Below are positions 1 through 64,000 of a stretch of 64,000 bases of DNA, in pieces. The notes beneath the pieces were generated by a model. The model saw nothing but the letters and a program-made list of their open reading frames with translations, made no database searches and was not told where the DNA came from. Numbering within the stretch: the first letter of the stretch is position 1; each line of letters starts with the position of its first letter. The stretch comes from Halarcobacter sp. (GTDB taxonomy: Bacteria; Campylobacterota; Campylobacteria; Campylobacterales; Arcobacteraceae). The position numbers and the translations under genes are program-made. The stretch covers positions 1,344,001-1,408,000 of the forward strand of contig OY781089.1 of NCBI GenBank assembly GCA_963676565.1. Reading direction: 5' to 3'.

Positions 1-180
1 TTTGTTTTGTTTTATAATAACTGCTCCAATTGACAAAATCTCATCTTTTTTGGGATTTAATCCTGTTGTCTCGCAATCTAGGCAAACATACTCATCAACA
101 GGTGGCTCATCAAAAAGATAAAGATATCTTTCATCTTTTAGATTTCTAAGACGCCATTTGTTCATTAATTTCTTTAACAT
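1..180 (-). CDS. DEDD 3'-5' exonuclease (DnaQ/Pol III epsilon-like), 5' part; runs off the window edge
   Basis: Manual translation from ATG at 180: MLKKLMNKWRLRNLKDERYLYLFDEPPVDEYVCLDCETTGLNPKKDEILSIGAVII; ExoI motif DxETTG; TAATG overlap with the upstream gene. Confidence 0.85.
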   Translation of the reverse strand, partial: MLKKLMNKWRLRNLKDERYLYLFDEPPVDEYVCLDCETTGLNPKKDEILSIGAVIIKQNK

Positions 181-2000
181 TATGAAATCTTATCTATTTT
201 AAATGTGTAAGTTATAAATTTTTTAAAATCATTAACAATTTTAAAACTATCTTTTAGCAAATCCCTTTCAATTTTACCAAGTTTATGGGTATCTATTTCA
301 TTATTTATTTTTTGATTATCTTGAGCTTTTTGTAAATGGGCTTTAAGTCTTAATGTATTTAATACATCAAAAGCTTCCAGTAGTTCATTTGCCATTTCAG
401 ATTCTAAGATTTTCTTTTGTTCAAGTATTCTTATTCTATTTGTTGTTCTTGTTTCTCTAATTCTTTCCCTTAAAGCTAAACTTCTAATCCCTTGTACTAC
501 AGGGAAAACACCAGTTTTTTTTATATCAATTTTATGGGATTTTGTCATAAAATTAGCAACTGTACTTGGGGTATCAAAGGTTAAGGTTGCCTTTGCAAAA
601 TATGCCATAAATACATCTTTATCATGAAGTTTATTAAACAAATCATCTTTTAGATTAATTAAAAGTTCTTTATCCCCTGCAACAGCAAAAGCATCAAAGA
701 AAATCGCTAAATCCATATAGTTTTGCATATCAGGATTTTCAATCCATTTTTTTGTTTCTGATTTATATTCACTAACAGTTTTACACCAAAATGGATTTGA
801 AACCATAATATTACCCGGACATGGAGGATAACCAAAGTCGATAAGTGACTCAGTCATTTGTTGCATAAAAGGTCTATATTGTTCAATATCAATACCATCT
901 TTTACAACCAAGGCATTGTCTTGGTCAGTTTTCATTATCTGTTCATTTCTTCCTTCACTTCCCATCACAATAAAACATGCACTTTTTTGAAGTTTTAGGG
1001 GAACAATAAACTTAAATAGTTTTTTATAAACTTTTGTGTTTAATTGACCAATTAAATTTGAAATATGATTAACTTTTACACCTTTTGCATTTAATGTTTT
1101 AATGGTATTTATAAATTCACTACTTGCTTCTTTTAACTCTTCAATTGTTTTTGCATTTTTTATTTTAGAATCAACCACATAAGTATGATTTGCAAAGTGT
1201 GATAAAACATCAATTTGCTCTAAAACACCTACCATTTGACAATCATTATCCACTACACCAACTCTTTTAATATTCTTTTTTATTAAAAGGGAAAATGCAT
1301 CAAATAAATAATCATCCTGATTTACAGCAAGCAATGGAAAAATAGCAATATCTTCGACGTGAATGTTCAAATCTCTTCCTTGAAGTAAAACTTTCACCTT
1401 TAAAAGTGAATCTGTAATAATTCCATATTCTCCATTTTGCTTTTTTACAATAATTGTTGAAGTATGGAACTGCATTGATTTCTCGATTGCATCAATTAGT
1501 TTTGTTCCCTCTTCAACTATACATGGAGGGTGTAATACTGTATCAGCAACCCTTGCAATCATAAACGAGGATAATTCAGAAGTATATTTCTTCTCTTTTA
1601 GAGTTTGAAGTTTATTTACAAGATTATTTAAAAAGAAGTTTTTAAAACCTTCATTTTCTTCAAGTAGTTCTAAAAAAGCTTTTTTCTCTATTTCATAACA
1701 AATTAAATCTTCATATACTTTAAAGTTATTTTTTGTTTTCCCATAAATCAATGAGTTTGCATCAAATGAGTCTTGTTGATGGAAATCTACTAAAATCTCT
1801 TCATTTTCATTGTATTCATGAACAATACCTTTGATAATAATAAAAAAATGTTCAGGGATTTTTTCTGGGGTAATTAAAATTTCATCTTTTGGATAATACG
1901 CTATATCCATGTGTTTTATGCATTTGTCCATTTGTTTTTCATTTAATAATTCAAATGGATGGATTTGAGATAAAAATTCTTTTTGGTCTCTAAGACTCAT
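180..2000 (-). CDS. cNMP-binding/CBS/DUF294 putative nucleotidyltransferase
   Basis: N-terminal cNMP-like domain, CBS pair, NTase motif GSEGRNEQIMKTDQDNAL, DUF294 motifs CPGNIMVSNPFW and IDIKKTG. Confidence 0.9.
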   Translation of the reverse strand: MSLRDQKEFLSQIHPFELLNEKQMDKCIKHMDIAYYPKDEILITPEKIPEHFFIIIKGIVHEYNENEEILVDFHQQDSFDANSLIYGKTKNNFKVYEDLICYEIEKKAFLELLEENEGFKNFFLNNLVNKLQTLKEKKYTSELSSFMIARVADTVLHPPCIVEEGTKLIDAIEKSMQFHTSTIIVKKQNGEYGIITDSLLKVKVLLQGRDLNIHVEDIAIFPLLAVNQDDYLFDAFSLLIKKNIKRVGVVDNDCQMVGVLEQIDVLSHFANHTYVVDSKIKNAKTIEELKEASSEFINTIKTLNAKGVKVNHISNLIGQLNTKVYKKLFKFIVPLKLQKSACFIVMGSEGRNEQIMKTDQDNALVVKDGIDIEQYRPFMQQMTESLIDFGYPPCPGNIMVSNPFWCKTVSEYKSETKKWIENPDMQNYMDLAIFFDAFAVAGDKELLINLKDDLFNKLHDKDVFMAYFAKATLTFDTPSTVANFMTKSHKIDIKKTGVFPVVQGIRSLALRERIRETRTTNRIRILEQKKILESEMANELLEAFDVLNTLRLKAHLQKAQDNQKINNEIDTHKLGKIERDLLKDSFKIVNDFKKFITYTFKIDKIS

Positions 2001-2133
2001 TGATAATCCTTAGTATTTGTTAAATTAATTATAGTGAAAATATATATTAAAAAAGTATTAATTGGGAATGAAGCTTTAAATAAATTCATATATAAACCTT
2101 TTTTAAACAAAATGCTTATAAACAAATTTAGAT

Positions 2134-2164
2134 AAAAAAAAAGCCAACCCGAAGGTTGACTTTT
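2134..2164 (-). terminator. Intrinsic terminator after actP
   Basis: Minus strand AAAAGTCAACC-TTCG-GGTTGGC followed by T9. Confidence 0.85.
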
Positions 2165-2169
2165 ACTTT

Positions 2170-4047
2170 TTAGTGATCGTGTGCCTCACCAGCATTGTTA
2201 GGTAATCTAATAGATTCTACTAGATCTTGAATCTCTTGTGGAGGTTCAGGAGTCATTCTAGATACTACTAGTGCTACAATTAAGTGTAATATTGTACCTA
2301 CTGTACCAAATGATGCAGGAGCAATCCCTAGGAAGTAACCATCAGGAGTCCCACCACCCCAGATGAAGTACCACGCATAACCAACAGTTGATAAAAGACC
2401 AACAAGAATACCTGCAATTGCACCTTCTTTGTTCATTCTTTTGTCAAATACCCCAAGGATAATTGTTGGGAAGAATGCCGCCGCAGCAATACCGAATGCT
2501 AATGCAACAACTTGTGCAACGAAACCTGGAGGGTTGATACCTAAGTAACCAGCTACACAAATTGCAGCGATTGCTGAGATTCTTGCCCACATTAACTCAG
2601 TTTTCTCATTTAATGTAGATTTACCAGTTGCTTTGTCTTTAAATATTACTTGACCCATTAAGTCGTGTGAAATTGCTGAAGCAATTACAAGTAATAGACC
2701 TGCTGCTGTTGATAATGCTGCTGCAAGACCTCCAGCTGCGATGAATGCAATTACCCAGTTAGGTAAGTTTGCAATCTCTGGGTTTGCAAGTACCATAATA
2801 TCTCTATCAACATAAAGCTCATTTTCAATTTTTCCAGAATTTCCAGCTGGTTTACCATTCGTAGTCGCTCTCTCTCCGTTTGGTCCAACATTAGTTCCAT
2901 CAAATTGTGGTTTACCTTTTGCTCCATCAAATGCTGCACCTGGAGCATATTGAATTTTACCATCACCATTTCTATCTGTCCATGCTAATAATCCACCTTG
3001 TTCCCAAGTTTTGAACCATCCACCATTATTTGGTGTTCCGTCAGCATGTTTTAATTCACCAGAAACAAATGCTTTATATTCAACATTTTGTACATTCTTG
3101 ATTAAGTTTAATCTTGAGAATGCAGCAACTGAAGAAATAGTTGTATACATAATAGCAATGAATACTAATGCCCATCCAGCAGAACTTCTTGCATCTTGTA
3201 CAGTTGGAACTGTAAAGAATCTAACGATAACGTGTGGAAGACCAGCAGTACCAAGCATTAATGCAACAGTTAATAAGAACATATTTGTTAAGTTTCCTGG
3301 ATTAGTATATGCAGTAAATCCTAAATCAGTAACTGCGGTATCCAGTGCATGTAACAAGTAGGTTCCTTCTGGAATAACTTTAACTCCATCATGGAATGCA
3401 AATGAAGTTGTACCAAATAATCCTAATTGTGGTAAGAATGTATCAGTAACTTGTAATGAGATGAAAATTGCTGGAATCATATAAGCAAAAATCATAACAA
3501 CATATTGTGCTACCTGAGTATAAGTAATACCTTTCATACCACCAAGAACTGAGTAGAAGAATACAACAGCCATACCAATAAGTACACCTGTGTTTACATC
3601 AACTTGTAAGAATCTTGAGAATACGATACCAACCCCTCTCATTTGTCCAGCAACATATGTGAACGATACGAAAATAACTGAGACAACCGCAACAAGTCTT
3701 GCAGTATCTGAATAATATCTATCACCAACGAAATCAGGAACTGTAAATTTACCAAATTTTCTTAAGTATGGAGCTAATAACATAGCAAGTAGAACATATC
3801 CACCTGTCCATCCCATTAAGTAAGCACCACCTGATGATCCCTTAAATGAGATAATACCAGCAAGTGAAATAAATGATGCAGCTGACATCCAGTCTGCAGC
3901 AGTTGCCATACCATTAGCTACTGGGTGAACCCCACCACCAGCTACATAGAAATCTTTAGTAGATCCAGCTTTTGCCCAAAGTGCTATACCAATGTATACT
4001 GCAAAAGAAATACCTACGAATAAATAAATTAATGATTGTAATTCCAT
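2170..4047 (-). CDS. actP: Sodium:solute symporter, ActP-like (acetate/monocarboxylate permease)
   Basis: SSS motifs NGMATAADWMSAASF, GKFTVPDF, GTAGLPHVIVRFFTV, GGLAAALSTAAGLL; paired with a small membrane partner. Confidence 0.85.
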   Translation of the reverse strand: MELQSLIYLFVGISFAVYIGIALWAKAGSTKDFYVAGGGVHPVANGMATAADWMSAASFISLAGIISFKGSSGGAYLMGWTGGYVLLAMLLAPYLRKFGKFTVPDFVGDRYYSDTARLVAVVSVIFVSFTYVAGQMRGVGIVFSRFLQVDVNTGVLIGMAVVFFYSVLGGMKGITYTQVAQYVVMIFAYMIPAIFISLQVTDTFLPQLGLFGTTSFAFHDGVKVIPEGTYLLHALDTAVTDLGFTAYTNPGNLTNMFLLTVALMLGTAGLPHVIVRFFTVPTVQDARSSAGWALVFIAIMYTTISSVAAFSRLNLIKNVQNVEYKAFVSGELKHADGTPNNGGWFKTWEQGGLLAWTDRNGDGKIQYAPGAAFDGAKGKPQFDGTNVGPNGERATTNGKPAGNSGKIENELYVDRDIMVLANPEIANLPNWVIAFIAAGGLAAALSTAAGLLLVIASAISHDLMGQVIFKDKATGKSTLNEKTELMWARISAIAAICVAGYLGINPPGFVAQVVALAFGIAAAAFFPTIILGVFDKRMNKEGAIAGILVGLLSTVGYAWYFIWGGGTPDGYFLGIAPASFGTVGTILHLIVALVVSRMTPEPPQEIQDLVESIRLPNNAGEAHDH

Positions 4048-4059
4048 TCTTCTCCCCTT

Positions 4060-4314
4060 CTATTCGTGAACGCCGTATTTCTCATCAATACCGTTCATTA
4101 ATTTCACATAAATAAAAATTAATGCAACGAATACATAGATAGAACCTTGCTGTGCAAACCAGAAACCTAATTTAACACCACTAATTTCGATAGTATTTAA
4201 TTCATTAATGAATATAATACCGCACCCATACGAAACAACAAACCAAACTACTAATAGTTTAAGAATTGTTGAAATATTTTCTTTCCAATAAGCCTGAGCT
4301 TTTTCTGGACTCAT
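4060..4314 (-). CDS. DUF4212 small membrane protein (SSS accessory subunit)
   Basis: ATG at 4314 after AAGGAG; motifs AYWKEN and LGFWFAQQGSI; directly upstream of the symporter. Confidence 0.85.
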   Translation of the reverse strand: MSPEKAQAYWKENISTILKLLVVWFVVSYGCGIIFINELNTIEISGVKLGFWFAQQGSIYVFVALIFIYVKLMNGIDEKYGVHE

Positions 4315-4390
4315 ATAGTACTCCTTTTTTAAGTTCACTAAAAAGATTAATCTCTTTAGTCATTCAACATTGAAAGTTTAATAGCTTAAG

Positions 4391-4458
4391 GTTGCAAAAG
4401 CGTAGCAATGACATTTTTTTTACATAAATTTATTTGAAGAGTAGTATTAAAGTAGCAA
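4391..4458. promoter_or_regulatory. Tandem GTWGCAA direct repeats, putative response-regulator sites for the DUF4212-actP promoter
   Basis: GTTGCAA(4391)/GTAGCAA(4402) and GTAGTA(4441)/GTAGCAA(4452), each pair 11 bp apart. Confidence 0.5.
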
Positions 4459-4491
4459 ATAAGCTCTAGACGAGCCTATTTAAGGGATTTT

Positions 4492-5154
4492 TTAAGCTGA
4501 ATAAAATCTGTCAATTTTATACCCAAGACCTCTAATATTTTTAATAAAGTCTTCTTTTAATGCTTTTTTTAGTCTTGAAATTTCAGCTCTTATAGTAGGA
4601 TTGTCAATATTCTCACCTCTCCAGATGTCAATTCTAAATCTTTCGAAGTCAACAATCATGTTTATATTAAGTGCTAAAATATGAATAATTTCAAGTTGTT
4701 TTTTTGTTAATGTTTGTGGTTCACCATTAAAATATAGTGTTTGTTTATCTTTTGAATATGAATAGTTCTCTGAAAATCTTATATGAGAAGTGTTACTTTG
4801 GTCTTTTTTAAGTATTTGATTAATTTTAATACCAAGTTCTTCTAAATGGAAAGGTTTTTTGATATATTCTCTACAACCTAAGTCGTAAGCTCTTGTAATA
4901 TCTTCTATATCATTTAAAGCTGTTATATAAATAGTTGGAATATAAATTTTCTTTTCATTCAATTCTTGAAGTATTTCAAAACCATCTTTTTTTGGAACGT
5001 TAATATCAAGTATAAGTAGATCAAAACTCATATCAACTGTATTAACAACATCTTCACCATCTGTGAAACTTTCTACCATATGCCCAATATCTTTCAGATA
5101 TTCTGAAATTGCATTATTAAGCATTAATTCATCTTCAAGAAGTAATATCTTCAT
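4492..5154 (-). CDS. OmpR-family response regulator
   Basis: Receiver (LLEDE, LDINVP, KKPF) plus winged-helix end (ISRLKK, NIRGLGY). Confidence 0.93.
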   Translation of the reverse strand: MKILLLEDELMLNNAISEYLKDIGHMVESFTDGEDVVNTVDMSFDLLILDINVPKKDGFEILQELNEKKIYIPTIYITALNDIEDITRAYDLGCREYIKKPFHLEELGIKINQILKKDQSNTSHIRFSENYSYSKDKQTLYFNGEPQTLTKKQLEIIHILALNINMIVDFERFRIDIWRGENIDNPTIRAEISRLKKALKEDFIKNIRGLGYKIDRFYSA

Positions 5155-6718
5155 TTATTTTAAACCTATAAGTGAATTTTGTATATTTATCGTTAGAATC
5201 CAAGTTAATTATAACTAAATTCTTATCACAAATCTCTTTTACAATTCTTAAGCCTAATCCAAAGCCACCTCTAGAATTGTTTTCCCTATAAAAATCATCA
5301 AAAATCATATCTATTGATTCAATTTTATCTGAATTTGTTTTTACACTAAACTCTACACAGTCATCATTAAAGTATGTTAGTCTTATATATATTGCTGATT
5401 TAGCATATGAATATTTTATAGAGTTTGAAATATTATTATCAACTATTCTTTGTAGTTCTGTTTTATTAAATTTAATATAAATATCTTCATCAATATTATT
5501 AATAAACTCCAAGTCATTTGCTGTTGCGATTCCATCAAAAAAGTTTAATCTTTCTTCTAAGTATTCAGAAAAGTTTATATACTCTTTTGGGTAATCTACT
5601 CTATCCTTTTTGATTAAGTATGACAAGTCATCGTAAATATATTGAATAATTTTTGCACCACTTTCGATATTTGAAATATATTTATTATCTGGGGTATGCC
5701 TTTTAAGAAGATCAATATTTGTTCTTATAATTGCAAGTGGAGTGTTTACTTCATGCACTGAGTTTTTTAAAAACTTTTTTTGTGATTCAATTAAGTATGT
5801 TAGTTCTTTTGTTTGGTGTTCAACTGTTTCTTGAAGATTTTTATTTAAATCTTCTAACATATGTGTTTTATCTTTGATATTATGCATTGCATCATAGGCA
5901 TAGTTTGCAATTACTTTAAACTCACCAAAGATAAGTCTATCTTGATTTATTCTAGTATCATCTGTTTGTGTCTCTTTAAAATACTTTCCTATTTCTTTTA
6001 CATCATTTACAATTAAAAGTGTTGCATTTTTATAAATAAATATAGAATATAAAACTAACATTATTGTTAAAGATAAAATTTGTAAAACATAATTTGAAAT
6101 TTTTTCATCATATTCTATTTTCTTTTGTTTAACAATCTCTTCAATTTCATCTAGATAAATACCAGTACCTATTGTCCAATTCCAAGGTTTATAAGAAAGG
6201 GCATATGATATTTTTAGGGCATCATCTTTAATTATTGGTTTATACCATATATATTGTACAAATCCACCTTCTTCTTTTTGTGATACCTCAATTATTTCTT
6301 TGATAACTTTTTTACCAGAGGGGTCTGTAAATTCATATAGGTTTTGACCAATTTTTGCATTTGCTATTGGGTAGTAAAGTAGTGTACCCTCAAAATCATA
6401 TACAAAAATGTAATCATCTACATCTTTTGTGTCTCTCATTAATTCTATTGCATTTAATAAATCACTTTTAATCTCTTCTTCTGGTTTTATGTCTTTAAAT
6501 TTCTTATGGTAGTATTCTATAAACTTGAGTGTTTTTTTAATATCTTCTTTTATAAGTTCTTTTTTCTTACTTGCATGGTCAGTTTTTATAATTTCAATTT
6601 TTTCTTGAAACTCATCAAAGGCATTTTCAATAATAATAAAAGTAAAAGAAGAGGTTAGTATTATAATAAAAATAATACTATATAAAATCAAGTGATATAA
6701 CGATTTAGCCTTAATCAT
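5135..6718 (-). CDS. Cache-domain sensor histidine kinase
   Basis: Two TMs around a Cache domain (DYIFVYD...YIWYKP...WNWTIGTGIY); H-box HEVNTPL; N-box NNISNSIKY; GFGLGL. Confidence 0.92.
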   Translation of the reverse strand: MIKAKSLYHLILYSIIFIIILTSSFTFIIIENAFDEFQEKIEIIKTDHASKKKELIKEDIKKTLKFIEYYHKKFKDIKPEEEIKSDLLNAIELMRDTKDVDDYIFVYDFEGTLLYYPIANAKIGQNLYEFTDPSGKKVIKEIIEVSQKEEGGFVQYIWYKPIIKDDALKISYALSYKPWNWTIGTGIYLDEIEEIVKQKKIEYDEKISNYVLQILSLTIMLVLYSIFIYKNATLLIVNDVKEIGKYFKETQTDDTRINQDRLIFGEFKVIANYAYDAMHNIKDKTHMLEDLNKNLQETVEHQTKELTYLIESQKKFLKNSVHEVNTPLAIIRTNIDLLKRHTPDNKYISNIESGAKIIQYIYDDLSYLIKKDRVDYPKEYINFSEYLEERLNFFDGIATANDLEFINNIDEDIYIKFNKTELQRIVDNNISNSIKYSYAKSAIYIRLTYFNDDCVEFSVKTNSDKIESIDMIFDDFYRENNSRGGFGLGLRIVKEICDKNLVIINLDSNDKYTKFTYRFKINEDITS

Positions 6719-6808
6719 AATTGCAACGCCCTAATTAATAATTAAATTAGCTTAACAAAATATAAATAAAAAACATATAAATTAAAGGGGAAAATAAATA
6801 AAAGTAAA

Positions 6809-6885
6809 TGGCGCGGTTGACGAGACTCGAACTCGCGACCTCCTGCGTGACAGGCAGGCATTCTAACCAACTAAACTACAACCGC
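6809..6885 (-). tRNA. tRNA-Asp(GTC)
   Basis: GCGGTTG...CCTGC CTGTCAC GCAGG...TTCGAG...CCA. Confidence 0.97.
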
Positions 6886-6901
6886 AACATTTTTAAATTG
6901 A

Positions 6902-6977
6902 TGGTGGTCGATATAAGACTCGAACTTATGACATCTACCTTGTAAGGGTAGCGCTCTACCAACTGAGCTAATCGACC
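6902..6977 (-). tRNA. tRNA-Val(TAC)
   Basis: Anticodon arm CTACC CTTACAA GGTAG; CCA end. Confidence 0.97.
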
Positions 6978-6978
6978 A

Positions 6979-7054
6979 TGGTGACCCGTGAAGGATTCGA
7001 ACCTTCGGCCACCTCCTTAAAAGGGAGATGCTCTACCAGCTGAGCTAACGGGTC
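6979..7054 (-). tRNA. tRNA-Lys(TTT)
   Basis: Anticodon arm CTCC CTTTTAA GGAG; CCA end. Confidence 0.97.
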
Positions 7055-7078
7055 GCTCATGAAATAAGTGTATAAAAG

Positions 7079-7155
7079 TGGCGCGGTTGACGAGACTCGA
7101 ACTCGCGACCTCCTGCGTGACAGGCAGGCATTCTAACCAACTAAACTACAACCGC
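7079..7155 (-). tRNA. tRNA-Asp(GTC)
   Basis: Identical to 6809-6885. Confidence 0.97.
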
Positions 7156-7169
7156 ACACTTATACATAT

Positions 7170-7244
7170 TGGTGACCCCTAGGAGACTCGAACTCCTGTG
7201 GCATGGATGAAAACCATGAATCCTAACCGCTAGATGAAGGGGCC
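7170..7244 (-). tRNA. tRNA-Glu(TTC)
   Basis: Anticodon arm CATGG TTTTCAT CCATG; CCA end. Confidence 0.97.
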
Positions 7245-7272
7245 AATATTATTAACAATAAACTTTAGTAAA

Positions 7273-7348
7273 TGGTGGTCGATATAAGACTCGAACTTAT
7301 GACATCTACCTTGTAAGGGTAGCGCTCTACCAACTGAGCTAATCGACC
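7273..7348 (-). tRNA. tRNA-Val(TAC)
   Basis: Identical to 6902-6977. Confidence 0.97.
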
Positions 7349-7357
7349 TTTATATGA

Positions 7358-7432
7358 TGGTGACCCCTAGGAGACTCGAACTCCTGTGGCATGGATGAAA
7401 ACCATGAATCCTAACCGCTAGATGAAGGGGCC
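7358..7432 (-). tRNA. tRNA-Glu(TTC)
   Basis: Identical to 7170-7244. Confidence 0.97.
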
Positions 7433-7449
7433 AATATCAATATAAAAAA

Positions 7450-7525
7450 TGGTGACCCGTGAAGGATTCGAACCTTCGGCCACCTCCTTAAAAGGGAGAT
7501 GCTCTACCAGCTGAGCTAACGGGTC
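7450..7525 (-). tRNA. tRNA-Lys(TTT)
   Basis: Identical to 6979-7054. Confidence 0.97.
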
Positions 7526-7563
7526 GCTCTAAAATTTAACTGCTTTAGTTAAATTGGAGTGGA

Positions 7564-7592
7564 AGTATACTGATTTATTTTTTATTTGTCAA
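7564..7592 (-). promoter_or_regulatory. Sigma70 promoter of the tRNA operon
   Basis: Minus strand TTGACA (7592-7587), 17-nt spacer, TATACT (7569-7564). Confidence 0.85.
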
Positions 7593-8091
7593 GGGTTTTT
7601 TGAAAAAATTTTAAAATTTTTTTCAAAGAGTATTTTGCGCTTTGATTTTGCACCTCTTTTCTACTTCCTTCAAAGTGGCAAACTTCAATATTTTTTATTA
7701 GATTTTCATCACATACACCAATTACAACAGTACCAACTGGTTTATCTTTTGTTCCCCCATTTGGACCTGCAATTCCACTTATAGCTATTGCATAACTAGC
7801 ATCAAATTTTTTTATTACACCCTCTAACATTTCATCTACAACTTCAATACTAACTGCTCCATGCTCTTCTAAAGTAGATTCTTTAACATTTAACTCTTGT
7901 GATTTTATTTTATTTGAATAACTAACTATTGCGCCATTAAAAATATCAGAAGAACCAGAGACTTCTGTAATCATTGAGGCAACTAATCCACCTGTACAGC
8001 TTTCTGCAGTTGTTATAGTCTTTTTATTGTCTCTTAGAAGGTTTTGTAGTAATAGAAGTTCTTTTTGTGTAATAAATTGAGATTCCTGCAT
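7582..8091 (-). CDS. CinA C-terminal family protein (PncC-like NMN deamidase)
   Basis: TAESCTGG, GAVS, SGIAGPNGG, KPVGTV motifs. Confidence 0.92.
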   Translation of the reverse strand: MQESQFITQKELLLLQNLLRDNKKTITTAESCTGGLVASMITEVSGSSDIFNGAIVSYSNKIKSQELNVKESTLEEHGAVSIEVVDEMLEGVIKKFDASYAIAISGIAGPNGGTKDKPVGTVVIGVCDENLIKNIEVCHFEGSRKEVQNQSAKYSLKKILKFFQKTLDK

Positions 8092-8107
8092 TTATACTCT
8101 TTATATA

Positions 8108-8133
8108 ATGTATAAGGAAGATTCCTTATACAT
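8108..8133. terminator. Hairpin after mqo (probable terminator)
   Basis: ATGTATAAGGAA-GA-TTCCTTATACAT inverted repeat. Confidence 0.6.
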
Positions 8134-8137
8134 ATTA

Positions 8138-9496
8138 TTATTGTTCGTCGTCTGTTAATTCTTCTTTAAATCTTTTTTCATCAAATGATAAATTTAAATG
8201 TTTACAAACGTGTTTAATATCTCTTTCTGCATTTCCTAAACATGATGTTGCTCCTGGAGATGGTGTCATATTAAATAAAATTCCATCACCTGGATTAATT
8301 GAAGCCTCTCCAAGCATTAGTTTTTGTTCATCTTTATTAAGAACTTGTGGTCTAACTCCTCCAAATCCTTTTGCATATTCAATATCATCTACACTTAGAG
8401 ATGGAACAATTTTTCTAGCATCTTTTACAAATAGTTTTTTGTTTATTCCTGGAACTTCAAATAAGAAGTTTCTAAATACATAGTTTCTAATATCAGAGTC
8501 TTTTAATAAGTCCCAGAAAATTTTAATTGTATTTCCATCAATATTCATTGTTTTTAAACATTGACCAAGTGATTTGAAAATACCTTTATATCTTTCAAGA
8601 ACTAATAAAGCTAAAGCTGTAGGTCCAAATCTAGTTTTTCCATCACAAAGAATATCTGGATCACCATGTAATGCAGCAAATGGTAATTTTGGGTTTTGTA
8701 CCATATATACTTTACCATTTAAGAATTCACCACTAGTAATATAAAACGATCCAGCCATAGATAAAGATCCCATATGTTTACCATAACCCATTTTATGAGC
8801 TAAGTATAATGAGTGAGCTCCTGCATTTACAACAACAAAATCGGCAGTGAATACAGAACCACTTGTAGTTGTTAATTTGAACATACCATTAACTCTTTCT
8901 ATCTCTTCTACTTCTGCATTATAAAAAATGTCAGTTTTTGTTTCTTCTTCTTGAGCAGCTTTTGCTAACTCTTTTGTCATAGCACCAAAATCAACTGTTG
9001 TATATTCACTTTGTGTTCCCATTGCGATGATTGGTTCAGGTCTATCTTTTGTTTGCTCTTTATTGGCATAAACAAGTTTTGGTTCAAGTTCTCTTAATTT
9101 CTCTTTGTCCCATAACTCTAAATAAGGGAAAAGTTCTTTAAATTCTTCATACCTATTTTTAATGAATTCAACTTCTTTCTCCCCAACACCTAATGCCATT
9201 TTTTGATGAGCAAACATAATTTTATCTTGTAACCCTCTCATTAAGTTAAACTTAACAATCATATTTGCAGTTCTTTTTGTAATTTTTGCTTTGTCAAGTG
9301 TATAGTTAGTCTCAATGTCACCAACGTGAATTGTTTGAGAATTACTAGTCCCTTTTGAATTCAAAGTTGCTAAATCTTCATATTTTTCTAACATACAAAT
9401 ACTTTTTGCATCTGTATATCTTGCTAGTTCATAGAATAAAGCAGCACCTGAAATACCACCACCTACAATAACTACTTCATAATGTTTAGTATCCAT
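8138..9496 (-). CDS. mqo: Malate:quinone oxidoreductase, epsilon type
   Basis: FAD motif VGGGISG; NSQTIHVGDIETNYT; LPFAALHGDPD; MTPSPGATSCLGNA. Confidence 0.88.
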   Translation of the reverse strand: MDTKHYEVVIVGGGISGAALFYELARYTDAKSICMLEKYEDLATLNSKGTSNSQTIHVGDIETNYTLDKAKITKRTANMIVKFNLMRGLQDKIMFAHQKMALGVGEKEVEFIKNRYEEFKELFPYLELWDKEKLRELEPKLVYANKEQTKDRPEPIIAMGTQSEYTTVDFGAMTKELAKAAQEEETKTDIFYNAEVEEIERVNGMFKLTTTSGSVFTADFVVVNAGAHSLYLAHKMGYGKHMGSLSMAGSFYITSGEFLNGKVYMVQNPKLPFAALHGDPDILCDGKTRFGPTALALLVLERYKGIFKSLGQCLKTMNIDGNTIKIFWDLLKDSDIRNYVFRNFLFEVPGINKKLFVKDARKIVPSLSVDDIEYAKGFGGVRPQVLNKDEQKLMLGEASINPGDGILFNMTPSPGATSCLGNAERDIKHVCKHLNLSFDEKRFKEELTDDEQ

Positions 9497-9835
9497 CTAT
9501 ACCGTCCCTGTTGTACATATTTTTTGATTTCAAAGATGATTTTAGCAGAATATCGAGTAAATTTACTTAGAAGGTTAATTCAATTTTCTTTTAATGCTAA
9601 AATTATGTGTTATGGTAACATTTTGTTCATTTTTCCTCAATTAATCTAATACACAATATGTGTACAAATGAAACAAATTAAGATTCATTTTAGCATAAAT
9701 TTTAAATTTGTACAATTTTTGTACATGTATGTAAACTTTTGAGTATAAAACTATATAAACTTAACTTAACTAAGTGTTAGATATAATCTGCGATTTATAG
9801 AATTAAGAACAAAATACAATTTAAGGTATTAAACA

Positions 9836-12568
9836 ATGGATTACAAAGATAGTTTACTATTACCAAACACAAAATTCCCAATGAGAGGGAATTTACCTCA
9901 GAATGAACCAAAGAGATATGAGCTTTGGGATGAAAATCAAGTTTATAACAAAATGAAAGAAAATAGAAAGGGAAAACCTTCTTTTACACTTCATGATGGT
10001 CCTCCATATGCAAATGGTCATATTCATATTGGACATGCATTAAATAAAATCTTAAAAGATATAATTGTTAAGTACCACTATTTCAATGGTAAATCAGTTA
10101 GATATGTTCCAGGTTGGGATTGTCATGGACTTCCAATTGAACAAAAAGTTGAAGAGAAAATTGGATCAACTAAGAAAAAAGAGCTTCCTAAGTCTAAAAT
10201 TAGAGAGTTATGTAGAGAACACGCTTCAAGATTTATTGATATTCAAAGGGATGAGTTTAAAAAACTTGGAATTACGGGTGATTGGGAAAATCCTTATTTA
10301 ACTATGGATTTTAAATTTGAAGCAAATATTTATAGAGAACTTTGTGCTATTGCAAAACAAGGTTTATTGGTTCAAAGAAGTAAACCAGTTTATTGGTCTT
10401 GGGCAGCACAAACAGCACTTGCTGAAGCTGAAGTTGAGTATGAAGATAAAACTTCGCCATCTATTTATGTCGCTTTTAAACATGAAACTATAGATGCAAG
10501 TGTAATTATTTGGACAACTACACCTTGGACATTACCAGCAAATACAGGTATTTCACTAAATGGTGAAGAAGAGTATGTATTAACAAGTGATAAATTCATT
10601 GTTGCAAAAAAACTGTATAATCAATTAATTGAAAAAGAAGTAATAAAAGGTGAAATAGTTGAGTCTATTAATCCAAATGATTTAGAGAATACTCATGCAA
10701 TTAATCCATTAAATGGAAGAGAATCTAAAATTATTTTAGGTGAACATGTTGAAATGGATGCTGGTACTGGTGCAGTTCACACAGCTCCTGGTCATGGTGA
10801 GGATGACTATAAAGTTGGTCTTAGATATGGTTTAGATGTTATTATGCCTGTTGATGCAGAGGGTAAATATGATGAAACTATAGTTAGAGAAAAACTATTT
10901 AATGATACAGAAAAATATCTTGGAATGCATGTATTTAAAGCAAATGAGATGATTTTAGAAGAGTTAACAGCTAATGGATCTTTATTAAGTAAAACGGATA
11001 TTAGACACTCTTACCCACACTGTTGGAGAACTCATAAACCAATTATCTTTAGAGCAACAAAACAATGGTTTATCTCTATTGATGATGAGTATGGTGAGCA
11101 AAATAAAACTTTAAGACAAAATGCACTTGATGTAGTTAATAATTTAACTTTTTATCCTGAATGGGGAAGAAACAGACTTAAATCTATGCTTGAAGGAAGA
11201 CCTGATTGGTGTATCTCTAGACAAAGAGACTGGGGTGTTCCAATCGCTTTCTTTAGAAACAAAAAGACTGATGAGATTGTTTTTGATGAAAATGTATTAA
11301 ATTACACAGCTAAGATTTTTGAAGAAAAAGGTTGTGATGCTTGGTATGACTTATCAATTGAGGAATTATTAGATCCTCAAAGTGGATTAAACCCTGAAGA
11401 TTTAGAAAAAACTATGGATATCTTAGATGTATGGTTTGATTCTGGTTCTACTCAAAATGCAGTTTTAAGAAGTGGAAACTATGATGCTGGTACATTCCCT
11501 GCTGATATGTATTTAGAAGGAAGTGATCAACACAGAGGTTGGTTCCAATCTTCACTTTTAACAACTTTAGCTTCAAGTGAAGTAGCACCTTACAAATCGA
11601 TTTTAACACATGGATTCACTGTTGATGAAAAGGGTGAAAAAATGTCAAAATCAAAAGGAAATGTTGTTGCTCCTGAAAAAGTTATGAAGCAATATGGTTC
11701 TGAGATTTTAAGATTATGGGTTGCAATGAGTGATTATCAATCAGATTTAAAAATTTCTGATAATATCTTAAAACAAAATGCTGAGCTTTACAGAAAGATT
11801 AGAAATACAGCAAGATTCTTACTTGCAAATGTTAGTGATCTTGAAGAGATTGTATCAGTTGATAAAATGGGACCACTTGATAAATGGGTATTAAGTAAAG
11901 CTAAAAAGACTTTTGATGAGATTGAGAGTTCATTTGCTGTATATGAATATTCTAAGGGATTAAATAAATTAAACAATTTCTTAGTTGTAGATTTATCAGG
12001 TATCTATTTAGATGTTTGTAAAGATAGATTATATTGTGATGATAAAAATGATATTCATAGAATTGCATCTCAAAGTGCAATGGCAATTATTCTTAAAAAA
12101 TTAATATCTACTATTGCTTGTATATTAACTTATACAATGGATGAATTAATTGAATATGCTCCTTCATTTATTAAAGGTGATGCAAAAGATATTTTTGATT
12201 TTGATAGGGTTGAACTTCCTGAAGTTGAAAGCAATCTTAATGAAGAGATTTTATTATTAGCTAAAGAAAAGTTTAGTGAAGCTATTGATACACTTAAAAA
12301 AGATAAAGTTATTAAATCAACTTTAGAGTTAGAAATTTCTACTACTTCAAAAGATATTTTAGATTTAGAAAGAGTTGAGGCTGAAGATTGGTTCTTAGTT
12401 AGTTCTATCACAAGTGAATCGCAAGAAGATATTTTGGCAAGTTTTGAAATTGAAGATGTTAAGTTTACTGTTGCACGAGCAAAAGGTGCTAAGTGTCCAA
12501 GATGTTGGAAGTTTACTTCAAAAAGTGAAGAAGAACTTTGTTCAAGATGTGAAGAAGTAATAAACTAA
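9836..12568 (+). CDS. ileS: Isoleucine--tRNA ligase
   Basis: HIGH ([11 protein letters not shown]), WTTTPWT, KMSKS, C-terminal CPRCW...CSRC. Confidence 0.98.
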
Positions 12569-12569
12569 T

Positions 12570-12701
12570 ATGTTTGAACAAGAAGTTACATTAACATTTA
12601 TTTTTTCTACAATAGCAGTGATTTTAATTTTCACTGCTATTGGAATAGTTTATGTAAATAAGAAAGCAAAAGAGGTAAAAGAAAAAAATGATGCCATTTA
12701 G
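12570..12701 (+). CDS. Small single-TM protein, 43 aa, not in the ORF track
   Basis: MFEQEVTLTFIFSTIAVILIFTAIGIVYVNKKAKEVKEKNDAI*; starts 1 nt after the ileS stop and overlaps the next gene start. Confidence 0.65.
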   Translation: MFEQEVTLTFIFSTIAVILIFTAIGIVYVNKKAKEVKEKNDAI

Positions 12702-12966
12702 CGATGAAGACCTAAGACCACCAGTTACTTCTATAGTTGAGAAAAAAATAGCACCTATGCTAGCAAGAGATGGTGGGGCTATTCAACTTTTAGATATAAT
12801 TAATGGAAAAGTATTTATACAATTACAAGGTGCTTGCGTTGGTTGTAGTGCAAGTTCTAGTACTTTAAAATTTATAGTTGAAAAAGAATTAAAATCAGCA
12901 ATCCATCCTGAGTTGGAAATAGTAAATGTTCCTCAAGGAATGGAAAACAATTTACAGGAGCTTTAA
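12688..12966 (+). CDS. NifU C-terminal/NfuA-like Fe-S carrier
   Basis: PMLARDGGAI...LQGACVGCSASSSTLK. Confidence 0.92.
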   Translation: MMPFSDEDLRPPVTSIVEKKIAPMLARDGGAIQLLDIINGKVFIQLQGACVGCSASSSTLKFIVEKELKSAIHPELEIVNVPQGMENNLQEL

Positions 12967-13562
12967 TGATAAATGAGAGTAGATTATTGAATGAAGCAAA
13001 TTCATTTTTTCTAGAGAGGAAATTTGACAAGGCTTTATTTTTATATTCACAACTATCATCAAATTTTCCAAGCAATAAAGAATATCCAGTTTATGCCTTA
13101 TTCTGTGATATTGCAACTGAAGATGAAGAAAAAGCTTTGTCTTTATTTGACTATTTTAGTGTTGCTAAGGATGAAAATATTGAAGAAGCACTTTCTTATG
13201 TAGAAGATACAATTAATGCATATGATGGTGATGTAGATAAGATGATGGAAATCCTCTCAGACTTAACTAATTCTACAGTTGATAATTTAGATGCAATTAG
13301 ATATGAAGATTTTAAAAAATTGATTGAATCGCGAGGTTCTTTTAAAGTAGCTTTTGAAGATATTATGTTCTCTACAAAAGTTGCAATAGAATCAAAAGAG
13401 GATTTTTTTGATTTTGTTAATAGATTAATTGATAATGATTTTAATAGCACAGCATATTCATATTTGGATGGTTTCAATGAATACTTTGCATATGATACTA
13501 AAATTGAAGAGTTATATAAAAAATTAGAAGAGAAAAAATTTGCAACTAACCATAAACAATAA
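12966..13562 (+). CDS. Conserved hypothetical protein (N-terminal TPR-like)
   Basis: Coupled ORF; acidic and helical; EANSFF...FDKALFLYSQL. Confidence 0.75.
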   Translation: MINESRLLNEANSFFLERKFDKALFLYSQLSSNFPSNKEYPVYALFCDIATEDEEKALSLFDYFSVAKDENIEEALSYVEDTINAYDGDVDKMMEILSDLTNSTVDNLDAIRYEDFKKLIESRGSFKVAFEDIMFSTKVAIESKEDFFDFVNRLIDNDFNSTAYSYLDGFNEYFAYDTKIEELYKKLEEKKFATNHKQ

Positions 13563-14823
13563 GATTTACACTGATAATTCACAAGAGGTGGATGAATCAA
13601 AAATATTTGTCATCTCTAAACAAAATGAAAAGTTTATTGAATCTGCAAAACAAAATGGATGTAAAGAGTTTGTTGAAGCTAAAGATTTAAAAAATCATCT
13701 TGATATGAGTAGTATCAAAGTTATTGGTATAACTGGGACAAATGGAAAAACCACAACAGCAGCTGCTATATATTCAATACTTCTTGACCTTGGGTATAAA
13801 GTTGCTTTACAAGGAACTAGAGGGTTTTTCATAAATGATGAAAAAATGGAAGATTATACCCTTACGACGCCAGTTCAATTAGGAAACTTTGCACACATAA
13901 AAAAAGCTATAGATAATGCTTGTGAATATTTTGTAATGGAAGTAAGTTCCCATGCAATTGAGCAAAAAAGGATTGAAGGCTTAGAGTTTGAACTTAAAAT
14001 TCATACAAATATCACTAGAGATCATTTAGATTATCACAAAAGTATTGAAGAGTATATCAATGTAAAGAACTCTTTTTTAAGTGATGAAACAAAAAAACTT
14101 ATTAATAAAGATGACCCAGTGGTTAAGTTTAATCCTAAAAATGGATACTCTTACGGTATGGAAAATCCATCAACATATAATGTATCAGCTTACTCATTTA
14201 AAAATGGTATGAATGTAATGTTTTCAAAAATTGAGGATATGTACTCATTTTCATCTCCTATGATGGGTATTTTCAATATTTACAATCTTTTAGCTGCAGT
14301 TGCTGCAGTTGATATTGTAAGTGAAAATAAACTTGAAGAGATTTGTGAAGTAGTTGATAACTTTGCAGGTGTAAGTGGAAGAATGGAAACTATAAGTGAA
14401 GAGCCTTTTGTTATTGTTGATTTCGCACACACTCCCGATGGTATGAAAGAGGTTTTACAAAGTTTTAATCATAAAGATATCATTGTAGTTTTTGGAGCAG
14501 GTGGAGATAGAGATCAAGAAAAAAGACCTCTTATGGGACAAGTAGCTTCTAATTTTGCAAAAACTATTATCGTAACAAGTGATAATCCTAGATTTGAAGA
14601 TCCTGATTTGATTATTGAAGATATTTGTAAGGGAATTAAAAATAAAGATAATCTAATAATTGAAATAAACAGAAAAGAAGCTATTAGAAAAGCTATAGAT
14701 TTAGGAAAAGAAAACTCTAATAGTGTAGTTTTAATTTTAGGAAAAGGTGATGAACCTTATCAAATAATTTATGATAAAAAGTTCTCCCTTATTGATAAAG
14801 AAGAGGTTTTAAAGCATATCTAA
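13540..14823 (+). CDS. murE: UDP-MurNAc-Ala-Glu--DAP ligase
   Basis: GITGTNGKTTT, MEVSSHA, DHLDYH, DFAHTPDG, DNPR. Confidence 0.96.
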   Translation: MQLTINNKIYTDNSQEVDESKIFVISKQNEKFIESAKQNGCKEFVEAKDLKNHLDMSSIKVIGITGTNGKTTTAAAIYSILLDLGYKVALQGTRGFFINDEKMEDYTLTTPVQLGNFAHIKKAIDNACEYFVMEVSSHAIEQKRIEGLEFELKIHTNITRDHLDYHKSIEEYINVKNSFLSDETKKLINKDDPVVKFNPKNGYSYGMENPSTYNVSAYSFKNGMNVMFSKIEDMYSFSSPMMGIFNIYNLLAAVAAVDIVSENKLEEICEVVDNFAGVSGRMETISEEPFVIVDFAHTPDGMKEVLQSFNHKDIIVVFGAGGDRDQEKRPLMGQVASNFAKTIIVTSDNPRFEDPDLIIEDICKGIKNKDNLIIEINRKEAIRKAIDLGKENSNSVVLILGKGDEPYQIIYDKKFSLIDKEEVLKHI

Positions 14824-15773
14824 TGGTATGCTCTTATTAAAACCCCTTTATTATTTTCTTTAGATTTTACATAATAGTTTGTCGGGGTTAAAACTATATC
14901 TTCCCCTAGAATATCTTTTATTTTCCAAGATACTTCAAGAACTCTTTGTCTAGAAAGTCCCCTTAACATATACTCTTTTACCTTTTCAACATAGTTCTTG
15001 TCATTATTGTTTAAAACTTTTTTCATACCTTCAAATAATTGATTATCATCTTTTGCCATTACTGGGATTACTTCAAATCTAATCGCATCTTTATTTTTAT
15101 CTAAAAAAGGTTTAAGTTGCTTTAGGCATGATTCATCAGGTTTAGTATTAGCAGCCTTAAAATCGTAACATTTTAAGGTATTAAATTTTAACGAATTATA
15201 GAATTTCTTGAAATTTCCTTTTTCTAGGATAACTTCTTTTTCAACTATTTGTTTTTGAACAACTGTTTTTACAATCTCTTTTGGCTCTTTAATATTTTCC
15301 ACAATAGTTTTAGAGTCATCCTCTTTTTCAGCTTTTTTTTCAATTTCATCACCAAGTTCTTTTACAACTTTATCAAGTTCTTCTTTTACAACTTGCTTGA
15401 TTTCATTTGATTTTGGTTCTTGTGTGTCAGCAGTTTCTACATTGATTGTTTTTGTATTGAAGTTATCACTTGTAAATAAATATATTGTTAATATTAAAAG
15501 TAAAGCTGCAACAATAGAAACTAAATAAAGTAAAAGATTTGATTCTTTCTCTTCATCATGCTCTTTATCTTTTATAAAAGGTATTTTTACCTCTTCTTTA
15601 GTTTCATTCTCTTCTTTTTTATGTGCCTCTTTTTCATCAGAATCTTTTTCTTTTGTATTATTCTTTTCTTCTTTTATATTTTTTGTTTCTTCTTCTAACT
15701 TTTTTTGAATATCTTCTGTACTTAAAGTTTTTGTTAAAGCCTCTTTTAACTGTTCTTCTTTATTTTTTTGCAT
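14820..15773 (-). CDS. Single-TM hypothetical protein with a C-terminal OmpA-like domain (paralog 2)
   Basis: Charged N-terminus, TM LLLYLVSIVAALLLILTIYLF, C-terminal domain paralogous to 15788-16570. Confidence 0.7.
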   Translation of the reverse strand: MQKNKEEQLKEALTKTLSTEDIQKKLEEETKNIKEEKNNTKEKDSDEKEAHKKEENETKEEVKIPFIKDKEHDEEKESNLLLYLVSIVAALLLILTIYLFTSDNFNTKTINVETADTQEPKSNEIKQVVKEELDKVVKELGDEIEKKAEKEDDSKTIVENIKEPKEIVKTVVQKQIVEKEVILEKGNFKKFYNSLKFNTLKCYDFKAANTKPDESCLKQLKPFLDKNKDAIRFEVIPVMAKDDNQLFEGMKKVLNNNDKNYVEKVKEYMLRGLSRQRVLEVSWKIKDILGEDIVLTPTNYYVKSKENNKGVLIRAYH

Positions 15774-15787
15774 TAATTATCCTATTA

Positions 15788-16570
15788 CTAATAATAAGCC
15801 TTTAATATAAATCCACTATTGTCTTGTTTTGATTTTACATAATAGCTATTTGAAGTCAATATTATATCATTTCCTAAAATTTTTTTCATTTCCCATAAAA
15901 GTTCAGAAACTCTTTTTATAGATACACCATTTAGTAGTAGGTCTTGAGTGTTTTCGTCAAATTTTTCAAAGGCTTTTATATCCTTTGAACTTAAAACAGG
16001 AATAACTTGAAATCTTAAGGCTTTTTGGTTTTCATTTAAAAACTCTTTAAATTTAGTAGAACAATTATTTGGAATAGTTGTTGATGCACTTTCATATTCA
16101 TAACATTTTAAAATTTGCGAGTTTTCACTAAAATAAAGTTGTTTAAAATTTTTAGCTTCAACTTTTGTTACAGAGACATTTTGTTGAGTATTGTTAAGTT
16201 TTTCAATTTTAAGTTTTAATTGTTTGTTCTCTTGTTTTAGTTTTTCTAAATCTTGAGTATCTTTGATTTCAACTTTTTTTTCTACAACTTTTATAGTTTG
16301 TTTTTTTGTTTTTAATTCATCAAGTTCTTTTTGGATTTTTTTATTATTTTCATTTAATACAAGATTTTCTTTTATGATTTTTTTGTACTTTTGTGTATCA
16401 CTTGGATTATTGTCTTTTTCATTTTTTATATTAAAATACATCACAGCAAAATAGACTGCTACAACTGCAAAAATTAATAGTAAGATAAAATTTAAAGGTG
16501 AACGGTTTTCTTCTACAGGGTCTTTATTTTCATTTAAAATTGAATTTAATTCTTTACTGATTTCTGCCAT
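15788..16570 (-). CDS. Single-TM coiled-coil hypothetical protein with a C-terminal OmpA-like domain (paralog 1)
   Basis: TM FILLLIFAVVAVYFAVMYF, coiled coil, KCYEY...RFQVIPV...YYVKSK. Confidence 0.7.
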   Translation of the reverse strand: MAEISKELNSILNENKDPVEENRSPLNFILLLIFAVVAVYFAVMYFNIKNEKDNNPSDTQKYKKIIKENLVLNENNKKIQKELDELKTKKQTIKVVEKKVEIKDTQDLEKLKQENKQLKLKIEKLNNTQQNVSVTKVEAKNFKQLYFSENSQILKCYEYESASTTIPNNCSTKFKEFLNENQKALRFQVIPVLSSKDIKAFEKFDENTQDLLLNGVSIKRVSELLWEMKKILGNDIILTSNSYYVKSKQDNSGFILKAYY

Positions 16571-16571
16571 A

Positions 16572-17486
16572 TCATTGCCTATTTTTTAGATATATATAAA
16601 GTATCAATGAAATGATAGCAAAAAATAATGGAAAAAAGAATAAATAATTTTTCAATGTGATTTTATTGTTTTCAATTTTACTTTTTTCTAGGTTATCAAT
16701 CTCTTGGTATATTAGATTTAAATCCTCTTTAGAGTAAGCAATATATGATTTTCCATTTGTTTGTTCTGCAATAGTATTTAGCATAATTCTATTGGATCTT
16801 CCAATTCCAACTGTATAAACTTTTATTGAGTATTTTTTTAATAGTTTTACAATCACCTCTAAAGGTATTTTGCTTGAATTATCTTCTCCATCACTAAGTA
16901 AAATTATGATTTTTGATTTTGCTTTTGATGATTTTAATATTTTTGCTGAAGTTGCAAGGGAATCAAGTAAGGCTGTTTTGTCTCCAACAATCCCAACTTC
17001 TAAATAATCAATTATAGATTTTTGAGCTTCTTTATCAAAGCTTAATGGCGTTGCCATCATGACTGAACTTCCAAAAACTACAATGGCAACATTATCATTT
17101 GCCCTTTTAGGTAGGAAATCCTTTACAATATCTTTTACAACTGTAAATCTATTTTCATTTTGGTTATCTTTATTTAGTCCTAATTCTTTCATTGAGCCAC
17201 TTGTATCTAAACTTAGAACTATATCTATACCATCATTTTTTATGATTTGGGTATTTAATTGTTTATAGGGTGAACTAAGTGCTATAACAGAACCAATGAC
17301 AACAAAATATTTTAACAGATTTATTAATAAAACACTTTTATGTTTACTATTTTCAAAAATTGCTAAATGTGGAATTATATATGTAGGAATTTTTGCCTTA
17401 CAATATATTGAACAGATTATAAATAAAGGTATTAAAACCAAAAAGAAAGGAAATTCAAAACGTAAATCAGTAAATAAATCAAACAT
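16572..17486 (-). CDS. VWA domain protein (BatA-like)
   Basis: N-terminal FEFP and TMs, MIDAS DTSGSM, LSDGED, C-terminal TM; likely start at ATG 17486. Confidence 0.88.
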   Translation of the reverse strand: MFDLFTDLRFEFPFFLVLIPLFIICSIYCKAKIPTYIIPHLAIFENSKHKSVLLINLLKYFVVIGSVIALSSPYKQLNTQIIKNDGIDIVLSLDTSGSMKELGLNKDNQNENRFTVVKDIVKDFLPKRANDNVAIVVFGSSVMMATPLSFDKEAQKSIIDYLEVGIVGDKTALLDSLATSAKILKSSKAKSKIIILLSDGEDNSSKIPLEVIVKLLKKYSIKVYTVGIGRSNRIMLNTIAEQTNGKSYIAYSKEDLNLIYQEIDNLEKSKIENNKITLKNYLFFFPLFFAIISLILYIYLKNRQ

Positions 17487-17865
17487 CAACATTATCCATA
17501 AATCTACCAAATAGAATTTTTACTTCATCACTTAAAGGTTCAACCTCTTTTTTATATTTAAATGATTCTAACTCTTCAATAAGTTCACTTGATAGTTTCT
17601 TATCCCTTTGGCTAATTGCTAACAACCTTGCATACTTTGTAATAATATAGGCACTATTTTTTGAATCATTTAAATCTAATTTTTTTAAGATTTTATAATA
17701 GTGTTTCCTTTTATCTTTTTTTCTATATTTGAAATATTTAAAAAGTAAAAAAACTATTATACAAAATAAAATAACGCCTAAAATCCATAAGGTTAAATAT
17801 ATATACAATGAAAAATCTGGAATATCAACAAGTTGTTTTATATCATGTATTTCAATTTCATTCAT
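17479..17865 (-). CDS. Small membrane protein of the MoxR/Bat operon (DUF4381-like)
   Basis: IHDIK...P followed by TM and basic stretch; lies between DUF58 and VWA. Confidence 0.7.
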   Translation of the reverse strand: MNEIEIHDIKQLVDIPDFSLYIYLTLWILGVILFCIIVFLLFKYFKYRKKDKRKHYYKILKKLDLNDSKNSAYIITKYARLLAISQRDKKLSSELIEELESFKYKKEVEPLSDEVKILFGRFMDNVDV

Positions 17866-18698
17866 TATTTCATTAACCTTAATAATTTAGGTAAAGGGTC
17901 TTCATTTGTATAGATTTTTACAAATTTTATCCCACATTTTTGAAAATGTTCATATAGAAGATGGTCATTATTTTTTATCTCTTTTTTATATTTTGATATT
18001 GTAGATTTATCTAATAATCCTTCAAATGTTTTATTTGTTGTTGGATCAATTAAATTTACATTTCCTAACTCAAAGGGATTTTCTTCAAAAGGGTCTCTTA
18101 GTATTATTGATATAATTTCATGCTTTCTACTTAAAACTCTTAAATCTAAATCTTTAATATTTAAAAAATCTCCAATCAAAAAAATGATAGATTTTTTTCT
18201 AATCTTTCTAAGAAGTTCACTACAAATATTTTTATAACTAAGATTTTGTCCTAAACTTGGATAATTAAATATCTTATCACACATTAAATCAACGGAAAAA
18301 TTTCTTTTTGATTTTTTTGTACAAAGTTGTAATTCTTCATTTGCTATAAAAGAGCTAAATGGGTCACTTTGTTTTACACATGAATATCCTAAAATTGCAC
18401 AAACCTCAGTTAATAAATCTTGTTTAAATCTTTTTGAGCCAAAATACATAGAACCATTTAAAATAGGGATAATATTTATATTTAACTCTTTTTGAGCATG
18501 GAAAACTTTTACATAAGGTTTTCTAAATTTAGCACTAATAACCCAATCGATTTTTTTTACATCTTCACCATATTCATACTCTTTTAATTCCATAAAGTCA
18601 TAACCTTCACCTTTTAATAAAGATGAGTTATTTCCAATAATTTCCGAAAAGATATTTCTTCTTGTTTTAATAAGTATTTTTTTTAGGTGATAGTTCAT
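17865..18698 (-). CDS. DUF58 domain protein
   Basis: GEGYDFMELKEYEYGEDVKKIDWVISAK. Confidence 0.92.
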   Translation of the reverse strand: MNYHLKKILIKTRRNIFSEIIGNNSSLLKGEGYDFMELKEYEYGEDVKKIDWVISAKFRKPYVKVFHAQKELNINIIPILNGSMYFGSKRFKQDLLTEVCAILGYSCVKQSDPFSSFIANEELQLCTKKSKRNFSVDLMCDKIFNYPSLGQNLSYKNICSELLRKIRKKSIIFLIGDFLNIKDLDLRVLSRKHEIISIILRDPFEENPFELGNVNLIDPTTNKTFEGLLDKSTISKYKKEIKNNDHLLYEHFQKCGIKFVKIYTNEDPLPKLLRLMK

Positions 18699-18707
18699 AT
18701 ATTACTA

Positions 18708-19658
18708 TTATGGAATGTCAATTTTTTCTAAAATTTTTTGAATTAAATCATCAACTTTTATATCCATAGCTTCAGCTTCATAACTTAGGATTATTCTATG
18801 TCTTAAAACATTTTTAGCAACTAAAGCAATATCAATAGGGCTTACATAATCATTTCCTCTTATAAAAGCCATAGCTTTTACAGCTTTAAACATATCAATA
18901 GTTGCCCTTGGACTTGCTCCAAATTGAATATAATCTTTTATCTCTTCAAGTCCGTAATTTTCTGCTTCTCTTGTTGCACAAATAATATCAACTATATACT
19001 CTTCAAGCTCTTTATCTATATGAACTTTTAAAACCTCTTTTTTTAAATCCCTTAAAGTATTTTTATCAATAACCTTATTCATCTCAAGAATCTCATTTGA
19101 TGAAACCCTTTTTGCTATCTCATACTCTTCCTCTTTAGTATTGTATCCCACAACTATTTTAAACATAAATCTATCAAGTTGTGCCTCAGGTAAAGAGTAG
19201 GCTCCTTCTTGTTCTATAGGGTTTTGTGTTGCTAGTACTAAAAATGGTGCTTCAACTAAAAAAGTATCATCAGCAATTGTAACTTGTCTTTCTTGCATAA
19301 CTTCTAGTAGGGCAGATTGAACTTTTGCAGGAGCTCTATTTATCTCATCTGCAAGTAAAAGGTTAGTAAAAATTGGACCTCTTTTTATTTTAAATTCACC
19401 AGTTTTCATATCATAAATTTGAGCACCAATAATATCACTTGGTAATAAATCAGGTGTAAACTGAACCCTTTTAAAGTTTAAATCAATTACATTAGCCACT
19501 GTTTTAACTGTTGTTGTTTTAGCAAGTCCAGGAACACCTTCTAATAAAATATGACCATTTGTTAAAAGTCCAATTAATATGGCATCGACCATATCACCTT
19601 GACCAATTATTACTTTTGAAATCTCATTTTTTATATTTGAAATTATATTGTTATCCAT
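18708..19658 (-). CDS. MoxR-family AAA+ ATPase
   Basis: GVPGLAKT, RVQFTPDLLPSD, DEINRAPAKVQSALLE, LPEAQLDRF. Confidence 0.96.
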   Translation of the reverse strand: MDNNIISNIKNEISKVIIGQGDMVDAILIGLLTNGHILLEGVPGLAKTTTVKTVANVIDLNFKRVQFTPDLLPSDIIGAQIYDMKTGEFKIKRGPIFTNLLLADEINRAPAKVQSALLEVMQERQVTIADDTFLVEAPFLVLATQNPIEQEGAYSLPEAQLDRFMFKIVVGYNTKEEEYEIAKRVSSNEILEMNKVIDKNTLRDLKKEVLKVHIDKELEEYIVDIICATREAENYGLEEIKDYIQFGASPRATIDMFKAVKAMAFIRGNDYVSPIDIALVAKNVLRHRIILSYEAEAMDIKVDDLIQKILEKIDIP

Positions 19659-19893
19659 TAGTTCTCTTTTTTATTAATTGAGCGTATTTTATCGAAAGGA
19701 AAATTTAAAAGCAAAAAGATAAAAGTTTTTAAATAGCAATTTTAAAAGAGTGATTAAAAAGTAGACAAAAAATGTCCTATTTAATTTTATATAAGGTGTA
19801 TAATCAAAAAAATGATTAATAGGTTTTACTACTTCTAATAATTGTAGTATTCTCAATTGTTCTTAAAAAGAACCACCCCTTTAGGAGGATGAC

Positions 19894-20871
19894 ATGAATA
19901 GAATTTATGACATAGCTGTGATTGGTGCGGGACCTGCAGGAATTGCAACTTCATGTGAAGCAGTAATTTTTGGTTTGAAAAATATTTTAGTTTTAGAGAA
20001 AAGTGATAACCACTCAGATACTATTAGAAAATATTTTAATGATAATAAACCAGTTGATAAAGACTGGAAAGGGATTCAAGTAGACCTTAAGGGTCATATT
20101 GACTTTGAAGATGGAACTAAAGAGAGTACTTTAGATCTTTTTGATGATGCTTTAGAAAAAAATCTTATAAATGCACGATTTAATACTGAAGTTTCAAAGG
20201 TTAAAAAATATGGTAACTTGTATAAAGTTATTACTACAAACAAAGAGATGTATTTAGCAAAAAATATTGTTGTTTCAATTGGTAAGATGGCAAAACCTAA
20301 TAAACCAAGTTACAAAATACCATCAACTCTTAGAAAAAAAGCAAATCATACAATTGCAGATTGTAAAGGAAATGAAGAAGTTTTAGTTGTTGGTGGTGGA
20401 GATAGTGCCTGTGAATATGCATATTTTATTCATCAAGATAATATGGTTACATTTAATTACAGAAAAGAAAAGATAACTAAAGCAAATCCAAAAAACGTAA
20501 AAAATTTAATGAATTGTGCACAAGATGGTGAGATTAATCTGATGTTAGGAGTTGATATTGAAAAAGTTGAAGATGAAAATGGACAGTTCAAAGTGTTTTA
20601 TACAAATGGAGAGATTAAAAAATATGATAGGATAATTTATGCTTTAGGTGGAATGACACCAAAAGAGTTCTTGAAAAATTGTTGTGTCCTTTTAGATGAA
20701 CACGATAAACCAATTGTAGATGAACATAATTTAAACTCAGAAGGTATCTATTTAGCAGGTGACATTGCTGGGGATATTGGTGGCTCTATTGCTCTAGCAT
20801 TAAATCATGGATACAATATTATTAAAGATTGTGTTTATGAAGATGAAATACACCATGCAATAAGTGCATAA
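19894..20871 (+). CDS. fqrB: NAD(P)/FAD oxidoreductase, FqrB/TrxB-like (flavodoxin reductase type)
   Basis: GAGPAG, DKDWKG..LKGHI, GKMAKPNKP, GGGDSA, GSIALALNHG; no catalytic CxxC; matches recalled Helicobacter FqrB. Confidence 0.75.
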   Translation: MNRIYDIAVIGAGPAGIATSCEAVIFGLKNILVLEKSDNHSDTIRKYFNDNKPVDKDWKGIQVDLKGHIDFEDGTKESTLDLFDDALEKNLINARFNTEVSKVKKYGNLYKVITTNKEMYLAKNIVVSIGKMAKPNKPSYKIPSTLRKKANHTIADCKGNEEVLVVGGGDSACEYAYFIHQDNMVTFNYRKEKITKANPKNVKNLMNCAQDGEINLMLGVDIEKVEDENGQFKVFYTNGEIKKYDRIIYALGGMTPKEFLKNCCVLLDEHDKPIVDEHNLNSEGIYLAGDIAGDIGGSIALALNHGYNIIKDCVYEDEIHHAISA

Positions 20872-20876
20872 ACTTC

Positions 20877-20897
20877 ACTATCCTTTAAGGATAGTGT
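20877..20897. terminator. Hairpin between convergent genes
   Basis: CACTATCCT-TTA-AGGATAGTG. Confidence 0.7.
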
Positions 20898-21782
20898 TTA
20901 TTGGAAGAAGTTTTTAAGCTCTTCGATAACTTCTTTTGGTTTTTCCTCAGGTAAAAAATGTCCACAGGGAAGTGTCTTACCCCGTACATTATTTGCATAA
21001 TCTTGCCAAACTTTTATAACATCATAGGTTTTATTTACAAAACCTTTTTCTCCCCATAAAACCAATAATGGAGTATTTAATTTCCTATTTCTTGTCTTTT
21101 CATCATCTATCATATCAATTGTTGCACCTGCTCTATAGTCTTCACAACTTCCATGAATTGAAGCTTCATCATAACATTTTATATATTCTTCTACTGCTTT
21201 TTTATCGAATTTATCTTTAAAAGGAGTATCTTTATCACTCCACCTTTTAAGTTTCTCTTTTAAATAATAAGCTGGGTCATCTCCTATCATCTTTTCAGGC
21301 AAGCCATCTGGCTGAATAAGAAAAAACCAGTGGTAATATCCAGTTGCAAAAGATTGATTAGTATTTTTAAACATATGATATGTGGGAGTTATATCCATTA
21401 TACAAGCTTTCAAAATTTTATCTTCATAATCTAAACACATTCTATGGGCAACTCTAGCACCTCTATCATGACCTGCTATATAAAACTTTTTGAAACCTAA
21501 ATGATTCATTAACTCAATCATATCTTTTGCCATGACTTTTTTAGAGTAATTTGAATGGTCATCTAAGCCCTTTGGTTTAGAACTTTTTCCATAACCTCTT
21601 AAATCGGGACAAATTACATAAAAATATTTTGAAAGTTCATTTGCAACTTTATGCCACATAACATGGGTTTGAGGGTATCCATGAATTAGAAGTAAAGGTT
21701 GACCAAAGCCCCCATGTCTAAAGTTAATTTCTATTTTATTGGATTTGATTTTTTCTTCTTTAAAAGTTTGATTAAAAAGCAT
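20898..21782 (-). CDS. Alpha/beta hydrolase, fluoroacetate/haloacetate dehalogenase-like
   Basis: HGYPQT, GHDRGARVAHR, MDITPT, YYHWFF, CEDYRAGA, CGHFLPEE. Confidence 0.88.
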   Translation of the reverse strand: MLFNQTFKEEKIKSNKIEINFRHGGFGQPLLLIHGYPQTHVMWHKVANELSKYFYVICPDLRGYGKSSKPKGLDDHSNYSKKVMAKDMIELMNHLGFKKFYIAGHDRGARVAHRMCLDYEDKILKACIMDITPTYHMFKNTNQSFATGYYHWFFLIQPDGLPEKMIGDDPAYYLKEKLKRWSDKDTPFKDKFDKKAVEEYIKCYDEASIHGSCEDYRAGATIDMIDDEKTRNRKLNTPLLVLWGEKGFVNKTYDVIKVWQDYANNVRGKTLPCGHFLPEEKPKEVIEELKNFFQ

Positions 21783-21852
21783 AAAAATCCTTTTTGGAAA
21801 ATTTTACTTAAAAATCATAAAAAGTACAAAACTATGGATTGAATTCTGTGTT

Positions 21853-22506
21853 TTATTTAGTTCTATTAACTTTTCGTTCTAAATGTTTAGCGAAAATTGC
21901 TATTGTGTATGTCATTATAAAATAAAAAACTCCAAGTGTTAAATATATTTCAAAAGGTTCATAAGTTCGTACATATATAAGTTGACCTGCCCTTGTTAAT
22001 TCAGTTATTGAAAGAACTGAAACTAGTGAACTATCTTTTAAAATAGATGCATAGGTATTTGTAAGTGGAGGTAAGACTATTTTAAGTGCTTGCGGATAGA
22101 TTATATGTATAAACATCTGAATTTTACTAAGTCCTAAGGAATTTGAAGCCTCATATTGTCCTTTTGGTATTGCTTGAATTCCAGCTCTAACAATTTCAGC
22201 CATATATGCACCAAAATTTAAAGACAAACCTATAATAGCAGCTTGATGACTTGACATCGTAATACCAATTTGTGGTAGGCCATAATATATAAAAAATAGT
22301 TGAATAAGTAAAGGTGTTCCTCTAAAGATTTCAATATATGAGCTGATTAAAAACTTGATAAAATAGTTTGTCTTTAAGCTTCTTAGCGTACCCACAATTA
22401 CACCAATAAATAGTGCAATTACAAAAGATACAAAAGAGAGATAAATTGTAAGCCATGAGGCTTCTAAAAGAAACCCCAAGTTATCAAAAACAGCGTTAAA
22501 ATTCAC
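21853..22506 (-). CDS. Polar amino acid ABC transporter permease
   Basis: RGTPLLIQL, AEIVRAGIQAIPKGQYEA, LKDSSL; GTG start. Confidence 0.93.
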   Translation of the reverse strand: MNFNAVFDNLGFLLEASWLTIYLSFVSFVIALFIGVIVGTLRSLKTNYFIKFLISSYIEIFRGTPLLIQLFFIYYGLPQIGITMSSHQAAIIGLSLNFGAYMAEIVRAGIQAIPKGQYEASNSLGLSKIQMFIHIIYPQALKIVLPPLTNTYASILKDSSLVSVLSITELTRAGQLIYVRTYEPFEIYLTLGVFYFIMTYTIAIFAKHLERKVNRTK

Positions 22507-23232
22507 TTATTTTACTGCCAGCCATTTGTTAATTAATTTCTCGTAAGTACCGTTATCTTTTAAAGTTTTTAAAGCCTCATTAACTTGTTTTGTTAAATCA
22601 TCTTTTCCTTTTTTCATAACAACAACTAATTCTGCCGGTGCTAGTTTATCAACAATTTTATATTCACTATTAAAATCTTTTTGATTTAATGCATATGCAT
22701 ATCCAACTACAACAGCATCAATACGATTGTGTTTCAAATCTAAAAATGCTTCTGGATTATAGTTATATCTAGCTACTTTTCCAAGTCCAGTTAATTTATC
22801 AACAACTTGTTCACTTCCACTTCCAAGTTGAACACCAACAGTTTTACCAGCTAAATCTTTTTGTGAATTGATTTTATCATTATCTTTTTTTACTATTAAT
22901 ACATCATTTAGTAAGTAATAAGTATCTGATAAATTTACATTGTTTTCACCTGCTTCTTGTCTACTCATAGCACTTAATATAATGTCATAGTTGTCATTTT
23001 TAAGTCCACCAAGTAGAGCTTGCCACTCTGCATCTTTAATTTCAACTTTTTTACCAATGATTTTACCAATTTCATTTGCTAAATCGATATCAAAACCAAC
23101 AATATTTCCACTTTTTTCATCTCTTGATTCAAATGGTGGATACGCTGCACATAAACCAACTGTAATAACATCTTGTTGAGCATTTGCAAATATACCAAAT
23201 GTTAACAATAAGCCTGCAAAAAATTTTTTCAT
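22507..23232 (-). CDS. Polar amino acid ABC substrate-binding protein (SBP family 3)
   Basis: Signal peptide, YPPFE, GFDIDLA, GVQLGS. Confidence 0.93.
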   Translation of the reverse strand: MKKFFAGLLLTFGIFANAQQDVITVGLCAAYPPFESRDEKSGNIVGFDIDLANEIGKIIGKKVEIKDAEWQALLGGLKNDNYDIILSAMSRQEAGENNVNLSDTYYLLNDVLIVKKDNDKINSQKDLAGKTVGVQLGSGSEQVVDKLTGLGKVARYNYNPEAFLDLKHNRIDAVVVGYAYALNQKDFNSEYKIVDKLAPAELVVVMKKGKDDLTKQVNEALKTLKDNGTYEKLINKWLAVK

Positions 23233-23780
23233 AAAAGTTCCTTTTGTATAGCCTTAACTAAGGCTGTTGGATTTTCTTCATCTAAAGCAAAAAAAGATAA
23301 CTCTAAATTGTTCTTTTTAAGTAATTTAAAAAACACTTCCATAAAAACGCCTGCTTCATTCACTGTTTGTAAAGAGTTTAACTTTTTTTCTAAATCAAAA
23401 GATTTATCTATCTCACCTTTCCAATTAGCTCTGCAGGTTTTATTTATGCCACAATTTGGACTTCCATCTATACCAATGCAGCCTTTAATTTCATATCCAT
23501 TATTTTTATAATCAATTATCTGATTTATAATAGGAAGTAGCATTTTTTTGTATTGTTTTTTATATATTGCTGTATCGTATTGTTCTTTTACCATTCCCCA
23601 TCTATTAACCCCACAGGTTAGCATTTCTGGACATGGTAATTGCAAAATTCCGTAACCTTTATCACATAAAGAAGTAACAAGTTCAGATATACACCCGCTA
23701 TAATTAGCTAAGGAATAAACTTTTGCATTAGAATTAAGTATACAATGACTTAAAAGAATGATTTTTTTGCTTCGATTCAT
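23229..23780 (-). CDS. TudS-related (DUF523-like, CD3072-type) putative Fe-S desulfidase
   Basis: SHCILN, QLPCPEM...GVNRW, GIDGSPNCG, GVF; ATGA overlap with the SBP gene. Confidence 0.8.
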   Translation of the reverse strand: MNRSKKIILLSHCILNSNAKVYSLANYSGCISELVTSLCDKGYGILQLPCPEMLTCGVNRWGMVKEQYDTAIYKKQYKKMLLPIINQIIDYKNNGYEIKGCIGIDGSPNCGINKTCRANWKGEIDKSFDLEKKLNSLQTVNEAGVFMEVFFKLLKKNNLELSFFALDEENPTALVKAIQKELL

Positions 23781-23876
23781 GAAAACCTCAATTAAATATA
23801 AGTTTTCCTAAAAAGCAGTGTTGACAAGAAAAGCTATGTTGTCATTCCAAACCTTGGAACTTGCTTAATTTTAGAA
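23781..23876 (-). promoter_or_regulatory. Structured 5' leader, candidate riboswitch
   Basis: Stems UUCCAA/UUGGAA, UGACAA/UUGUCA and AAGCA/UGCUU, plus an SD-sequestering GAAAACUU/AGGUUUUC hairpin. Confidence 0.55.
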
Positions 23877-24020
23877 TATAGAATTTTAGTTAACAAAAAC
23901 TTAATACTAGTTAAATTAATGACTCATTAATATATTTTTTATATTAATATATTTTATCAAGTGGATATTAAATCCACTTTTAATAATCTTCCATAATTTT
24001 AAAAAATAAATGGGTAAAAG

Positions 24021-24689
24021 ATGCGACTTCTTGTTAAAAGTGTATTGATTTTAATGTTAATTTTCACATCGACTTTAATTTTAATAAAGTTTAGTGGAGT
24101 ATTGACTGTTTCTGATATAAAAGAGGTTTTTGAAGTTTTAAAATCTCAACCATCATATATTTTAGGCTTTTTGATTATATTTTTACTTTTAGTAGATTTA
24201 TTTATTGCAGTGCCTACAATGACAGTAATAATTCTTGCAGGGTATTTTTTAGGTTTTGAATTAGCATTTTTATACACCTTTTTGGGGCTTTTATTGGCTT
24301 CTTTTACTGGATATTTTTTGTCAAGAAAATATGGTTTAAAAATTTTAAATAGATTAACGTCAGACCAAGAACAAATTGAGCAAATGAAAGATTTATTTAA
24401 TAAACATGGAATCCTAGTACTAATTTTATCAAGAGCAGTACCTATGCTTCCGGAGATTTCAGCTTGTTTAGCAGGAACTTGCAGTATGTCAATAAAAAGA
24501 TTTTTCATTGCTTGGTCATTGGGAACAATACCATATTTATCTGTAATTGCATATGCAGGCTCAATAAGTGATTTAGAAAATCCTATGCCCGCAATTTACG
24601 GTGCCATTGGTATTACTATAAGCTTTTGGTTTTTGTGGATGATATTTTTAAAAGCAAACAAAATAAAATTAAAAAATCAAAAAAATTAA
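24021..24689 (+). CDS. TVP38/TMEM64 (VTT/DedA superfamily) membrane protein
   Basis: Multi-TM; AVP...AGYFLG, SRAVPMLPE. Confidence 0.85.
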   Translation: MRLLVKSVLILMLIFTSTLILIKFSGVLTVSDIKEVFEVLKSQPSYILGFLIIFLLLVDLFIAVPTMTVIILAGYFLGFELAFLYTFLGLLLASFTGYFLSRKYGLKILNRLTSDQEQIEQMKDLFNKHGILVLILSRAVPMLPEISACLAGTCSMSIKRFFIAWSLGTIPYLSVIAYAGSISDLENPMPAIYGAIGITISFWFLWMIFLKANKIKLKNQKN

Positions 24690-24763
24690 TTCTTTAAACA
24701 AACTTACTTAAAGCTTAATTAAAGCTATTTTAGATAAAATCACGACTCTATTTTAAATAGAAA

Positions 24764-24840
24764 GTCACATGTGTCAATCCTGGTATGGGTTGTGACAAGT
24801 AAATTGTACTTGCCATTAAGGGGCACAGAGGCTAAACCCA
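24764..24840 (+). ncRNA. rpsB leader (t44-like autoregulatory element)
   Basis: CACAUGUGUC...GGGGCACAGAGGCUAAACCC resembles recalled t44 (CACAC...GAGGCAUAACCC); follows -10 TAAAAT at 24735. Confidence 0.7.
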
Positions 24841-24956
24841 GATTAAGTTTACTTAAAAGAACAACACGTTGTTCTCTTTAGGTTTTTGGTTCTTTTTAGC
24901 AAAACTTGTTTTTGCGCTATAAAAAGAAGACATACAAATTAAAACAAGGAAAAACT

Positions 24957-25757
24957 ATGGTTACAATGAAAGACCTATTAGAGTGTGGTGTACACTTCGG
25001 ACACCAAACAAGAAGATGGAATCCAAAAATGAAAAAATACATTTTTGGTGTTAGAAAAAATATTTATATTATCGACTTACAAAAGACGTTAAGATATTTC
25101 AGATATACATATAATGTAGTTAGAGATGCAGCTGCTCAAGGTGAGACTATGATTTTTGTTGGTACAAAAAAACAAGCTTCTCAAGCAGTTAAAGATGCAG
25201 CAATCAAATGTGGAATGCCTTATGTAAACCACAGATGGTTAGGTGGAATGTTAACTAACTACGGAACAATTAAAAAATCAATTAGAAAATTAGAAGTTAT
25301 TAAAAAAATGAGAGAAGAAGGTCAATTAGATCTTTTAACTAAAAAAGAAGCTTTAATGCTTACTAGAAAAGAAGAAAAATTAGAATTATATCTTGGTGGA
25401 ATCAAAGAGATGAATAAATTACCAGATATGATGTTCGTTCTAGATGCAGTTAAAGAAAAAATTGCTATCCAAGAAGCAAGAAGATTAGGAATCAAAGTTG
25501 TAGCTCCTTTAGATACAAACTGTGATCCTGATGTAGTTGATTTACCAATTCCAGGAAATGACGATGCTATTAGATCAATTCAATTATTCTGTAACGAAAT
25601 GGCAGAAGCTATGTTAGAGGGTAGAGCTGCATTAGCTGAAGAAACTGGAGAAGAAGCACCAGTATCTGAAGAAGAGCAAGCAGAAGTAGTGGCAGAAGCA
25701 GTAGCTGAAGGTGAATCTGAAGCAGTAGAAACTGAAGAAACAACAGAGGAAGCATAA
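24957..25757 (+). CDS. rpsB: 30S ribosomal protein S2
   Basis: [35 protein letters not shown] 24957 after AAGGA. Confidence 0.98.
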
Positions 25758-25759
25758 TT

Positions 25760-26803
25760 ATGGCAGGAGCAACTCCAAAATTAATTAAAGAGTTAAGAGA
25801 AAAATCTGGTGCAGGAATGCTTGATTGTAAAAAAGCATTAAATGAGTGTAATGGAGATTTAGAAGAAGCTCAAAAGTGGCTAAGAGAGCAAGGTCTTGCT
25901 AAAGCTGCTAAAAAATCTTCTAATGTAGCTGCTGAAGGTATTGTTACAATTTTAGTAAACGAAGACAATACTAAAGCAACTATGACTGAAGTTAACTCAC
26001 AAACTGACTTCGTTGCTAAAAACGAACAGTTCCTTAATTTAACAAAAGCAATTACTGAGCATGCTCAAGTAAATGCAATTGCAGATGCTGAATCTTTAGC
26101 GTCTTCAACTATTGATGGACAAGATTTTACAACATATTTAAATGAAAAAATTGCAGTTATTGGTGAAAATTTAGTAGCTAGAAAAGTTGTAAATGTTGAA
26201 GGTACTGTTGTTAATGGTTATGTTCACATGGGTAAAGTTGGAGTTATTTTAGCTGCAAAATGTGATGATGCTGTAAAAGAAAAAGCTGCAGATTTATTAA
26301 AAAAAGTAGCTATGCATGCTGCTTCAATGAAACCAACTGTTATTTCTTACCAAGATTTAGCTGCTGATTTTATCGAATCTGAAAACAAAGCTATTATTGC
26401 TGATATTGAAAAAGAAAATGAAGAGTTAGTAAGACTTGGTAAACCTCTTAAAAATATCCCTCAGTTTGTTTCTAAACAACAATTAACTGATGATGCAATT
26501 GCAGCTGCTGAAGCTGAAATGAAAGAGCAATTATTAGCTGAAGGTAAACCAGAAAAAATTATCGGAAACATTGTTAAAGGTAAAATTGCTAGATGGATTG
26601 AGGATAACTCTCAATTAGATAAAGCTCATGCTTTATTATCTCAAACTTACGTTATGGATGACTCAATGACTGTTGAAGAAGCTATTAAAGCTTGTGATGC
26701 ATCAATTGAGTTAGTTGAATATATAAGATTCGAACTTGGTGAAGGTATCGAGAAAAAAGAAGAAGATTTCGCTGCAGAAGTTGCTGCACAAATGGGTAAT
26801 TAA
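25760..26803 (+). CDS. tsf: Elongation factor Ts
   Basis: LREKSGAGMLDCKKAL, EVNSQTDFVAKN. Confidence 0.98.
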   Translation: MAGATPKLIKELREKSGAGMLDCKKALNECNGDLEEAQKWLREQGLAKAAKKSSNVAAEGIVTILVNEDNTKATMTEVNSQTDFVAKNEQFLNLTKAITEHAQVNAIADAESLASSTIDGQDFTTYLNEKIAVIGENLVARKVVNVEGTVVNGYVHMGKVGVILAAKCDDAVKEKAADLLKKVAMHAASMKPTVISYQDLAADFIESENKAIIADIEKENEELVRLGKPLKNIPQFVSKQQLTDDAIAAAEAEMKEQLLAEGKPEKIIGNIVKGKIARWIEDNSQLDKAHALLSQTYVMDDSMTVEEAIKACDASIELVEYIRFELGEGIEKKEEDFAAEVAAQMGN

Positions 26804-26820
26804 AAAAGAAATCTAAAAAA

Positions 26821-27519
26821 GTGGAAGTAATGGGTGAAAATCAAAAAACAATCGAACCCATTACTCCAGCACAAAAAATACTCTTAGAAGCTAAAAACTT
26901 AACTCACGAATTTGATTATAAACTTTTTGAAAACATAACTTTAATACTTGAACAAAAACAAACTATTGCTATTATTGGAAAAAGTGGAAGTGGAAAATCA
27001 ACTTTATTAAATATTTTATCCTCTTTATTAGAACCAAAATTTGGTGAAGTTAATTTTAATAATCAAAATATATATAAACTAAATAAAAATACTCTCTTAA
27101 AGATTAGGAGAGATGATTTTGGTATAATATTTCAAGCGCATTATTTATTTCGTGGTTTTTCTGCAAATGATAATTTAAAAATTGCAACACTTTTGAGTGA
27201 AAATGAGATTGATGAAGAGCTATTAAAAAAGCTGGAAATTGATTTTGTAATTAATCAAGGAGTTGGGGAATTAAGTGGGGGACAACAACAAAGATTGTCT
27301 ATTGCTAGGGTTTTAACAAAAAAACCAAAAATTATATTTGCAGATGAACCCACAGGAAATCTAGATAAAACTACAGCTCAGATAGTAATGGATAGATTAC
27401 AAGAATATGTTAAAGAAAACAATTCTGGGATGATACTTGTTACCCATGAAGATGATTTGGCTATGCAGTGCGATAAAGTTTATAAGTTAGAGAATTTAGA
27501 ATTAAAAGAGTTAAAATAG
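26821..27519 (+). CDS. ABC transporter ATP-binding protein (orphan)
   Basis: GKSGSGKS, LSGGQQQR, ADEPTGNLD; start may be ATG 26830. Confidence 0.9.
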   Translation: MEVMGENQKTIEPITPAQKILLEAKNLTHEFDYKLFENITLILEQKQTIAIIGKSGSGKSTLLNILSSLLEPKFGEVNFNNQNIYKLNKNTLLKIRRDDFGIIFQAHYLFRGFSANDNLKIATLLSENEIDEELLKKLEIDFVINQGVGELSGGQQQRLSIARVLTKKPKIIFADEPTGNLDKTTAQIVMDRLQEYVKENNSGMILVTHEDDLAMQCDKVYKLENLELKELK

Positions 27520-28293
27520 ATGAATTTAATATTAGTAACGAAAACTCCTATTATAGAAAAAATATTTACTTTAGTTTGTAAAAAACTAAATATAGTTTTA
27601 AGTGTGCAAGACTCATCAAAGATAAATGAAAAAGTAGATTTTATTATTATTGATGAAGCGTTTGTCGATGATGACTTCAATAGACTAAAAGCAAATACAA
27701 AAAAATTAGCTGCAATTGTAAGTGAAGAATTGCCATTTGATAAATCAAGAGATTTTATTATTCAAAGACCTTTTTTACCAAATCATTTAGAAAGTTTATT
27801 AAAAGAACAAGTAGAGTTTATAAAAGAGGATTTAAAAGAAGAAAACAAACCTAAAAAGTTTGAATTTGATGAGGAAGAAGTTATTTCAAGTTATGTGGAA
27901 TCATTAGCAGATGATATTGCTGATACTATAGAAGAAGATAATGATGAATCAATAGTTACAATTGCTTCATTAAACAGTGGTGGTGTATTGGATAATCAAG
28001 AGTTACATAAAATTACAGATTTATTAGAAGAAAAAGAATTAGATTTTTCTGATGTAGTTTCTCAAAATGATTGGAAAGATATAAATCAAATAATAGATGA
28101 TGCTTTAAATGAAGTTGAAGAGTATGAGTTTAATCTTCAAGAAAATAAAGAGCAACCAATTAAATTAATATTAAATAATTACAATATCTCAGAATTAAAA
28201 CCTTTTTTACAAAAGTTTGATCAGGCAGTAATTGATAGACTTTCAAATGGTGAAGATGTAGATGTTACTTTATGTTTAAGGGTGAATAAATAA
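27520..28293 (+). CDS. Acidic hypothetical protein with a receiver-like N-terminus
   Basis: MNLILV...DFIIIDE...IQRPFLP pattern, D/E-rich middle, GGVLD motif. Confidence 0.7.
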   Translation: MNLILVTKTPIIEKIFTLVCKKLNIVLSVQDSSKINEKVDFIIIDEAFVDDDFNRLKANTKKLAAIVSEELPFDKSRDFIIQRPFLPNHLESLLKEQVEFIKEDLKEENKPKKFEFDEEEVISSYVESLADDIADTIEEDNDESIVTIASLNSGGVLDNQELHKITDLLEEKELDFSDVVSQNDWKDINQIIDDALNEVEEYEFNLQENKEQPIKLILNNYNISELKPFLQKFDQAVIDRLSNGEDVDVTLCLRVNK

Positions 28294-28907
28294 TGGAAAA
28301 TAAAGGTGCTATTTTAATTCTTTCAGGTCCTAGTGGATGTGGAAAGTCAACACTTTTAAAAAATGTTTATAAAGAGATTGATGAGTATTATTTTTCAATT
28401 TCAACTACTACAAGAGAACCAAGACCTGGTGAAAAACATGGAGTAGATTATCTTTTTACAACAAGAGAAGAGTTTCAAGAAGATATAAAAACTGGAAACT
28501 TTTTAGAGTGGGCAGAGGTTCATGGAAACTATTATGGAACATCACTTAAACCTATCAAAAAAGCTCTAAGCGAGGGCAAAATTGTAATCTTTGATATTGA
28601 TGTCCAAGGTCATGATATAGTAAGAAAAAAAATGGATAAGGTTGTAACTTCTGTATTTATAACAACTCCAAGTTTAAAAGATTTAGAAGATAGATTAAAA
28701 AATAGAGCTACAGATTCTCAAGAAGTTATCGATAGAAGAATTCAAAATGCAAAAAGTGAGATTAGATTCTTCCAAAAATATGATTATTTTATAATAAATG
28801 ATGATTTAGAAAAAGCAAGCAAACAGCTTATTTCAATTGCAAATATTGCTAGAGTAAAATCGAAACTTTTTGATAAAGATGAAACATTAAATAACTGGCT
28901 TAATTAG
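28293..28907 (+). CDS. gmk: Guanylate kinase
   Basis: GPSGCGKS, STTTREPRPGE, NYYGT, DIDVQG. Confidence 0.97.
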   Translation: MENKGAILILSGPSGCGKSTLLKNVYKEIDEYYFSISTTTREPRPGEKHGVDYLFTTREEFQEDIKTGNFLEWAEVHGNYYGTSLKPIKKALSEGKIVIFDIDVQGHDIVRKKMDKVVTSVFITTPSLKDLEDRLKNRATDSQEVIDRRIQNAKSEIRFFQKYDYFIINDDLEKASKQLISIANIARVKSKLFDKDETLNNWLN

Positions 28908-30530
28908 TTATTTAATCTCATCATAACTTAGGGGTGCATCAAAGTAATACCCTTGAGAAAAGTCAACTCCAATATCTTTTATAACCTCATAAATCTCTTT
29001 ACTAGATACAAATTCCGCAACAGTTTTAAAACCAAACTTTTTAGCAAACTCATCTATAGTTTTTACGATGATTTTTTGATTTTCTGATTTATCTATACTT
29101 CTTATTAATGAACCATCAATTTTTACATATGAGATATTAAGATTTACTAACATATTAAAATTTGAATATCCCGCACCGAAGTCATCAACCCCAACTTTAC
29201 AACCATATTCATTTACTGTATTTATAAATTTAAATACCTCTTCAAAATTTGATATCTCTTCAGATTCTAGAATTTCAAATTCTAATAAATGAGTATATTG
29301 GGCATTCTCTTTCAAAACATTATTAATATGTTTCATTGTTACTGCACTGGCAATATCTTCAAAGGAGATATTAACAGCAACTCTTTTATTTTTTGTTTTA
29401 ATTAAGTTAAAAGCTTCATCCAGCATTATTTTAATAATGTGAGGGTAAAGTTTAGCTTTTTTTGCAATATTTAAAAAAGTATAAGGTGAAACAACAGTTC
29501 CATCATCTTCTATGTATCTAATTAAAGCTTCATATTTATAAATCTCTTTTGTCTTAGTATCTACGATTGGTTGGAAATATCCTTTAAAATCTCCATTTTT
29601 CACACCAGTTTTTATTTTTTTAATCCATTTAATATTTTCTTCAAAAGATTCTTGGATATTAAAAGAATCATTATAAATTAAAATTGGCTCAAATTTCTTT
29701 CTAGCATAGGTTACAACTCTTTGTGCATATTTATAAGCATTATTAGCATCACTCTTTGCAATACCAATTGTTATATTTAAATCAATCTCATGCTCATCAA
29801 TATAAACAGGTTCTTGTTCTATAAACTCTTCAAATTTCTTACATAAATCATAAAAGCTATTAACATCTCTATCAAAATTTTTTGATATTACTGCAAACTT
29901 ATCTGCTTCAATTCTATAAATAATAAATTCTTGATTTGAAAAATACTCTTTTAGAGCATCTGAAAACTCGATTAAAACTTTGTCTCCGTTATGTTCACCA
30001 AAAAGGTCATTAATAGTTGAAAATTTATCAATATTTATAATTGCCATTAAATCTTCGCTTGAGTTTTCTAAATCTTTTTTTAGTTTATTTCTATTTGGAA
30101 GATGTGTTAGGTTATCTGTATATAAATCTTTTAATTCATGGTAAAGTAAAGATTGACTCATTAGTTGTAAAAGTTTTTTCATATCAATTGGTTTTAATAC
30201 ATATTTATCTACACCAATATCAATAGCTTCAAGTAAATATTCTGTATTAGAAAATGCTGTTGCAACAATAATTGGAATATGAGGATTTATTTTTTTTATC
30301 TCCCTAATCATTTCCAGACCATTCATTATTGGCATATTTACATCAGTGATTATTAGGTCGATTTCAGATTCGTTTTGTTTAAAAAGATCAAGACCTTGTG
30401 CACCATTTTCAGCTACAAATTGTTTCTTTGTAAAACCTCGAAGGATATTTAAGGTAATCTCTCTTAATGCTACTTCATCTTCAGCATACAGGATTGTAAT
30501 ATTTTTTAGGATTGATACATTGTTAATCAT
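28908..30530 (-). CDS. REC-GGDEF(degenerate)-EAL protein, probable c-di-GMP phosphodiesterase
   Basis: Receiver TDVNMP; GGDEF replaced by EADKF; intact EAL, DDFGAGYS, KIDG, AEFV, QGY. Confidence 0.9.
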   Translation of the reverse strand: MINNVSILKNITILYAEDEVALREITLNILRGFTKKQFVAENGAQGLDLFKQNESEIDLIITDVNMPIMNGLEMIREIKKINPHIPIIVATAFSNTEYLLEAIDIGVDKYVLKPIDMKKLLQLMSQSLLYHELKDLYTDNLTHLPNRNKLKKDLENSSEDLMAIINIDKFSTINDLFGEHNGDKVLIEFSDALKEYFSNQEFIIYRIEADKFAVISKNFDRDVNSFYDLCKKFEEFIEQEPVYIDEHEIDLNITIGIAKSDANNAYKYAQRVVTYARKKFEPILIYNDSFNIQESFEENIKWIKKIKTGVKNGDFKGYFQPIVDTKTKEIYKYEALIRYIEDDGTVVSPYTFLNIAKKAKLYPHIIKIMLDEAFNLIKTKNKRVAVNISFEDIASAVTMKHINNVLKENAQYTHLLEFEILESEEISNFEEVFKFINTVNEYGCKVGVDDFGAGYSNFNMLVNLNISYVKIDGSLIRSIDKSENQKIIVKTIDEFAKKFGFKTVAEFVSSKEIYEVIKDIGVDFSQGYYFDAPLSYDEIK

Positions 30531-30632
30531 TAAGAGTTACTCCAAACTTATTAGGATATAATATTATACTATCAATTAGATATATATTAAATTATCAAAT
30601 ATTAGTTATTTAAAAATTATTTAGGAAATTTA

Positions 30633-33074
30633 GTGGGTAAAGTTAAATGTAATCACTGTCATTTATCATTTGATGATGGTGTAATGATTAAAGAGGGAGA
30701 ATTAAACTTTTGTTGTAAGGGTTGTCAAGGTGTATATCATCTTTTAAAGGATGATGGACTTGATTCTTTTTATGACAAGTTAGGTAACAAAACAATCTCC
30801 CCTCCAATTGAGATAAATGACGATGTACAGAGGTTTGATACAAAAAGTTTTGAAGATACATTTATTTCAGAAACTGACAATGGATTTAAACAAATTGATT
30901 TGATTATTGAAGGAATTCATTGTGCTGCTTGTGTGTGGTTAAATGAAAAAGTTTTATATGAAACTGAAGGAATAATTAGTGCAGATATAAACTTTACAAA
31001 CAACAAAGCAAAAATTATTTGGGATAATGAAAAAATAAAATTATCTGAGATAATCTTAAAAATTAGAAGCATAGGATACAACGCTTATGCTTATGATGCA
31101 AGTGTAGCTGACGAACAAGCTGTAAAATCAAAAAGAGAATATTTTATTAGAATGATGGTTGCAGTTTTCGCAAGTATGAACATTATGATGCTTGCAGTTG
31201 CAAAATATACTGGTTTTTTTACAGGTATTGATGAGCAAATTAGAAATTATATCCATGTAGCTGAGTTTATTTTAGCAACTCCTGTTTTATTTTATTCTGG
31301 GTGGATTTTCTTTAGAGGCGCATATTTTGGATTAAGAAACAAAATCTTAAATATGGACTTTTTGGTTAGTTCCGGGGCATCTTTAACCTATATTTATTCA
31401 CTTTTTGTGATGTTTGGAGCCAAAGGTGAAAGCTATTTTGACTCCGTTGTTATGATAATTACTTTTGTTTTAGTTGGAAAATATCTAGAAGTTATTGGTA
31501 AAAAAAGTGCAGTTGATACTTTGGATAAAATAAAAAGTTCTATTCCCCTTGAAGCTACAATTGTAGAAGATGGAGTTAAAAAAACTGTTGCACTAAATAA
31601 TATCAAAGTTGGTGATACTATTGAGATTAGAAGTGGAGAAAAAGTTTGTATAGATGGTGTTATAACTTCAGGTGAAGGAAGTTTTGATGAATCAAGTTTA
31701 ACTGGTGAATCAGTTCCTATATATAAAAAAATGGGAGATAATATTTTTAGTGGAACTATAAATAATGATTCACTTATTAGATATGAAGCAACTAAAACAT
31801 ACAAAGATTCAACACTAAGTTCTATAGTTACTTTACTTGAGGAGTCACTAAGTTCAAAGCCAGAGATTGAATATAAAGCAAATGAAGTTTCAAAGGGTTT
31901 TACAGTAACAATTTTAACTTTATCACTTTTAACTTTTTTAGTTTGGTATTTCTTTGGAATTAATTTAGGTTTTGACTATGAAGGAACTGACCATTTTGAA
32001 AAATCTTTTATTGTTGCAATTTCAGTTATTGTTATTGCTTGTCCTTGTGCCTTGGCTTTAGCAACTCCTATTGCAAGTTTAATTGGTATTTCAGAACTTG
32101 CAAAAAAAGGTTTACTTTTTAAAGAAGCAAAATTTATTGAAACCTTAGCAAAAGCAGATACATTAGTTCTTGATAAAACAGGAACTATTACAAAGGGTGA
32201 ATTAAAAGTTAAAAAAGCCAGAATAAAAGATGATAATATACATAAATTAAATCTTTTATATTCACTACTTGAATCATCAAATCACCCAATTTCTAAATCT
32301 GTAAAAAAATATTTAGAATCAAAATATGATAATTTGCAATTAAAAAATATCTATGACGTTAAAAATATCCAAGCAAAAGGTATGATTGGAAAATATGATA
32401 ATGTAGAAGGGAAAACTTTTCATCTTTTAGGTGGGAATATTGAACTTCTAAGGGAAAATAGAATCAATTATATATTTGATAGTTCAAACTCTGTTTATAT
32501 TTTTGCAATCAATAGAAGGGTTATTGCAACTTTTGAGTTAGCTGATGAAATTAAAGAGGATGCAAAAGAGTTAGTTTCTTATGCGAAGGCTAATGATATT
32601 GATGTGATTATGTTAACTGGTGATAATGAAGATGTTGCAAAAAAAGTTGCATCTAAAGTTGGTATAAGTGACTTTGTAGCAAATGTTGACCCAATTGGAA
32701 AAGCAAAATATATAAAAAAATTAAAAGAGGAAAATAAGATAGTTATTATGGCTGGTGATGGGATAAATGACTCAGTTGCCTTAGCTAGTTCTGATATTTC
32801 TGTAGCAATGGGTAATTCAGCAGATGTAACAATTTCAGTTTCAGATGTAGTACTTTTAAATAATTCTTTGACAAGTTTAAAAGAAGCCTTTGAAATTTCA
32901 AAAAGAACATTTAAATTTATAAAACAAAACTTACTACTCTCTTTGGTGTATAATATGATTACTATTCCTTTAGCAATGGCAGGATGGGTAATTCCTTTAG
33001 TAGCAGCAGCTTCAATGAGTTTAAGTTCACTTCTAGTTGTAGCAAATTCGATGAGAATAAAAATGAAAAAATAG
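30633..33074 (+). CDS. ccoI: P1B-type copper ATPase of cbb3 oxidase assembly (CcoI/FixI)
   Basis: CxHC and CCxGC N-terminus, HMA CAAC, TGES, CPC, DKTGT, YN, MSLSS; followed by ccoS. Confidence 0.88.
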   Translation: MGKVKCNHCHLSFDDGVMIKEGELNFCCKGCQGVYHLLKDDGLDSFYDKLGNKTISPPIEINDDVQRFDTKSFEDTFISETDNGFKQIDLIIEGIHCAACVWLNEKVLYETEGIISADINFTNNKAKIIWDNEKIKLSEIILKIRSIGYNAYAYDASVADEQAVKSKREYFIRMMVAVFASMNIMMLAVAKYTGFFTGIDEQIRNYIHVAEFILATPVLFYSGWIFFRGAYFGLRNKILNMDFLVSSGASLTYIYSLFVMFGAKGESYFDSVVMIITFVLVGKYLEVIGKKSAVDTLDKIKSSIPLEATIVEDGVKKTVALNNIKVGDTIEIRSGEKVCIDGVITSGEGSFDESSLTGESVPIYKKMGDNIFSGTINNDSLIRYEATKTYKDSTLSSIVTLLEESLSSKPEIEYKANEVSKGFTVTILTLSLLTFLVWYFFGINLGFDYEGTDHFEKSFIVAISVIVIACPCALALATPIASLIGISELAKKGLLFKEAKFIETLAKADTLVLDKTGTITKGELKVKKARIKDDNIHKLNLLYSLLESSNHPISKSVKKYLESKYDNLQLKNIYDVKNIQAKGMIGKYDNVEGKTFHLLGGNIELLRENRINYIFDSSNSVYIFAINRRVIATFELADEIKEDAKELVSYAKANDIDVIMLTGDNEDVAKKVASKVGISDFVANVDPIGKAKYIKKLKEENKIVIMAGDGINDSVALASSDISVAMGNSADVTISVSDVVLLNNSLTSLKEAFEISKRTFKFIKQNLLLSLVYNMITIPLAMAGWVIPLVAAASMSLSSLLVVANSMRIKMKK

Positions 33075-33082
33075 GAAAAAGA

Positions 33083-33319
33083 ATGATTAATGATACACTT
33101 TTTATGATGCTAATGGTTGGACTTATTGTCTCTTTTGCAGTTTTAGGTATGTTTATTTGGGGTGCGAAAAAAGGGATGTTTGATGATAGTGAAAAGATGA
33201 TGGGAGGACTTTTATTTGATAGCGAAGATGATTTAAATGATGCTAGAAGAAAAGAGGACAAGAAAAAAGAGGTTAAGGCTTCAGTAAAAAAAGAGCAAAA
33301 AAAAAGTGAACTACCATAG
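33083..33319 (+). CDS. ccoS: cbb3-type oxidase maturation protein CcoS
   Basis: ATG 33083 after AGGA; TM then FIWGAKKGMFDD. Confidence 0.85.
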   Translation: MINDTLFMMLMVGLIVSFAVLGMFIWGAKKGMFDDSEKMMGGLLFDSEDDLNDARRKEDKKKEVKASVKKEQKKSELP

Positions 33320-33330
33320 TAGCTCACTTT
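33302..33330. terminator. Bidirectional hairpin between ccoS and the cytochrome c gene
   Basis: AAAAGTGAACTAC-CATA-GTAGCTCACTTTT imperfect inverted repeat. Confidence 0.55.
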
Positions 33331-33351
33331 TCATTTAGGAATAATCGCTAA

Positions 33352-33630
33352 TTAAAATGCAGCGATTTGTTTTGCTAAATCTTCAATGTCTGCATCAGAA
33401 AGTCTTGCAACTTGACCTTTCATAACACCTTTCATAGCTCCACCATAAGATCCATCTTTATAACCTTTTAAAGCAGCAACAGTTTTTTCAACTGGCCAAC
33501 CTTTAATGATTTGTGATTTCCCTAAAGCAGCTTTTTCAGCAGTAGCTCCGTGACATGCAGCACATGGTGCAAAACTTGCAGCCATTAAAGATGCAGCAGC
33601 AATCATTGTTCCTAAAACAATCTTTTTCAT
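33352..33630 (-). CDS. Cytochrome c553-type monoheme cytochrome
   Basis: Signal peptide, CAACH, YGGAMKGVM. Confidence 0.93.
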   Translation of the reverse strand: MKKIVLGTMIAAASLMAASFAPCAACHGATAEKAALGKSQIIKGWPVEKTVAALKGYKDGSYGGAMKGVMKGQVARLSDADIEDLAKQIAAF

Positions 33631-33715
33631 TCAATCTCTCCTTAAATATAAAAATAAGATTTTAGCACTTTTAGCTTTTATTTAACTTACATTATCCATT
33701 TAATCGGGTATCTAT

Positions 33716-33734
33716 AATGATAATCTTTTTCATT
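33716..33734. promoter_or_regulatory. Fur-like box
   Basis: AATGATAATCTTTTTCATT; 12/14 match to the TGATAAT-N-ATTATCA core. Confidence 0.55.
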
Positions 33735-33785
33735 TATAGCTTACTTATCTTTTAAACTATTTTTTAATATAGTATCATCTACTTA

Positions 33786-34409
33786 ATGGGAATAATAATG
33801 GAAAATAACACAGTATTAGAAATAAGAAATTTAGATTTTGGCTATAACAAAGATAAATTAATTTACAAAAATTTTAAACTTTGTTTACAAAAGGGACAAC
33901 TAGTATCAATAGTTGGAAGTAGTGGTAGTGGTAAAAGTACGCTTTTTGAACTAATAAGTGGAAACTTAAAACCTTTAAAAGGGACAATTAGTGTTTCAAA
34001 TATAAGTTCAATTTATCAAGATCCATATAGTTCTTTTCATCCTTCTTTTAAAATCATAGAGCAAATAAAAGATGTTTTAAATCTAAAAAGTTTAAATTTT
34101 GAAGAGGAAGTTAGTAACAAATGTGAACTTTTAACTTTAGAAAAATCACTTTTAGAGAAAAAACCACATGAACTTTCAGGGGGACAACTACAAAGATGTT
34201 CAATTTTAAGAGCCTTACTTATGAAACCAGATTTACTTTTGGTTGATGAACCAACTTCGGCTTTAGACAATATTATTGCAATGGAAGTTATGCAATTGAT
34301 AATAAAACAACTTGAAAACTGTGGAATTCTTTTAATAACACACGACATGTCACTTGCAACTTGGTGCAGTGATGATATAATTAATTTAAATAAGATTTTG
34401 GAGAAATAG
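33786..34409 (+). CDS. ABC transporter ATP-binding protein (orphan)
   Basis: GSSGSGKS, QDPYSSF, LSGGQLQR, DEPTSALD; start may be 33798. Confidence 0.9.
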   Translation: MGIIMENNTVLEIRNLDFGYNKDKLIYKNFKLCLQKGQLVSIVGSSGSGKSTLFELISGNLKPLKGTISVSNISSIYQDPYSSFHPSFKIIEQIKDVLNLKSLNFEEEVSNKCELLTLEKSLLEKKPHELSGGQLQRCSILRALLMKPDLLLVDEPTSALDNIIAMEVMQLIIKQLENCGILLITHDMSLATWCSDDIINLNKILEK

Positions 34410-35345
34410 ATGACTAAACAGTGCACTAAAGCATTAGTACTTTTAAATATGGGTGGAGCTAGAAATAAAGATGAATTAAAAATGTTTTTAACAAATATGT
34501 TCAATGATAAAAATATTTTAACTGTTAAAAGCAATTTCTTAAGATCACTTATTGCAAAATTTATAGTAAGTTCAAGATTAAATAGTGCTTGGAAAAACTA
34601 TGAAGAGATTGGAAATCAATCCCCAATTAACCCTTTAACTGAAAAATTAGTAGATAGATTAAATGAAGAATTTGAAGATATTTGTGTTTATCAAGCTATG
34701 AGATATACTCCACCTTTTGCGTCTTCTGTTGTAGAAGACTTAGAAAAAAAAGGGATAAAAGATGTGGTTTTATTACCTTTGTATCCTCAGTATTCAACTA
34801 CAACAACAAAATCATCTGTTGAAGATTTTGAAGAGGTGGCAAAGGAAAAATTTAATATTAAAGTTATAGAGCCTTATTACCAAAATAGAGTTTTTAACGA
34901 GGCTTTAGTAGATACTATAAAAAATACAGTTGAAAATCCAAATGAGTATAATCTAATTTTTTCAGCCCATGGACTGCCACAAAAGATTGTTGATGCAGGT
35001 GATCCATATGAAAAACATGTAAACGAACATGTAAAAATTTTAGCAGAAATTTTAAAAGAGCAGGGTGTTGAGTTTAAATCAATCTCTTTAGCTTATCAAT
35101 CAAAAGTTGGTCCGATGAAATGGTTAGAGCCAGCTTTAGATAAAGAGCTTGAAAAATATAAAGACCAGAAGGTTTTAATCTATCCAATTGCATTTATTGT
35201 TGATAATTCAGAAACAGATTTTGAATTAAGTATTGAATATAAAGAGGAAGCTGATAAAATAGGTATTGCTGATTATAAAGTTTGTAAGTGTTTAAACTAT
35301 GATGATAAATTTATAAATGCAATTAAAGATATAACAAAATTATAA
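34410..35345 (+). CDS. hemH: Ferrochelatase
   Basis: LLNMGG, MRY, PLYPQYS, FSAHGLP, YQSKVGPMKWLEP. Confidence 0.96.
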   Translation: MTKQCTKALVLLNMGGARNKDELKMFLTNMFNDKNILTVKSNFLRSLIAKFIVSSRLNSAWKNYEEIGNQSPINPLTEKLVDRLNEEFEDICVYQAMRYTPPFASSVVEDLEKKGIKDVVLLPLYPQYSTTTTKSSVEDFEEVAKEKFNIKVIEPYYQNRVFNEALVDTIKNTVENPNEYNLIFSAHGLPQKIVDAGDPYEKHVNEHVKILAEILKEQGVEFKSISLAYQSKVGPMKWLEPALDKELEKYKDQKVLIYPIAFIVDNSETDFELSIEYKEEADKIGIADYKVCKCLNYDDKFINAIKDITKL

Positions 35346-35359
35346 AAAAGGAATAGTTT

Positions 35360-35908
35360 ATGAATGAGGCCTTACTTTTAGAGATTGCAAAAACTGCAAT
35401 TAATTCAAATTTTCATGATGATGTAAAAGTTGATAAAGAGAAACTTTTAAAAGAAAATTCTTTTTTAGGTGAAGAACAAGCTTGTTTTGTAACATTAACA
35501 ATTGACCATAGATTAAGGGGATGTATAGGTTCCCTTGAAGCAAAAAGAAGTTTAATAGATGATTTAATATCAAACTCGATATCAGCAGCTTTTGGAGACC
35601 CAAGGTTTTTAGAATTGACTGAAGAAGAGTTTGAAAAAACAGATATTGAAATCTCAATTCTAACAAAACCTGAACCTTTAGAGTATGATAGTTTTGAAGA
35701 TTTAGAAACAAAACTAATTCCTAATAAACATGGCGTAATTTTAGAATTAGAGGGCAAAAAAGCAACCTTTTTACCTCAAGTTTGGGAACAGTTACCAACT
35801 TTTAATGATTTTATGGTTCATCTATGTCAAAAAGCTGGTCTTGATCCACATAAACTTCCCGCACTTCCAAAAATTCATACCTATGAAGCAACAAAAATAA
35901 GAAGTTAA
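35360..35908 (+). CDS. amrA: AmmeMemoRadiSam protein A (AMMECR1 domain)
   Basis: CFVTL, LRGCIG, AAFGDPRF, ATFLPQVW, LCQKAG. Confidence 0.92.
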   Translation: MNEALLLEIAKTAINSNFHDDVKVDKEKLLKENSFLGEEQACFVTLTIDHRLRGCIGSLEAKRSLIDDLISNSISAAFGDPRFLELTEEEFEKTDIEISILTKPEPLEYDSFEDLETKLIPNKHGVILELEGKKATFLPQVWEQLPTFNDFMVHLCQKAGLDPHKLPALPKIHTYEATKIRS

Positions 35909-35909
35909 A

Positions 35910-36899
35910 ATGAATTATTATGAGAAAAAAGACAATGGAAAATATATATGTCTTCTTTGCTCATATTACTGTGAAATAGATATTGACAAAGTAGGGATTT
36001 GTGGTGTAAATAAAAACACAGGGGAAGGGATAGATTGTCTGGTTTATGGTCATATTAGTGCTTTTAATATTGATCCCATTGAAAAAAAGCCCTTATATCA
36101 TTTTTTGCCAAATTCAAACTCATTATCTTTAGGGACAGTAGGGTGTAATTTTCATTGTAACTTTTGTCAAAACCATGGTATTTCCCAAGAAAAAAATATT
36201 GATACATCAAACTATATAGAGCCAAAAAGAGTTGTTGAAATAGCATCTTTAAATGAGTGCAAGTCTATTTCATATACTTATAATGAACCAACTATTTTTT
36301 ATCCTTTTGCTAAAGATATTGCCATAGAAGCTAAGAAAAAAGGTATTAAATCTGTTTTTGTTAGCAATGGTTTTGAAAGTAGGGAAGTAATAGAAGATAT
36401 GAAAGGTATTATTGATGCTATAAATGTCGATTTAAAATCTTTTGATGAAAAGTATTACAAAACAAAACTTGGCGGTAATTTACATCAAGTTTTAGAAAAT
36501 TTAATTATTTTCAATAAAAATGGTATACATTTAGAGATTACTACACTTTTAGTCCCTACTAGAAATGATTCAAAAGAAGAGATAACAAAAATGGTAAAAT
36601 GGATAAAAGAAAATTTAGGGGTAGATATACCTTGGCATATTTCAGCTTTTCATCCTGATTACAAAGAATTAAAACTTCCTAGAACATCAATTGAAACTTT
36701 ATTTATGGCAAAACAAATTGCTAAAGAGTATGGATTAAATTATGTTTATATTGGAAATGCAGGCCTTGATAATATAAGCTCTTGTCCTAAATGTAATGAA
36801 AATTTAATTAATAGAAAATATTTTGAAGTGCAATCTTCAAAACTAGTTGATGGCAAATGTCCAAAGTGTAATCAAGAAATATATGGAGTGTTTAAATGA
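35910..36899 (+). CDS. amrS: AmmeMemoRadiSam radical SAM enzyme
   Basis: DPIEKKPLYHF, CNFHCNFCQN, YTYNEP, terminal CxxC pairs. Confidence 0.92.
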   Translation: MNYYEKKDNGKYICLLCSYYCEIDIDKVGICGVNKNTGEGIDCLVYGHISAFNIDPIEKKPLYHFLPNSNSLSLGTVGCNFHCNFCQNHGISQEKNIDTSNYIEPKRVVEIASLNECKSISYTYNEPTIFYPFAKDIAIEAKKKGIKSVFVSNGFESREVIEDMKGIIDAINVDLKSFDEKYYKTKLGGNLHQVLENLIIFNKNGIHLEITTLLVPTRNDSKEEITKMVKWIKENLGVDIPWHISAFHPDYKELKLPRTSIETLFMAKQIAKEYGLNYVYIGNAGLDNISSCPKCNENLINRKYFEVQSSKLVDGKCPKCNQEIYGVFK

Positions 36900-37699
36900 C
36901 CCAAAGAAAAACTGTAGTAGCAGGTTCTTTTTACCCAAATTCAAAAGAAGAGATTTTAGCTTTTATAGATAATTTTAATAAAAGCTTTAAACTAGAAAAA
37001 GCAATTGATATTAAACCAAAGGCAGTAATTGTTCCCCATGCAGGTTATATCTACAGTGGTTTTACCGCAAATTTAGCTTATAATTTATCTTCTTGTATAT
37101 CTTCAAAGCAAAACTTTAAAAGAGTAATTGTAATAGGTCCATCACATAGAACTTTTATAGATGGTGCTTCAATTGCTTTATATGATGAGTTTGAAACACC
37201 ATTGGGAAATATAAAAATTGATAAAGAGTATTCTTTAAAATTAAAAGAAAAATACAATTTTTTACATTTTGATGAGGAGTTACATTTTGAACATTCAACG
37301 GAGACTCAAGCTCCTTTTGTAAAAAACTATTTTGAGAATTCAAAGATTATAGAGATTGTTTATGGGAAATTAGATTTTAATGAGCTATCACTTTTAATAG
37401 ATTTCCTTCTTGAAGATGAAGAAAATTTTATCATCATTAGTACAGACTTAAGTCATTTTTATTCACAAAATGAGGCAAAAAAGTTAGATAATATTTGTTT
37501 AAATGCAATTGTTGAAAAAAACCTTGAAATGTTTGACCAAGGTTGTGAAGCTTGTGGAAAGATTGGAGTAAAAGCCATAATTAAATCAGCTATAAAAAAA
37601 GATTTAAAAACACAACTTTTACATTATTGTACAAGTTATGATGTAACTAAAGATGATAAAAGTGTAGTTGGTTATACATCTGCATTAATAGGAGTTTAG
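36896..37699 (+). CDS. amrB: AmmeMemoRadiSam protein B (MEMO1 family)
   Basis: VAGSFYP, PHAGYIYSG, GPSH, EHSTE, STDLSHF, CG, VVGY. Confidence 0.92.
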   Translation: MTQRKTVVAGSFYPNSKEEILAFIDNFNKSFKLEKAIDIKPKAVIVPHAGYIYSGFTANLAYNLSSCISSKQNFKRVIVIGPSHRTFIDGASIALYDEFETPLGNIKIDKEYSLKLKEKYNFLHFDEELHFEHSTETQAPFVKNYFENSKIIEIVYGKLDFNELSLLIDFLLEDEENFIIISTDLSHFYSQNEAKKLDNICLNAIVEKNLEMFDQGCEACGKIGVKAIIKSAIKKDLKTQLLHYCTSYDVTKDDKSVVGYTSALIGV

Positions 37700-37702
37700 G
37701 GT

Positions 37703-38467
37703 TTGTTATTTAGTTTAAAAAAATTATTATCTATTTTCTTGATGCCATTGTCTATTTCATTGATTTTGTTTTTTATTGGTCTTTATTTTCTTTTTTCAAA
37801 AAGTTATAAAAAAGCAAAACTATTTTTAAGTGTCTCTTTTCTTTGGCTTTTTTTAATCTCATATTCACCCTTTTCTAATGCACTTATTAAACCATTGGAA
37901 AATGAGTACAAAGCTTATTTAGATATTGATTCAAGTATTGAATATGTTTTAGTTTTAGGAAGTGGACATATTACAAATAAAGAGATTTCACCCCATTCTC
38001 AACTTTCTTCTTCTGCTCTTATGAGATTAACTGAAGGTATTAGAATATTTAAAAAACTAGATAATGGAAAACTTATAGTTTCAGGATATGGAGGAGATGA
38101 TATAACACCCCATGCAATTATCTCAAAAGAGGTTGCTATTTCAATGGGAATTGATGAAAAAGATATCTTAACTCAAGAGGAAGCAAAAGACACTTACGAA
38201 GAAGCACAATATGTGAAAAAATTTGTAGGTGATAAAACTTTTATTTTAGTTACTTCTGCATATCATATGCCTAGAGCCATGAAACTTTTTAAAGAAAATG
38301 GTTTAAATCCCATTGCAGCACCAACAGATTTTTTACAAGAAAAAGAACTTAAAATATTAAGTAGTCCAAATGCAAATAATGTAAGAAAAACCCAATTGGC
38401 AATGCATGAATATATAGGTACTCTTTGGGCAAGTATTATTGAAAAATATAGATTTTATGTAAATTGA
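37703..38467 (+). CDS. ElyC/YdcF (DUF218) envelope protein
   Basis: Two TMs, VLGSG, RLTEG, DTYEEA, VTSAYHMPRA, HEYIG; TTG start. Confidence 0.88.
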   Translation: MLFSLKKLLSIFLMPLSISLILFFIGLYFLFSKSYKKAKLFLSVSFLWLFLISYSPFSNALIKPLENEYKAYLDIDSSIEYVLVLGSGHITNKEISPHSQLSSSALMRLTEGIRIFKKLDNGKLIVSGYGGDDITPHAIISKEVAISMGIDEKDILTQEEAKDTYEEAQYVKKFVGDKTFILVTSAYHMPRAMKLFKENGLNPIAAPTDFLQEKELKILSSPNANNVRKTQLAMHEYIGTLWASIIEKYRFYVN

Positions 38468-38515
38468 GTAATCATTATAGTATAATTCCCGAAATTACAA
38501 TACTTAAAGAGTTAT

Positions 38516-39268
38516 ATGAATAAAATTATTGAGATAAAAAATCTTTTTTTCACCTATGATAAAAACAACGTTTTAGAAGATATAAATTTAGATATTTTAG
38601 ATAATGATTTTTTAGCTATTATTGGACCTAATGGTGGAGGAAAATCTACTCTTCTTAAATTAATACTTGATTTATTAAAACCAAAAAAAGGGCAAATAAA
38701 ACGAGATGTAAAAATTAGTTCTATTGGCTATGTTCCTCAGAATACAAATTTAAACACTGATTTTCCAATCACAGCTTTAGAGGTTGTCTTAATGGGACAT
38801 GTAGGTAAGAAAAAATCTTTTTTTGGCCACTGTAAAGAGGATATATCATGTGCGATGAACTCTTTAAAGCAAGTGGGAATGGAAGAATTTGCTAATAGTA
38901 AAATTGGTGATTTAAGTGGAGGTCAAAGACAAAGGGTGTTTATTGCAAGGGCACTTTGTTCAAACCCAAAGGTTATGTTACTTGATGAACCAACTGCAAG
39001 TATTGATGTAAAAGGTCAAACAGAAATCTATGAACTTCTAAAAGAGTTAAATAAATCTATTTCAATAGTTGTTATTAGTCATGATATCTCTGTACTTATG
39101 AATTATGCAAAAAATGTTGCCCATGTAAATAAAAACCTTGTATATCATCATTTAAAAAATATTGAACAAACCTTTGATACTCAAAATGAGCATCTGTGTG
39201 AAGTTGAACTTTTATCAGCATTAGGGAAAAAACAAGTTTGTTGTAATCATACCCATGGAGATGAATAA
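38516..39268 (+). CDS. Zn/Mn ABC transporter ATPase (ZnuC-like)
   Basis: GPNGGGKS, GYVPQ, LSGGQRQR; Cys/His tail CCNHTH. Confidence 0.88.
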   Translation: MNKIIEIKNLFFTYDKNNVLEDINLDILDNDFLAIIGPNGGGKSTLLKLILDLLKPKKGQIKRDVKISSIGYVPQNTNLNTDFPITALEVVLMGHVGKKKSFFGHCKEDISCAMNSLKQVGMEEFANSKIGDLSGGQRQRVFIARALCSNPKVMLLDEPTASIDVKGQTEIYELLKELNKSISIVVISHDISVLMNYAKNVAHVNKNLVYHHLKNIEQTFDTQNEHLCEVELLSALGKKQVCCNHTHGDE

Positions 39269-40066
39269 ATGCTAGAAGCTTTACAATATGATTTTATACA
39301 AAATGCAATAATTGCTGGAGTTTTGGTTTCTATTGCCGCAGGTATTATTGGTTCATTAGTTGTAGTAAATAAAATTACATTTTTAGCAGGGGGAATTGCC
39401 CATAGTTCTTATGGGGGAATTGGTCTTGCAATTTTCCTTGGTCTTCCTGTACTTTTTGGAGCAACTATTTTTGCAGTTACAACAGCATTTATAATTGCAG
39501 CAATAACTTTGAAAAATAGAAGTAGAATTGATTCTATTATTGGAATAATGTGGGCTTTTGGTATGGGTATTGGAATCATTTTTGTTGATTTGACCCCTGG
39601 TTATAATGTAGATTTGATGAGTTATTTATTTGGGTCTATCATTGCTGTTTCAAATGAGGATATAATCTATTTAAGCATATTAGATATGTTTATAGTCTTT
39701 TTAGTTTTATTCTTTTATAAACAAATTCTTGCAGTTTCTTATGATAGTGAATTTGCAAAATTACGGGGTATAAATGTAAGGTTTTTTTATACACTTATTT
39801 TGATTTTAGCTGCTCTTAGTGTAGTTGCTGCAATAAAAGTTGTGGGGCTTATTTTAGTAATTGCTCTTCTTACTATACCTACCTATCTAGCTGAGATGTT
39901 TGCAAAAAAACTTTCAACTATGATGGCTTTAAGTGCTTTACTAGCTACAAGTTTTACCCTTCTTGGACTTATGATATCATACCTTTATGATATTAGTTCA
40001 GGGGCATCAATTATTATGGTTGGAGTAGTAACTCTATTCATAGCAAAAAATTTAGGAAAAAAATGA
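39269..40066 (+). CDS. Zn/Mn ABC transporter permease (ZnuB-like)
   Basis: GIAHSSYGG, SYLFGSI, VVGLILVIALLTIP. Confidence 0.9.
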   Translation: MLEALQYDFIQNAIIAGVLVSIAAGIIGSLVVVNKITFLAGGIAHSSYGGIGLAIFLGLPVLFGATIFAVTTAFIIAAITLKNRSRIDSIIGIMWAFGMGIGIIFVDLTPGYNVDLMSYLFGSIIAVSNEDIIYLSILDMFIVFLVLFFYKQILAVSYDSEFAKLRGINVRFFYTLILILAALSVVAAIKVVGLILVIALLTIPTYLAEMFAKKLSTMMALSALLATSFTLLGLMISYLYDISSGASIIMVGVVTLFIAKNLGKK

Positions 40067-40899
40067 ATAAAAATATAATCTTAGGAGAATTAAACTCTTT
40101 AAAAGTAAACCGTGTATCAGAACCAGGTCTTTATTTAATTGCAGAGGATGAGGAAGAGGTTTTATTACCAAATTGTTATGTAAACTCTTCTATGCAAATA
40201 GGTAATGAGATTGAAGTTTTTATTTATACAGATAGTGAAGATAGATTAGTTGCTACTACACAAAAACCATATGCTATGAAAAATGATTTTGTTTCTTTGG
40301 AAGTTGTTGATATTACAAAGTTTGGTGCTTTTTTAGATATGGGCTTACCAAAAGATTTATTGGTACCAAAAAATAAACAAAGATCAACATATCAAGTTGG
40401 AAATGAAAAAGTGATACAAGTTGTTGAAGATGAAAAAACACATAGACTAATTGGAACAGAAAAATTCAAACTTGATAAAACAGCAACTGATTATAAACAA
40501 AATGATGAGGTTGAGGTTTTAGTTTTTATAAAAACACCACTTGGTTTTAAAGTTATTGTAGATAACCAATATGAAGGTCTTATTTTCCATAATGAGATTT
40601 TTGAAAATTTAAAAATTGGAGACAAAAAAAGAGCCTTTGTTAAATCTTTGAGAGAGGATGGGAAACTTGATATTTGTTTACAAAAAATTGGTGCAAAAAA
40701 TAGTGATGATAATCCAAATAAAGTTTTATCAATTTTAGAACAAAATAATGGTGAACTTTCATTTACATATAAAAGTGATGCCCAAGATATAAAAGAGTTT
40801 TTTGGATTAAGTAAAAAAGCTTTTAAAGCAAGTCTTACAAAACTTATTGAAGATAAAAAAATAGAGCTTTTAGAAAATAGTATTAAGATTAAAAAGTAG
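40063..40899 (+). CDS. CvfB-family S1 RNA-binding protein
   Basis: VFIYTDSEDRLVAT, GAFLDMGLPKDLLVP, FGLSKKAFK. Confidence 0.9.
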   Translation: MNKNIILGELNSLKVNRVSEPGLYLIAEDEEEVLLPNCYVNSSMQIGNEIEVFIYTDSEDRLVATTQKPYAMKNDFVSLEVVDITKFGAFLDMGLPKDLLVPKNKQRSTYQVGNEKVIQVVEDEKTHRLIGTEKFKLDKTATDYKQNDEVEVLVFIKTPLGFKVIVDNQYEGLIFHNEIFENLKIGDKKRAFVKSLREDGKLDICLQKIGAKNSDDNPNKVLSILEQNNGELSFTYKSDAQDIKEFFGLSKKAFKASLTKLIEDKKIELLENSIKIKK

Positions 40900-40999
40900 T
40901 TTATTTTTAATTTTTTCTATAATAACTTAATTTTATTTTGTTATACTATTTTTCTAGTTTTATTTAAAACTCAAATTTATAATAATAGGGAGAAGATAT

Positions 41000-41488
41000 A
41001 TGGCAACAACTAAATTAAAAGGTAATATTGTTAATTTAGCAGGAACTGAAGTAAATGTAGGTGATAAAGCACCAGTTGTAAATGTTGTAGCACAAGATTT
41101 ATCAGAAATTACTGTTGGTGGAAAAGCACAAGTTATTGTGGTAGTACCATCACTTGATACTCCAGTATGTGCTGCAGAAACTAGAAGATTCAATGAAGAA
41201 GCTGCAAGTTCAGATGCTGAAGTTGTAGTTGTATCTATGGATTTACCATTTGCAATGGGAAGATTTTGTACAACTGAAGGAATCGAAAATCTAAAAGTTG
41301 GAAGTGACTTTAGAAATAAAGATTTAGCAAATGCATACGGTGTTTTAATTGCTGATGGACCATTAGCAGGTGTTACTTGTAGAGCAATTTTTGTTACAGA
41401 TGCAAATGGTGTTGTAACATATAAAGAGATTTGTCCAGAGATTACTGAAGAGCCAAATTATGAGGCTGCTTTAGCTGCAATACAATAA
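41000..41488 (+). CDS. tpx: Thiol peroxidase
   Basis: VPSLDTPVC, SMDLPFAMGRFC, EPNYE. Confidence 0.96.
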   Translation: MATTKLKGNIVNLAGTEVNVGDKAPVVNVVAQDLSEITVGGKAQVIVVVPSLDTPVCAAETRRFNEEAASSDAEVVVVSMDLPFAMGRFCTTEGIENLKVGSDFRNKDLANAYGVLIADGPLAGVTCRAIFVTDANGVVTYKEICPEITEEPNYEAALAAIQ

Positions 41489-41492
41489 TTTA

Positions 41493-41534
41493 AAAAAAGA
41501 AAAGTGAAGGATAACTCCTTTCCTTTTTCTTTTT
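41493..41534 (+). terminator. Terminator after tpx
   Basis: AAAAAGAAAAGTGAAGGA-TAAC-TCCTTTCCTTTTTCTTTTT. Confidence 0.65.
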
Positions 41535-41813
41535 AATTTCTTTTCTTACAATTCTAAAACTTCAAAAAATAACAAAAAATTATATATAAAGTAGAGAAAA
41601 TATTAGTTCTTATATAACACTTTAAATCTCAAATATAAAATAGTGTTTATTTGCAATTAATTTGAATTTAAAATTTGTCTTAAATTGAAGCTTTAAAATG
41701 TATAAAAAGAATATAAGTTTAATCTATATTATATAATTACGTTTTAATTTTAAAAGGGTATAATTTTTTATAAAATAATTGAGGAAATAGTTTATTCCAT
41801 GGGAGAGGATAGT

Positions 41814-44498
41814 ATGAATAACTTTACTATAGGTAAAAAAATAGGGATAGTAGTTACTTTAATTTCTGTAATTGCTTTAATCATTGGAATTGTAGTTTTG
41901 CAGTATCAAAAGTCTCATCTAAAAGATGAAGTTTATGAACGAGATGCATTGAGTCTTCAGCATATGTCTGAAGATAATATTAATGCAAAGTTTGGTGTAG
42001 GTATTTCAAATGCAGTATCTATTGCTAATGATGGTATGTTAAAAAAGTCATTAAAAGAAAATAATAGAGAAATAGCTATTAATGCCTTATCTAAACTTAG
42101 TAAAGCAATGAAAGATTCAACTGATTTTAAAAACATTAAAGTTCATATTCATACAAAAGATAATAAATCTTTTCTTAGAGCATGGAGACCAGATAAGTTT
42201 GGAGATGATCTTAGTAGTTTTAGACATAGTGTAGTTCAAGTAAATTCAACAAAAAAAGCTGTAAATACCTTTGAACTTGGGAAAGCTGGATTATCTATTA
42301 GGTCAGTTATGCCAATTATGGACGAGGGAACTCATTTAGGTTCTTTAGAGTTTGTTCAAGGCTTAAATTCCGTTGCAAAAATATTTAACAAACAAGAAAA
42401 AGGTTTTCTTCTTTTAATGGATAAAAGAAAATCTTCAGTAAAACTTTTTAATGAAGAGTTAATATATAAGACTAATTATGTAATCTCACAAAATTTTTTA
42501 AATGAAGATTTTTTCAATGATGCAAAAAATATAAACTTAGATGAACTATTAAAAAACAAAACATATCTTACTGATAAATATCTTTATACATATGAAGTTG
42601 TTAAGGATTTTAGAGGAGAAGAGTTAGGTATTGTAATTTTAGCAGATACAATGAAACATGTAAATTCTGCAGTTGAAGATGCAGAAACTATAATCAACAC
42701 TGCACTAATTTTAATAGTATCACTTTTAGTTTTCATTTTAATTTTTATAACTTTGACAATTAGAAAAATTGTAATTACTCCTTTAAATGAGCTAAGAAAT
42801 GGAATTGATGAGTTAACTAACAATTCAAATAGTTCTTCTATGAAAATTACAAAAAAATCAGATGATGAACTTGGTTTAGTTGTAGATAGTTTTAATAATT
42901 ATTTACAATTTATTGAAGATGGAATTAAACAAGATGGTGTAGTTATCAATGAAGCAATTGATATTATAGAAAAAACAAAAAATGGTTTTTATTCATATAA
43001 TATTAATTCAAAAGCAAACTCTCCACAAGTTGAAGAGTTTAAAAATAAAGTTAACGAGATGTTGGATATAACAAAAGATAATCTTAGTATGGTTACAAAG
43101 GCACTTATCGAATTTGGTAATGCTAGATATAATTATACAATTGATGCAAAAAGTTCAGGAAATATAGGTTCATTAATTAAAGGAACAAACTCTTTAGGAA
43201 GTTCAGTTTCTGAAATTTTATGTATGATTGATAATACAAGTAAAAGAGTTTCAAACAATGCAGAAGAGTTAGCAGCAACTTCTGAGCAATTATCAGCATC
43301 TTCTACCCAACAAGCTGCTTCTTTAGAGGAAACAGCAGCTGCTGTTGAAGAGATAACATCAACAATTACTCAAACAGATGAAAAGACGAAAAAGATGTTA
43401 GAAATTTCAAGTGAATTATCTAATACAAGTAAAAAAGACAATGAATTAGCACATAAAACTGGTAGCTCAATGGAAGAGATTAATAAAGCTACAAATGATA
43501 TTGTTGATGCAATTACAATAATTGACCAAATCGCTTTCCAGACAAATATTCTTTCACTTAATGCAGCTGTTGAAGCTGCAACAGCAGGAGAAGCAGGGAA
43601 AGGCTTTGCCGTAGTAGCTCAAGAAGTTAGAAATCTAGCAGCAAGAAGTGCTGAGGCAGCTAAAGAGATTAAAGATATTGTTACATTTGCCCAAGAAAAA
43701 ACAAAAGAGGGTAAAGAAACAGCAGATATTATGGTTGAAAGTTTCAAGACTTTGAATAAAAGAGTTCAAGATGTTACTGCATTAGTTGGTGAGGTATCTA
43801 CAGCTTCTGAAGAACAAAAACAAGGAATGATTCAAATTAATGATGCAGTAAATCAATTAGATAAGGCTACTCAAGAAAATGCAAATGCCTCTGAAACTGT
43901 TTCAAGTAAAGCTATGGCATTAAGTGAATTATCTGCACAACTTGTATCTATTATTAATAGAACTTCATTTGATAAATCAAAAGCAAATAGTGTTTGTGAT
44001 GTAAACTTGGTTTTTGATACCACAAAATTAAAACTTGACCATGTAAATTTCAAAGAAACAAATTTTGTAAGACTTGGAGATGGGAAAAATTGGACAGTGA
44101 AAAATCACCATGAATGTGATTTAGGTAAATGGATTGAAGCTCATAAAAATGAACCATTTACTAATAATTCTGATTGGCAAGAGTTTTTAAAAGCTCATGA
44201 AGAAGTTCATTCAAATGTTCAAGAATATATCAATGTTGATAGTGTAAACAAAAGAGATGAAAGACTTCCTTCTATTGCAAGAAATATTGAAGAGAGCACT
44301 ACTAAAGTATTTGATTATATTGATAAAATAAAAGTTCATAAATGTGAAGAGATGAAGATTGAACGGGAACGTGAAGTTTCAACTAAGAAAATAAATGACA
44401 ATAAAAAATATGAATCAAGTCATGAGAAAAAAGAGTATTCTAAGCCTAAAACTATAGAATCTCAAAACAATAATAATGATGAATGGGAAAGCTTTTAA
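41814..44498 (+). CDS. Methyl-accepting chemotaxis protein (Cache-type sensor, HAMP, MA, C-terminal CZB)
   Basis: [38 protein letters not shown]...HHECDLGKW...H..VH; ATG 41814 after GAGGA. Confidence 0.92.
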
Positions 44499-44576
44499 GC
44501 TTTCTTATTCTAGTGATTAACAATCTATTAACTTTTCATTACTTTATGATTAATACAAAACTATTATAATTTTCAT

Positions 44577-44695
44577 ATGGAAAGAGAAAGGACGTGCGAA
44601 ATCCTTTCTCAGTTAATTTAAAAATAGCGAATTTTTAAGTTTTCCAAATTTGTTTCCTTGTGTGTGAAAAGGTTCCTTAGGGAACCTTTTTTTTT
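44577..44695 (+). ncRNA. Candidate small RNA with its own -10 box and terminator
   Basis: TATAAT 44565-70; three stems; terminator AAAAGGTTCC-TTAG-GGAACC-T9. Confidence 0.6.
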
Positions 44696-44760
44696 ACCCA
44701 AAATAAAGTAGACTACTGCTAATATTCGCTCCATGAAAAACTACCTAAGACTTATTATCA

Positions 44761-46803
44761 ATGCCTTTATCTAATTTAAACGAAGACCAATTAAGTGCTG
44801 CAACATGTGAAAAAGGGTTTAACCTTATTATTGCTAGTGCTGGTACGGGAAAAACTTCTACAATTGTAGGAAGAATTGCAAATTTAATTAATAATGGCGT
44901 AAAACCTGAAGAGATACTACTATTAACTTTTACAAATAAAGCAGCTGCTGAAATGGTTACAAGGGTTGCTAAATTTTTTGGAAAAGATACAGCAAAAAAG
45001 ATTATGGCTGGAACTTTTCACTCTGTATCTTATAAACTTTTAAAAGAGTTAAATATAAATATAACTCTAAAGCAACCAAGTGAATTAAAGACATTATTTA
45101 AATCTTTATATGAAAAAAGAGTTTTTTATGATAGAAATGATGAGGCTAATCCATATGATGGGGGTTATTTGTATGACCTTTATTCTTTATATCTAAACTC
45201 TAATGATGGAGAAGATTTAGGAACATGGATTAAAAATAAAAATGAAGCCCATGAGATTTATACTCCAATATATGAAGATGTTGTTTTAGAATTTAATGAG
45301 TTAAAAGTAAAGTATGGATATGCAAATTTTGATGATTTATTAACTATTATGCTGGATACTTTAAAAGAAAGTGAATTTCCTTTTAAAGAGATACTTGTGG
45401 ATGAATATCAAGATACTAACCCTTTACAAGGAAGACTTTTAGATGCTTTTAAACCAAAATCACTATTTTGTGTAGGTGATTATGACCAAAGTATTTATGC
45501 TTTTAATGGTTCAGATATTGGGATTATCTCAACTTTTTCAACTAGATATAACAATGCAAATGTTTTTACATTAAGGAAAAACTATCGTTCTTCTAGACCT
45601 ATTTTAGATTTAGCTACAAAAGTTATTGAACACAATGAAAGAATATATGAAAAACATCTGCAGGTTATGAGAAATGATGTATCAATTCCACCAAAACTTT
45701 TAGCTTTTAATGAGCTTTTTGCACAATATCATCATATTTCTGATTTGATTTCAAAAAGTTCAACCCCACATAATGAGATTGCAATTATCTTTAGAAATAA
45801 TTCAAGTGCTGATGGGATAGAAGCAAACCTAAGAGAATATGGAATCCCAGCTAAAAGAAAAGGGGGAATGTCTTTTTTTGATTCTGTTGAGGTTAAATTT
45901 GTTTTAGATTTACTAGTTATGCAATTAAGCCATAATGATATGATGGCCTTTATTCATATTTTAGAGCATGGGAAAGGTATTGGAAAGGCAATTTCAAAGG
46001 ATATCTTTGATGCCTTAATTAAATTAGGCCATGGTGACATTTTTAAAGGCTTATTTCATCCAGATGATTCAATTTTAAATCCATACGAATCAAATAGAGT
46101 CAAAAATATACAACTTGGTCTTTTTGATGATTTTGTTGAATTAGGCTCAGTATCAAAATTTAAAGATTGTGGTTTTGAAGAGGCATTTTTAGGAAACCCA
46201 ATTTTAAAACACCCAAAACTTACAGTTGATGGAGCAAAATATATTTATGATTTTTATCTACTAATAAAACAAATTAGAAGAACTAAAAATCCAGATTCAT
46301 TAATTGCATCTATTACAGGATCTATGCTTTATTCAAGACTTAAAGATTTTCTTTCTATAAAAAGAGCAACCCAAAAAGATGGAACAGTAAATCCTGTACA
46401 AAAGGCAAAGGCATTAGCAAAATTAAATAGAAAAGTGATGCTTTTAAAACAGCTTTCAAGAAATTTTAATGACCTGTCAAAGTTTGTAAACTCAATGATT
46501 TTAGGTGGTGGTGAGATGAGTGAAGGTGAAGGGGTAAATCTTCTTTCTGTTCACGCAAGTAAAGGTTTAGAGTTTAAAGAGGTTTTTGTAATTGATTTGA
46601 TGGATGGAAGATTTCCAAACAGAAAATTGATGAGTAAAGGTGGAAGTTTAGAAGAGGAAAGAAGACTTTTTTATGTTGCAGTAACTAGAGCAAAAGACGT
46701 ACTTTATTTAAGTTATGCCAAGTTTGATAAAATCAAAAAAATGGATTTTATCCATTCTCCATTTTTAAAAGAAGCAGGATTAATTAAAAAAGAATCTGAA
46801 TAA
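44761..46803 (+). CDS. UvrD/Rep-family ATP-dependent helicase
   Basis: ASAGTGKT, TFTNKAA, DEYQD, VGDYDQSIY, NYRS, HASKGLEF, EERRLFYVAVTRA. Confidence 0.95.
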   Translation: MPLSNLNEDQLSAATCEKGFNLIIASAGTGKTSTIVGRIANLINNGVKPEEILLLTFTNKAAAEMVTRVAKFFGKDTAKKIMAGTFHSVSYKLLKELNINITLKQPSELKTLFKSLYEKRVFYDRNDEANPYDGGYLYDLYSLYLNSNDGEDLGTWIKNKNEAHEIYTPIYEDVVLEFNELKVKYGYANFDDLLTIMLDTLKESEFPFKEILVDEYQDTNPLQGRLLDAFKPKSLFCVGDYDQSIYAFNGSDIGIISTFSTRYNNANVFTLRKNYRSSRPILDLATKVIEHNERIYEKHLQVMRNDVSIPPKLLAFNELFAQYHHISDLISKSSTPHNEIAIIFRNNSSADGIEANLREYGIPAKRKGGMSFFDSVEVKFVLDLLVMQLSHNDMMAFIHILEHGKGIGKAISKDIFDALIKLGHGDIFKGLFHPDDSILNPYESNRVKNIQLGLFDDFVELGSVSKFKDCGFEEAFLGNPILKHPKLTVDGAKYIYDFYLLIKQIRRTKNPDSLIASITGSMLYSRLKDFLSIKRATQKDGTVNPVQKAKALAKLNRKVMLLKQLSRNFNDLSKFVNSMILGGGEMSEGEGVNLLSVHASKGLEFKEVFVIDLMDGRFPNRKLMSKGGSLEEERRLFYVAVTRAKDVLYLSYAKFDKIKKMDFIHSPFLKEAGLIKKESE

Positions 46804-46823
46804 AATTAAAAAATAAACATAAA

Positions 46824-46843
46824 TGAGACACTATTGAGACACT
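46824..46843 (+). promoter_or_regulatory. TGAGACACT direct repeat, putative regulator site
   Basis: TGAGACACT at 46824 and 46835. Confidence 0.5.
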
Positions 46844-46881
46844 TTTGTGTTACCATAATAAATCACACATTAGGAATTTAT

Positions 46882-47202
46882 ATGCAAAAGATTGAAGTCT
46901 CAAAGTTAAGTAAAGTTATTGCAAATAAAGAGGAAAATGATTTAAAAGAAATCAATTTTGCAATTAATGAAGTAAATCAAATTCTTCAACTTGAGATGGT
47001 AAGAGAAACTCAAATAAAGCATAAACTTAATGAGGTTTTTAAACCTAGTACTATTTCTACTTTAAAAACTCATTTAGTAAATATTCAAAAAAATATTGAA
47101 CATCTAAATATTTTTTTACTAATGTTAAAATCAAAAATCCAGATTGAAGTTTCAGAAAAAATAGATTTTTCAAAAGCAACTCCAATTTCAAAATTTTTAT
47201 AA
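46882..47202 (+). CDS. Hypothetical helical protein, 106 aa
   Basis: ATG 46882 after AGGA; open frame filling the intergenic gap. Confidence 0.65.
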   Translation: MQKIEVSKLSKVIANKEENDLKEINFAINEVNQILQLEMVRETQIKHKLNEVFKPSTISTLKTHLVNIQKNIEHLNIFLLMLKSKIQIEVSEKIDFSKATPISKFL

Positions 47203-47409
47203 ATATACTGCCTTAACTTATATAAATCAATATTTAGATATAATCGCGCATAATTTTTAACAAGGCTTTCTCGAAGAGAGTGCAAAGCACAAAATTCTTA
47301 AAGCCCTTTAGTTTTTACTACTTTTAAGTGGATTTAATATCTACTGATAAAAAGTAGACAAATTTTTAAAAGGTTCTCTAAAAATTGGGAATCAATTTTA
47401 AGGAATAAA

Positions 47410-50031
47410 ATGAGTAATAAATACGAACCATCAAAAGTAGAAGATAACTATTATAAAATCTGGGAAGATAGAGGTTATTTTGAAATAGATGGAAACAAAG
47501 ATATTCAGGAAGAGGGTAAAAATTTTGCAATTATGATGCCACCACCAAATGTAACAGGAAGTTTACATATTGGTCATGCCTTAACATTTACACTTCAAGA
47601 TATTATTACTAGATTTAAAAGAATGGATGGGTTTAAAACTTTATGGCAACCTGGAACTGATCATGCTGGAATTGCAACACAAAATGTTGTTGAAAAACAA
47701 TTATTAGCAGAAGGTACTACTAAAGAAGAGATAGGTCGTGAGAAGTTTTTAGAGAGAGCTTGGCTACAAAAAGAGACTAGTGGTGGAAATATTGTTCATC
47801 AAATGAGAAAACTTGGTGTTACTCCAGCTTGGAAAAGAGAAAGATTTACAATGGACGAAGGGCTTAAAGAAGCTGTTAAAGAAGCTTTCGTTTCATTATA
47901 TAATGATGGGTATATTACACAAAACAATTATATGGTAAATTGGTGTACACACGATGGTGCTTTATCAGATATTGAAGTTGAGCATGAAGAGGTAAATGGA
48001 AAATTTTACCATATGAATTATCACTTTGCAGATGGTTCGGGACATGTAACTGTTGCAACAACTAGACCTGAAACATATTTTGGGGATACAGCTATTATGG
48101 TTCATCCAGATGATGAAAGATACACAGACATCGTTGGAAAAGAAGTTGTTCTTCCATTAACTGAAAGAAAAATAAAAGTTATTACTGACTCTCACGTTGA
48201 TATGGAATTTGGAACTGGTGTTGTAAAAGTAACTCCAGCTCACGACCAAAACGACTACGAAGTAGGTAAAAGACACAATTTAGAGTTTATTACTTGTTTT
48301 GATGACAAGGGTATTTTAAATGATTATTGTGGAGAATTTGCTGGATTAGAAAGATTAGAAGCTAGAGAACCAATTGTAAAAAAACTTCAAGAAGAAGGTT
48401 TTATTGTAAAAATTGATGAACATGTTCATCAAGTAGGGCATTGTTATAGATGTAAAAATATTGTTGAGCCATTTATTTCTCAACAATGGTTTTTATCTGA
48501 AAAAGTAGCACAATCTTCAATTGCAAAAACAAAGGCACACAATAATTTCCATCCACAACATTGGATAAATTCATATACAGCTTGGATGGATGAATTGAGA
48601 CCTTGGTGTATCTCAAGACAATTATGGTGGGGGCATAGAATCCCAGTATTTACTTGTGACTCATGTAATCACCAATGGGCAGATACTCAAGATGAACCAG
48701 AAGCTTGTCCTAAATGTGGAAATAAACACTATACTCAAGATCCAGATGTATTAGATACATGGTTTTCTTCAGCTTTATGGGCTATGTCTCCTCTTGGTTG
48801 GGGAAATAAAGGGAAACTTCCTGAACTTTATAATCTTGAAGAGGATATGAAAAACTTCTATCCAAATTCATTACTTATTACTGGTTTTGATATTATGTTT
48901 TTCTGGGTTGCTAGAATGATGATGATGGGTGATCACTTTATGGGTGAGTTACCATTTAAAGATATTTATATGCATGCCCTTGTTAGAGATGAACATGGTG
49001 CAAAAATGTCAAAATCAAAAGGAAACGTAATTGATCCACTTGATATGGTTGAGGAGCATAGTGCTGATATTATCAGATTTACACTTGCTTATTTAGCAGT
49101 TCAAGGAAGAGATATAAAACTTGGAGCAAAAAATTTAGAACAATTTAGAAACTTTACAAATAAGCTTTATAATGCTTCTAATTTCTTAACTTTAAATGTT
49201 GATACATTCCCTGATTTAAAAGATGTTGAAATTAAAACACCACTAGGTATTTATATGCAAAGTAGATTATCTCATGCAGTTGATGAGGTAAGAGATACTT
49301 TAGAAAACTTCAAATTCAATGAAGCTGCTTCAACACTATATAGATTTGTTTGGACAGAGTTTTGTGATTGGGGTATTGAGTACTCAAAAGCTAGTAAAGA
49401 ATCAATTGTAGAACTAGGAGCAATCTTTAAAGAGACACTTAAAATGGTTTCTCCATTTATGCCTTTTATTTCAGATTATCTTTACCATAAACTAAGTGGT
49501 ACTTCTTTGGAAAATGGAGATAAATCATTAATGGTTTCTACTTTCCCAAAAGAGGTTAAAAAAGATGAGCAGATTGAAGAGATGTTTGCAATTATTGAAG
49601 AAGCAATTACAGCTCTTAGACGTGCAAAAGTAGTTATAGATATGGGTAATTCTAAAATTGCAAAAGCTTATATAAAACTAGACAAACAAATAGATACTGA
49701 AGTAGCTAAGCCTTTTATTGAAAAATTAGCAAAGGTTGAAGATATTGAGTTTGTAGAAGCTAAAGTTGAAAACTCTATTACTGATGTAAGTGATAATTTA
49801 GAGGTTTATTTACCAACTGGTGAGATTGATATGACACCAATTATTTCAAAACTTGAAAAACAAAAAGAGAAAGTTGAAAAAGAAGTAAATAAACTAAATG
49901 GAATGCTTTCAAATGAAAGATTTGTAGCAAATGCTCCTGAAGCAGTTGTACTTGAAAACAAACAAGCTTTAGAAGATGCTAAAGCAAAACTAGAAAAAAT
50001 TGAAAACGAATTAAAAACTCTTGGTTTATAA
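47410..50031 (+). CDS. valS: Valine--tRNA ligase
   Basis: PPPNVTGSLHIGH, DHAGIATQ, WCISRQLWWGH, KMSKS, C-terminal coiled coil. Confidence 0.98.
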   Translation: MSNKYEPSKVEDNYYKIWEDRGYFEIDGNKDIQEEGKNFAIMMPPPNVTGSLHIGHALTFTLQDIITRFKRMDGFKTLWQPGTDHAGIATQNVVEKQLLAEGTTKEEIGREKFLERAWLQKETSGGNIVHQMRKLGVTPAWKRERFTMDEGLKEAVKEAFVSLYNDGYITQNNYMVNWCTHDGALSDIEVEHEEVNGKFYHMNYHFADGSGHVTVATTRPETYFGDTAIMVHPDDERYTDIVGKEVVLPLTERKIKVITDSHVDMEFGTGVVKVTPAHDQNDYEVGKRHNLEFITCFDDKGILNDYCGEFAGLERLEAREPIVKKLQEEGFIVKIDEHVHQVGHCYRCKNIVEPFISQQWFLSEKVAQSSIAKTKAHNNFHPQHWINSYTAWMDELRPWCISRQLWWGHRIPVFTCDSCNHQWADTQDEPEACPKCGNKHYTQDPDVLDTWFSSALWAMSPLGWGNKGKLPELYNLEEDMKNFYPNSLLITGFDIMFFWVARMMMMGDHFMGELPFKDIYMHALVRDEHGAKMSKSKGNVIDPLDMVEEHSADIIRFTLAYLAVQGRDIKLGAKNLEQFRNFTNKLYNASNFLTLNVDTFPDLKDVEIKTPLGIYMQSRLSHAVDEVRDTLENFKFNEAASTLYRFVWTEFCDWGIEYSKASKESIVELGAIFKETLKMVSPFMPFISDYLYHKLSGTSLENGDKSLMVSTFPKEVKKDEQIEEMFAIIEEAITALRRAKVVIDMGNSKIAKAYIKLDKQIDTEVAKPFIEKLAKVEDIEFVEAKVENSITDVSDNLEVYLPTGEIDMTPIISKLEKQKEKVEKEVNKLNGMLSNERFVANAPEAVVLENKQALEDAKAKLEKIENELKTLGL

Positions 50032-50036
50032 GGCTT

Positions 50037-50795
50037 ATGATGGCAGTGAAAAATATATTAATCATTTTTATAACTTCACTGCTGTTTACAGCATGTGTAC
50101 CAAAACAAGATGATGTAAAGTCAGTTTTTCAAACAAACTCTGCAACTATAATAAAAAAAGATTATAAAGATATTCAAAAACATCTAATCTCTTTAAAAAA
50201 GAAACTAGACCTTAGAAACCCAAAATCCTTTAGTAAAAAGTATGAAAAAAGAATTTATACACTACTAAATGAGATGGATGGAAGTTTTGTATTAAAATAT
50301 AAAAATCAAGTTTTAACAAAATATAAAGATTATCTACAAATTGCTTTTAGTAAAGATGATATTGTAAATAGAAATGATTATTTGATTTTAGGTATTTATT
50401 ATCTTATTCATGATACTTATAATTTAAATGATTCCCATAAAATTGGTGCTTTTGAATATGATGAAGAAAAACTTAAAAAAATGCATGCAAATCTACAAAT
50501 TATTAGATGGAAGATTAAGTATGACAAAGATTTAAATGGAAACTATTTATTTTTAACTTGGCAAAATAACTGGCAAGTTGAACTTCAAAAAATCTTTAAA
50601 GAAGAGATTATTGATTACTCTAAAATTAAAGATTTAAAATATATAAAAGAAAACAAAGAGACTATTTTTAGTTCATCAAATTTTTCATTTGAAGTTTTAT
50701 TAACTCAAATGATTGATGATGTTGAAAACTCTTTGCAAGCTTTAGGGGAAGAGCCTAAAGAACTTACAGTAAAAACTTTATTTTTATTCCTATAA
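50037..50795 (+). CDS. Hypothetical lipoprotein
   Basis: Lipobox-like LFTAC after a hydrophobic signal. Confidence 0.7.
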   Translation: MMAVKNILIIFITSLLFTACVPKQDDVKSVFQTNSATIIKKDYKDIQKHLISLKKKLDLRNPKSFSKKYEKRIYTLLNEMDGSFVLKYKNQVLTKYKDYLQIAFSKDDIVNRNDYLILGIYYLIHDTYNLNDSHKIGAFEYDEEKLKKMHANLQIIRWKIKYDKDLNGNYLFLTWQNNWQVELQKIFKEEIIDYSKIKDLKYIKENKETIFSSSNFSFEVLLTQMIDDVENSLQALGEEPKELTVKTLFLFL

Positions 50796-50830
50796 AAAAG
50801 ACAAAGCAATTAAACTTGCTTGTCTTTTTT
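50794..50830. terminator. Bidirectional hairpin at convergent gene ends
   Basis: AAAAAGACAAAGCAA-TTAAAC-TTGCTTGTCTTTTT. Confidence 0.6.
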
Positions 50831-53800
50831 TAATTTATGCGAAATTGAATATATAACTGGCAGATAGATTAGATTTAAAATTGTTCCCCATAAAAGACCA
50901 AACCCAAGTCCAATAGCAATAGGTTGGAAAATTACCGCTTGACCTGTTGGGAAGAATATAAGTGAACTCATACCAATAAGTGTCGTAATTGTTGTAAGAA
51001 CAATTGGTCTAAACCTTTTTGTTGCTCTAACAAAAACATCGTGCAGATTTTTTGCTTTTTTAAGATAGGTCATCATAATAATACCATCATTTATAACAAC
51101 ACCAGCAAGTCCTAGTGCTCCAATCATTGATGGCATAGATAGATTAAGACCCATGATTTTATGACCTATTAACACCCCAAGAAGTGAAAATGGAATAACA
51201 CTCATTAAGATAAATGTTTCCCTAAATGAATTAAATAAATACAGCATAGAAAGCATAATTAGTGTTAATGCTAAAGCTGTTGCTAGCAACATGTCATGTC
51301 TTAATGACTTTTGCTTTTCAGCTTCCCCTTTTAGGATAATTTTTACATCATTTTCTCTTATTTTATTTAGTAAAGGTTCAATTTTTTCTAAGGCTTCACC
51401 TGCTGTTAATATTTCTGGGTCAACATTAGCAAAGATATAGAAATTTTTCTCACCATTATCTTTTATAAGTTGCTCAAAACCTCTAATTACATTAAAGTCA
51501 ACAACTTGATTTAATGAAATAAATGTTCCATCACTAAGTGGAACACTTAAGTTTTTAAAGTTTTCAAAATCATCTTTATTGATACTTTCTATTTTAATAT
51601 CAAGCATATCTGTTGCATCAAAGGTTGTTCCTTTTTTCTTTGAAAGATACATATTTGATAGGTATGAACCTATAAAGGCTTCATCAATACCTAACTGTTC
51701 ACCATAGGCATTTACTTTTAGTTTAATCTCATCAACACCAAATTTTAAAGAGTTTGATACTGTTTTAATCCCTTTCATATTTGAAAGTTCTTTTTGAAGC
51801 ATCTCAATACCACCAATAATCTTTTTATTGTCATTTGATACAAGTCCAATTTTAAGGTCTGATTTTACTGGTCCAACTCTTCTTTCAAGTACTATTATCT
51901 CTTCAAGGTTAAATTTTTCTTTATAGTTTTTTTTCTCAATAAAATTTTTTAATTTTTTTGCAATTTGCCTAGATTTTTCTGTTCTTGTTCTTCCTTCATC
52001 ATCATAATAAAATGATAAATAAGGTGTTACATATTTATCTAAGAAGTTTGCTTCTTTTAGTTTTTGAAGTTCAACAGTCATATACATAACATATGGATAT
52101 CTTTCTGTATTTCCACCATTGTCCCTTCTAAATCCAGCAACAGAATCAATACTTCTTACAAAAAACTTATCACCTTTTTCCATAATGTCAGATTCAATTG
52201 ATTGAACAATTTTAAAGGCATCTTCTAATCTTGTATTCTCATTTGCTTTAATTGAGATTTTTACATCCGTTCCATCAAATTTTGGGAACATTTGGAACTT
52301 TGAAGTTTTCATGGCAAAAAAAGTTGCTATTGGCACTCCAATTATAAATATAATTAAGAAAGTCTTTTTCCAATCCATAAAGAAATGTAATATAGTATTA
52401 TAGATTTTATTTGCTTTTTCCCACGAAGTTACTTTTGCGCCATTTTTAAGTGTATGTGCTGCATGAATTGGTAAGAATACAAATGATTCTAGTAAAGAGG
52501 CAACAACAAGAGCCGAAAGGGCAATAGGAATAAGTTTCATAACCTCTCCCATGGTCCCACTAATCATTAAAATTGGTAGAAATGAAAAAAGTGTTGTAAT
52601 TGAAGCAATAGTTACAGGTTTAAACATCTCTTTTGCACCCATAATAGCAGCTTCTTTTGGGGGATATCCCTCTTCAATGTGTTGTTGAATATTCTCACTT
52701 ACAACAATAGCATCATCAACAACGATACCAATTGCAATTAAAACTCCAACTAGTGAAATCATATTTATAGTATAGCCACTTAGATACATATATACTGCTG
52801 CAATTACAAATGAAGTTGGTATCCCAATTGCTATAATAAATGACATTCTAAAGTTAATTAAAATCATTACTAAAATAGTAATAAGAATAATTCCAAGCAT
52901 GATATTTGATACAACAATATTAAGTCTATCAAGGATTCTTTCAGAATTATCATCTGCAATTGAGATTTTAATATCTGGATTTTTTTTATTCATCTCAGGA
53001 AGGACTTTTTTAATATTTTGAACTATTTTAATAGCATCTGCACTATTACTTTGTTCAATTGCTAATGAAAGAGCATTTTGACCATTGAACGAATACATCG
53101 TTGAAGAGTCTTCATACTTTTTTGAAATAAATGCTATATCACTTAAATATAGATTTTGATCGTTGATTCTAATTTGAGTATTTGCAAAATCTTGAGCAGT
53201 TTTAGCTCCATTGAATGTAGAGATATAATAGTGTTTATTTCCCCCTTCAATTTTACCTACAGGGAAAATATACGAGAGGGTTGAAATTGCAGAAAATACA
53301 CTGTTTTTATTTAGATTTAAAGCCTCAATTTTTCTATCATCTAATAAAATCTCAAAATACTTATCTGAATCCCCATAAATAGTAATATCATTAATTCCCC
53401 CAAGACCAAGAAGTCTACTTTTTAGATTGTCCGCAAAAGGTTTTAACTCATCCGTTGTATATTTTTCTGATGTAAGAGTGATATCAATAAGTGATCTTGA
53501 ACGCTCTAAAACATTAACTGTTGGCTCATCCATGTCAGATGGTAAATTCGATTTAACATTTGCAATTGCATCTTTGATTTTATCTGCTTCATTAAATCTA
53601 TTTTTACCTTTTTTTAATTCTAGTACAATAGAAAAGCTTCCTGGGCTAATTACTGTAGTCATAACATCAACACTATCAATATTTTTTAAATTATCTTCTA
53701 TTTCAGCTACAGCCATTTTATCTAGAATATCAACTGATGCACCTGTATATGAACCTCTTACTGAAATCATATCCAAATCAAAACTTGGAAAAATCTCTTT

Positions 53801-53905
53801 TGGTGTATTATTGTATGACCAAATCCCAATGGCAAAAACTAACACAAAAAGTGTGTAGTTCATTCTTGAGTTCTCAACAAAAAACTTTATAAATTTTTCA
53901 AACAT
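50810..53905 (-). CDS. RND efflux permease (AcrB/AcrD/AcrF family)
   Basis: 1031 aa; GIVVDDAIVVSEN, RFRPIVLT; two large periplasmic loops. Confidence 0.93.
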   Translation of the reverse strand: MFEKFIKFFVENSRMNYTLFVLVFAIGIWSYNNTPKEIFPSFDLDMISVRGSYTGASVDILDKMAVAEIEDNLKNIDSVDVMTTVISPGSFSIVLELKKGKNRFNEADKIKDAIANVKSNLPSDMDEPTVNVLERSRSLIDITLTSEKYTTDELKPFADNLKSRLLGLGGINDITIYGDSDKYFEILLDDRKIEALNLNKNSVFSAISTLSYIFPVGKIEGGNKHYYISTFNGAKTAQDFANTQIRINDQNLYLSDIAFISKKYEDSSTMYSFNGQNALSLAIEQSNSADAIKIVQNIKKVLPEMNKKNPDIKISIADDNSERILDRLNIVVSNIMLGIILITILVMILINFRMSFIIAIGIPTSFVIAAVYMYLSGYTINMISLVGVLIAIGIVVDDAIVVSENIQQHIEEGYPPKEAAIMGAKEMFKPVTIASITTLFSFLPILMISGTMGEVMKLIPIALSALVVASLLESFVFLPIHAAHTLKNGAKVTSWEKANKIYNTILHFFMDWKKTFLIIFIIGVPIATFFAMKTSKFQMFPKFDGTDVKISIKANENTRLEDAFKIVQSIESDIMEKGDKFFVRSIDSVAGFRRDNGGNTERYPYVMYMTVELQKLKEANFLDKYVTPYLSFYYDDEGRTRTEKSRQIAKKLKNFIEKKNYKEKFNLEEIIVLERRVGPVKSDLKIGLVSNDNKKIIGGIEMLQKELSNMKGIKTVSNSLKFGVDEIKLKVNAYGEQLGIDEAFIGSYLSNMYLSKKKGTTFDATDMLDIKIESINKDDFENFKNLSVPLSDGTFISLNQVVDFNVIRGFEQLIKDNGEKNFYIFANVDPEILTAGEALEKIEPLLNKIRENDVKIILKGEAEKQKSLRHDMLLATALALTLIMLSMLYLFNSFRETFILMSVIPFSLLGVLIGHKIMGLNLSMPSMIGALGLAGVVINDGIIMMTYLKKAKNLHDVFVRATKRFRPIVLTTITTLIGMSSLIFFPTGQAVIFQPIAIGLGFGLLWGTILNLIYLPVIYSISHKLKKDKQV

Positions 53906-54011
53906 ATATTTCCTTAATAAAAAAAGAATTATATTATACCTTCATTAATGAAAGTTTAATCCTAGTAATTTTAAAAAATTTGCTATAATAAATAATCAAA
54001 TAGGATGCTAA

Positions 54012-55271
54012 ATGGAAAACTTAAAAGAATTAAAAGAGATTTGTAAAGATTTTAAGGTGATGTATGTGGAAGATGATGAATCAATCGCTTCTACATTAGT
54101 TAATTATTTATCAAAATTTTTTAAAGAAGTTATTTATCTAAAAAATGGAAATGATGCTTTAGAGTTTTATCAAGATAATAAAGACTTTGATATTGTAATT
54201 AGTGATATAAAAATGCCTGGAATTGATGGTCTAGAGTTAACAGAAGAGATTAAAAAAATCAATCCAAATCAAAATGTTATTATTGTTTCCGCTTATTCAG
54301 AAATGGATAATTTTTTAAAATCTATAAAACTTGGTGTTGATGGTTTTATTACAAAACCTGTGGACTATGCAAATTTAAATAAAACACTTTTTAAAACAGC
54401 CGAAAAACTAAAAGCATTTAGAGATAATAAGATATTTGAAGAAAGATTAAAAGTAGAAAATAATAAGTTAAAGCAATTTTCTGAAGTTTTTGATAAGGTT
54501 GCAATTGTTTCTAAAACTAATACAAACAAAGAGATAATTTATGTAAATGATTTTTTCTGCGAAATTTCAGGGTATTCAAAAGAGGAACTTTTAGGAAAAG
54601 AACATGAAATTGTAAGACATCCTGATATGCCAAAATCTGTTTTTACTAAAATGTGGGAAGAGCTTGAAAAAGGTAACACTTGGGAAGGTACTATAAAAAA
54701 TAAAGCAAAAGATGATACTCCTTATTTTTTACATTATGTAACTATTCCTTTAAAAGGTGTTGATGAAAAAATCTATGAATATATAGGAATAGGTTTTTTG
54801 ACAACTCAAGAGGAGATTGAAAAAAGGGAATTCAAGAAAAAAGTTATGACAAACTACCTTGAGTTTAAAAAAACAAATCTAAATGCAATTGAAAGAATCT
54901 CTTCTTTAGAAAAAGAGTTGGAAATTGTAAAATCAAAGAATGAATCTTTAGTACTTTCAACTTCAAACGCTGAAAAAAGATTAAAAAAAGCAAATAGTGA
55001 AGTAGACTTTTTGGAAACAAAATTAAAAGAAAAAGATGGTCATTACAAAAGAATTCTTGAGATGCAGAAATCTAATTTAGTAAATATTACAAATGCTCAT
55101 CAAAAAGCTTTGGCATTAAATGAAAAATATGAAAATGAGATTAGAAAAATCAATGAAATTGTAGAAGTTAAAACCCAAGAGATACTAAATTTAAATGGAA
55201 AATTAAATGAACAATCTAGTGTGGTACATGATTTAAGGGATACTATTAAAAATATCAATCCTTCAAATTAG
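54012..55271 (+). CDS. Response regulator, REC-PAS-coiled coil
   Basis: VEDD, SDIKMP, KP; PAS YVNDFFCEISGYSKEELLG...HPD; heptad tail. Confidence 0.88.
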   Translation: MENLKELKEICKDFKVMYVEDDESIASTLVNYLSKFFKEVIYLKNGNDALEFYQDNKDFDIVISDIKMPGIDGLELTEEIKKINPNQNVIIVSAYSEMDNFLKSIKLGVDGFITKPVDYANLNKTLFKTAEKLKAFRDNKIFEERLKVENNKLKQFSEVFDKVAIVSKTNTNKEIIYVNDFFCEISGYSKEELLGKEHEIVRHPDMPKSVFTKMWEELEKGNTWEGTIKNKAKDDTPYFLHYVTIPLKGVDEKIYEYIGIGFLTTQEEIEKREFKKKVMTNYLEFKKTNLNAIERISSLEKELEIVKSKNESLVLSTSNAEKRLKKANSEVDFLETKLKEKDGHYKRILEMQKSNLVNITNAHQKALALNEKYENEIRKINEIVEVKTQEILNLNGKLNEQSSVVHDLRDTIKNINPSN

Positions 55272-57527
55272 GTTCTTTTTTATAGTTATAATAAATTGTG
55301 CGCCATCTTTTTCATTTGTAACATTCAATGTTCCTTTTAGATTTTTTTCAATAATCATTTTTGACATATACAAACCAAGGCCTGTTCCATTCATCTCTTT
55401 TTTTGTTGTAAAGTAGGCCTTGAAGATTTTATCTAGGTTTTCTTCTTTTATTCCACCTGCATTGTCTTTTACGATTATTTGAATATTCTCTTCTTCCTCT
55501 TTAAAGGTAAGTTCTATTATTTTATTATTGTTTTTATGTTCAAGAAGGGCTTCTTTTGCATTTTTAACAAGATTAAGTAAAACCTGTAACAGTTCTCTTT
55601 TGTGAGTACTAATACTTAGGCTTGGTTCATATTCAACTTTATAAATTATGTTATTGTTTTTTATTGAAGCTAGTAAAATAGAATCTAATTCATTTATTAG
55701 TTCACTAATTTTAAACTCTTCAATCTCTTTTTCTTCTCTAAAAAAGTTTCTAAAATCATCTATTGTTTTTGACAAAAATTGAGTTTGTTCACCAATATTG
55801 TGTGCAATCTCTTTGATAATATTTTCATCAAATTCATTTAACTCAATATCTGCAATAATATTATTTGCATTCATTGATATAGTTGTAATTGGTTGTCTCC
55901 ACTGGTGTGCAATCATACTAATCATTTCACCCATTGCTGCATTTTTTGATTGAGCTAACATCATTTGTTCTTTTTCTTTTAACTTTTTTTCTAAGAAAAC
56001 CTCTTTTGTAATCTCCCTCATAATTCCTAAAAAGTTTACAATTTCACCTTTAGTATTTATAATTGGAAGAACAGTTATTGTGACCCAGAAATCTTTATTA
56101 TCTTTTGTTTTGTTTTTGAATATTCCACCCCAAGTTTTTTTGTTAGTAATTCTATCCCACATATTTTTTATTTTAAGTTCCGTTTCTTTACTAAAATCGC
56201 CTCTAAGTATACTTGGATTTTTCCCTATTAACTCTTCTTTTGAATAAGCACTTAATTGACAGATATATGGATTAACATAAGTCATTTTCCCATCTATATC
56301 AGTAATAATAATTGAAACTGGAGCACTTTCAATTATAAATTTAAATTCTAATAATTCTTTTTTTGTATTTTTTAAATCTATTTCTAAATTTTTTAATTCT
56401 GTAATATCAGAGTGAAAACCAACCATTCTTACAGCTTTCCCCTCATCATCATAATAGGTTTTCCCCCTATCAAGTATCCATACATAATAACCATTTTTAT
56501 GTTGCATTCTATGGATATTTTTATAATAAGTAGTTTTTTTATCTTGGTTGTTTTTTATATCATTTATTGCATCATCAATGTCATCAGGATGAACTCTTTT
56601 TTCCCATTCTTTAAGTTCATTTGCTAACTCATCATCTTCAAAGCCTAGCATTTTTTTCCAGTTTTTAGAGAAAAAAACTTTGTTGTTTACTAAATCCCAA
56701 TCCCACAAACCATCTCTACTTCCTTCTAATGCTCTGTCATATCTTAAAAGAACTTTTTCTTTATCTTTTTCTAGTTCTTTAATCTCTTTTAAGTTTTTAG
56801 TAATTTCTAAATTACTTTTACTTAGTTTATTAAATATTTTTATAAAAACTAAAATCAGTACAATTGTTAAAGAAGTGAAAAGTACAATTAAAATGTAACT
56901 TTTTTCTTCTATTTTATTAAAGGTTTTATAATACTCTTTTGTGGGGATAGAGATTCTAATCCCACCTCTTATATCTCCAATTTTATAGCCTTGATGAGCA
57001 TGGCATTGAAGACATGATTCTGTTACTTTTAAAGAACCCATAAAGTCAAATTTTGTGAAATCATCTTTTAGTTTTGAATAGAAAGGTTCCTTTTTGTTCT
57101 TTTCAAAATAGTTTAGTGCTTCTTTTTCAAAATCATCGGGAGCATTTATTGGATTTATTGGATTTAAACTTGTCAATTTAAAATAGTTTTGATGGTCTTT
57201 ATTTGCGATTTCTGAAATTTGTCTAGTCATCCAAGCAGGATTAATTTTAATAAGAATTTCTCCATCTTTTGTTTCTAAGGTATTATCTTTTAAGTATTTA
57301 TTAGGTTTTATAGATTCACTTTGTTTAACATAAACTCCACCATGTAAAGCATTCCATTTTCTTGTATCTGTGATACTATTGTAATTTGAAACTGCTTCAT
57401 TTATAATCATTTTTTTTAAAAAGGTTTCATTGTTTTTTGTGTTATCAATTATTGTGTAAATTACAAATATTGAAAATATCATTAACATAAAAATTAAAAG
57501 ATTACGAATGTTTTCTATTCTTTTCAT
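55263..57527 (-). CDS. Histidine kinase with periplasmic c-heme (Tll0287/DUF3365-like) domain and two PAS domains
   Basis: HGGVYV, INPAWMTRQ, CLQCH; PAS GLWDWD...VHPDD; HQWRQP; GTGLGLY. Confidence 0.9.
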   Translation of the reverse strand: MKRIENIRNLLIFMLMIFSIFVIYTIIDNTKNNETFLKKMIINEAVSNYNSITDTRKWNALHGGVYVKQSESIKPNKYLKDNTLETKDGEILIKINPAWMTRQISEIANKDHQNYFKLTSLNPINPINAPDDFEKEALNYFEKNKKEPFYSKLKDDFTKFDFMGSLKVTESCLQCHAHQGYKIGDIRGGIRISIPTKEYYKTFNKIEEKSYILIVLFTSLTIVLILVFIKIFNKLSKSNLEITKNLKEIKELEKDKEKVLLRYDRALEGSRDGLWDWDLVNNKVFFSKNWKKMLGFEDDELANELKEWEKRVHPDDIDDAINDIKNNQDKKTTYYKNIHRMQHKNGYYVWILDRGKTYYDDEGKAVRMVGFHSDITELKNLEIDLKNTKKELLEFKFIIESAPVSIIITDIDGKMTYVNPYICQLSAYSKEELIGKNPSILRGDFSKETELKIKNMWDRITNKKTWGGIFKNKTKDNKDFWVTITVLPIINTKGEIVNFLGIMREITKEVFLEKKLKEKEQMMLAQSKNAAMGEMISMIAHQWRQPITTISMNANNIIADIELNEFDENIIKEIAHNIGEQTQFLSKTIDDFRNFFREEKEIEEFKISELINELDSILLASIKNNNIIYKVEYEPSLSISTHKRELLQVLLNLVKNAKEALLEHKNNNKIIELTFKEEEENIQIIVKDNAGGIKEENLDKIFKAYFTTKKEMNGTGLGLYMSKMIIEKNLKGTLNVTNEKDGAQFIITIKKNLI

Positions 57528-57562
57528 GAAACTACTTTTTAAAAACTTCTAAATGGAAGAGT

Positions 57563-59788
57563 TTAACTCTTACATTTACTTGATGCAAAAAGTTTAACTT
57601 TTTTTAAAATAGCTAAATCTTTTTCACTTTTTATATTCTCTGCGAAAATTTGAATATTTAATAGATTTGCTAAATCACAAATTGAATCTAAGAACTCTTG
57701 TTTAGATCTTTCTTTTTCAATATCTGTTGTATAATCCCTAGCAAGTCTAATATAATCAACATTGAACTCTTTTAAGTTTTCTGTTGGTATAAATTTACTT
57801 TCAAATCTTTTTATAATAACTTTAGCTCCACAATCATGGATTGAATCACAGAAGTTTTTAAATATATCCATATCTTTTGCAACAGAATATGCTGTTAATG
57901 AGAACACAAGTTGAGATGCAAGTTCTTTATTTCTTGATATTCTATTTTGAAGCCATTTTACAAAATCTTTTTTACCAATTGAATCAATTGATAGATTTAT
58001 GCAAATCTTGTGATTTATATTGTTTAAAATCATATATGTAATAACTTTTTCAATAACTGCTTTATCAAAACTTTCAATCATCTCATATTTTTCAGCGATT
58101 GAAACAAAAGTACCAATTGGTATTTGATTATTCTCTTTATCTTTTGCCTTTGTAAATGCCTCTTGCATAACAATTTCATTAGAATCATCTTCTACTTTAT
58201 AAGCATCATTGATAAAGTCAACATCAAAATCGCTATCAGTAATAATTTGCTTGATTAGTTCTCTCCAAAGATTCATATCCCTTGAATGCTCATTTTTTGC
58301 ACCAATAAAGAATTCATTTGGTCCAATAATTTTTGCTTTTTCATAGGCTTCATTTGCTCCTTGTAAAAGTTCATCGATTGAAGCTAATTCATTAAATGGT
58401 GCTGCTCCAATATGAGCAACCTCAGTTAATGTTAATTCGTCACCTAATGCATTAAAGGCAAGTTTTAATCTTGCACAAATACCTAATGCACAATCTTTAT
58501 CACAAGTTTTAGCCAAAAGTGCAAATTCAGAACCAAATACTCTATATGCATTAATATTTAAACTATTATCTGATCTAAGATTTTTTAATATATTTGAAAA
58601 TCTAATTAAATATGAATCAACCTCTTCTTTTGTATGAGTCTTAGCGTATGCTGCAAGATTGTCAATCTTTATATTAAAGATAAAGCCATCCTCTTTTTTT
58701 ATAAACATTTGTTTAAGATCAGTTTCCAAAGTTTGTTTTAAATCTAATCCTGTTAAGTCATCTTCTGATAATTTTTTTGATAAAACATTTATATTGTTTG
58801 TAAGTTTATTAATCATTGATTCAATTTTTCTTGACATATCATTCATTGCAATGGATACATTTTTAATCTCTATTGTCCAAGGTAAAGGGTCTATTACACC
58901 AAACTTTGCTTGAGCAATATTTTTAGCTAAGGCTTCAATCTTTTTAAGAGGTCTTAATAAGAATTGAACAAAAACTAAAAGAAAAATCATTGAGATTATA
59001 AAGGCAATAAAAGCATAAACAATTGAATTTTTTGCTTGCTCAAAAAGTTTTGCATAGGCTTCCCCTGGATTTGGACTTACATAAATTACTGCACTTGTAT
59101 TCCACCCATCAGAGATTTCACTTCTTTTTTCCTCTAAGTTAATTGGAATTAAATTTATAAACCAGCTAGGAACATATTCAAATTTAATATCTCTTTTTTC
59201 TTCAATTAAAACTTTTTTGATATTTAGTTTTGCTGTTGTAATAATTCTATCATTAGGTTTTTTAGCTTTGATATTAAAAATTATCTCTCCACCTTGTTTA
59301 TAAGCATTTGATGGAATAAATCTATACTCTTTACTTTTTACATCTTCAACAAAACCTAAGTCTTCAGTCTCCCCTTCAAGTTTTAAAAGTTGCTCATTTA
59401 AAGAACTATCATCACCAACTTTTTCAACACTACCAAATTTTGGATTAACACTTACAGATTCAATTTCCCAATTTGAATCATCTAATTGTTTAGCTGCACC
59501 AATTAGTTCACTTGATTTAATTGTAAAATCAGCATCTTCAAGTCTAATTTCATTATAAAAGCCACTATTTGAAATCACTTTAATTATAGATTCAATCTCT
59601 GGATCATTTTTATCTTTAATTAAAGGTCTTAAACTCATCCCTATGGATGTAGCTGTATCTTGAGCTTTTGTTGCGGATTCTACTTCAAGGTACTCTTTCA
59701 TATTTTTAACACTTATTAAAAAGTTTCCACTAAAAATAATGAAAAAGATAATAGCGATAATTAAATATAGTTGTTTAGATAATGACAT
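57563..59788 (-). CDS. lapD: LapD-like c-di-GMP receptor (LapD/MoxY N, HAMP, degenerate GGDEF and EAL)
   Basis: MSLSKQL, AQDTATSIGMS, SGFY, VPSWF, GW; FGSEF replaces GGDEF; DDFG absent. Confidence 0.85.
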   Translation of the reverse strand: MSLSKQLYLIIAIIFFIIFSGNFLISVKNMKEYLEVESATKAQDTATSIGMSLRPLIKDKNDPEIESIIKVISNSGFYNEIRLEDADFTIKSSELIGAAKQLDDSNWEIESVSVNPKFGSVEKVGDDSSLNEQLLKLEGETEDLGFVEDVKSKEYRFIPSNAYKQGGEIIFNIKAKKPNDRIITTAKLNIKKVLIEEKRDIKFEYVPSWFINLIPINLEEKRSEISDGWNTSAVIYVSPNPGEAYAKLFEQAKNSIVYAFIAFIISMIFLLVFVQFLLRPLKKIEALAKNIAQAKFGVIDPLPWTIEIKNVSIAMNDMSRKIESMINKLTNNINVLSKKLSEDDLTGLDLKQTLETDLKQMFIKKEDGFIFNIKIDNLAAYAKTHTKEEVDSYLIRFSNILKNLRSDNSLNINAYRVFGSEFALLAKTCDKDCALGICARLKLAFNALGDELTLTEVAHIGAAPFNELASIDELLQGANEAYEKAKIIGPNEFFIGAKNEHSRDMNLWRELIKQIITDSDFDVDFINDAYKVEDDSNEIVMQEAFTKAKDKENNQIPIGTFVSIAEKYEMIESFDKAVIEKVITYMILNNINHKICINLSIDSIGKKDFVKWLQNRISRNKELASQLVFSLTAYSVAKDMDIFKNFCDSIHDCGAKVIIKRFESKFIPTENLKEFNVDYIRLARDYTTDIEKERSKQEFLDSICDLANLLNIQIFAENIKSEKDLAILKKVKLFASSKCKS

Positions 59789-59800
59789 GACTTTCCTTTT

Positions 59801-60448
59801 TTATATTCTACTTAACATGGATTTCCAATTTCTTAGATTATTTGAACCCACTCTAACTGAAGTTTTACCTCTGTTTTTTGCTTGCCAAAGTCCCGTTGCA
59901 TTGAAACTGTAAATTGGTCTTAAATCTGGCCTTTTACTAGCTAATTTCAGTGTTTTATTTACATTATCAAGTACAATAGGAGTAGCTCCAGGTTTATGGT
60001 AATAAGTTAATACCATATGAGCTTCTTCATATTTTGTTCTTGATCGTTTTAATTTTACATAAGTTATCCTAAGTTTGCTATCTGGAACTCCTAATTTTTT
60101 CAAACTATAATATTTTGCAATAGCATAATCCTCACAATCTCCTGCTCCTGTACCTAAGAATTCAAAAGGTGTTGCCCAGTAATCATTTTGTTTCCAATGA
60201 ACAATATCTCTTTTATATCTTAATTTATTCCAGAAATCATTTACATCTTTTAACTTATGTAAAATATCTTTTGATTTAGCATTTTGGATTACATTATCCC
60301 AGATTTCAACTCTTTTTAGAGCTTTTTCTCCGTATTTAGCAGTGATTTTGGATAATTGATCTTGAGTGATATTATAGGTTTTTTGTGCAGAACTTGTTGT
60401 TAAAAAAGAAGAGAAAAGAAAAAAAGATAAAAAAAATATTTTTTTCAT
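59801..60448 (-). CDS. lapG: LapG-like transglutaminase-like cysteine protease
   Basis: Signal peptide; DYWATPFEF, GDCEDYAIAKY, AHMVL, VLDN. Confidence 0.9.
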   Translation of the reverse strand: MKKIFFLSFFLFSSFLTTSSAQKTYNITQDQLSKITAKYGEKALKRVEIWDNVIQNAKSKDILHKLKDVNDFWNKLRYKRDIVHWKQNDYWATPFEFLGTGAGDCEDYAIAKYYSLKKLGVPDSKLRITYVKLKRSRTKYEEAHMVLTYYHKPGATPIVLDNVNKTLKLASKRPDLRPIYSFNATGLWQAKNRGKTSVRVGSNNLRNWKSMLSRI

Positions 60449-60471
60449 ATTCTCTCCTATGAGTTTATTTA

Positions 60472-61785
60472 TTATTTTAAGGTATTTAAAATTGAATCTT
60501 CCTGAAGTTTTTCACTATCATATTTTACAATAACTACATTTTCAGTTTTATTTATATACCACTCATCAATTCCTTCAACTGAATCTAACTTTGATGTGTT
60601 ACTTGATGTCGTGTCATCTAATGGGATATAAGATAGTTTTTTCTTAGCTGGATTTGGCATAGTTAAGATTAAAATTATCCATAAAACACAAATTACTGCA
60701 ATAACAATAACAAGTGATGATAATGTAACTTTTTCAAAAAATAAACCACCTAATAGTCCACCTAGGAAAGTTCCAAAATATCCAAAAGAGTTAAAAATAC
60801 CTAATACTAATCCTCTTTGGTGAACTTTAGCAAATTTTGAAGCAAGAGATTGCATAATTGGTTCATGCATGTTAAATCCAATAAAGAAAATAACAACACC
60901 TATAACAAAAATTGTTGCAGATGAACTTAATCCAATAATTAAATATGAAACAGCAAAGAAAACAATACCAATCATAAGAATCTCTTTAAATTTACCTTTT
61001 TTCTCAGCTAAAATAGCAGCAGGTGCCATAGCTAAAAATCCAAATATCATAGATGGAAGGTAAACTTTCCAAAGTTCAGACATTTCCCATTGGAAGTTTT
61101 TGATTAAAACCATTGGAATAATCATAAATGCAAATGTCATCAAACCTTTTTGTAAAAAGTTTGTTATATTCATTTTCATTAAGTTTGCATTTCCTAATAC
61201 TTCTGGAAGTTTTGACTTACCATTGTAAGAGTGTTCAATATGTGGTGGATTCGGTACTGCTTTTAATAATACTACAATTGAACCAAGTGCAATTACTGTA
61301 GTAATATAAAATAAACTTTCAACACCAGCAAATGAACTTATTGTTGGTCCTAAAATCATAGATGCAGCAAAACTAACACCAATAGCCATACCCATTACAG
61401 CCATAGCTTTTGGTCTTTGTTCCTCTTTTACTAAATCACTAATCATTGCTGTAACTACTGCTCCAATAGCTCCAGCACCTTGTAAAAACCTTCCTAACAT
61501 TAAAGTTAAGATATCAGTTGCAAGTGCACAAAAAATTGAACCAATTGCAAAAAGTAAAAGGCCTGTTATGATAGTACCTTTCCTTCCTAATTTATCACTC
61601 ATTATTCCAAATGGAACTTGAAAAATCATTTGTGTTAAGGCATAACCACCAACAACTACTCCTACAAGTGTTGTTGTTGCACCATGAAGATTTATTGCAT
61701 AAACTGAAAGAACAGGTAAAACTAAAAATAGACCAAAGAATCTTAGCGCAATAATTGAACTAAGAGGTAAAATAGATTTAATCAT
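60472..61785 (-). CDS. MFS transporter (YajR-like)
   Basis: RFFGLFLVLPV, GIMSDKLGRK, GRFLQGAGA; C-terminal soluble domain. Confidence 0.9.
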   Translation of the reverse strand: MIKSILPLSSIIALRFFGLFLVLPVLSVYAINLHGATTTLVGVVVGGYALTQMIFQVPFGIMSDKLGRKGTIITGLLLFAIGSIFCALATDILTLMLGRFLQGAGAIGAVVTAMISDLVKEEQRPKAMAVMGMAIGVSFAASMILGPTISSFAGVESLFYITTVIALGSIVVLLKAVPNPPHIEHSYNGKSKLPEVLGNANLMKMNITNFLQKGLMTFAFMIIPMVLIKNFQWEMSELWKVYLPSMIFGFLAMAPAAILAEKKGKFKEILMIGIVFFAVSYLIIGLSSSATIFVIGVVIFFIGFNMHEPIMQSLASKFAKVHQRGLVLGIFNSFGYFGTFLGGLLGGLFFEKVTLSSLVIVIAVICVLWIILILTMPNPAKKKLSYIPLDDTTSSNTSKLDSVEGIDEWYINKTENVVIVKYDSEKLQEDSILNTLK

Positions 61786-61871
61786 ATATAATCCCAGGTA
61801 ATTTAAAATAGAGCAGATTATATTTGATTTAAGTTAAAATTACTGTTAAAGTCTGAAAGTAAAGGATATTT

Positions 61872-62474
61872 ATGAAAATTGTTTTAGCTAGTGGCAATAA
61901 AGGAAAAATCGAGGAGTTTAAAAAGCTTATGCCAAATGATGAGGTTATAGCTTTTAAAGAATTAATTGGTGATTTTGAAGTTACTGAAGATAAAGATACT
62001 TTTCAAGGAAATGCTGTAAAAAAAGCTGTTGAGATTTATGAAAAAATTGTTTTAGAACATCCAGATGATAATATTGTAGTAATCTCAGATGATAGCGGTA
62101 TTACAGTTCCAGCAATCAATAATGAACCAGGAATTTACTCAGCCAGATATGCTGGGATTGGTTCTAGTGATAGAGAAAATAATGCAAAGTTAATCTCAAA
62201 ATTAAAAGAGAAAAATCTATCAAAAACGCCAGCTTATTATACAGCTTGTATAGCAATTATTTATAAAAGTGAAACTTATACTGTTCATGGATGGATGCAT
62301 GGAAATGTTATAGATGAAGAAAAAGGTGAGGGTGGTTTTGGATATGACCCTATGTTTATCGCAAATGGTTTTGATAAAACATTAGGGGAATTAGGTTATG
62401 AAGTAAAAAAAGATTTTTCCCATAGAACAAAGGCTTTAAAATTGGCGAAAAAAGTTTTAGAGGTGATTTTATAA
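61872..62474 (+). CDS. rdgB: Non-canonical purine NTP pyrophosphatase (RdgB/HAM1)
   Basis: [31 protein letters not shown]. Confidence 0.95.
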
Positions 62475-62496
62475 AAGTAGAGATTTCTCTACTTTT
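62473..62496. terminator. Bidirectional terminator
   Basis: AAAAGTAGAG-ATTT-CTCTACTTTT. Confidence 0.75.
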
Positions 62497-62499
62497 ATT

Positions 62500-63825
62500 T
62501 TAAAATACGTATACTGCTGCAATCCATCCAAATATAACTAGTGGGATATTATAGTGTAAAAATGTTGGTACAACTGAATCCCAAATATGATCATGTTGTC
62601 CATCAACATTAAGTCCTGAAGTTGGACCTAAGGTACTATCTGAAGCAGGACTTCCAGCATCACCTAAGGCTGCAGCAGTCCCAATAATTGTTATTGTTGC
62701 CATAACTGAAAAGTCTAATTGTAAACATAAGGGTGCATAAATAGTTGCAATAATTGGAATTGTAGAAAAAGATGAACCAATTCCCATAGTAATAAATAAT
62801 CCAACAAGAAGCATCAATAAAACTGCCAATGATTTATTGTCTCCAATAATATCTACAACTGATGATACTAAAGTTTCAACTGCACCTGTTGAGTTGATAA
62901 CACTTGCAAAACCATTTGCTGCAATCATAATAAATCCAATCATTCCCATCATTTTTAAACCCTTAGTAAAAAAATCTTGGGTTTGATTTGCTTTAATCAC
63001 ACCTGCTACAATGAAAATAATAAAACCTGCTAATGAACCTAATATAATAGAATTTGTGTAAACTTGTAAAGCTAGAGCAGTAATAACTGAGATTAAAGCG
63101 ACAAAGATATGAAAAAAGTTAATCTCTTTTTTCTCTGATTCAATTTCTAATATTTTACTTATGTCATATTCTCTTTTCTTTTTATATGAGAAGAAAACAG
63201 CAACTAATAAACCTAAAAACATACCAAATACTGGAATGGCCATAGCTATAGGAAGTTGAGCTGAAACTGCTTTAACACCATTATCAACTAGATTTTTTAA
63301 TAATATTTCATTTAAAAATATTCCTCCAAATCCAACAGGAAGTAACATATATGTAGCAACTAAACCAAAGGTGATTAAACAAGCTATTACTCTTCTATCT
63401 AATTGTAGTTTTGCCATTGAATGAAGTAAAGGTGGAATTAAAATTGGAATAAAAGCAATATGAACTGGAACAAGATTTTGTGATGAAATTGCAGCAAATA
63501 AAATTAGTGTTAGCATTAAATATTTTACATAAATAAAGCCCAAAGATGATTGATCTGATGATACTTTTTTAATTATCATATTTGATAATAGATCAGTTAT
63601 ACCAGATTTTGAAATAGCAACTGCAAAGGTTCCTAACATTGCATAACTTAAGGCAATTGTTGCACCATCACCTAATCCATTGTTAAAAGCTTTTATTGTT
63701 TCATTTAAATCAAGACCTGCACTTAAGCCTCCAATTATCGCTCCTACAATTAAAGCGATAACTATATTTACCCTTAAAAGTGAGAGTAAAACCATTAAAC
63801 TAACTGCAATTATTACAGAGTTCAT
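62500..63825 (-). CDS. NhaC-like/YuiF-family membrane transporter
   Basis: [42 protein letters not shown]. Confidence 0.85.
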
Positions 63826-64000
63826 ATCTTGTCCTTCTTTATGAGTTTTATAAAAATTACATAAATATTTTATATAAATTACATTTTTTAAGGTGGAAGT
63901 TTACTCAAAAGATTGTAAAAAGAAACTAAAGTTAGATTATTTGATTAAGAAAATAGTTTTATATACTCTTACATTAAAATCAAGGGCTTTTACAAACATC

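Follow-up and report, generated by a model that had tools for sequence, protein, structure and literature searches.

A conserved operon joining a TudS-related enzyme to a solute-binding protein and permease in Halarcobacter sp., a candidate system for scavenging a selenium compound

The locus lies in a stretch of 64,000 nucleotides from Halarcobacter sp. (contig OY781089.1, positions 1,344,001 to 1,408,000), referred to in full as the window. The open reading frames of the window include three tightly coupled minus-strand genes, encoding in order of transcription a TudS-related enzyme, a solute-binding protein (SBP), and a permease, which are together referred to as the cassette. The stop codon of the first gene and the start codon of the second share the ATGA at 23229-23232, and the TAA of the second gene abuts the GTG of the third (22507/22506), in agreement with an earlier note on this DNA that had described both junctions. 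The features at the locus are as follows.

23778-23890, minus strand: conserved 5' leader RNA (alignment, RNAalifold, and covariance model R1)
23229-23780, minus strand: CD3072-family TudS-related putative [4Fe-4S] desulfidase or deselenidase, cytoplasmic, 183 aa (NF045597)
22507-23232, minus strand: periplasmic family-3 SBP of a distinct subfamily, with signal peptide, 241 aa (PF00497)
21853-22506, minus strand: single polar-amino-acid-type (PAAT) ABC permease, 217 aa, GTG start (PF00528, TIGR01726)
20898-21782, minus strand: alpha/beta-fold hydrolase, 70 nt downstream of the permease gene (PF00561, 109 bits)
20876-20896, no strand assigned: terminator-like hairpin between the hydrolase gene and a convergent flavoprotein gene (consensus scan, 9-pair stem)

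The hairpin at 20876-20896, recognized by pattern match, is likely to mark the end of the transcript, and a consensus scan found no terminator-like site between the permease and hydrolase genes. The hydrolase is probably co-transcribed with the cassette in the window. It was dropped as a possible fourth cassette gene, its homologue following the cassette only in the closest relative (locus L032).

The enzyme scored 193.4 bits against NCBIfam model NF045597 (cut-off 130; E = 1.6e-57; model positions 1-147 of 148), with the same result from a six-frame search of the genome as from the protein search, and is a full member of the CD3072 family of TudS-related putative desulfidases, named after a gene of Clostridioides difficile. 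Against Pfam PF04463 (TudS/DUF523) it reached 21.6 bits (E = 2.3e-4), below the gathering threshold of 34.7; the HMM check suggested in the earlier note was thus positive for the CD3072 model and negative for the Pfam DUF523/TudS model. A profile of 23 family members searched against the PDB returned no TudS chains at E ≤ 1. For the AF2 model of the enzyme (pLDDT 88.3), the top five Foldseek matches were all TudS (E = 6e-4, TM 0.50/0.58), and VIA alignment to TudS structures 6Z92 and 6Z96 gave Z scores of 10.3-10.5 and an rmsd of 3.2-3.4 over 139-144 aligned residues, with the next unrelated chain at only Z 6.8. On the basis of this model, the enzyme has the TudS fold.

The three spaced cysteine motifs described previously (SHC13ILN, LPC50PE, and GSPNC110G) are present in the enzyme, and C13, C50, E52, S107, and C110 show no variation among 23 homologues. 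Judged from motif spacing (C-P-E; S-P-x-C), these residues match Cys10, Cys43, Glu45, Ser101, and Cys104 of TudS, in which the three cysteines are the cluster ligands and Glu45 and Ser101/Ser103 are catalytic (PMC10611767). The position of TudS Ser103 is N109 in the window enzyme and N, S, or T across the CD3072 family. The description of the enzyme as TudS-related is borne out by its NF045597 membership, its fold, and the conservation of three cysteines, a glutamate, and a single serine at TudS positions, and it would plausibly bind a [4Fe-4S] cluster and carry out TudS-like chemistry. The likeness to TudS and to its fusion form RudS extends from the fold and the three cluster-ligand cysteines to both short motifs (Cys-Pro-Glu, Ser-Pro-x-Cys), with the first Ser and the catalytic Glu retained; the alignment takes in 139-144 of about 150 residues. 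However, identity to TudS (6Z92, 6Z96; PF04463, formerly DUF523) is 13-17%, and the window enzyme is approximately 30 residues longer. It is also encoded with importers, whereas the word "transporter" does not occur in the available text of the TudS and RudS papers (PMC10611767, PMC11417400). TudS and RudS, the only characterized relatives, act on 2- and 4-thiouracil, 4-thio-UMP, and s4U in tRNA (PMC10611767, PMC11417400).

The SBP matched PF00497 with 124.7 bits (threshold 26.4) and fell below every NCBIfam equivalog cut-off, its second-best NCBIfam match being the cystine SBP (122.8 bits, cut-off 312); its top PDB match was 4zv1/4zv2. In an alignment of 42-43 cassette SBPs with GlnH, TcyJ, HisJ, and ArgT from Escherichia coli, all four references keep an Arg (in T/S-I-T/S-D/E-E/K-R) and an Asp, the residues that anchor the alpha-carboxylate and alpha-ammonium groups of the ligand in the GlnBP and LAO structures. 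In the cassette SBPs these two regions are replaced by "MS..EA" and "VGYAYA", respectively, a Cys is found at position 28 in 41 of 42 sequences and a second Cys at position 88 in 27 of 42, and the pocket is rich in conserved aromatic residues. Six cassette-type SBPs were inspected for the signature, including two from Methanococcus voltae, and the M. voltae proteins carry it. Loss of the Arg and Asp together with gain of a near-invariant Cys makes a plain amino acid an unlikely ligand, as judged from the alignment, and the idea of an ordinary amino-acid-type binder is not supported.

The permease matched PF00528 (82.9 bits) and the HEQRo 3-TM domain model TIGR01726 (99.9 bits, cut-off 42.2). 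Its best equivalog was the cystine permease (206 bits, under the cut-off of 300), and it is most like TcyL. Of the EAA coupling motif, E119, A120, L124, and G125 are each kept by at least 90% of the 42 cassette permeases compared; a family-3 SBP, an HEQRo 3-TM permease, and an EAA motif, the features that define a PAAT system, were therefore all found. The permease presumably acts as a homodimer. As the earlier note had it, the SBP (PF00497) and polar-amino-acid-type permease (TIGR01726, PF00528) come without an ATPase: no ABC ATPase gene was found within or adjoining the window operon, nor at the 12 other Arcobacteraceae cassette loci with 19-kb context. Among the 34 loci of other phyla with both SBP and permease, 17 include an ATPase gene, all of them in Bacillota and GlnQ-like, and 17 do not. 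The nearest ATPase (26821-27519, plus strand) was rejected as the missing subunit, its best scores being of the LolD/exporter type rather than the amino-acid importer type. The genome itself encodes three amino-acid-type ATPases, all of them neighbored by genes of other amino-acid-type systems, and a search for an orphan orthologue of the cassette ATPases yielded none, the best match (48-56% identity) also lying beside another amino-acid-type system. Supply of the ATPase in trans, from elsewhere in the genome, is a reasonable reading given that the permease keeps its EAA motif and that in Bacillota the cassette includes a gene for a GlnQ-like ATPase.

Across 151 Arcobacteraceae genomes, those scoring above the NF045597 cut-off for the enzyme and those with the cassette-type SBP (called at E ≤ 1e-50) were identical: 13 genomes had both, always in the order enzyme-SBP-permease, and the remaining 138 had neither. 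A fourteenth genome (G110) contains a decayed remnant. Outside the family, 80 loci from other phyla were compared, and in 34 of them the enzyme has SBP and permease as neighbors. The cassette is distributed over Campylobacterota, Desulfobacterota, Clostridia (gut and pathogenic species included), and methanogens. The neighborhood survey suggested in the earlier note thus found the genes together both strictly and over a wide range of genomes, and the trio is a conserved cassette, its arrangement being far beyond chance.

Neighborhoods were counted over 93 loci in total. A CD3073-family ECF S component lies near the enzyme in 21 of these, C. difficile included, and fused forms also exist, the enzyme domain and an ECF S component being united in three proteins of 365-375 aa. 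A sulfonate/taurine-type SBP was counted in 11 loci and its matching permease in 12. Small heteroaromatic cargo is typical of ECF S components and of ThiY-like SBPs of the sulfonate/taurine type. As the enzyme adjoins, or is fused to, several kinds of importer, it is likely to act on an imported compound. The pairing with an amino-acid-type SBP, from which the earlier note drew its substrate idea, is only one such link, ECF S or sulfonate/taurine-type ABC partners being equally frequent. NCBIfam pairs NF045597 with NF045596, the CD3073-family putative ECF S component; the window enzyme shares the NF045597 family, but its partner, there and in 46 other loci, is a family-3 SBP with a polar-amino-acid-type permease. 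Less frequent neighbors include YedF (5 of 93 loci, no more than 6 kb away), SelD (2 of 93), and genes for double-cubane reductases and for their activases (5 of 93 each); conserved metal-handling genes were not seen next to the cassette. A TauE/SafE gene follows the cassette in five intact Arcobacteraceae loci and in the remnant, and TDT-family genes occur at three Halanaerobiales loci; these neighbors fit sulfur as well as selenium.

Upstream of the enzyme gene, alignment and RNAalifold indicated a leader RNA with a three-way junction, formed by helices P1 (AAGCA/UGCUU), P2 (UUCCAA-GGU-UUGGAA), and P3 (GACAA...UUGUC). The junction is followed by a helix in which GAAAACU pairs with AGGUUUUC, located between the Shine-Dalgarno sequence and the ATG. 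Covariance model R1 found a single copy in the genome of origin, at the cassette operon, and over 150 Arcobacteraceae its matches coincided exactly with the 13 cassette genomes and the remnant G110, at one copy per genome. When two distant Campylobacterales leaders were added, 7 of 23 pairs varied on both sides. A match in locus L053 was in the wrong place and was dropped, and the actual leader of that locus was identified by eye. Beyond Campylobacterota the leader was not found, using R1 and a k-mer count. Rfam 15 gave only chance-level matches to window positions 23700-24100 (best E = 0.37, far under gathering scores), and no relevant riboswitch reached the gathering threshold in 23 loci of other phyla; M-box and cobalamin riboswitch matches at other-phyla loci belong to other genes. 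The leader is a candidate riboswitch or other cis-regulator.

The distribution of the cassette was compared with that of selD. In Arcobacteraceae, selD scored over cut-off in 13 of 13 holders and in 77 of 138 non-holders. Among the diverse genomes behind loci L045-L094 it was found in 46 of the 48 scored, the two exceptions (G165 and G189) both being metagenome-assembled records. In a sample of 300 Clostridia, all 13 holders contained selD, compared with 39 of 287 non-holders (Fisher p = 3e-11, a value that is overstated since related genomes are not independent). As a control, PF04463 was scored in the same sample: selD is present in 43 of 127 TudS-positive and 9 of 173 TudS-negative genomes. 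Because canonical TudS is also enriched among selD genomes, part of the signal reflects lineage or lifestyle, and most cassette holders are anaerobes belonging to lineages in which selenium use is common. Canonical TudS nonetheless differs in that 84 of the 127 Clostridia with it are without selD, whereas CD3072 holders are nearly all selD-positive; 11 of the 13 Clostridia holders carry both enzymes. The sulfur-metabolite role put forward in the earlier note is not favored by the phyletic pattern, which points to selenium over sulfur supply. The rarity of selenium genes next to the cassette (SelD in 2 and YedF in 5 of 93 loci) speaks against a selenium role; no known selenium genes lie within the window, and the genome has two selD genes approximately 600 kb from the cassette.

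Published data touch on this link at several points. In Methanococcus maripaludis, selenium depletion raises MMJJ_04340 and MMJJ_04350 by 3.90 and 4.61 log2, respectively; these encode a permease/SBP pair of annotated amino-acid ABC type (PMC11097638) and may correspond to the cassette genes. YedE, DUF3343, ECF S/T, and an HgdB-like gene rise as well, and the list of regulated genes, as available, contains no CD3072-like gene (PMC11097638). YedE and YedF have been put forward as genes for selenium uptake in prokaryotes (Lin et al. 2015, PMC5322559) on evidence similar in kind to the present, namely occurrence only in selenium-utilizing organisms and some selD adjacency, but they belong to protein families unrelated to the cassette. 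The available text of that paper has 0 occurrences of DUF523 and ABC systems, and in the parts available of it and of the Haft 2022 preprint DUF523, TudS, and CD3072 are unmentioned. Literature searches returned no paper on CD3072, CD3073, or their two C. difficile locus tags, nothing on the CD3072 family when TudS was combined with selenium, and only reports of one DUF523 selenoprotein when DUF523 was.

These data suggest, with about even odds in our judgment, that the operon scavenges a selenium compound from which selenide would be released on an Fe-S cluster. In the periplasm, the SBP would capture a chalcogen compound in short supply, most likely one containing selenium. In its pocket, a near-invariant Cys appears to take the place at which GlnBP touches the side chain of its ligand, and the usual amino-acid anchors are missing. 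A homodimer of the single permease would import the compound, energized by an amino-acid-type ABC ATPase whose gene would lie at another locus. In the cytoplasm, the Se (or S) of the compound would be bound by the TudS-like enzyme on the free iron of its three-Cys [4Fe-4S] cluster, and the carbon-chalcogen bond would be hydrolyzed via the conserved Glu52 and Ser107, selenide then passing to the selenophosphate synthetase SelD. The dedicated structured leader RNA may set expression and could mask the ribosome-binding region. A broader proposal, put forward tentatively and with well under even confidence, is that of a widespread, previously unrecognized selenium pathway in which three interchangeable importer forms (family-3 SBP with permease, ECF S component, and sulfonate/taurine-type ABC) would feed organoselenium (selone/selenol) to a TudS-like "deselenidase", and in which a riboswitch of a new class would sense the selenium compound or a signal of selenium status in Campylobacterota.

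The main competing explanation, which we consider rather unlikely, is salvage of a sulfur heterocycle: an imported thione or thiol (a thiolated nucleobase or nucleoside, ergothioneine, or a 2-thiohistidine-type compound) would be desulfurized as by TudS, with the carbon skeleton or sulfide recovered, and the selenium link would reflect the lifestyle of the holders. The cargo typical of the ECF S and ThiY-like partners, the abundance of conserved aromatics in the SBP pocket, the retained catalytic Glu and Ser, and the gene of the TauE/SafE "sulfite exporter" family after the cassette in five intact Arcobacteraceae loci are all consistent with it, as are the weaker enrichment of canonical TudS itself among selD genomes and the thiouracil, 4-thio-UMP, and tRNA s4U substrates of the characterized relatives (PMC10611767, PMC11417400). 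However, the nesting of the cassette in selD genomes (13/13, 46/48, 13/13) is stricter than would be expected of a general sulfur or pyrimidine route, and the presence of canonical TudS in 11 of 13 Clostridia holders argues that the two enzymes are not simple substitutes. Sulfur is probably seldom scarce in the sulfidic habitats of many holders, and three kinds of high-affinity importer suggest a trace nutrient.

Two further explanations were weighed against the same evidence. Uptake of cystine or a cysteine derivative with desulfidation by the enzyme of the operon, for sulfide supply or cysteine detoxification, would make the cassette an analogue of tcyJ-dcyD-tcyL-tcyN of E. coli, likewise a polar-amino-acid-type ABC importer with the gene of a chalcogen-releasing enzyme in its operon. 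The K-12 cystine operon is annotated with a D-cysteine desulfhydrase gene, and cystine proteins are the best permease equivalog (206 bits) and second-best SBP match (122.8 bits); nevertheless, both scores are far under their cut-offs (300 and 312), and the Arg and Asp present in TcyJ are replaced in the cassette SBPs. The E. coli operon also differs in having its own ATPase and in that DcyD is by name a D-cysteine desulfhydrase and not an Fe-S protein; DcyD uses PLP. Although [4Fe-4S] cysteine desulfidases such as CyuA are known (PMC12647591), the enzyme has a TudS fold, neither that of CyuA nor a PLP fold, and its alternative partners (ECF S, sulfonate/taurine-type ABC) are not cystine carriers, so that this explanation is improbable. 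The other, which we hold to be very improbable, is import and processing of a metal-chalcogen or organometallic species, as has been proposed for the SAO system; the pocket cysteines would chaperone a soft metal or metalloid, and sulfide would be stripped or transferred by the Fe-S protein. Conserved Cys28 and Cys88 recall the CU and CC pocket motifs of SaoB/SaoX, which are related to the solved SBPs 3VVE and 4ZV2, the latter belonging to the top PDB match of the window SBP (4zv1/4zv2), and the double-cubane reductase and activase genes near the cassette parallel an association reported for SAO (bioRxiv 10.1101/2022.07.06.499078). On the other side, no Sao-named family is among the 14 NCBIfam SBP matches listed at E ≤ 0.01, the permease sequence is without any Cys, metal-handling genes are not conserved beside the cassette, and the function of SAO is itself just a hypothesis. 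Membership in SAO was rejected, no Sao-named family being among the window SBP or permease matches; SaoP and SaoX matches were limited to neighbor proteins of other loci and were below cut-off.

Scavenging of a selenium compound, the preferred explanation, bears on the unsettled question of how prokaryotes take up selenium specifically at trace level against a large excess of sulfur. Published candidates, in the sources available, are mainly YedE/YedF (PMC5322559), and a systematic test of transporters tied no single transporter locus to any of ten selenium species (PMC11097638). The cassette offers a concrete, testable candidate for selenium uptake whose binder, permease, and enzyme can be taken apart, and an ABC importer family with repeated loss of its own ATPase gene. 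Selenium apart, the TudS fold would gain a role in processing imported substrates, and the dedicated, unclassified leader RNA could, through its ligand, name the substrate.

The operon is encoded on the reverse strand of a single-contig, 3.34-Mb genome from a member of the Arcobacteraceae and comprises the following features, the leader being drawn from folding and a covariance model.

23778–23890, − strand: conserved operon leader RNA, upstream of the enzyme gene
23229–23780, − strand: gene 1, CD3072-family TudS-related enzyme, 183 aa
22507–23232, − strand: gene 2, family-3 solute-binding protein (SBP), 241 aa with signal peptide
21853–22506, − strand: gene 3, polar-amino-acid-type ABC permease, 217 aa, GTG start

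As the earlier note had claimed, the three genes are coupled, with the gene 1 stop and gene 2 start overlapping as ATGA and the TAA of gene 2 abutting the GTG of gene 3, and the operon was confirmed to lack an ATPase gene. The nearest ABC ATPase (26821–27519, opposite strand to the operon) is LolD/exporter-like and was rejected as the missing subunit. An alpha/beta hydrolase gene lies 70 nt downstream of the permease gene and is shared by the closest relative only, as is a divergent gene for a VTT/DedA-family membrane protein (window 24021–24689, + strand). A link between DedA proteins and selenite uptake has been described.

No published work on the CD3072 family was found in a literature search. 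The gene 1 product scores 193.4 bits with NCBIfam NF045597 ("CD3072 family TudS-related putative desulfidase"; cut-off 130), which makes it a full member; its close homologues bear Halarcobacter names. Against Pfam TudS it scores below threshold (21.6 vs 34.7 bits). In an alignment of 23 diverse homologues, C13, C50, C110, N16, Q47-L-P-C-P-E52, R60 and S107-P108 are invariant. For TudS, PMC10611767 gives Cys10, Cys43 and Cys104 as [4Fe-4S] cluster ligands and Glu45, Ser101 and Ser103 as catalytic; the C-P-E and S-P-x-C spacing is the same in the window enzyme family, and the equivalent of Ser103 varies among N, S and T. The five best Foldseek matches to the AF2 model of the enzyme (pLDDT 88.3) are all TudS, which aligned in VIA-align with Z 10.3–10.5 over 139–144 residues, the next unrelated chain reaching Z 6.8. 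TudS in the PDB was not reached by the sequence profile of the CD3072 family. This fold match and the conserved cysteines, yet with no profile link, indicate that the family belongs to the TudS fold as a remote branch, with the putative cluster site kept. In Desulfosarcina sp. BuS5, a DUF523 protein bearing the motif SxSUG is a predicted selenoprotein (PMC12013277, PMC13188914); by motif, its Sec falls at the third cluster Cys of the CD3072-family S-P-x-C-G.

Sequences above the NF045597 cut-off were found in 13 of 151 Arcobacteraceae genomes, spanning three genera, and all 13 holders have the identical order enzyme–SBP–permease; the cassette-type SBP (E <= 1e-50) is present in exactly the same 13. 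Among 80 loci of other lineages, SBP and permease adjoin the enzyme in 34 and the SBP only in 1. A GlnQ-like ATPase gene comes next in 17 of these 34, all Bacillota, while the ATPase-less 17 belong to the Campylobacterota, the Desulfobacterota and relatives, a Methanospirillum record and the C. botulinum/sporogenes group. Other importers also partner the enzyme: a CD3073-family ECF S component (NF045596, 251 bits) accompanies it in 21 of 93 loci, joined in Cetobacterium by ECF A, A' and T genes, and a sulfonate/taurine-type SBP lies nearby in 11 of 93 (matching permease, 12 of 93). Three proteins of 365–375 aa (P0121–P0123) are natural fusions of a CD3072-type enzyme domain with an ECF S component. 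Association with three importer kinds, and with one of them by fusion, points to an imported compound as the enzyme's substrate, and an importer coupled to a TudS-like putative Fe-S enzyme that processes its cargo is very probably what the operon encodes.

Directly after the permease, a TauE/SafE "sulfite exporter" family gene occurs in loci L033, L034, L035, L037, L039 and remnant L043 (two Arcobacteraceae genera), with LrgA- and LrgB-like genes downstream in three of the Arcobacteraceae loci bearing it. Genome G110 (L014/L043) holds this remnant, a decayed cassette with the enzyme cut to residues 1–65, the permease only in fragments, the leader intact (95.8 bits) and selD still in the genome.

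The predicted fold of the leader is a three-way junction and an additional helix, whose pairing to the spacer separating Shine-Dalgarno and ATG would mask this region. Among 150 Arcobacteraceae, its covariance model hit once in each of the 13 cassette genomes and once in the G110 remnant, and nowhere else. Two distant Campylobacterales cassettes share the architecture with compensatory changes (both sides changed in 7 of 23 pairs); searches in other phyla did not recover the leader, and no Rfam match was obtained.

The EAA coupling motif is kept in at least 90% of 42 cassette permeases, so these presumably still work with an ATPase. Three amino-acid-type ATPases are encoded in the genome; each adjoins genes of a different amino-acid-type system, and none is an orphan. 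A second family-3 SBP and polar-amino-acid-type permease pair was noted at C1:1577215–1578837 (− strand; contig coordinates); no neighbouring ABC ATPase was detected.

Both SBP and permease fall under every substrate-specific NCBIfam cut-off, the best models being cystine permease (206 of 300 bits) for the permease and Lys/Arg/Orn (157 bits) and cystine (122.8 bits) for the SBP. In an alignment of the cassette SBPs to four E. coli binders (GlnH, TcyJ, HisJ and ArgT), every E. coli protein has an Arg, within T/S-I-T/S-D/E-E/K-R, and an Asp; in the GlnBP and LAO structures these anchor ligand carboxylate and ammonium. The cassette SBPs instead have "MS..EA" and "VGYAYA". The position of GlnBP Asp10, a side-chain contact, is Cys in 41 of 42 (C28 in the window SBP), and a second Cys, at position 88, occurs in 27 of 42. 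Judged from these residues, the cassette SBP is probably not a normal amino-acid binder. Cystine-type uptake with desulfidation, by analogy with E. coli tcyJ-dcyD-tcyLN, is improbable, and about equally so is a metal-chalcogen substrate of the kind proposed for the SAO system. Salvage of a thiolated heterocycle is a lesser but real possibility.

For the selenium reading, neighbours across the 93 loci include SelD (selenophosphate synthetase) in 2, and YedF, double-cubane reductases and their activases in 5 each. Four Halanaerobiales loci (L050, L085, L086 and L097) place enzyme and ECF S component in one cluster together with SelD and YedF, a double-cubane reductase plus activase, a TDT/SLAC1-family anion transporter and a C-GCAxxG-C-C protein. 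Neighbours of this kind, seen in a few loci, led to an examination of selD co-occurrence (TIGR00476 over cut-off). All 13 Arcobacteraceae holders have selD vs 77 of 138 non-holders, as do 46 of 48 scored genomes behind loci L045–L094, a count that leaves outside it 2 unscored genomes and the other 29 loci. In a sample of 300 Clostridia the figures were 13/13 holders vs 39/287 non-holders. Canonical TudS (PF04463), used as control and present in 127 of the 300, was also strongly enriched (selD in 43/127 TudS-positive vs 9/173 TudS-negative; TudS in 43/52 selD genomes vs 84/248 without), so part of the signal is lineage or lifestyle; despite this control, it stands out how strictly the CD3072 family nests within selD genomes. 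The genome under study carries selD twice, at C1:1958723–1959640 (−) and C1:1992297–1993211 (+), each copy having a single in-frame TGA (Sec-type SelD); compared genomes G129 and G141 likewise have two.

Under selenium depletion, M. maripaludis is listed in PMC11097638 as raising MMJJ_04340 (+3.90 log2) and MMJJ_04350 (+4.61 log2), a permease/SBP pair with an amino-acid ABC annotation, together with YedE, DUF3343, an HgdB-like gene and an ECF S/T pair. In alignment, the cassette signature is present in Methanococcus voltae SBPs. Selenium scavenging is the best functional reading, with roughly even chances of being correct: selenide would be freed from the imported compound on the putative enzyme cluster and supplied to SelD.

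Follow-up and report, generated by a model that had tools for sequence, protein, structure and literature searches.

What governs the expression of a small operon in Halarcobacter sp. that opens with a gene for a TudS-related putative desulfidase is the question raised by the conserved DNA directly upstream of it. The window, the whole stretch of 64,000 nucleotides that was analyzed, carries this leader on the minus strand at 23875-23778, with the ATG of the CD3072-family TudS-like gene at 23780. To our knowledge, few regulatory RNAs have been recognized in Campylobacterota, and we know of no substrate for the CD3072 branch of TudS desulfidases. A leader that is kept in all 15 of the loci bearing the gene is a concrete entry point. 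It is probably an undescribed, narrowly distributed cis-regulatory leader and a riboswitch candidate, and its most likely role is to control translation of the operon.

Read on the minus strand, the leader has the order UCUAAAAUUAAGCA-AG-UUCCAA(GGU)UUGGAA-U-GACAA(CAUAGCUUUUC)UUGUC-AACAC-UGCUUUUUAG-GAAAACUU...GAGGUUUUC-AUG. An earlier description of the window, referred to here as the sequence-only reading, had reported the leader sequence together with two hairpins closed by AAGCA/UGCUU; these are exact on the minus strand, and RNAfold agrees. In the RNAfold model of the window leader, the closing helix is extendable by CUAAAA/UUUUAG, and a third hairpin, GAAAACUU:AGGUUUUC, covers the Shine-Dalgarno sequence up to the start codon. 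The Shine-Dalgarno segment is thus paired in the minimum-energy fold. The parts of the leader and the genes that follow it are collected in Table 1.

Table 1. Coordinates of the leader elements and operon genes in the window; remarks on invariance refer to the aligned leaders.
Feature	Position	Strand	Remarks
TTAAG box	23900..23904	-	5′ of the -10 element; T6 T7 A8 A9 G10 of the alignment invariant in 14/14 leaders
Putative sigma-70 -10 box TAAAAT (TAnAAT)	23883..23888	-	T22 A23 A25 A26 T27 invariant in 14/14
Predicted transcription start zone	23874..23878	-	Placed by inference 4-8 nt 3′ of the conserved -10 box
P1 5′ strand AAGCA (core AAGY)	23862..23866	-	RNAalifold partner at 23813-23817
P2 hairpin UUCCAA-GGU-UUGGAA	23845..23859	-	Six pairs and both loop G residues invariant in 14/14
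P3 hairpin GACAA-(11-nt loop)-UUGUC	23823..23843	-	GACA/UGUC invariant
P1 3′ strand UGCUU (core RCUU)	23813..23817	-	Pairs with 23862-23866
Anti-Shine-Dalgarno segment GGAAAACUU	23800..23808	-	Core AAACU = A105-T109, invariant
Shine-Dalgarno GAGG and U-run (AGGUUUUC) up to the start codon	23781..23789	-	AGGUUUU conserved in all 14
GAAGCA, codons 3-5	23768..23773	-	Possible alternative partner of the P1 3′ strand, predicted with P1 blocked
CD3072-family TudS-related putative desulfidase, 183 aa	23229..23780	-	NF045597, 193.4 bits (cut-off 130)
Amino-acid-type ABC substrate-binding protein, 241 aa	22507..23232	-	SBP_bac_3, E = 2.6e-36
ABC permease, 217 aa	21853..22506	-	BPD_transp_1

The distribution of the element follows that of its gene. 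A search of 184 Arcobacteraceae genomes with NF045597 detected the gene above cut-off in 14, and a fifteenth genome (G011) harbors a truncated copy. At each of the 15 loci, the same block precedes the gene. The view that a conserved, structured-looking 5′ leader precedes an operon of a TudS-related (NF045597) protein, a substrate-binding protein and a permease is supported. Upstream of ten distant metagenomic homologues (32-49% identity), the block was found at none, and these upstream regions contained no Rfam family. A covariance model built from 14 leaders and run over 151 genomes of the family gave strong matches (91-107 bits) in 14 of them, a single match in each and always directly 5′ of the TudS-like gene; two weak matches (33.0 and 30.8 bits) both lie inside ORFs and are false. 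Scanning one genome per species with the pattern TTCCAAGGNTTGGAAYGAC returned 58 matches, eight of which are the same leader next to a homologous gene; the titles of their records name Arcobacter, Aliarcobacter, Malaciobacter, Halarcobacter or Campylobacteraceae. The remaining 50 are unrelated and fall mostly in coding sequence. The covariance model, the pattern scan and the distribution of homologues together define the element as single-copy, attached to one operon and restricted to one bacterial family. Its carriers comprise about 15 species, many of which are close kin.

Of the 139 columns in the alignment of the 14 leaders, 49 do not vary, and these form clusters that read TTAAG, TAnAAT, UUAAGY, UUCCAAGGNUUGGAAYGACA, UGUC, RCUU, AAACU and AGGUUUU. 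Over the stretch from TTAAG to the ATG, pairwise identity averages 0.71 (minimum 0.60), as compared with 0.39 (minimum 0.19) in the 75-84 nt just upstream; this comparison uses 10 of the 14 sequences, with three near-duplicates and one short contig dropped. The element is real and conserved, and it is this conservation, not the fold of a single sequence, that places it beyond chance. The fold of the window leader taken singly is within chance: the 116-nt leader has a stability z of -1.03, with 35 of 200 shuffles folding at least equally well, and the junction alone has a z of -0.72. Fold stability is not unusual across the leaders either (z from -2.36 to +0.02). Folded in isolation, 10 of the 14 adopt the junction as their minimum-energy structure, and the probability of P1 is at most 0.28 in four.

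Whether the conserved block is transcribed depends on the promoter. An excerpt of a study of Campylobacter jejuni reports a gnTAnaAT box 4-8 nt upstream of 95.6% of start sites, without a -35 box (PMC3847290). The conserved TAnAAT of the leaders, which reads TAAAAT or TAGAAT across the 14 aligned sequences, fits this -10 box, and from the likeness we infer a promoter role. At the same distance of 4-8 nt, transcription would probably start near 23876, and a start anywhere in the predicted zone would place the whole junction in the transcript. There is a second, weaker and less conserved -10-like box at 23868-23873, and a start directed by it would put the 5′ end of the RNA inside P1.

The invariant blocks could themselves belong to a promoter read by an alternative sigma factor, either ECF or sigma-54, in which GGAAY-N18-GTC reaches from the 3′ arm of P2 into that of P3 and transcription starts near UGCUU. 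The ECF consensus consists of GGAAC at -35 and GTC at -10. A spacing of 18 nt from GGAAY to GTC occurs in 10 of the 14 leaders, but it is not fixed, and the full set covers 16-20 nt. The sole Sigma70_r2 match in the genome is a 643-aa, RpoD-sized frame. No Sigma70_r4_2 match exceeds the cut-off, and the single weak one (19.5 bits) is in a 202-aa ORF that is read as a LuxR-type regulator. In the same excerpt the sigma-54 motif, GGaa-N6-tTGCTt, lies 8-13 nt before the start (PMC3847290). GGAA-N6 is followed in the window by CATAGC, where the GC comes 2 nt too late, and by eye most of the 14 leaders lack it. A promoter of either kind would leave unexplained both the P2 5′ arm and the invariant TAnAAT upstream, and is very improbable.

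The RNAalifold consensus of the leaders is a three-way junction composed of P1, P2 and P3. In the 16-pair structure, 96.4% of the cells of the alignment can pair, as against 36-52% when the partners are slid. Thirteen of the 16 pairs are constant, two differ in one partner only, and one is altered in both partners. The last is the fourth pair of P1, which is CG in nine leaders, UA in three and UG in two; the three UA rows form one clade, and hence this double-sided change counts as a single event. A covariation score as high as that observed was reached by 48 of 500 shuffles. The sequence-only reading had looked to orthologous leaders for conservation and covariation, and of the two it is conservation that is seen, at 15 of 15 loci. 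Covariation is weak and not significant, so that the fold is not proved by it.

Other features of the alignment bear on whether the element is read as RNA or as double-stranded DNA. G-U pairs occupy five cells, which would read as A-C mismatches on the other strand. Spacers vary in length, with 11-15 nt of unconserved sequence between the GACA and UGUC halves of P3 in the 14 leaders and 3-7 nt from P3 to the P1 3′ strand. Such variable spacing of invariant P3 and P1 halves fits RNA helices better than DNA sites. In the P2 loop, only the third base varies (GGU, GGG or GGC among the 14 leaders), and the two G residues are invariant despite breaking the dyad symmetry of the hairpin. The three inverted repeats are, in addition, nested as a junction. 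These four features favor RNA over double-stranded DNA, and we consider it fairly probable that the leader acts as RNA at all.

The principal competitor at the level of DNA is an operator, in which a dimeric transcription factor reads the palindrome TTCCAA-N3-TTGGAA and either blocks or activates transcription, the RNA helices being by-products. Measured from the predicted start, the palindrome would lie about 17-31 bp downstream. None of the 14 leaders departs from the sequence of either 6-bp arm, even by a compensatory change, which is what base-specific contacts with a protein would be expected to produce; the half-site centers are 9 bp apart, and the lack of significant RNA covariation agrees with an operator as well. 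However, no gene for a transcription factor is a conserved neighbor; the flanking genes differ, and none of those examined is a regulator. The exact P2 palindrome has one copy in the 3.34-Mb genome. Near matches with at most two mismatches number 32 on each strand, which is close to the 21 and 24 of the controls, and a regulon is further disfavored by the finding that only two other perfect TTCCAA-N3-TTGGAA sites exist, both inside long ORFs. An operator also leaves unexplained the asymmetric GG spacer, the GACA...UGUC repeat with its variable spacing, the double-sided AAGY/RCUU change and the invariant AAACU, and it is unlikely to be the basis of the conservation.

The sequence invariance of P2 is as suggestive of recognition by a sequence-specific protein as of a fold. 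Conserved unpaired nucleotides are few, unlike in most riboswitch pockets. Protein-bound operators in mRNA are exemplified by the leaders of ribosomal-protein genes and by CsrA-bound leaders; CsrA is the obvious binder of a GG loop. As in these systems, an invariant hairpin here adjoins the ribosome-binding site, and GG is present in the loop and in the Shine-Dalgarno sequence. The element differs from CsrA-bound leaders in that no CsrA gene was detected (PF02599 was not found in the 99.97%-complete genome) and in that the 14 leaders have a GGN loop whose third base is never A. A protein other than CsrA could nevertheless read P2 and the junction, with no direct role for a metabolite. It could be encoded by the operon, with the Fe-S TudS-like protein regulating its own synthesis, or be an RNA-binding protein encoded elsewhere. 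In favor of such a protein, P2 and likewise the bases of P3 are invariant, while the loops and linkers drift, and the element has one copy per genome, tied to one operon. Excerpts of two papers describe action of TudS relatives on nucleotides and tRNA (PMC10611767, PMC11417400). Sensing of a protein in place of a metabolite is nevertheless judged improbable.

The segment 3′ of the junction links the leader to the ribosome-binding site. The sequence-only reading had proposed that an upstream segment can bury the Shine-Dalgarno sequence, and the corresponding AAACU:AGGUUUU duplex is possible in 14 of 14 leaders, with energies of -3.8 to -7.2 kcal/mol. It had further proposed that this segment, GGAAAAC, is instead taken up by a pseudoknot with a UUUUC loop, which frees the Shine-Dalgarno sequence. 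This pseudoknot is possible in four closely related leaders only, that of the window and three others, and absent in the other ten: its energy is -2.5 to -3.9 kcal/mol in the four, values reached by 14-24% of shuffled loops, and -0.7 kcal/mol or weaker in the ten. An additional pairing, noticed by eye, of AAACU with the Shine-Dalgarno-like AAGGUUU inside P2 was considered as a decoy and dropped because the third loop base varies.

A different route couples the junction to the ribosome-binding site in the folding models. When P1 is blocked, its 3′ strand pairs with the start codon or the early ORF (in the window, with 23768-23773 and the start codon), which lengthens the hairpin over the ribosome-binding site. 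The alternative partner is GAAGCA in the clade of the window and the GCAC of AUGCAC in another clade. Control windows from the same genes match the alternative helix in 2-57% of cases; for the GAAGCA helix, the values are 10-14% for the four 5-bp leaders of the window's clade and 2% for G006. The helix is thus only slightly better than its controls, and its support is weak. The modeled states with P1 on and off lie at most 3.6 kcal/mol apart. In 10 of the 14 leaders, which are kin to one another, turning P1 off raises the cost of opening the ribosome-binding site by 1.7-4.7 kcal/mol; three show no difference and one a slight reversal. The coupling was compared with 60 dinucleotide-shuffled tails for each of 12 leaders, two near-duplicates having been dropped. 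The proportion of shuffled tails that reach the observed coupling is at most 0.07 in six of the 12, 0.10-0.20 in three and 0.37-0.77 in three. These models point to a junction that, when closed, turns translation on. The translational ON switch of the sequence-only reading is plausible in its general form, with its direction favored in the models when the closing helix forms; its pseudoknot is not supported.

A structured leader could also be present without switching, to set a fixed low level of translation, to protect the 5′ end from RNases or to act as an RNA thermometer. In the clade of the window, the Shine-Dalgarno hairpin is present in both modeled states; it is A-U rich and weak, within the range of duplex energies given above, and no ligand pocket is evident. 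For such roles, however, a hairpin with some 20 consecutive invariant nucleotides, or an unvarying junction, is seldom required, and the element is limited to one operon. A static leader is accordingly regarded as quite unlikely.

Comparison with known families places the leader outside the curated classes. A search with the 4227 families of Rfam 15 on the sense strand (E ≤ 10) found no match at 23700-24100 or at 11 orthologous loci, and at the gathering score there was nothing at the leader. The absence of any Rfam 15 match, whether to preQ1, purine or another family, indicates that the leader is not preQ1-II, purine or another curated class. In preQ1-II riboswitches, a conserved loop contacts the ligand (CUUAGCUUCUUU-like, as given in the sequence-only reading), and genes for queuosine or preQ1 transport or salvage lie downstream. 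The leader shares with them the form of a small RNA with a sequestered Shine-Dalgarno sequence, but the context here is a desulfidase with an ABC importer rather than queuosine salvage. The likeness to preQ1-II noted earlier does not survive the comparison, as the loop is conserved neither in sequence nor in length. That likeness of one loop is all that speaks for a variant of preQ1-II or of another known class; the Rfam result, the drifting loop and the absence of queuosine genes downstream render such a variant scarcely credible.

The add adenine riboswitch of the purine class, a translational ON switch with a three-way-junction aptamer, is among the nearest known systems. In both, two hairpins closed by a short P1 lie in a 5′ leader, the P1 3′ strand adjoins a hairpin that covers the Shine-Dalgarno sequence and the start codon, and closing of P1 eases the opening of the ribosome-binding site, here in folding models. 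In contrast to the purine class, the leader has no Rfam purine match and no conserved loop-loop or junction nucleotides. Its P3 loop and the linker from P3 to P1 drift, and P2 is invariant rather than covarying.

Candidate RNAs of comparable rarity have been described in the same group. As far as the accessible portions of the paper go, Stav et al. (2019) assigned most of the new intergenic regions of Arcobacter sp. L to rare, unnamed motifs restricted to Arcobacter (PMC6429828). The leader resembles these motifs as a rare candidate structured RNA confined to relatives of Arcobacter. None of the 14 Arcobacter sp. L rows in Table S1d of that paper has a DUF523/TudS, SBP or ABC neighbor, although this does not fully exclude an overlap (PMC6429828). 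Full-text searches of the literature returned no paper linking TudS, DUF523, CD3072 or thiouracil with riboswitches, and none that mentions CD3072.

The reading that we prefer, to which we assign a probability of about 0.4, is that the leader is a metabolite-sensing switch. It would form the 5′ part of a three-gene mRNA for the TudS-like desulfidase, the amino-acid-type binding protein and the permease, with transcription starting near 23876 from the conserved TAnAAT promoter. The first ∼65 nt would fold into a small three-way junction, consisting of a P1 of AAGY/RCUU, the invariant P2, and a P3 with a free loop. Directly 3′ of this junction, the invariant AAACU would pair with the AGGUUUU ribosome-binding site. 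Sensing would fall to the junction, and its signal would most likely be a small metabolite related to the substrate of the operon. With P1 closed, its 3′ strand would be kept from the start-codon region, and the weak A-U hairpin that covers the ribosome-binding site would allow translation. With P1 open, the P1 3′ strand would lengthen the hairpin over the start codon and switch translation off. The more specific proposal that the junction represents a new riboswitch class, confined to Arcobacteraceae, that binds the substrate of the desulfidase and importer and thereby turns on translation is a tentative one, and somewhat doubtful. Thiolated bases or nucleotides, or amino-acid derivatives that contain sulfur, might for example serve as its ligand. 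If true, the RNA would offer a direct way to identify the substrate of the enzyme. The factor that flips the leader, whether a metabolite or a protein, is probably related to the compounds that the operon takes up and desulfurates. If the element is instead an operator or a static leader, it represents ordinary lineage-specific gene control.

A peptide encoded within the leader would be a further means of control. The candidate AUG-ACA-ACA-UAG was rejected, as it is present in the window only; 12 of the 14 aligned leaders, including that of G014, have ACG at that place.

The genes of the operon were compared with known families. The TudS-like protein scores 21.6 bits with the Pfam family 2-thiour_desulf (PF04463), under the cut-off of 34.7, and a PDB sequence search with it returned no chain at E ≤ 1. 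The TudS pattern, as set out in an excerpt of PMC10611767, comprises three cysteine ligands of a [4Fe-4S] cluster with catalytic glutamate and serine residues, at Cys10, Cys43/Glu45 and Ser101/Ser103/Cys104. By eye, C13, C50-P-E52 and S107-P-N-C110 of the TudS-like protein fit this pattern, with asparagine in place of the second serine. The closest solved chains of the binding protein are binders of polar amino acids. The best NCBIfam model of the permease is a cystine ABC permease, at 206 bits and below its cut-off of 300. Neither the window nor any of six further carriers has an ABC ATPase in the operon. All six share the first three genes, and the surroundings vary. In the window, the permease gene is followed by one for an alpha/beta hydrolase, and on the other side of the leader lies a divergent gene for a DedA/VTT membrane protein (24021-24689, plus strand). 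The fourth gene in the six other carriers encodes a TauE/SafE family protein in three and unrelated proteins in the other three.

The leader region carries a direct repeat, TTAAG, in two copies 36 nt apart. The upstream copy (window 23900-23904) is invariant in all 14 aligned leaders. The downstream copy (23864-23868) overlaps the 5' strand of P1, the closing helix of the predicted three-way junction, and differs in a single leader, that of the Arcobacteraceae genome G095, which reads CAAAG. Farther upstream, the divergent intergenic region contains an inverted repeat and an AT-rich palindromic stretch, both nearer to the DedA gene. Only G014, the closest relative, shares these two elements, and its copy of the inverted repeat has one mismatch.

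The operon (20898-23780), like the corresponding loci in six other carrier genomes, encodes a binding protein and a permease and lacks an ABC ATPase gene. The fourth gene encodes a TauE/SafE family protein in three of the six other loci and an alpha/beta hydrolase in the window. Genes related to thiol or redox chemistry, among them thioredoxin-like, AhpC/TSA, and glutathione peroxidase genes, are often found near the operon in the window and in these loci. The G011 genome, from the same genus, carries a TudS-like frame shortened to 81 aa (contig C27, ∼135861-136155; loci L099 and L008), with the match limited to residues 1-65; despite this shortening, the leader is intact and scores 91.5 bits with the covariance model built from the 14 leaders.

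The 19-nt scan pattern also matches at eight loci (L019, L028, L034, L036, L051, L054, L063, and L073) in records from unrelated phyla. These are chance recurrences of the pattern within what appears to be a single conserved coding motif, read by eye as ...SKVWND....

Features in the window by position and strand
Feature	Position	Strand	Context
Eight tRNA genes, tight array	6812-7525	minus	
Pyridine-nucleotide disulfide oxidoreductase	19894-20871		thiol/redox neighbor of the operon
AT-rich palindromic stretch (ATATATTAATATA...)	∼23925-23955		divergent intergenic region
Inverted repeat AAGTGGAT-N5-ATCCACTT	23965-23985		divergent intergenic region

The complete genome harbors a single match to Sigma70_r2, within a 643-aa frame, no match to Sigma70_r4_2 above the cut-off, and no detectable CsrA. 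In a published account, the sigma factors of Arcobacter butzleri are described as unusually many. Elsewhere in the window, the scores of the tRNA genes fall in pairs (two each at 74.8, 73.5, 70, and 51.7), and the array looks like a duplicated block of four genes.
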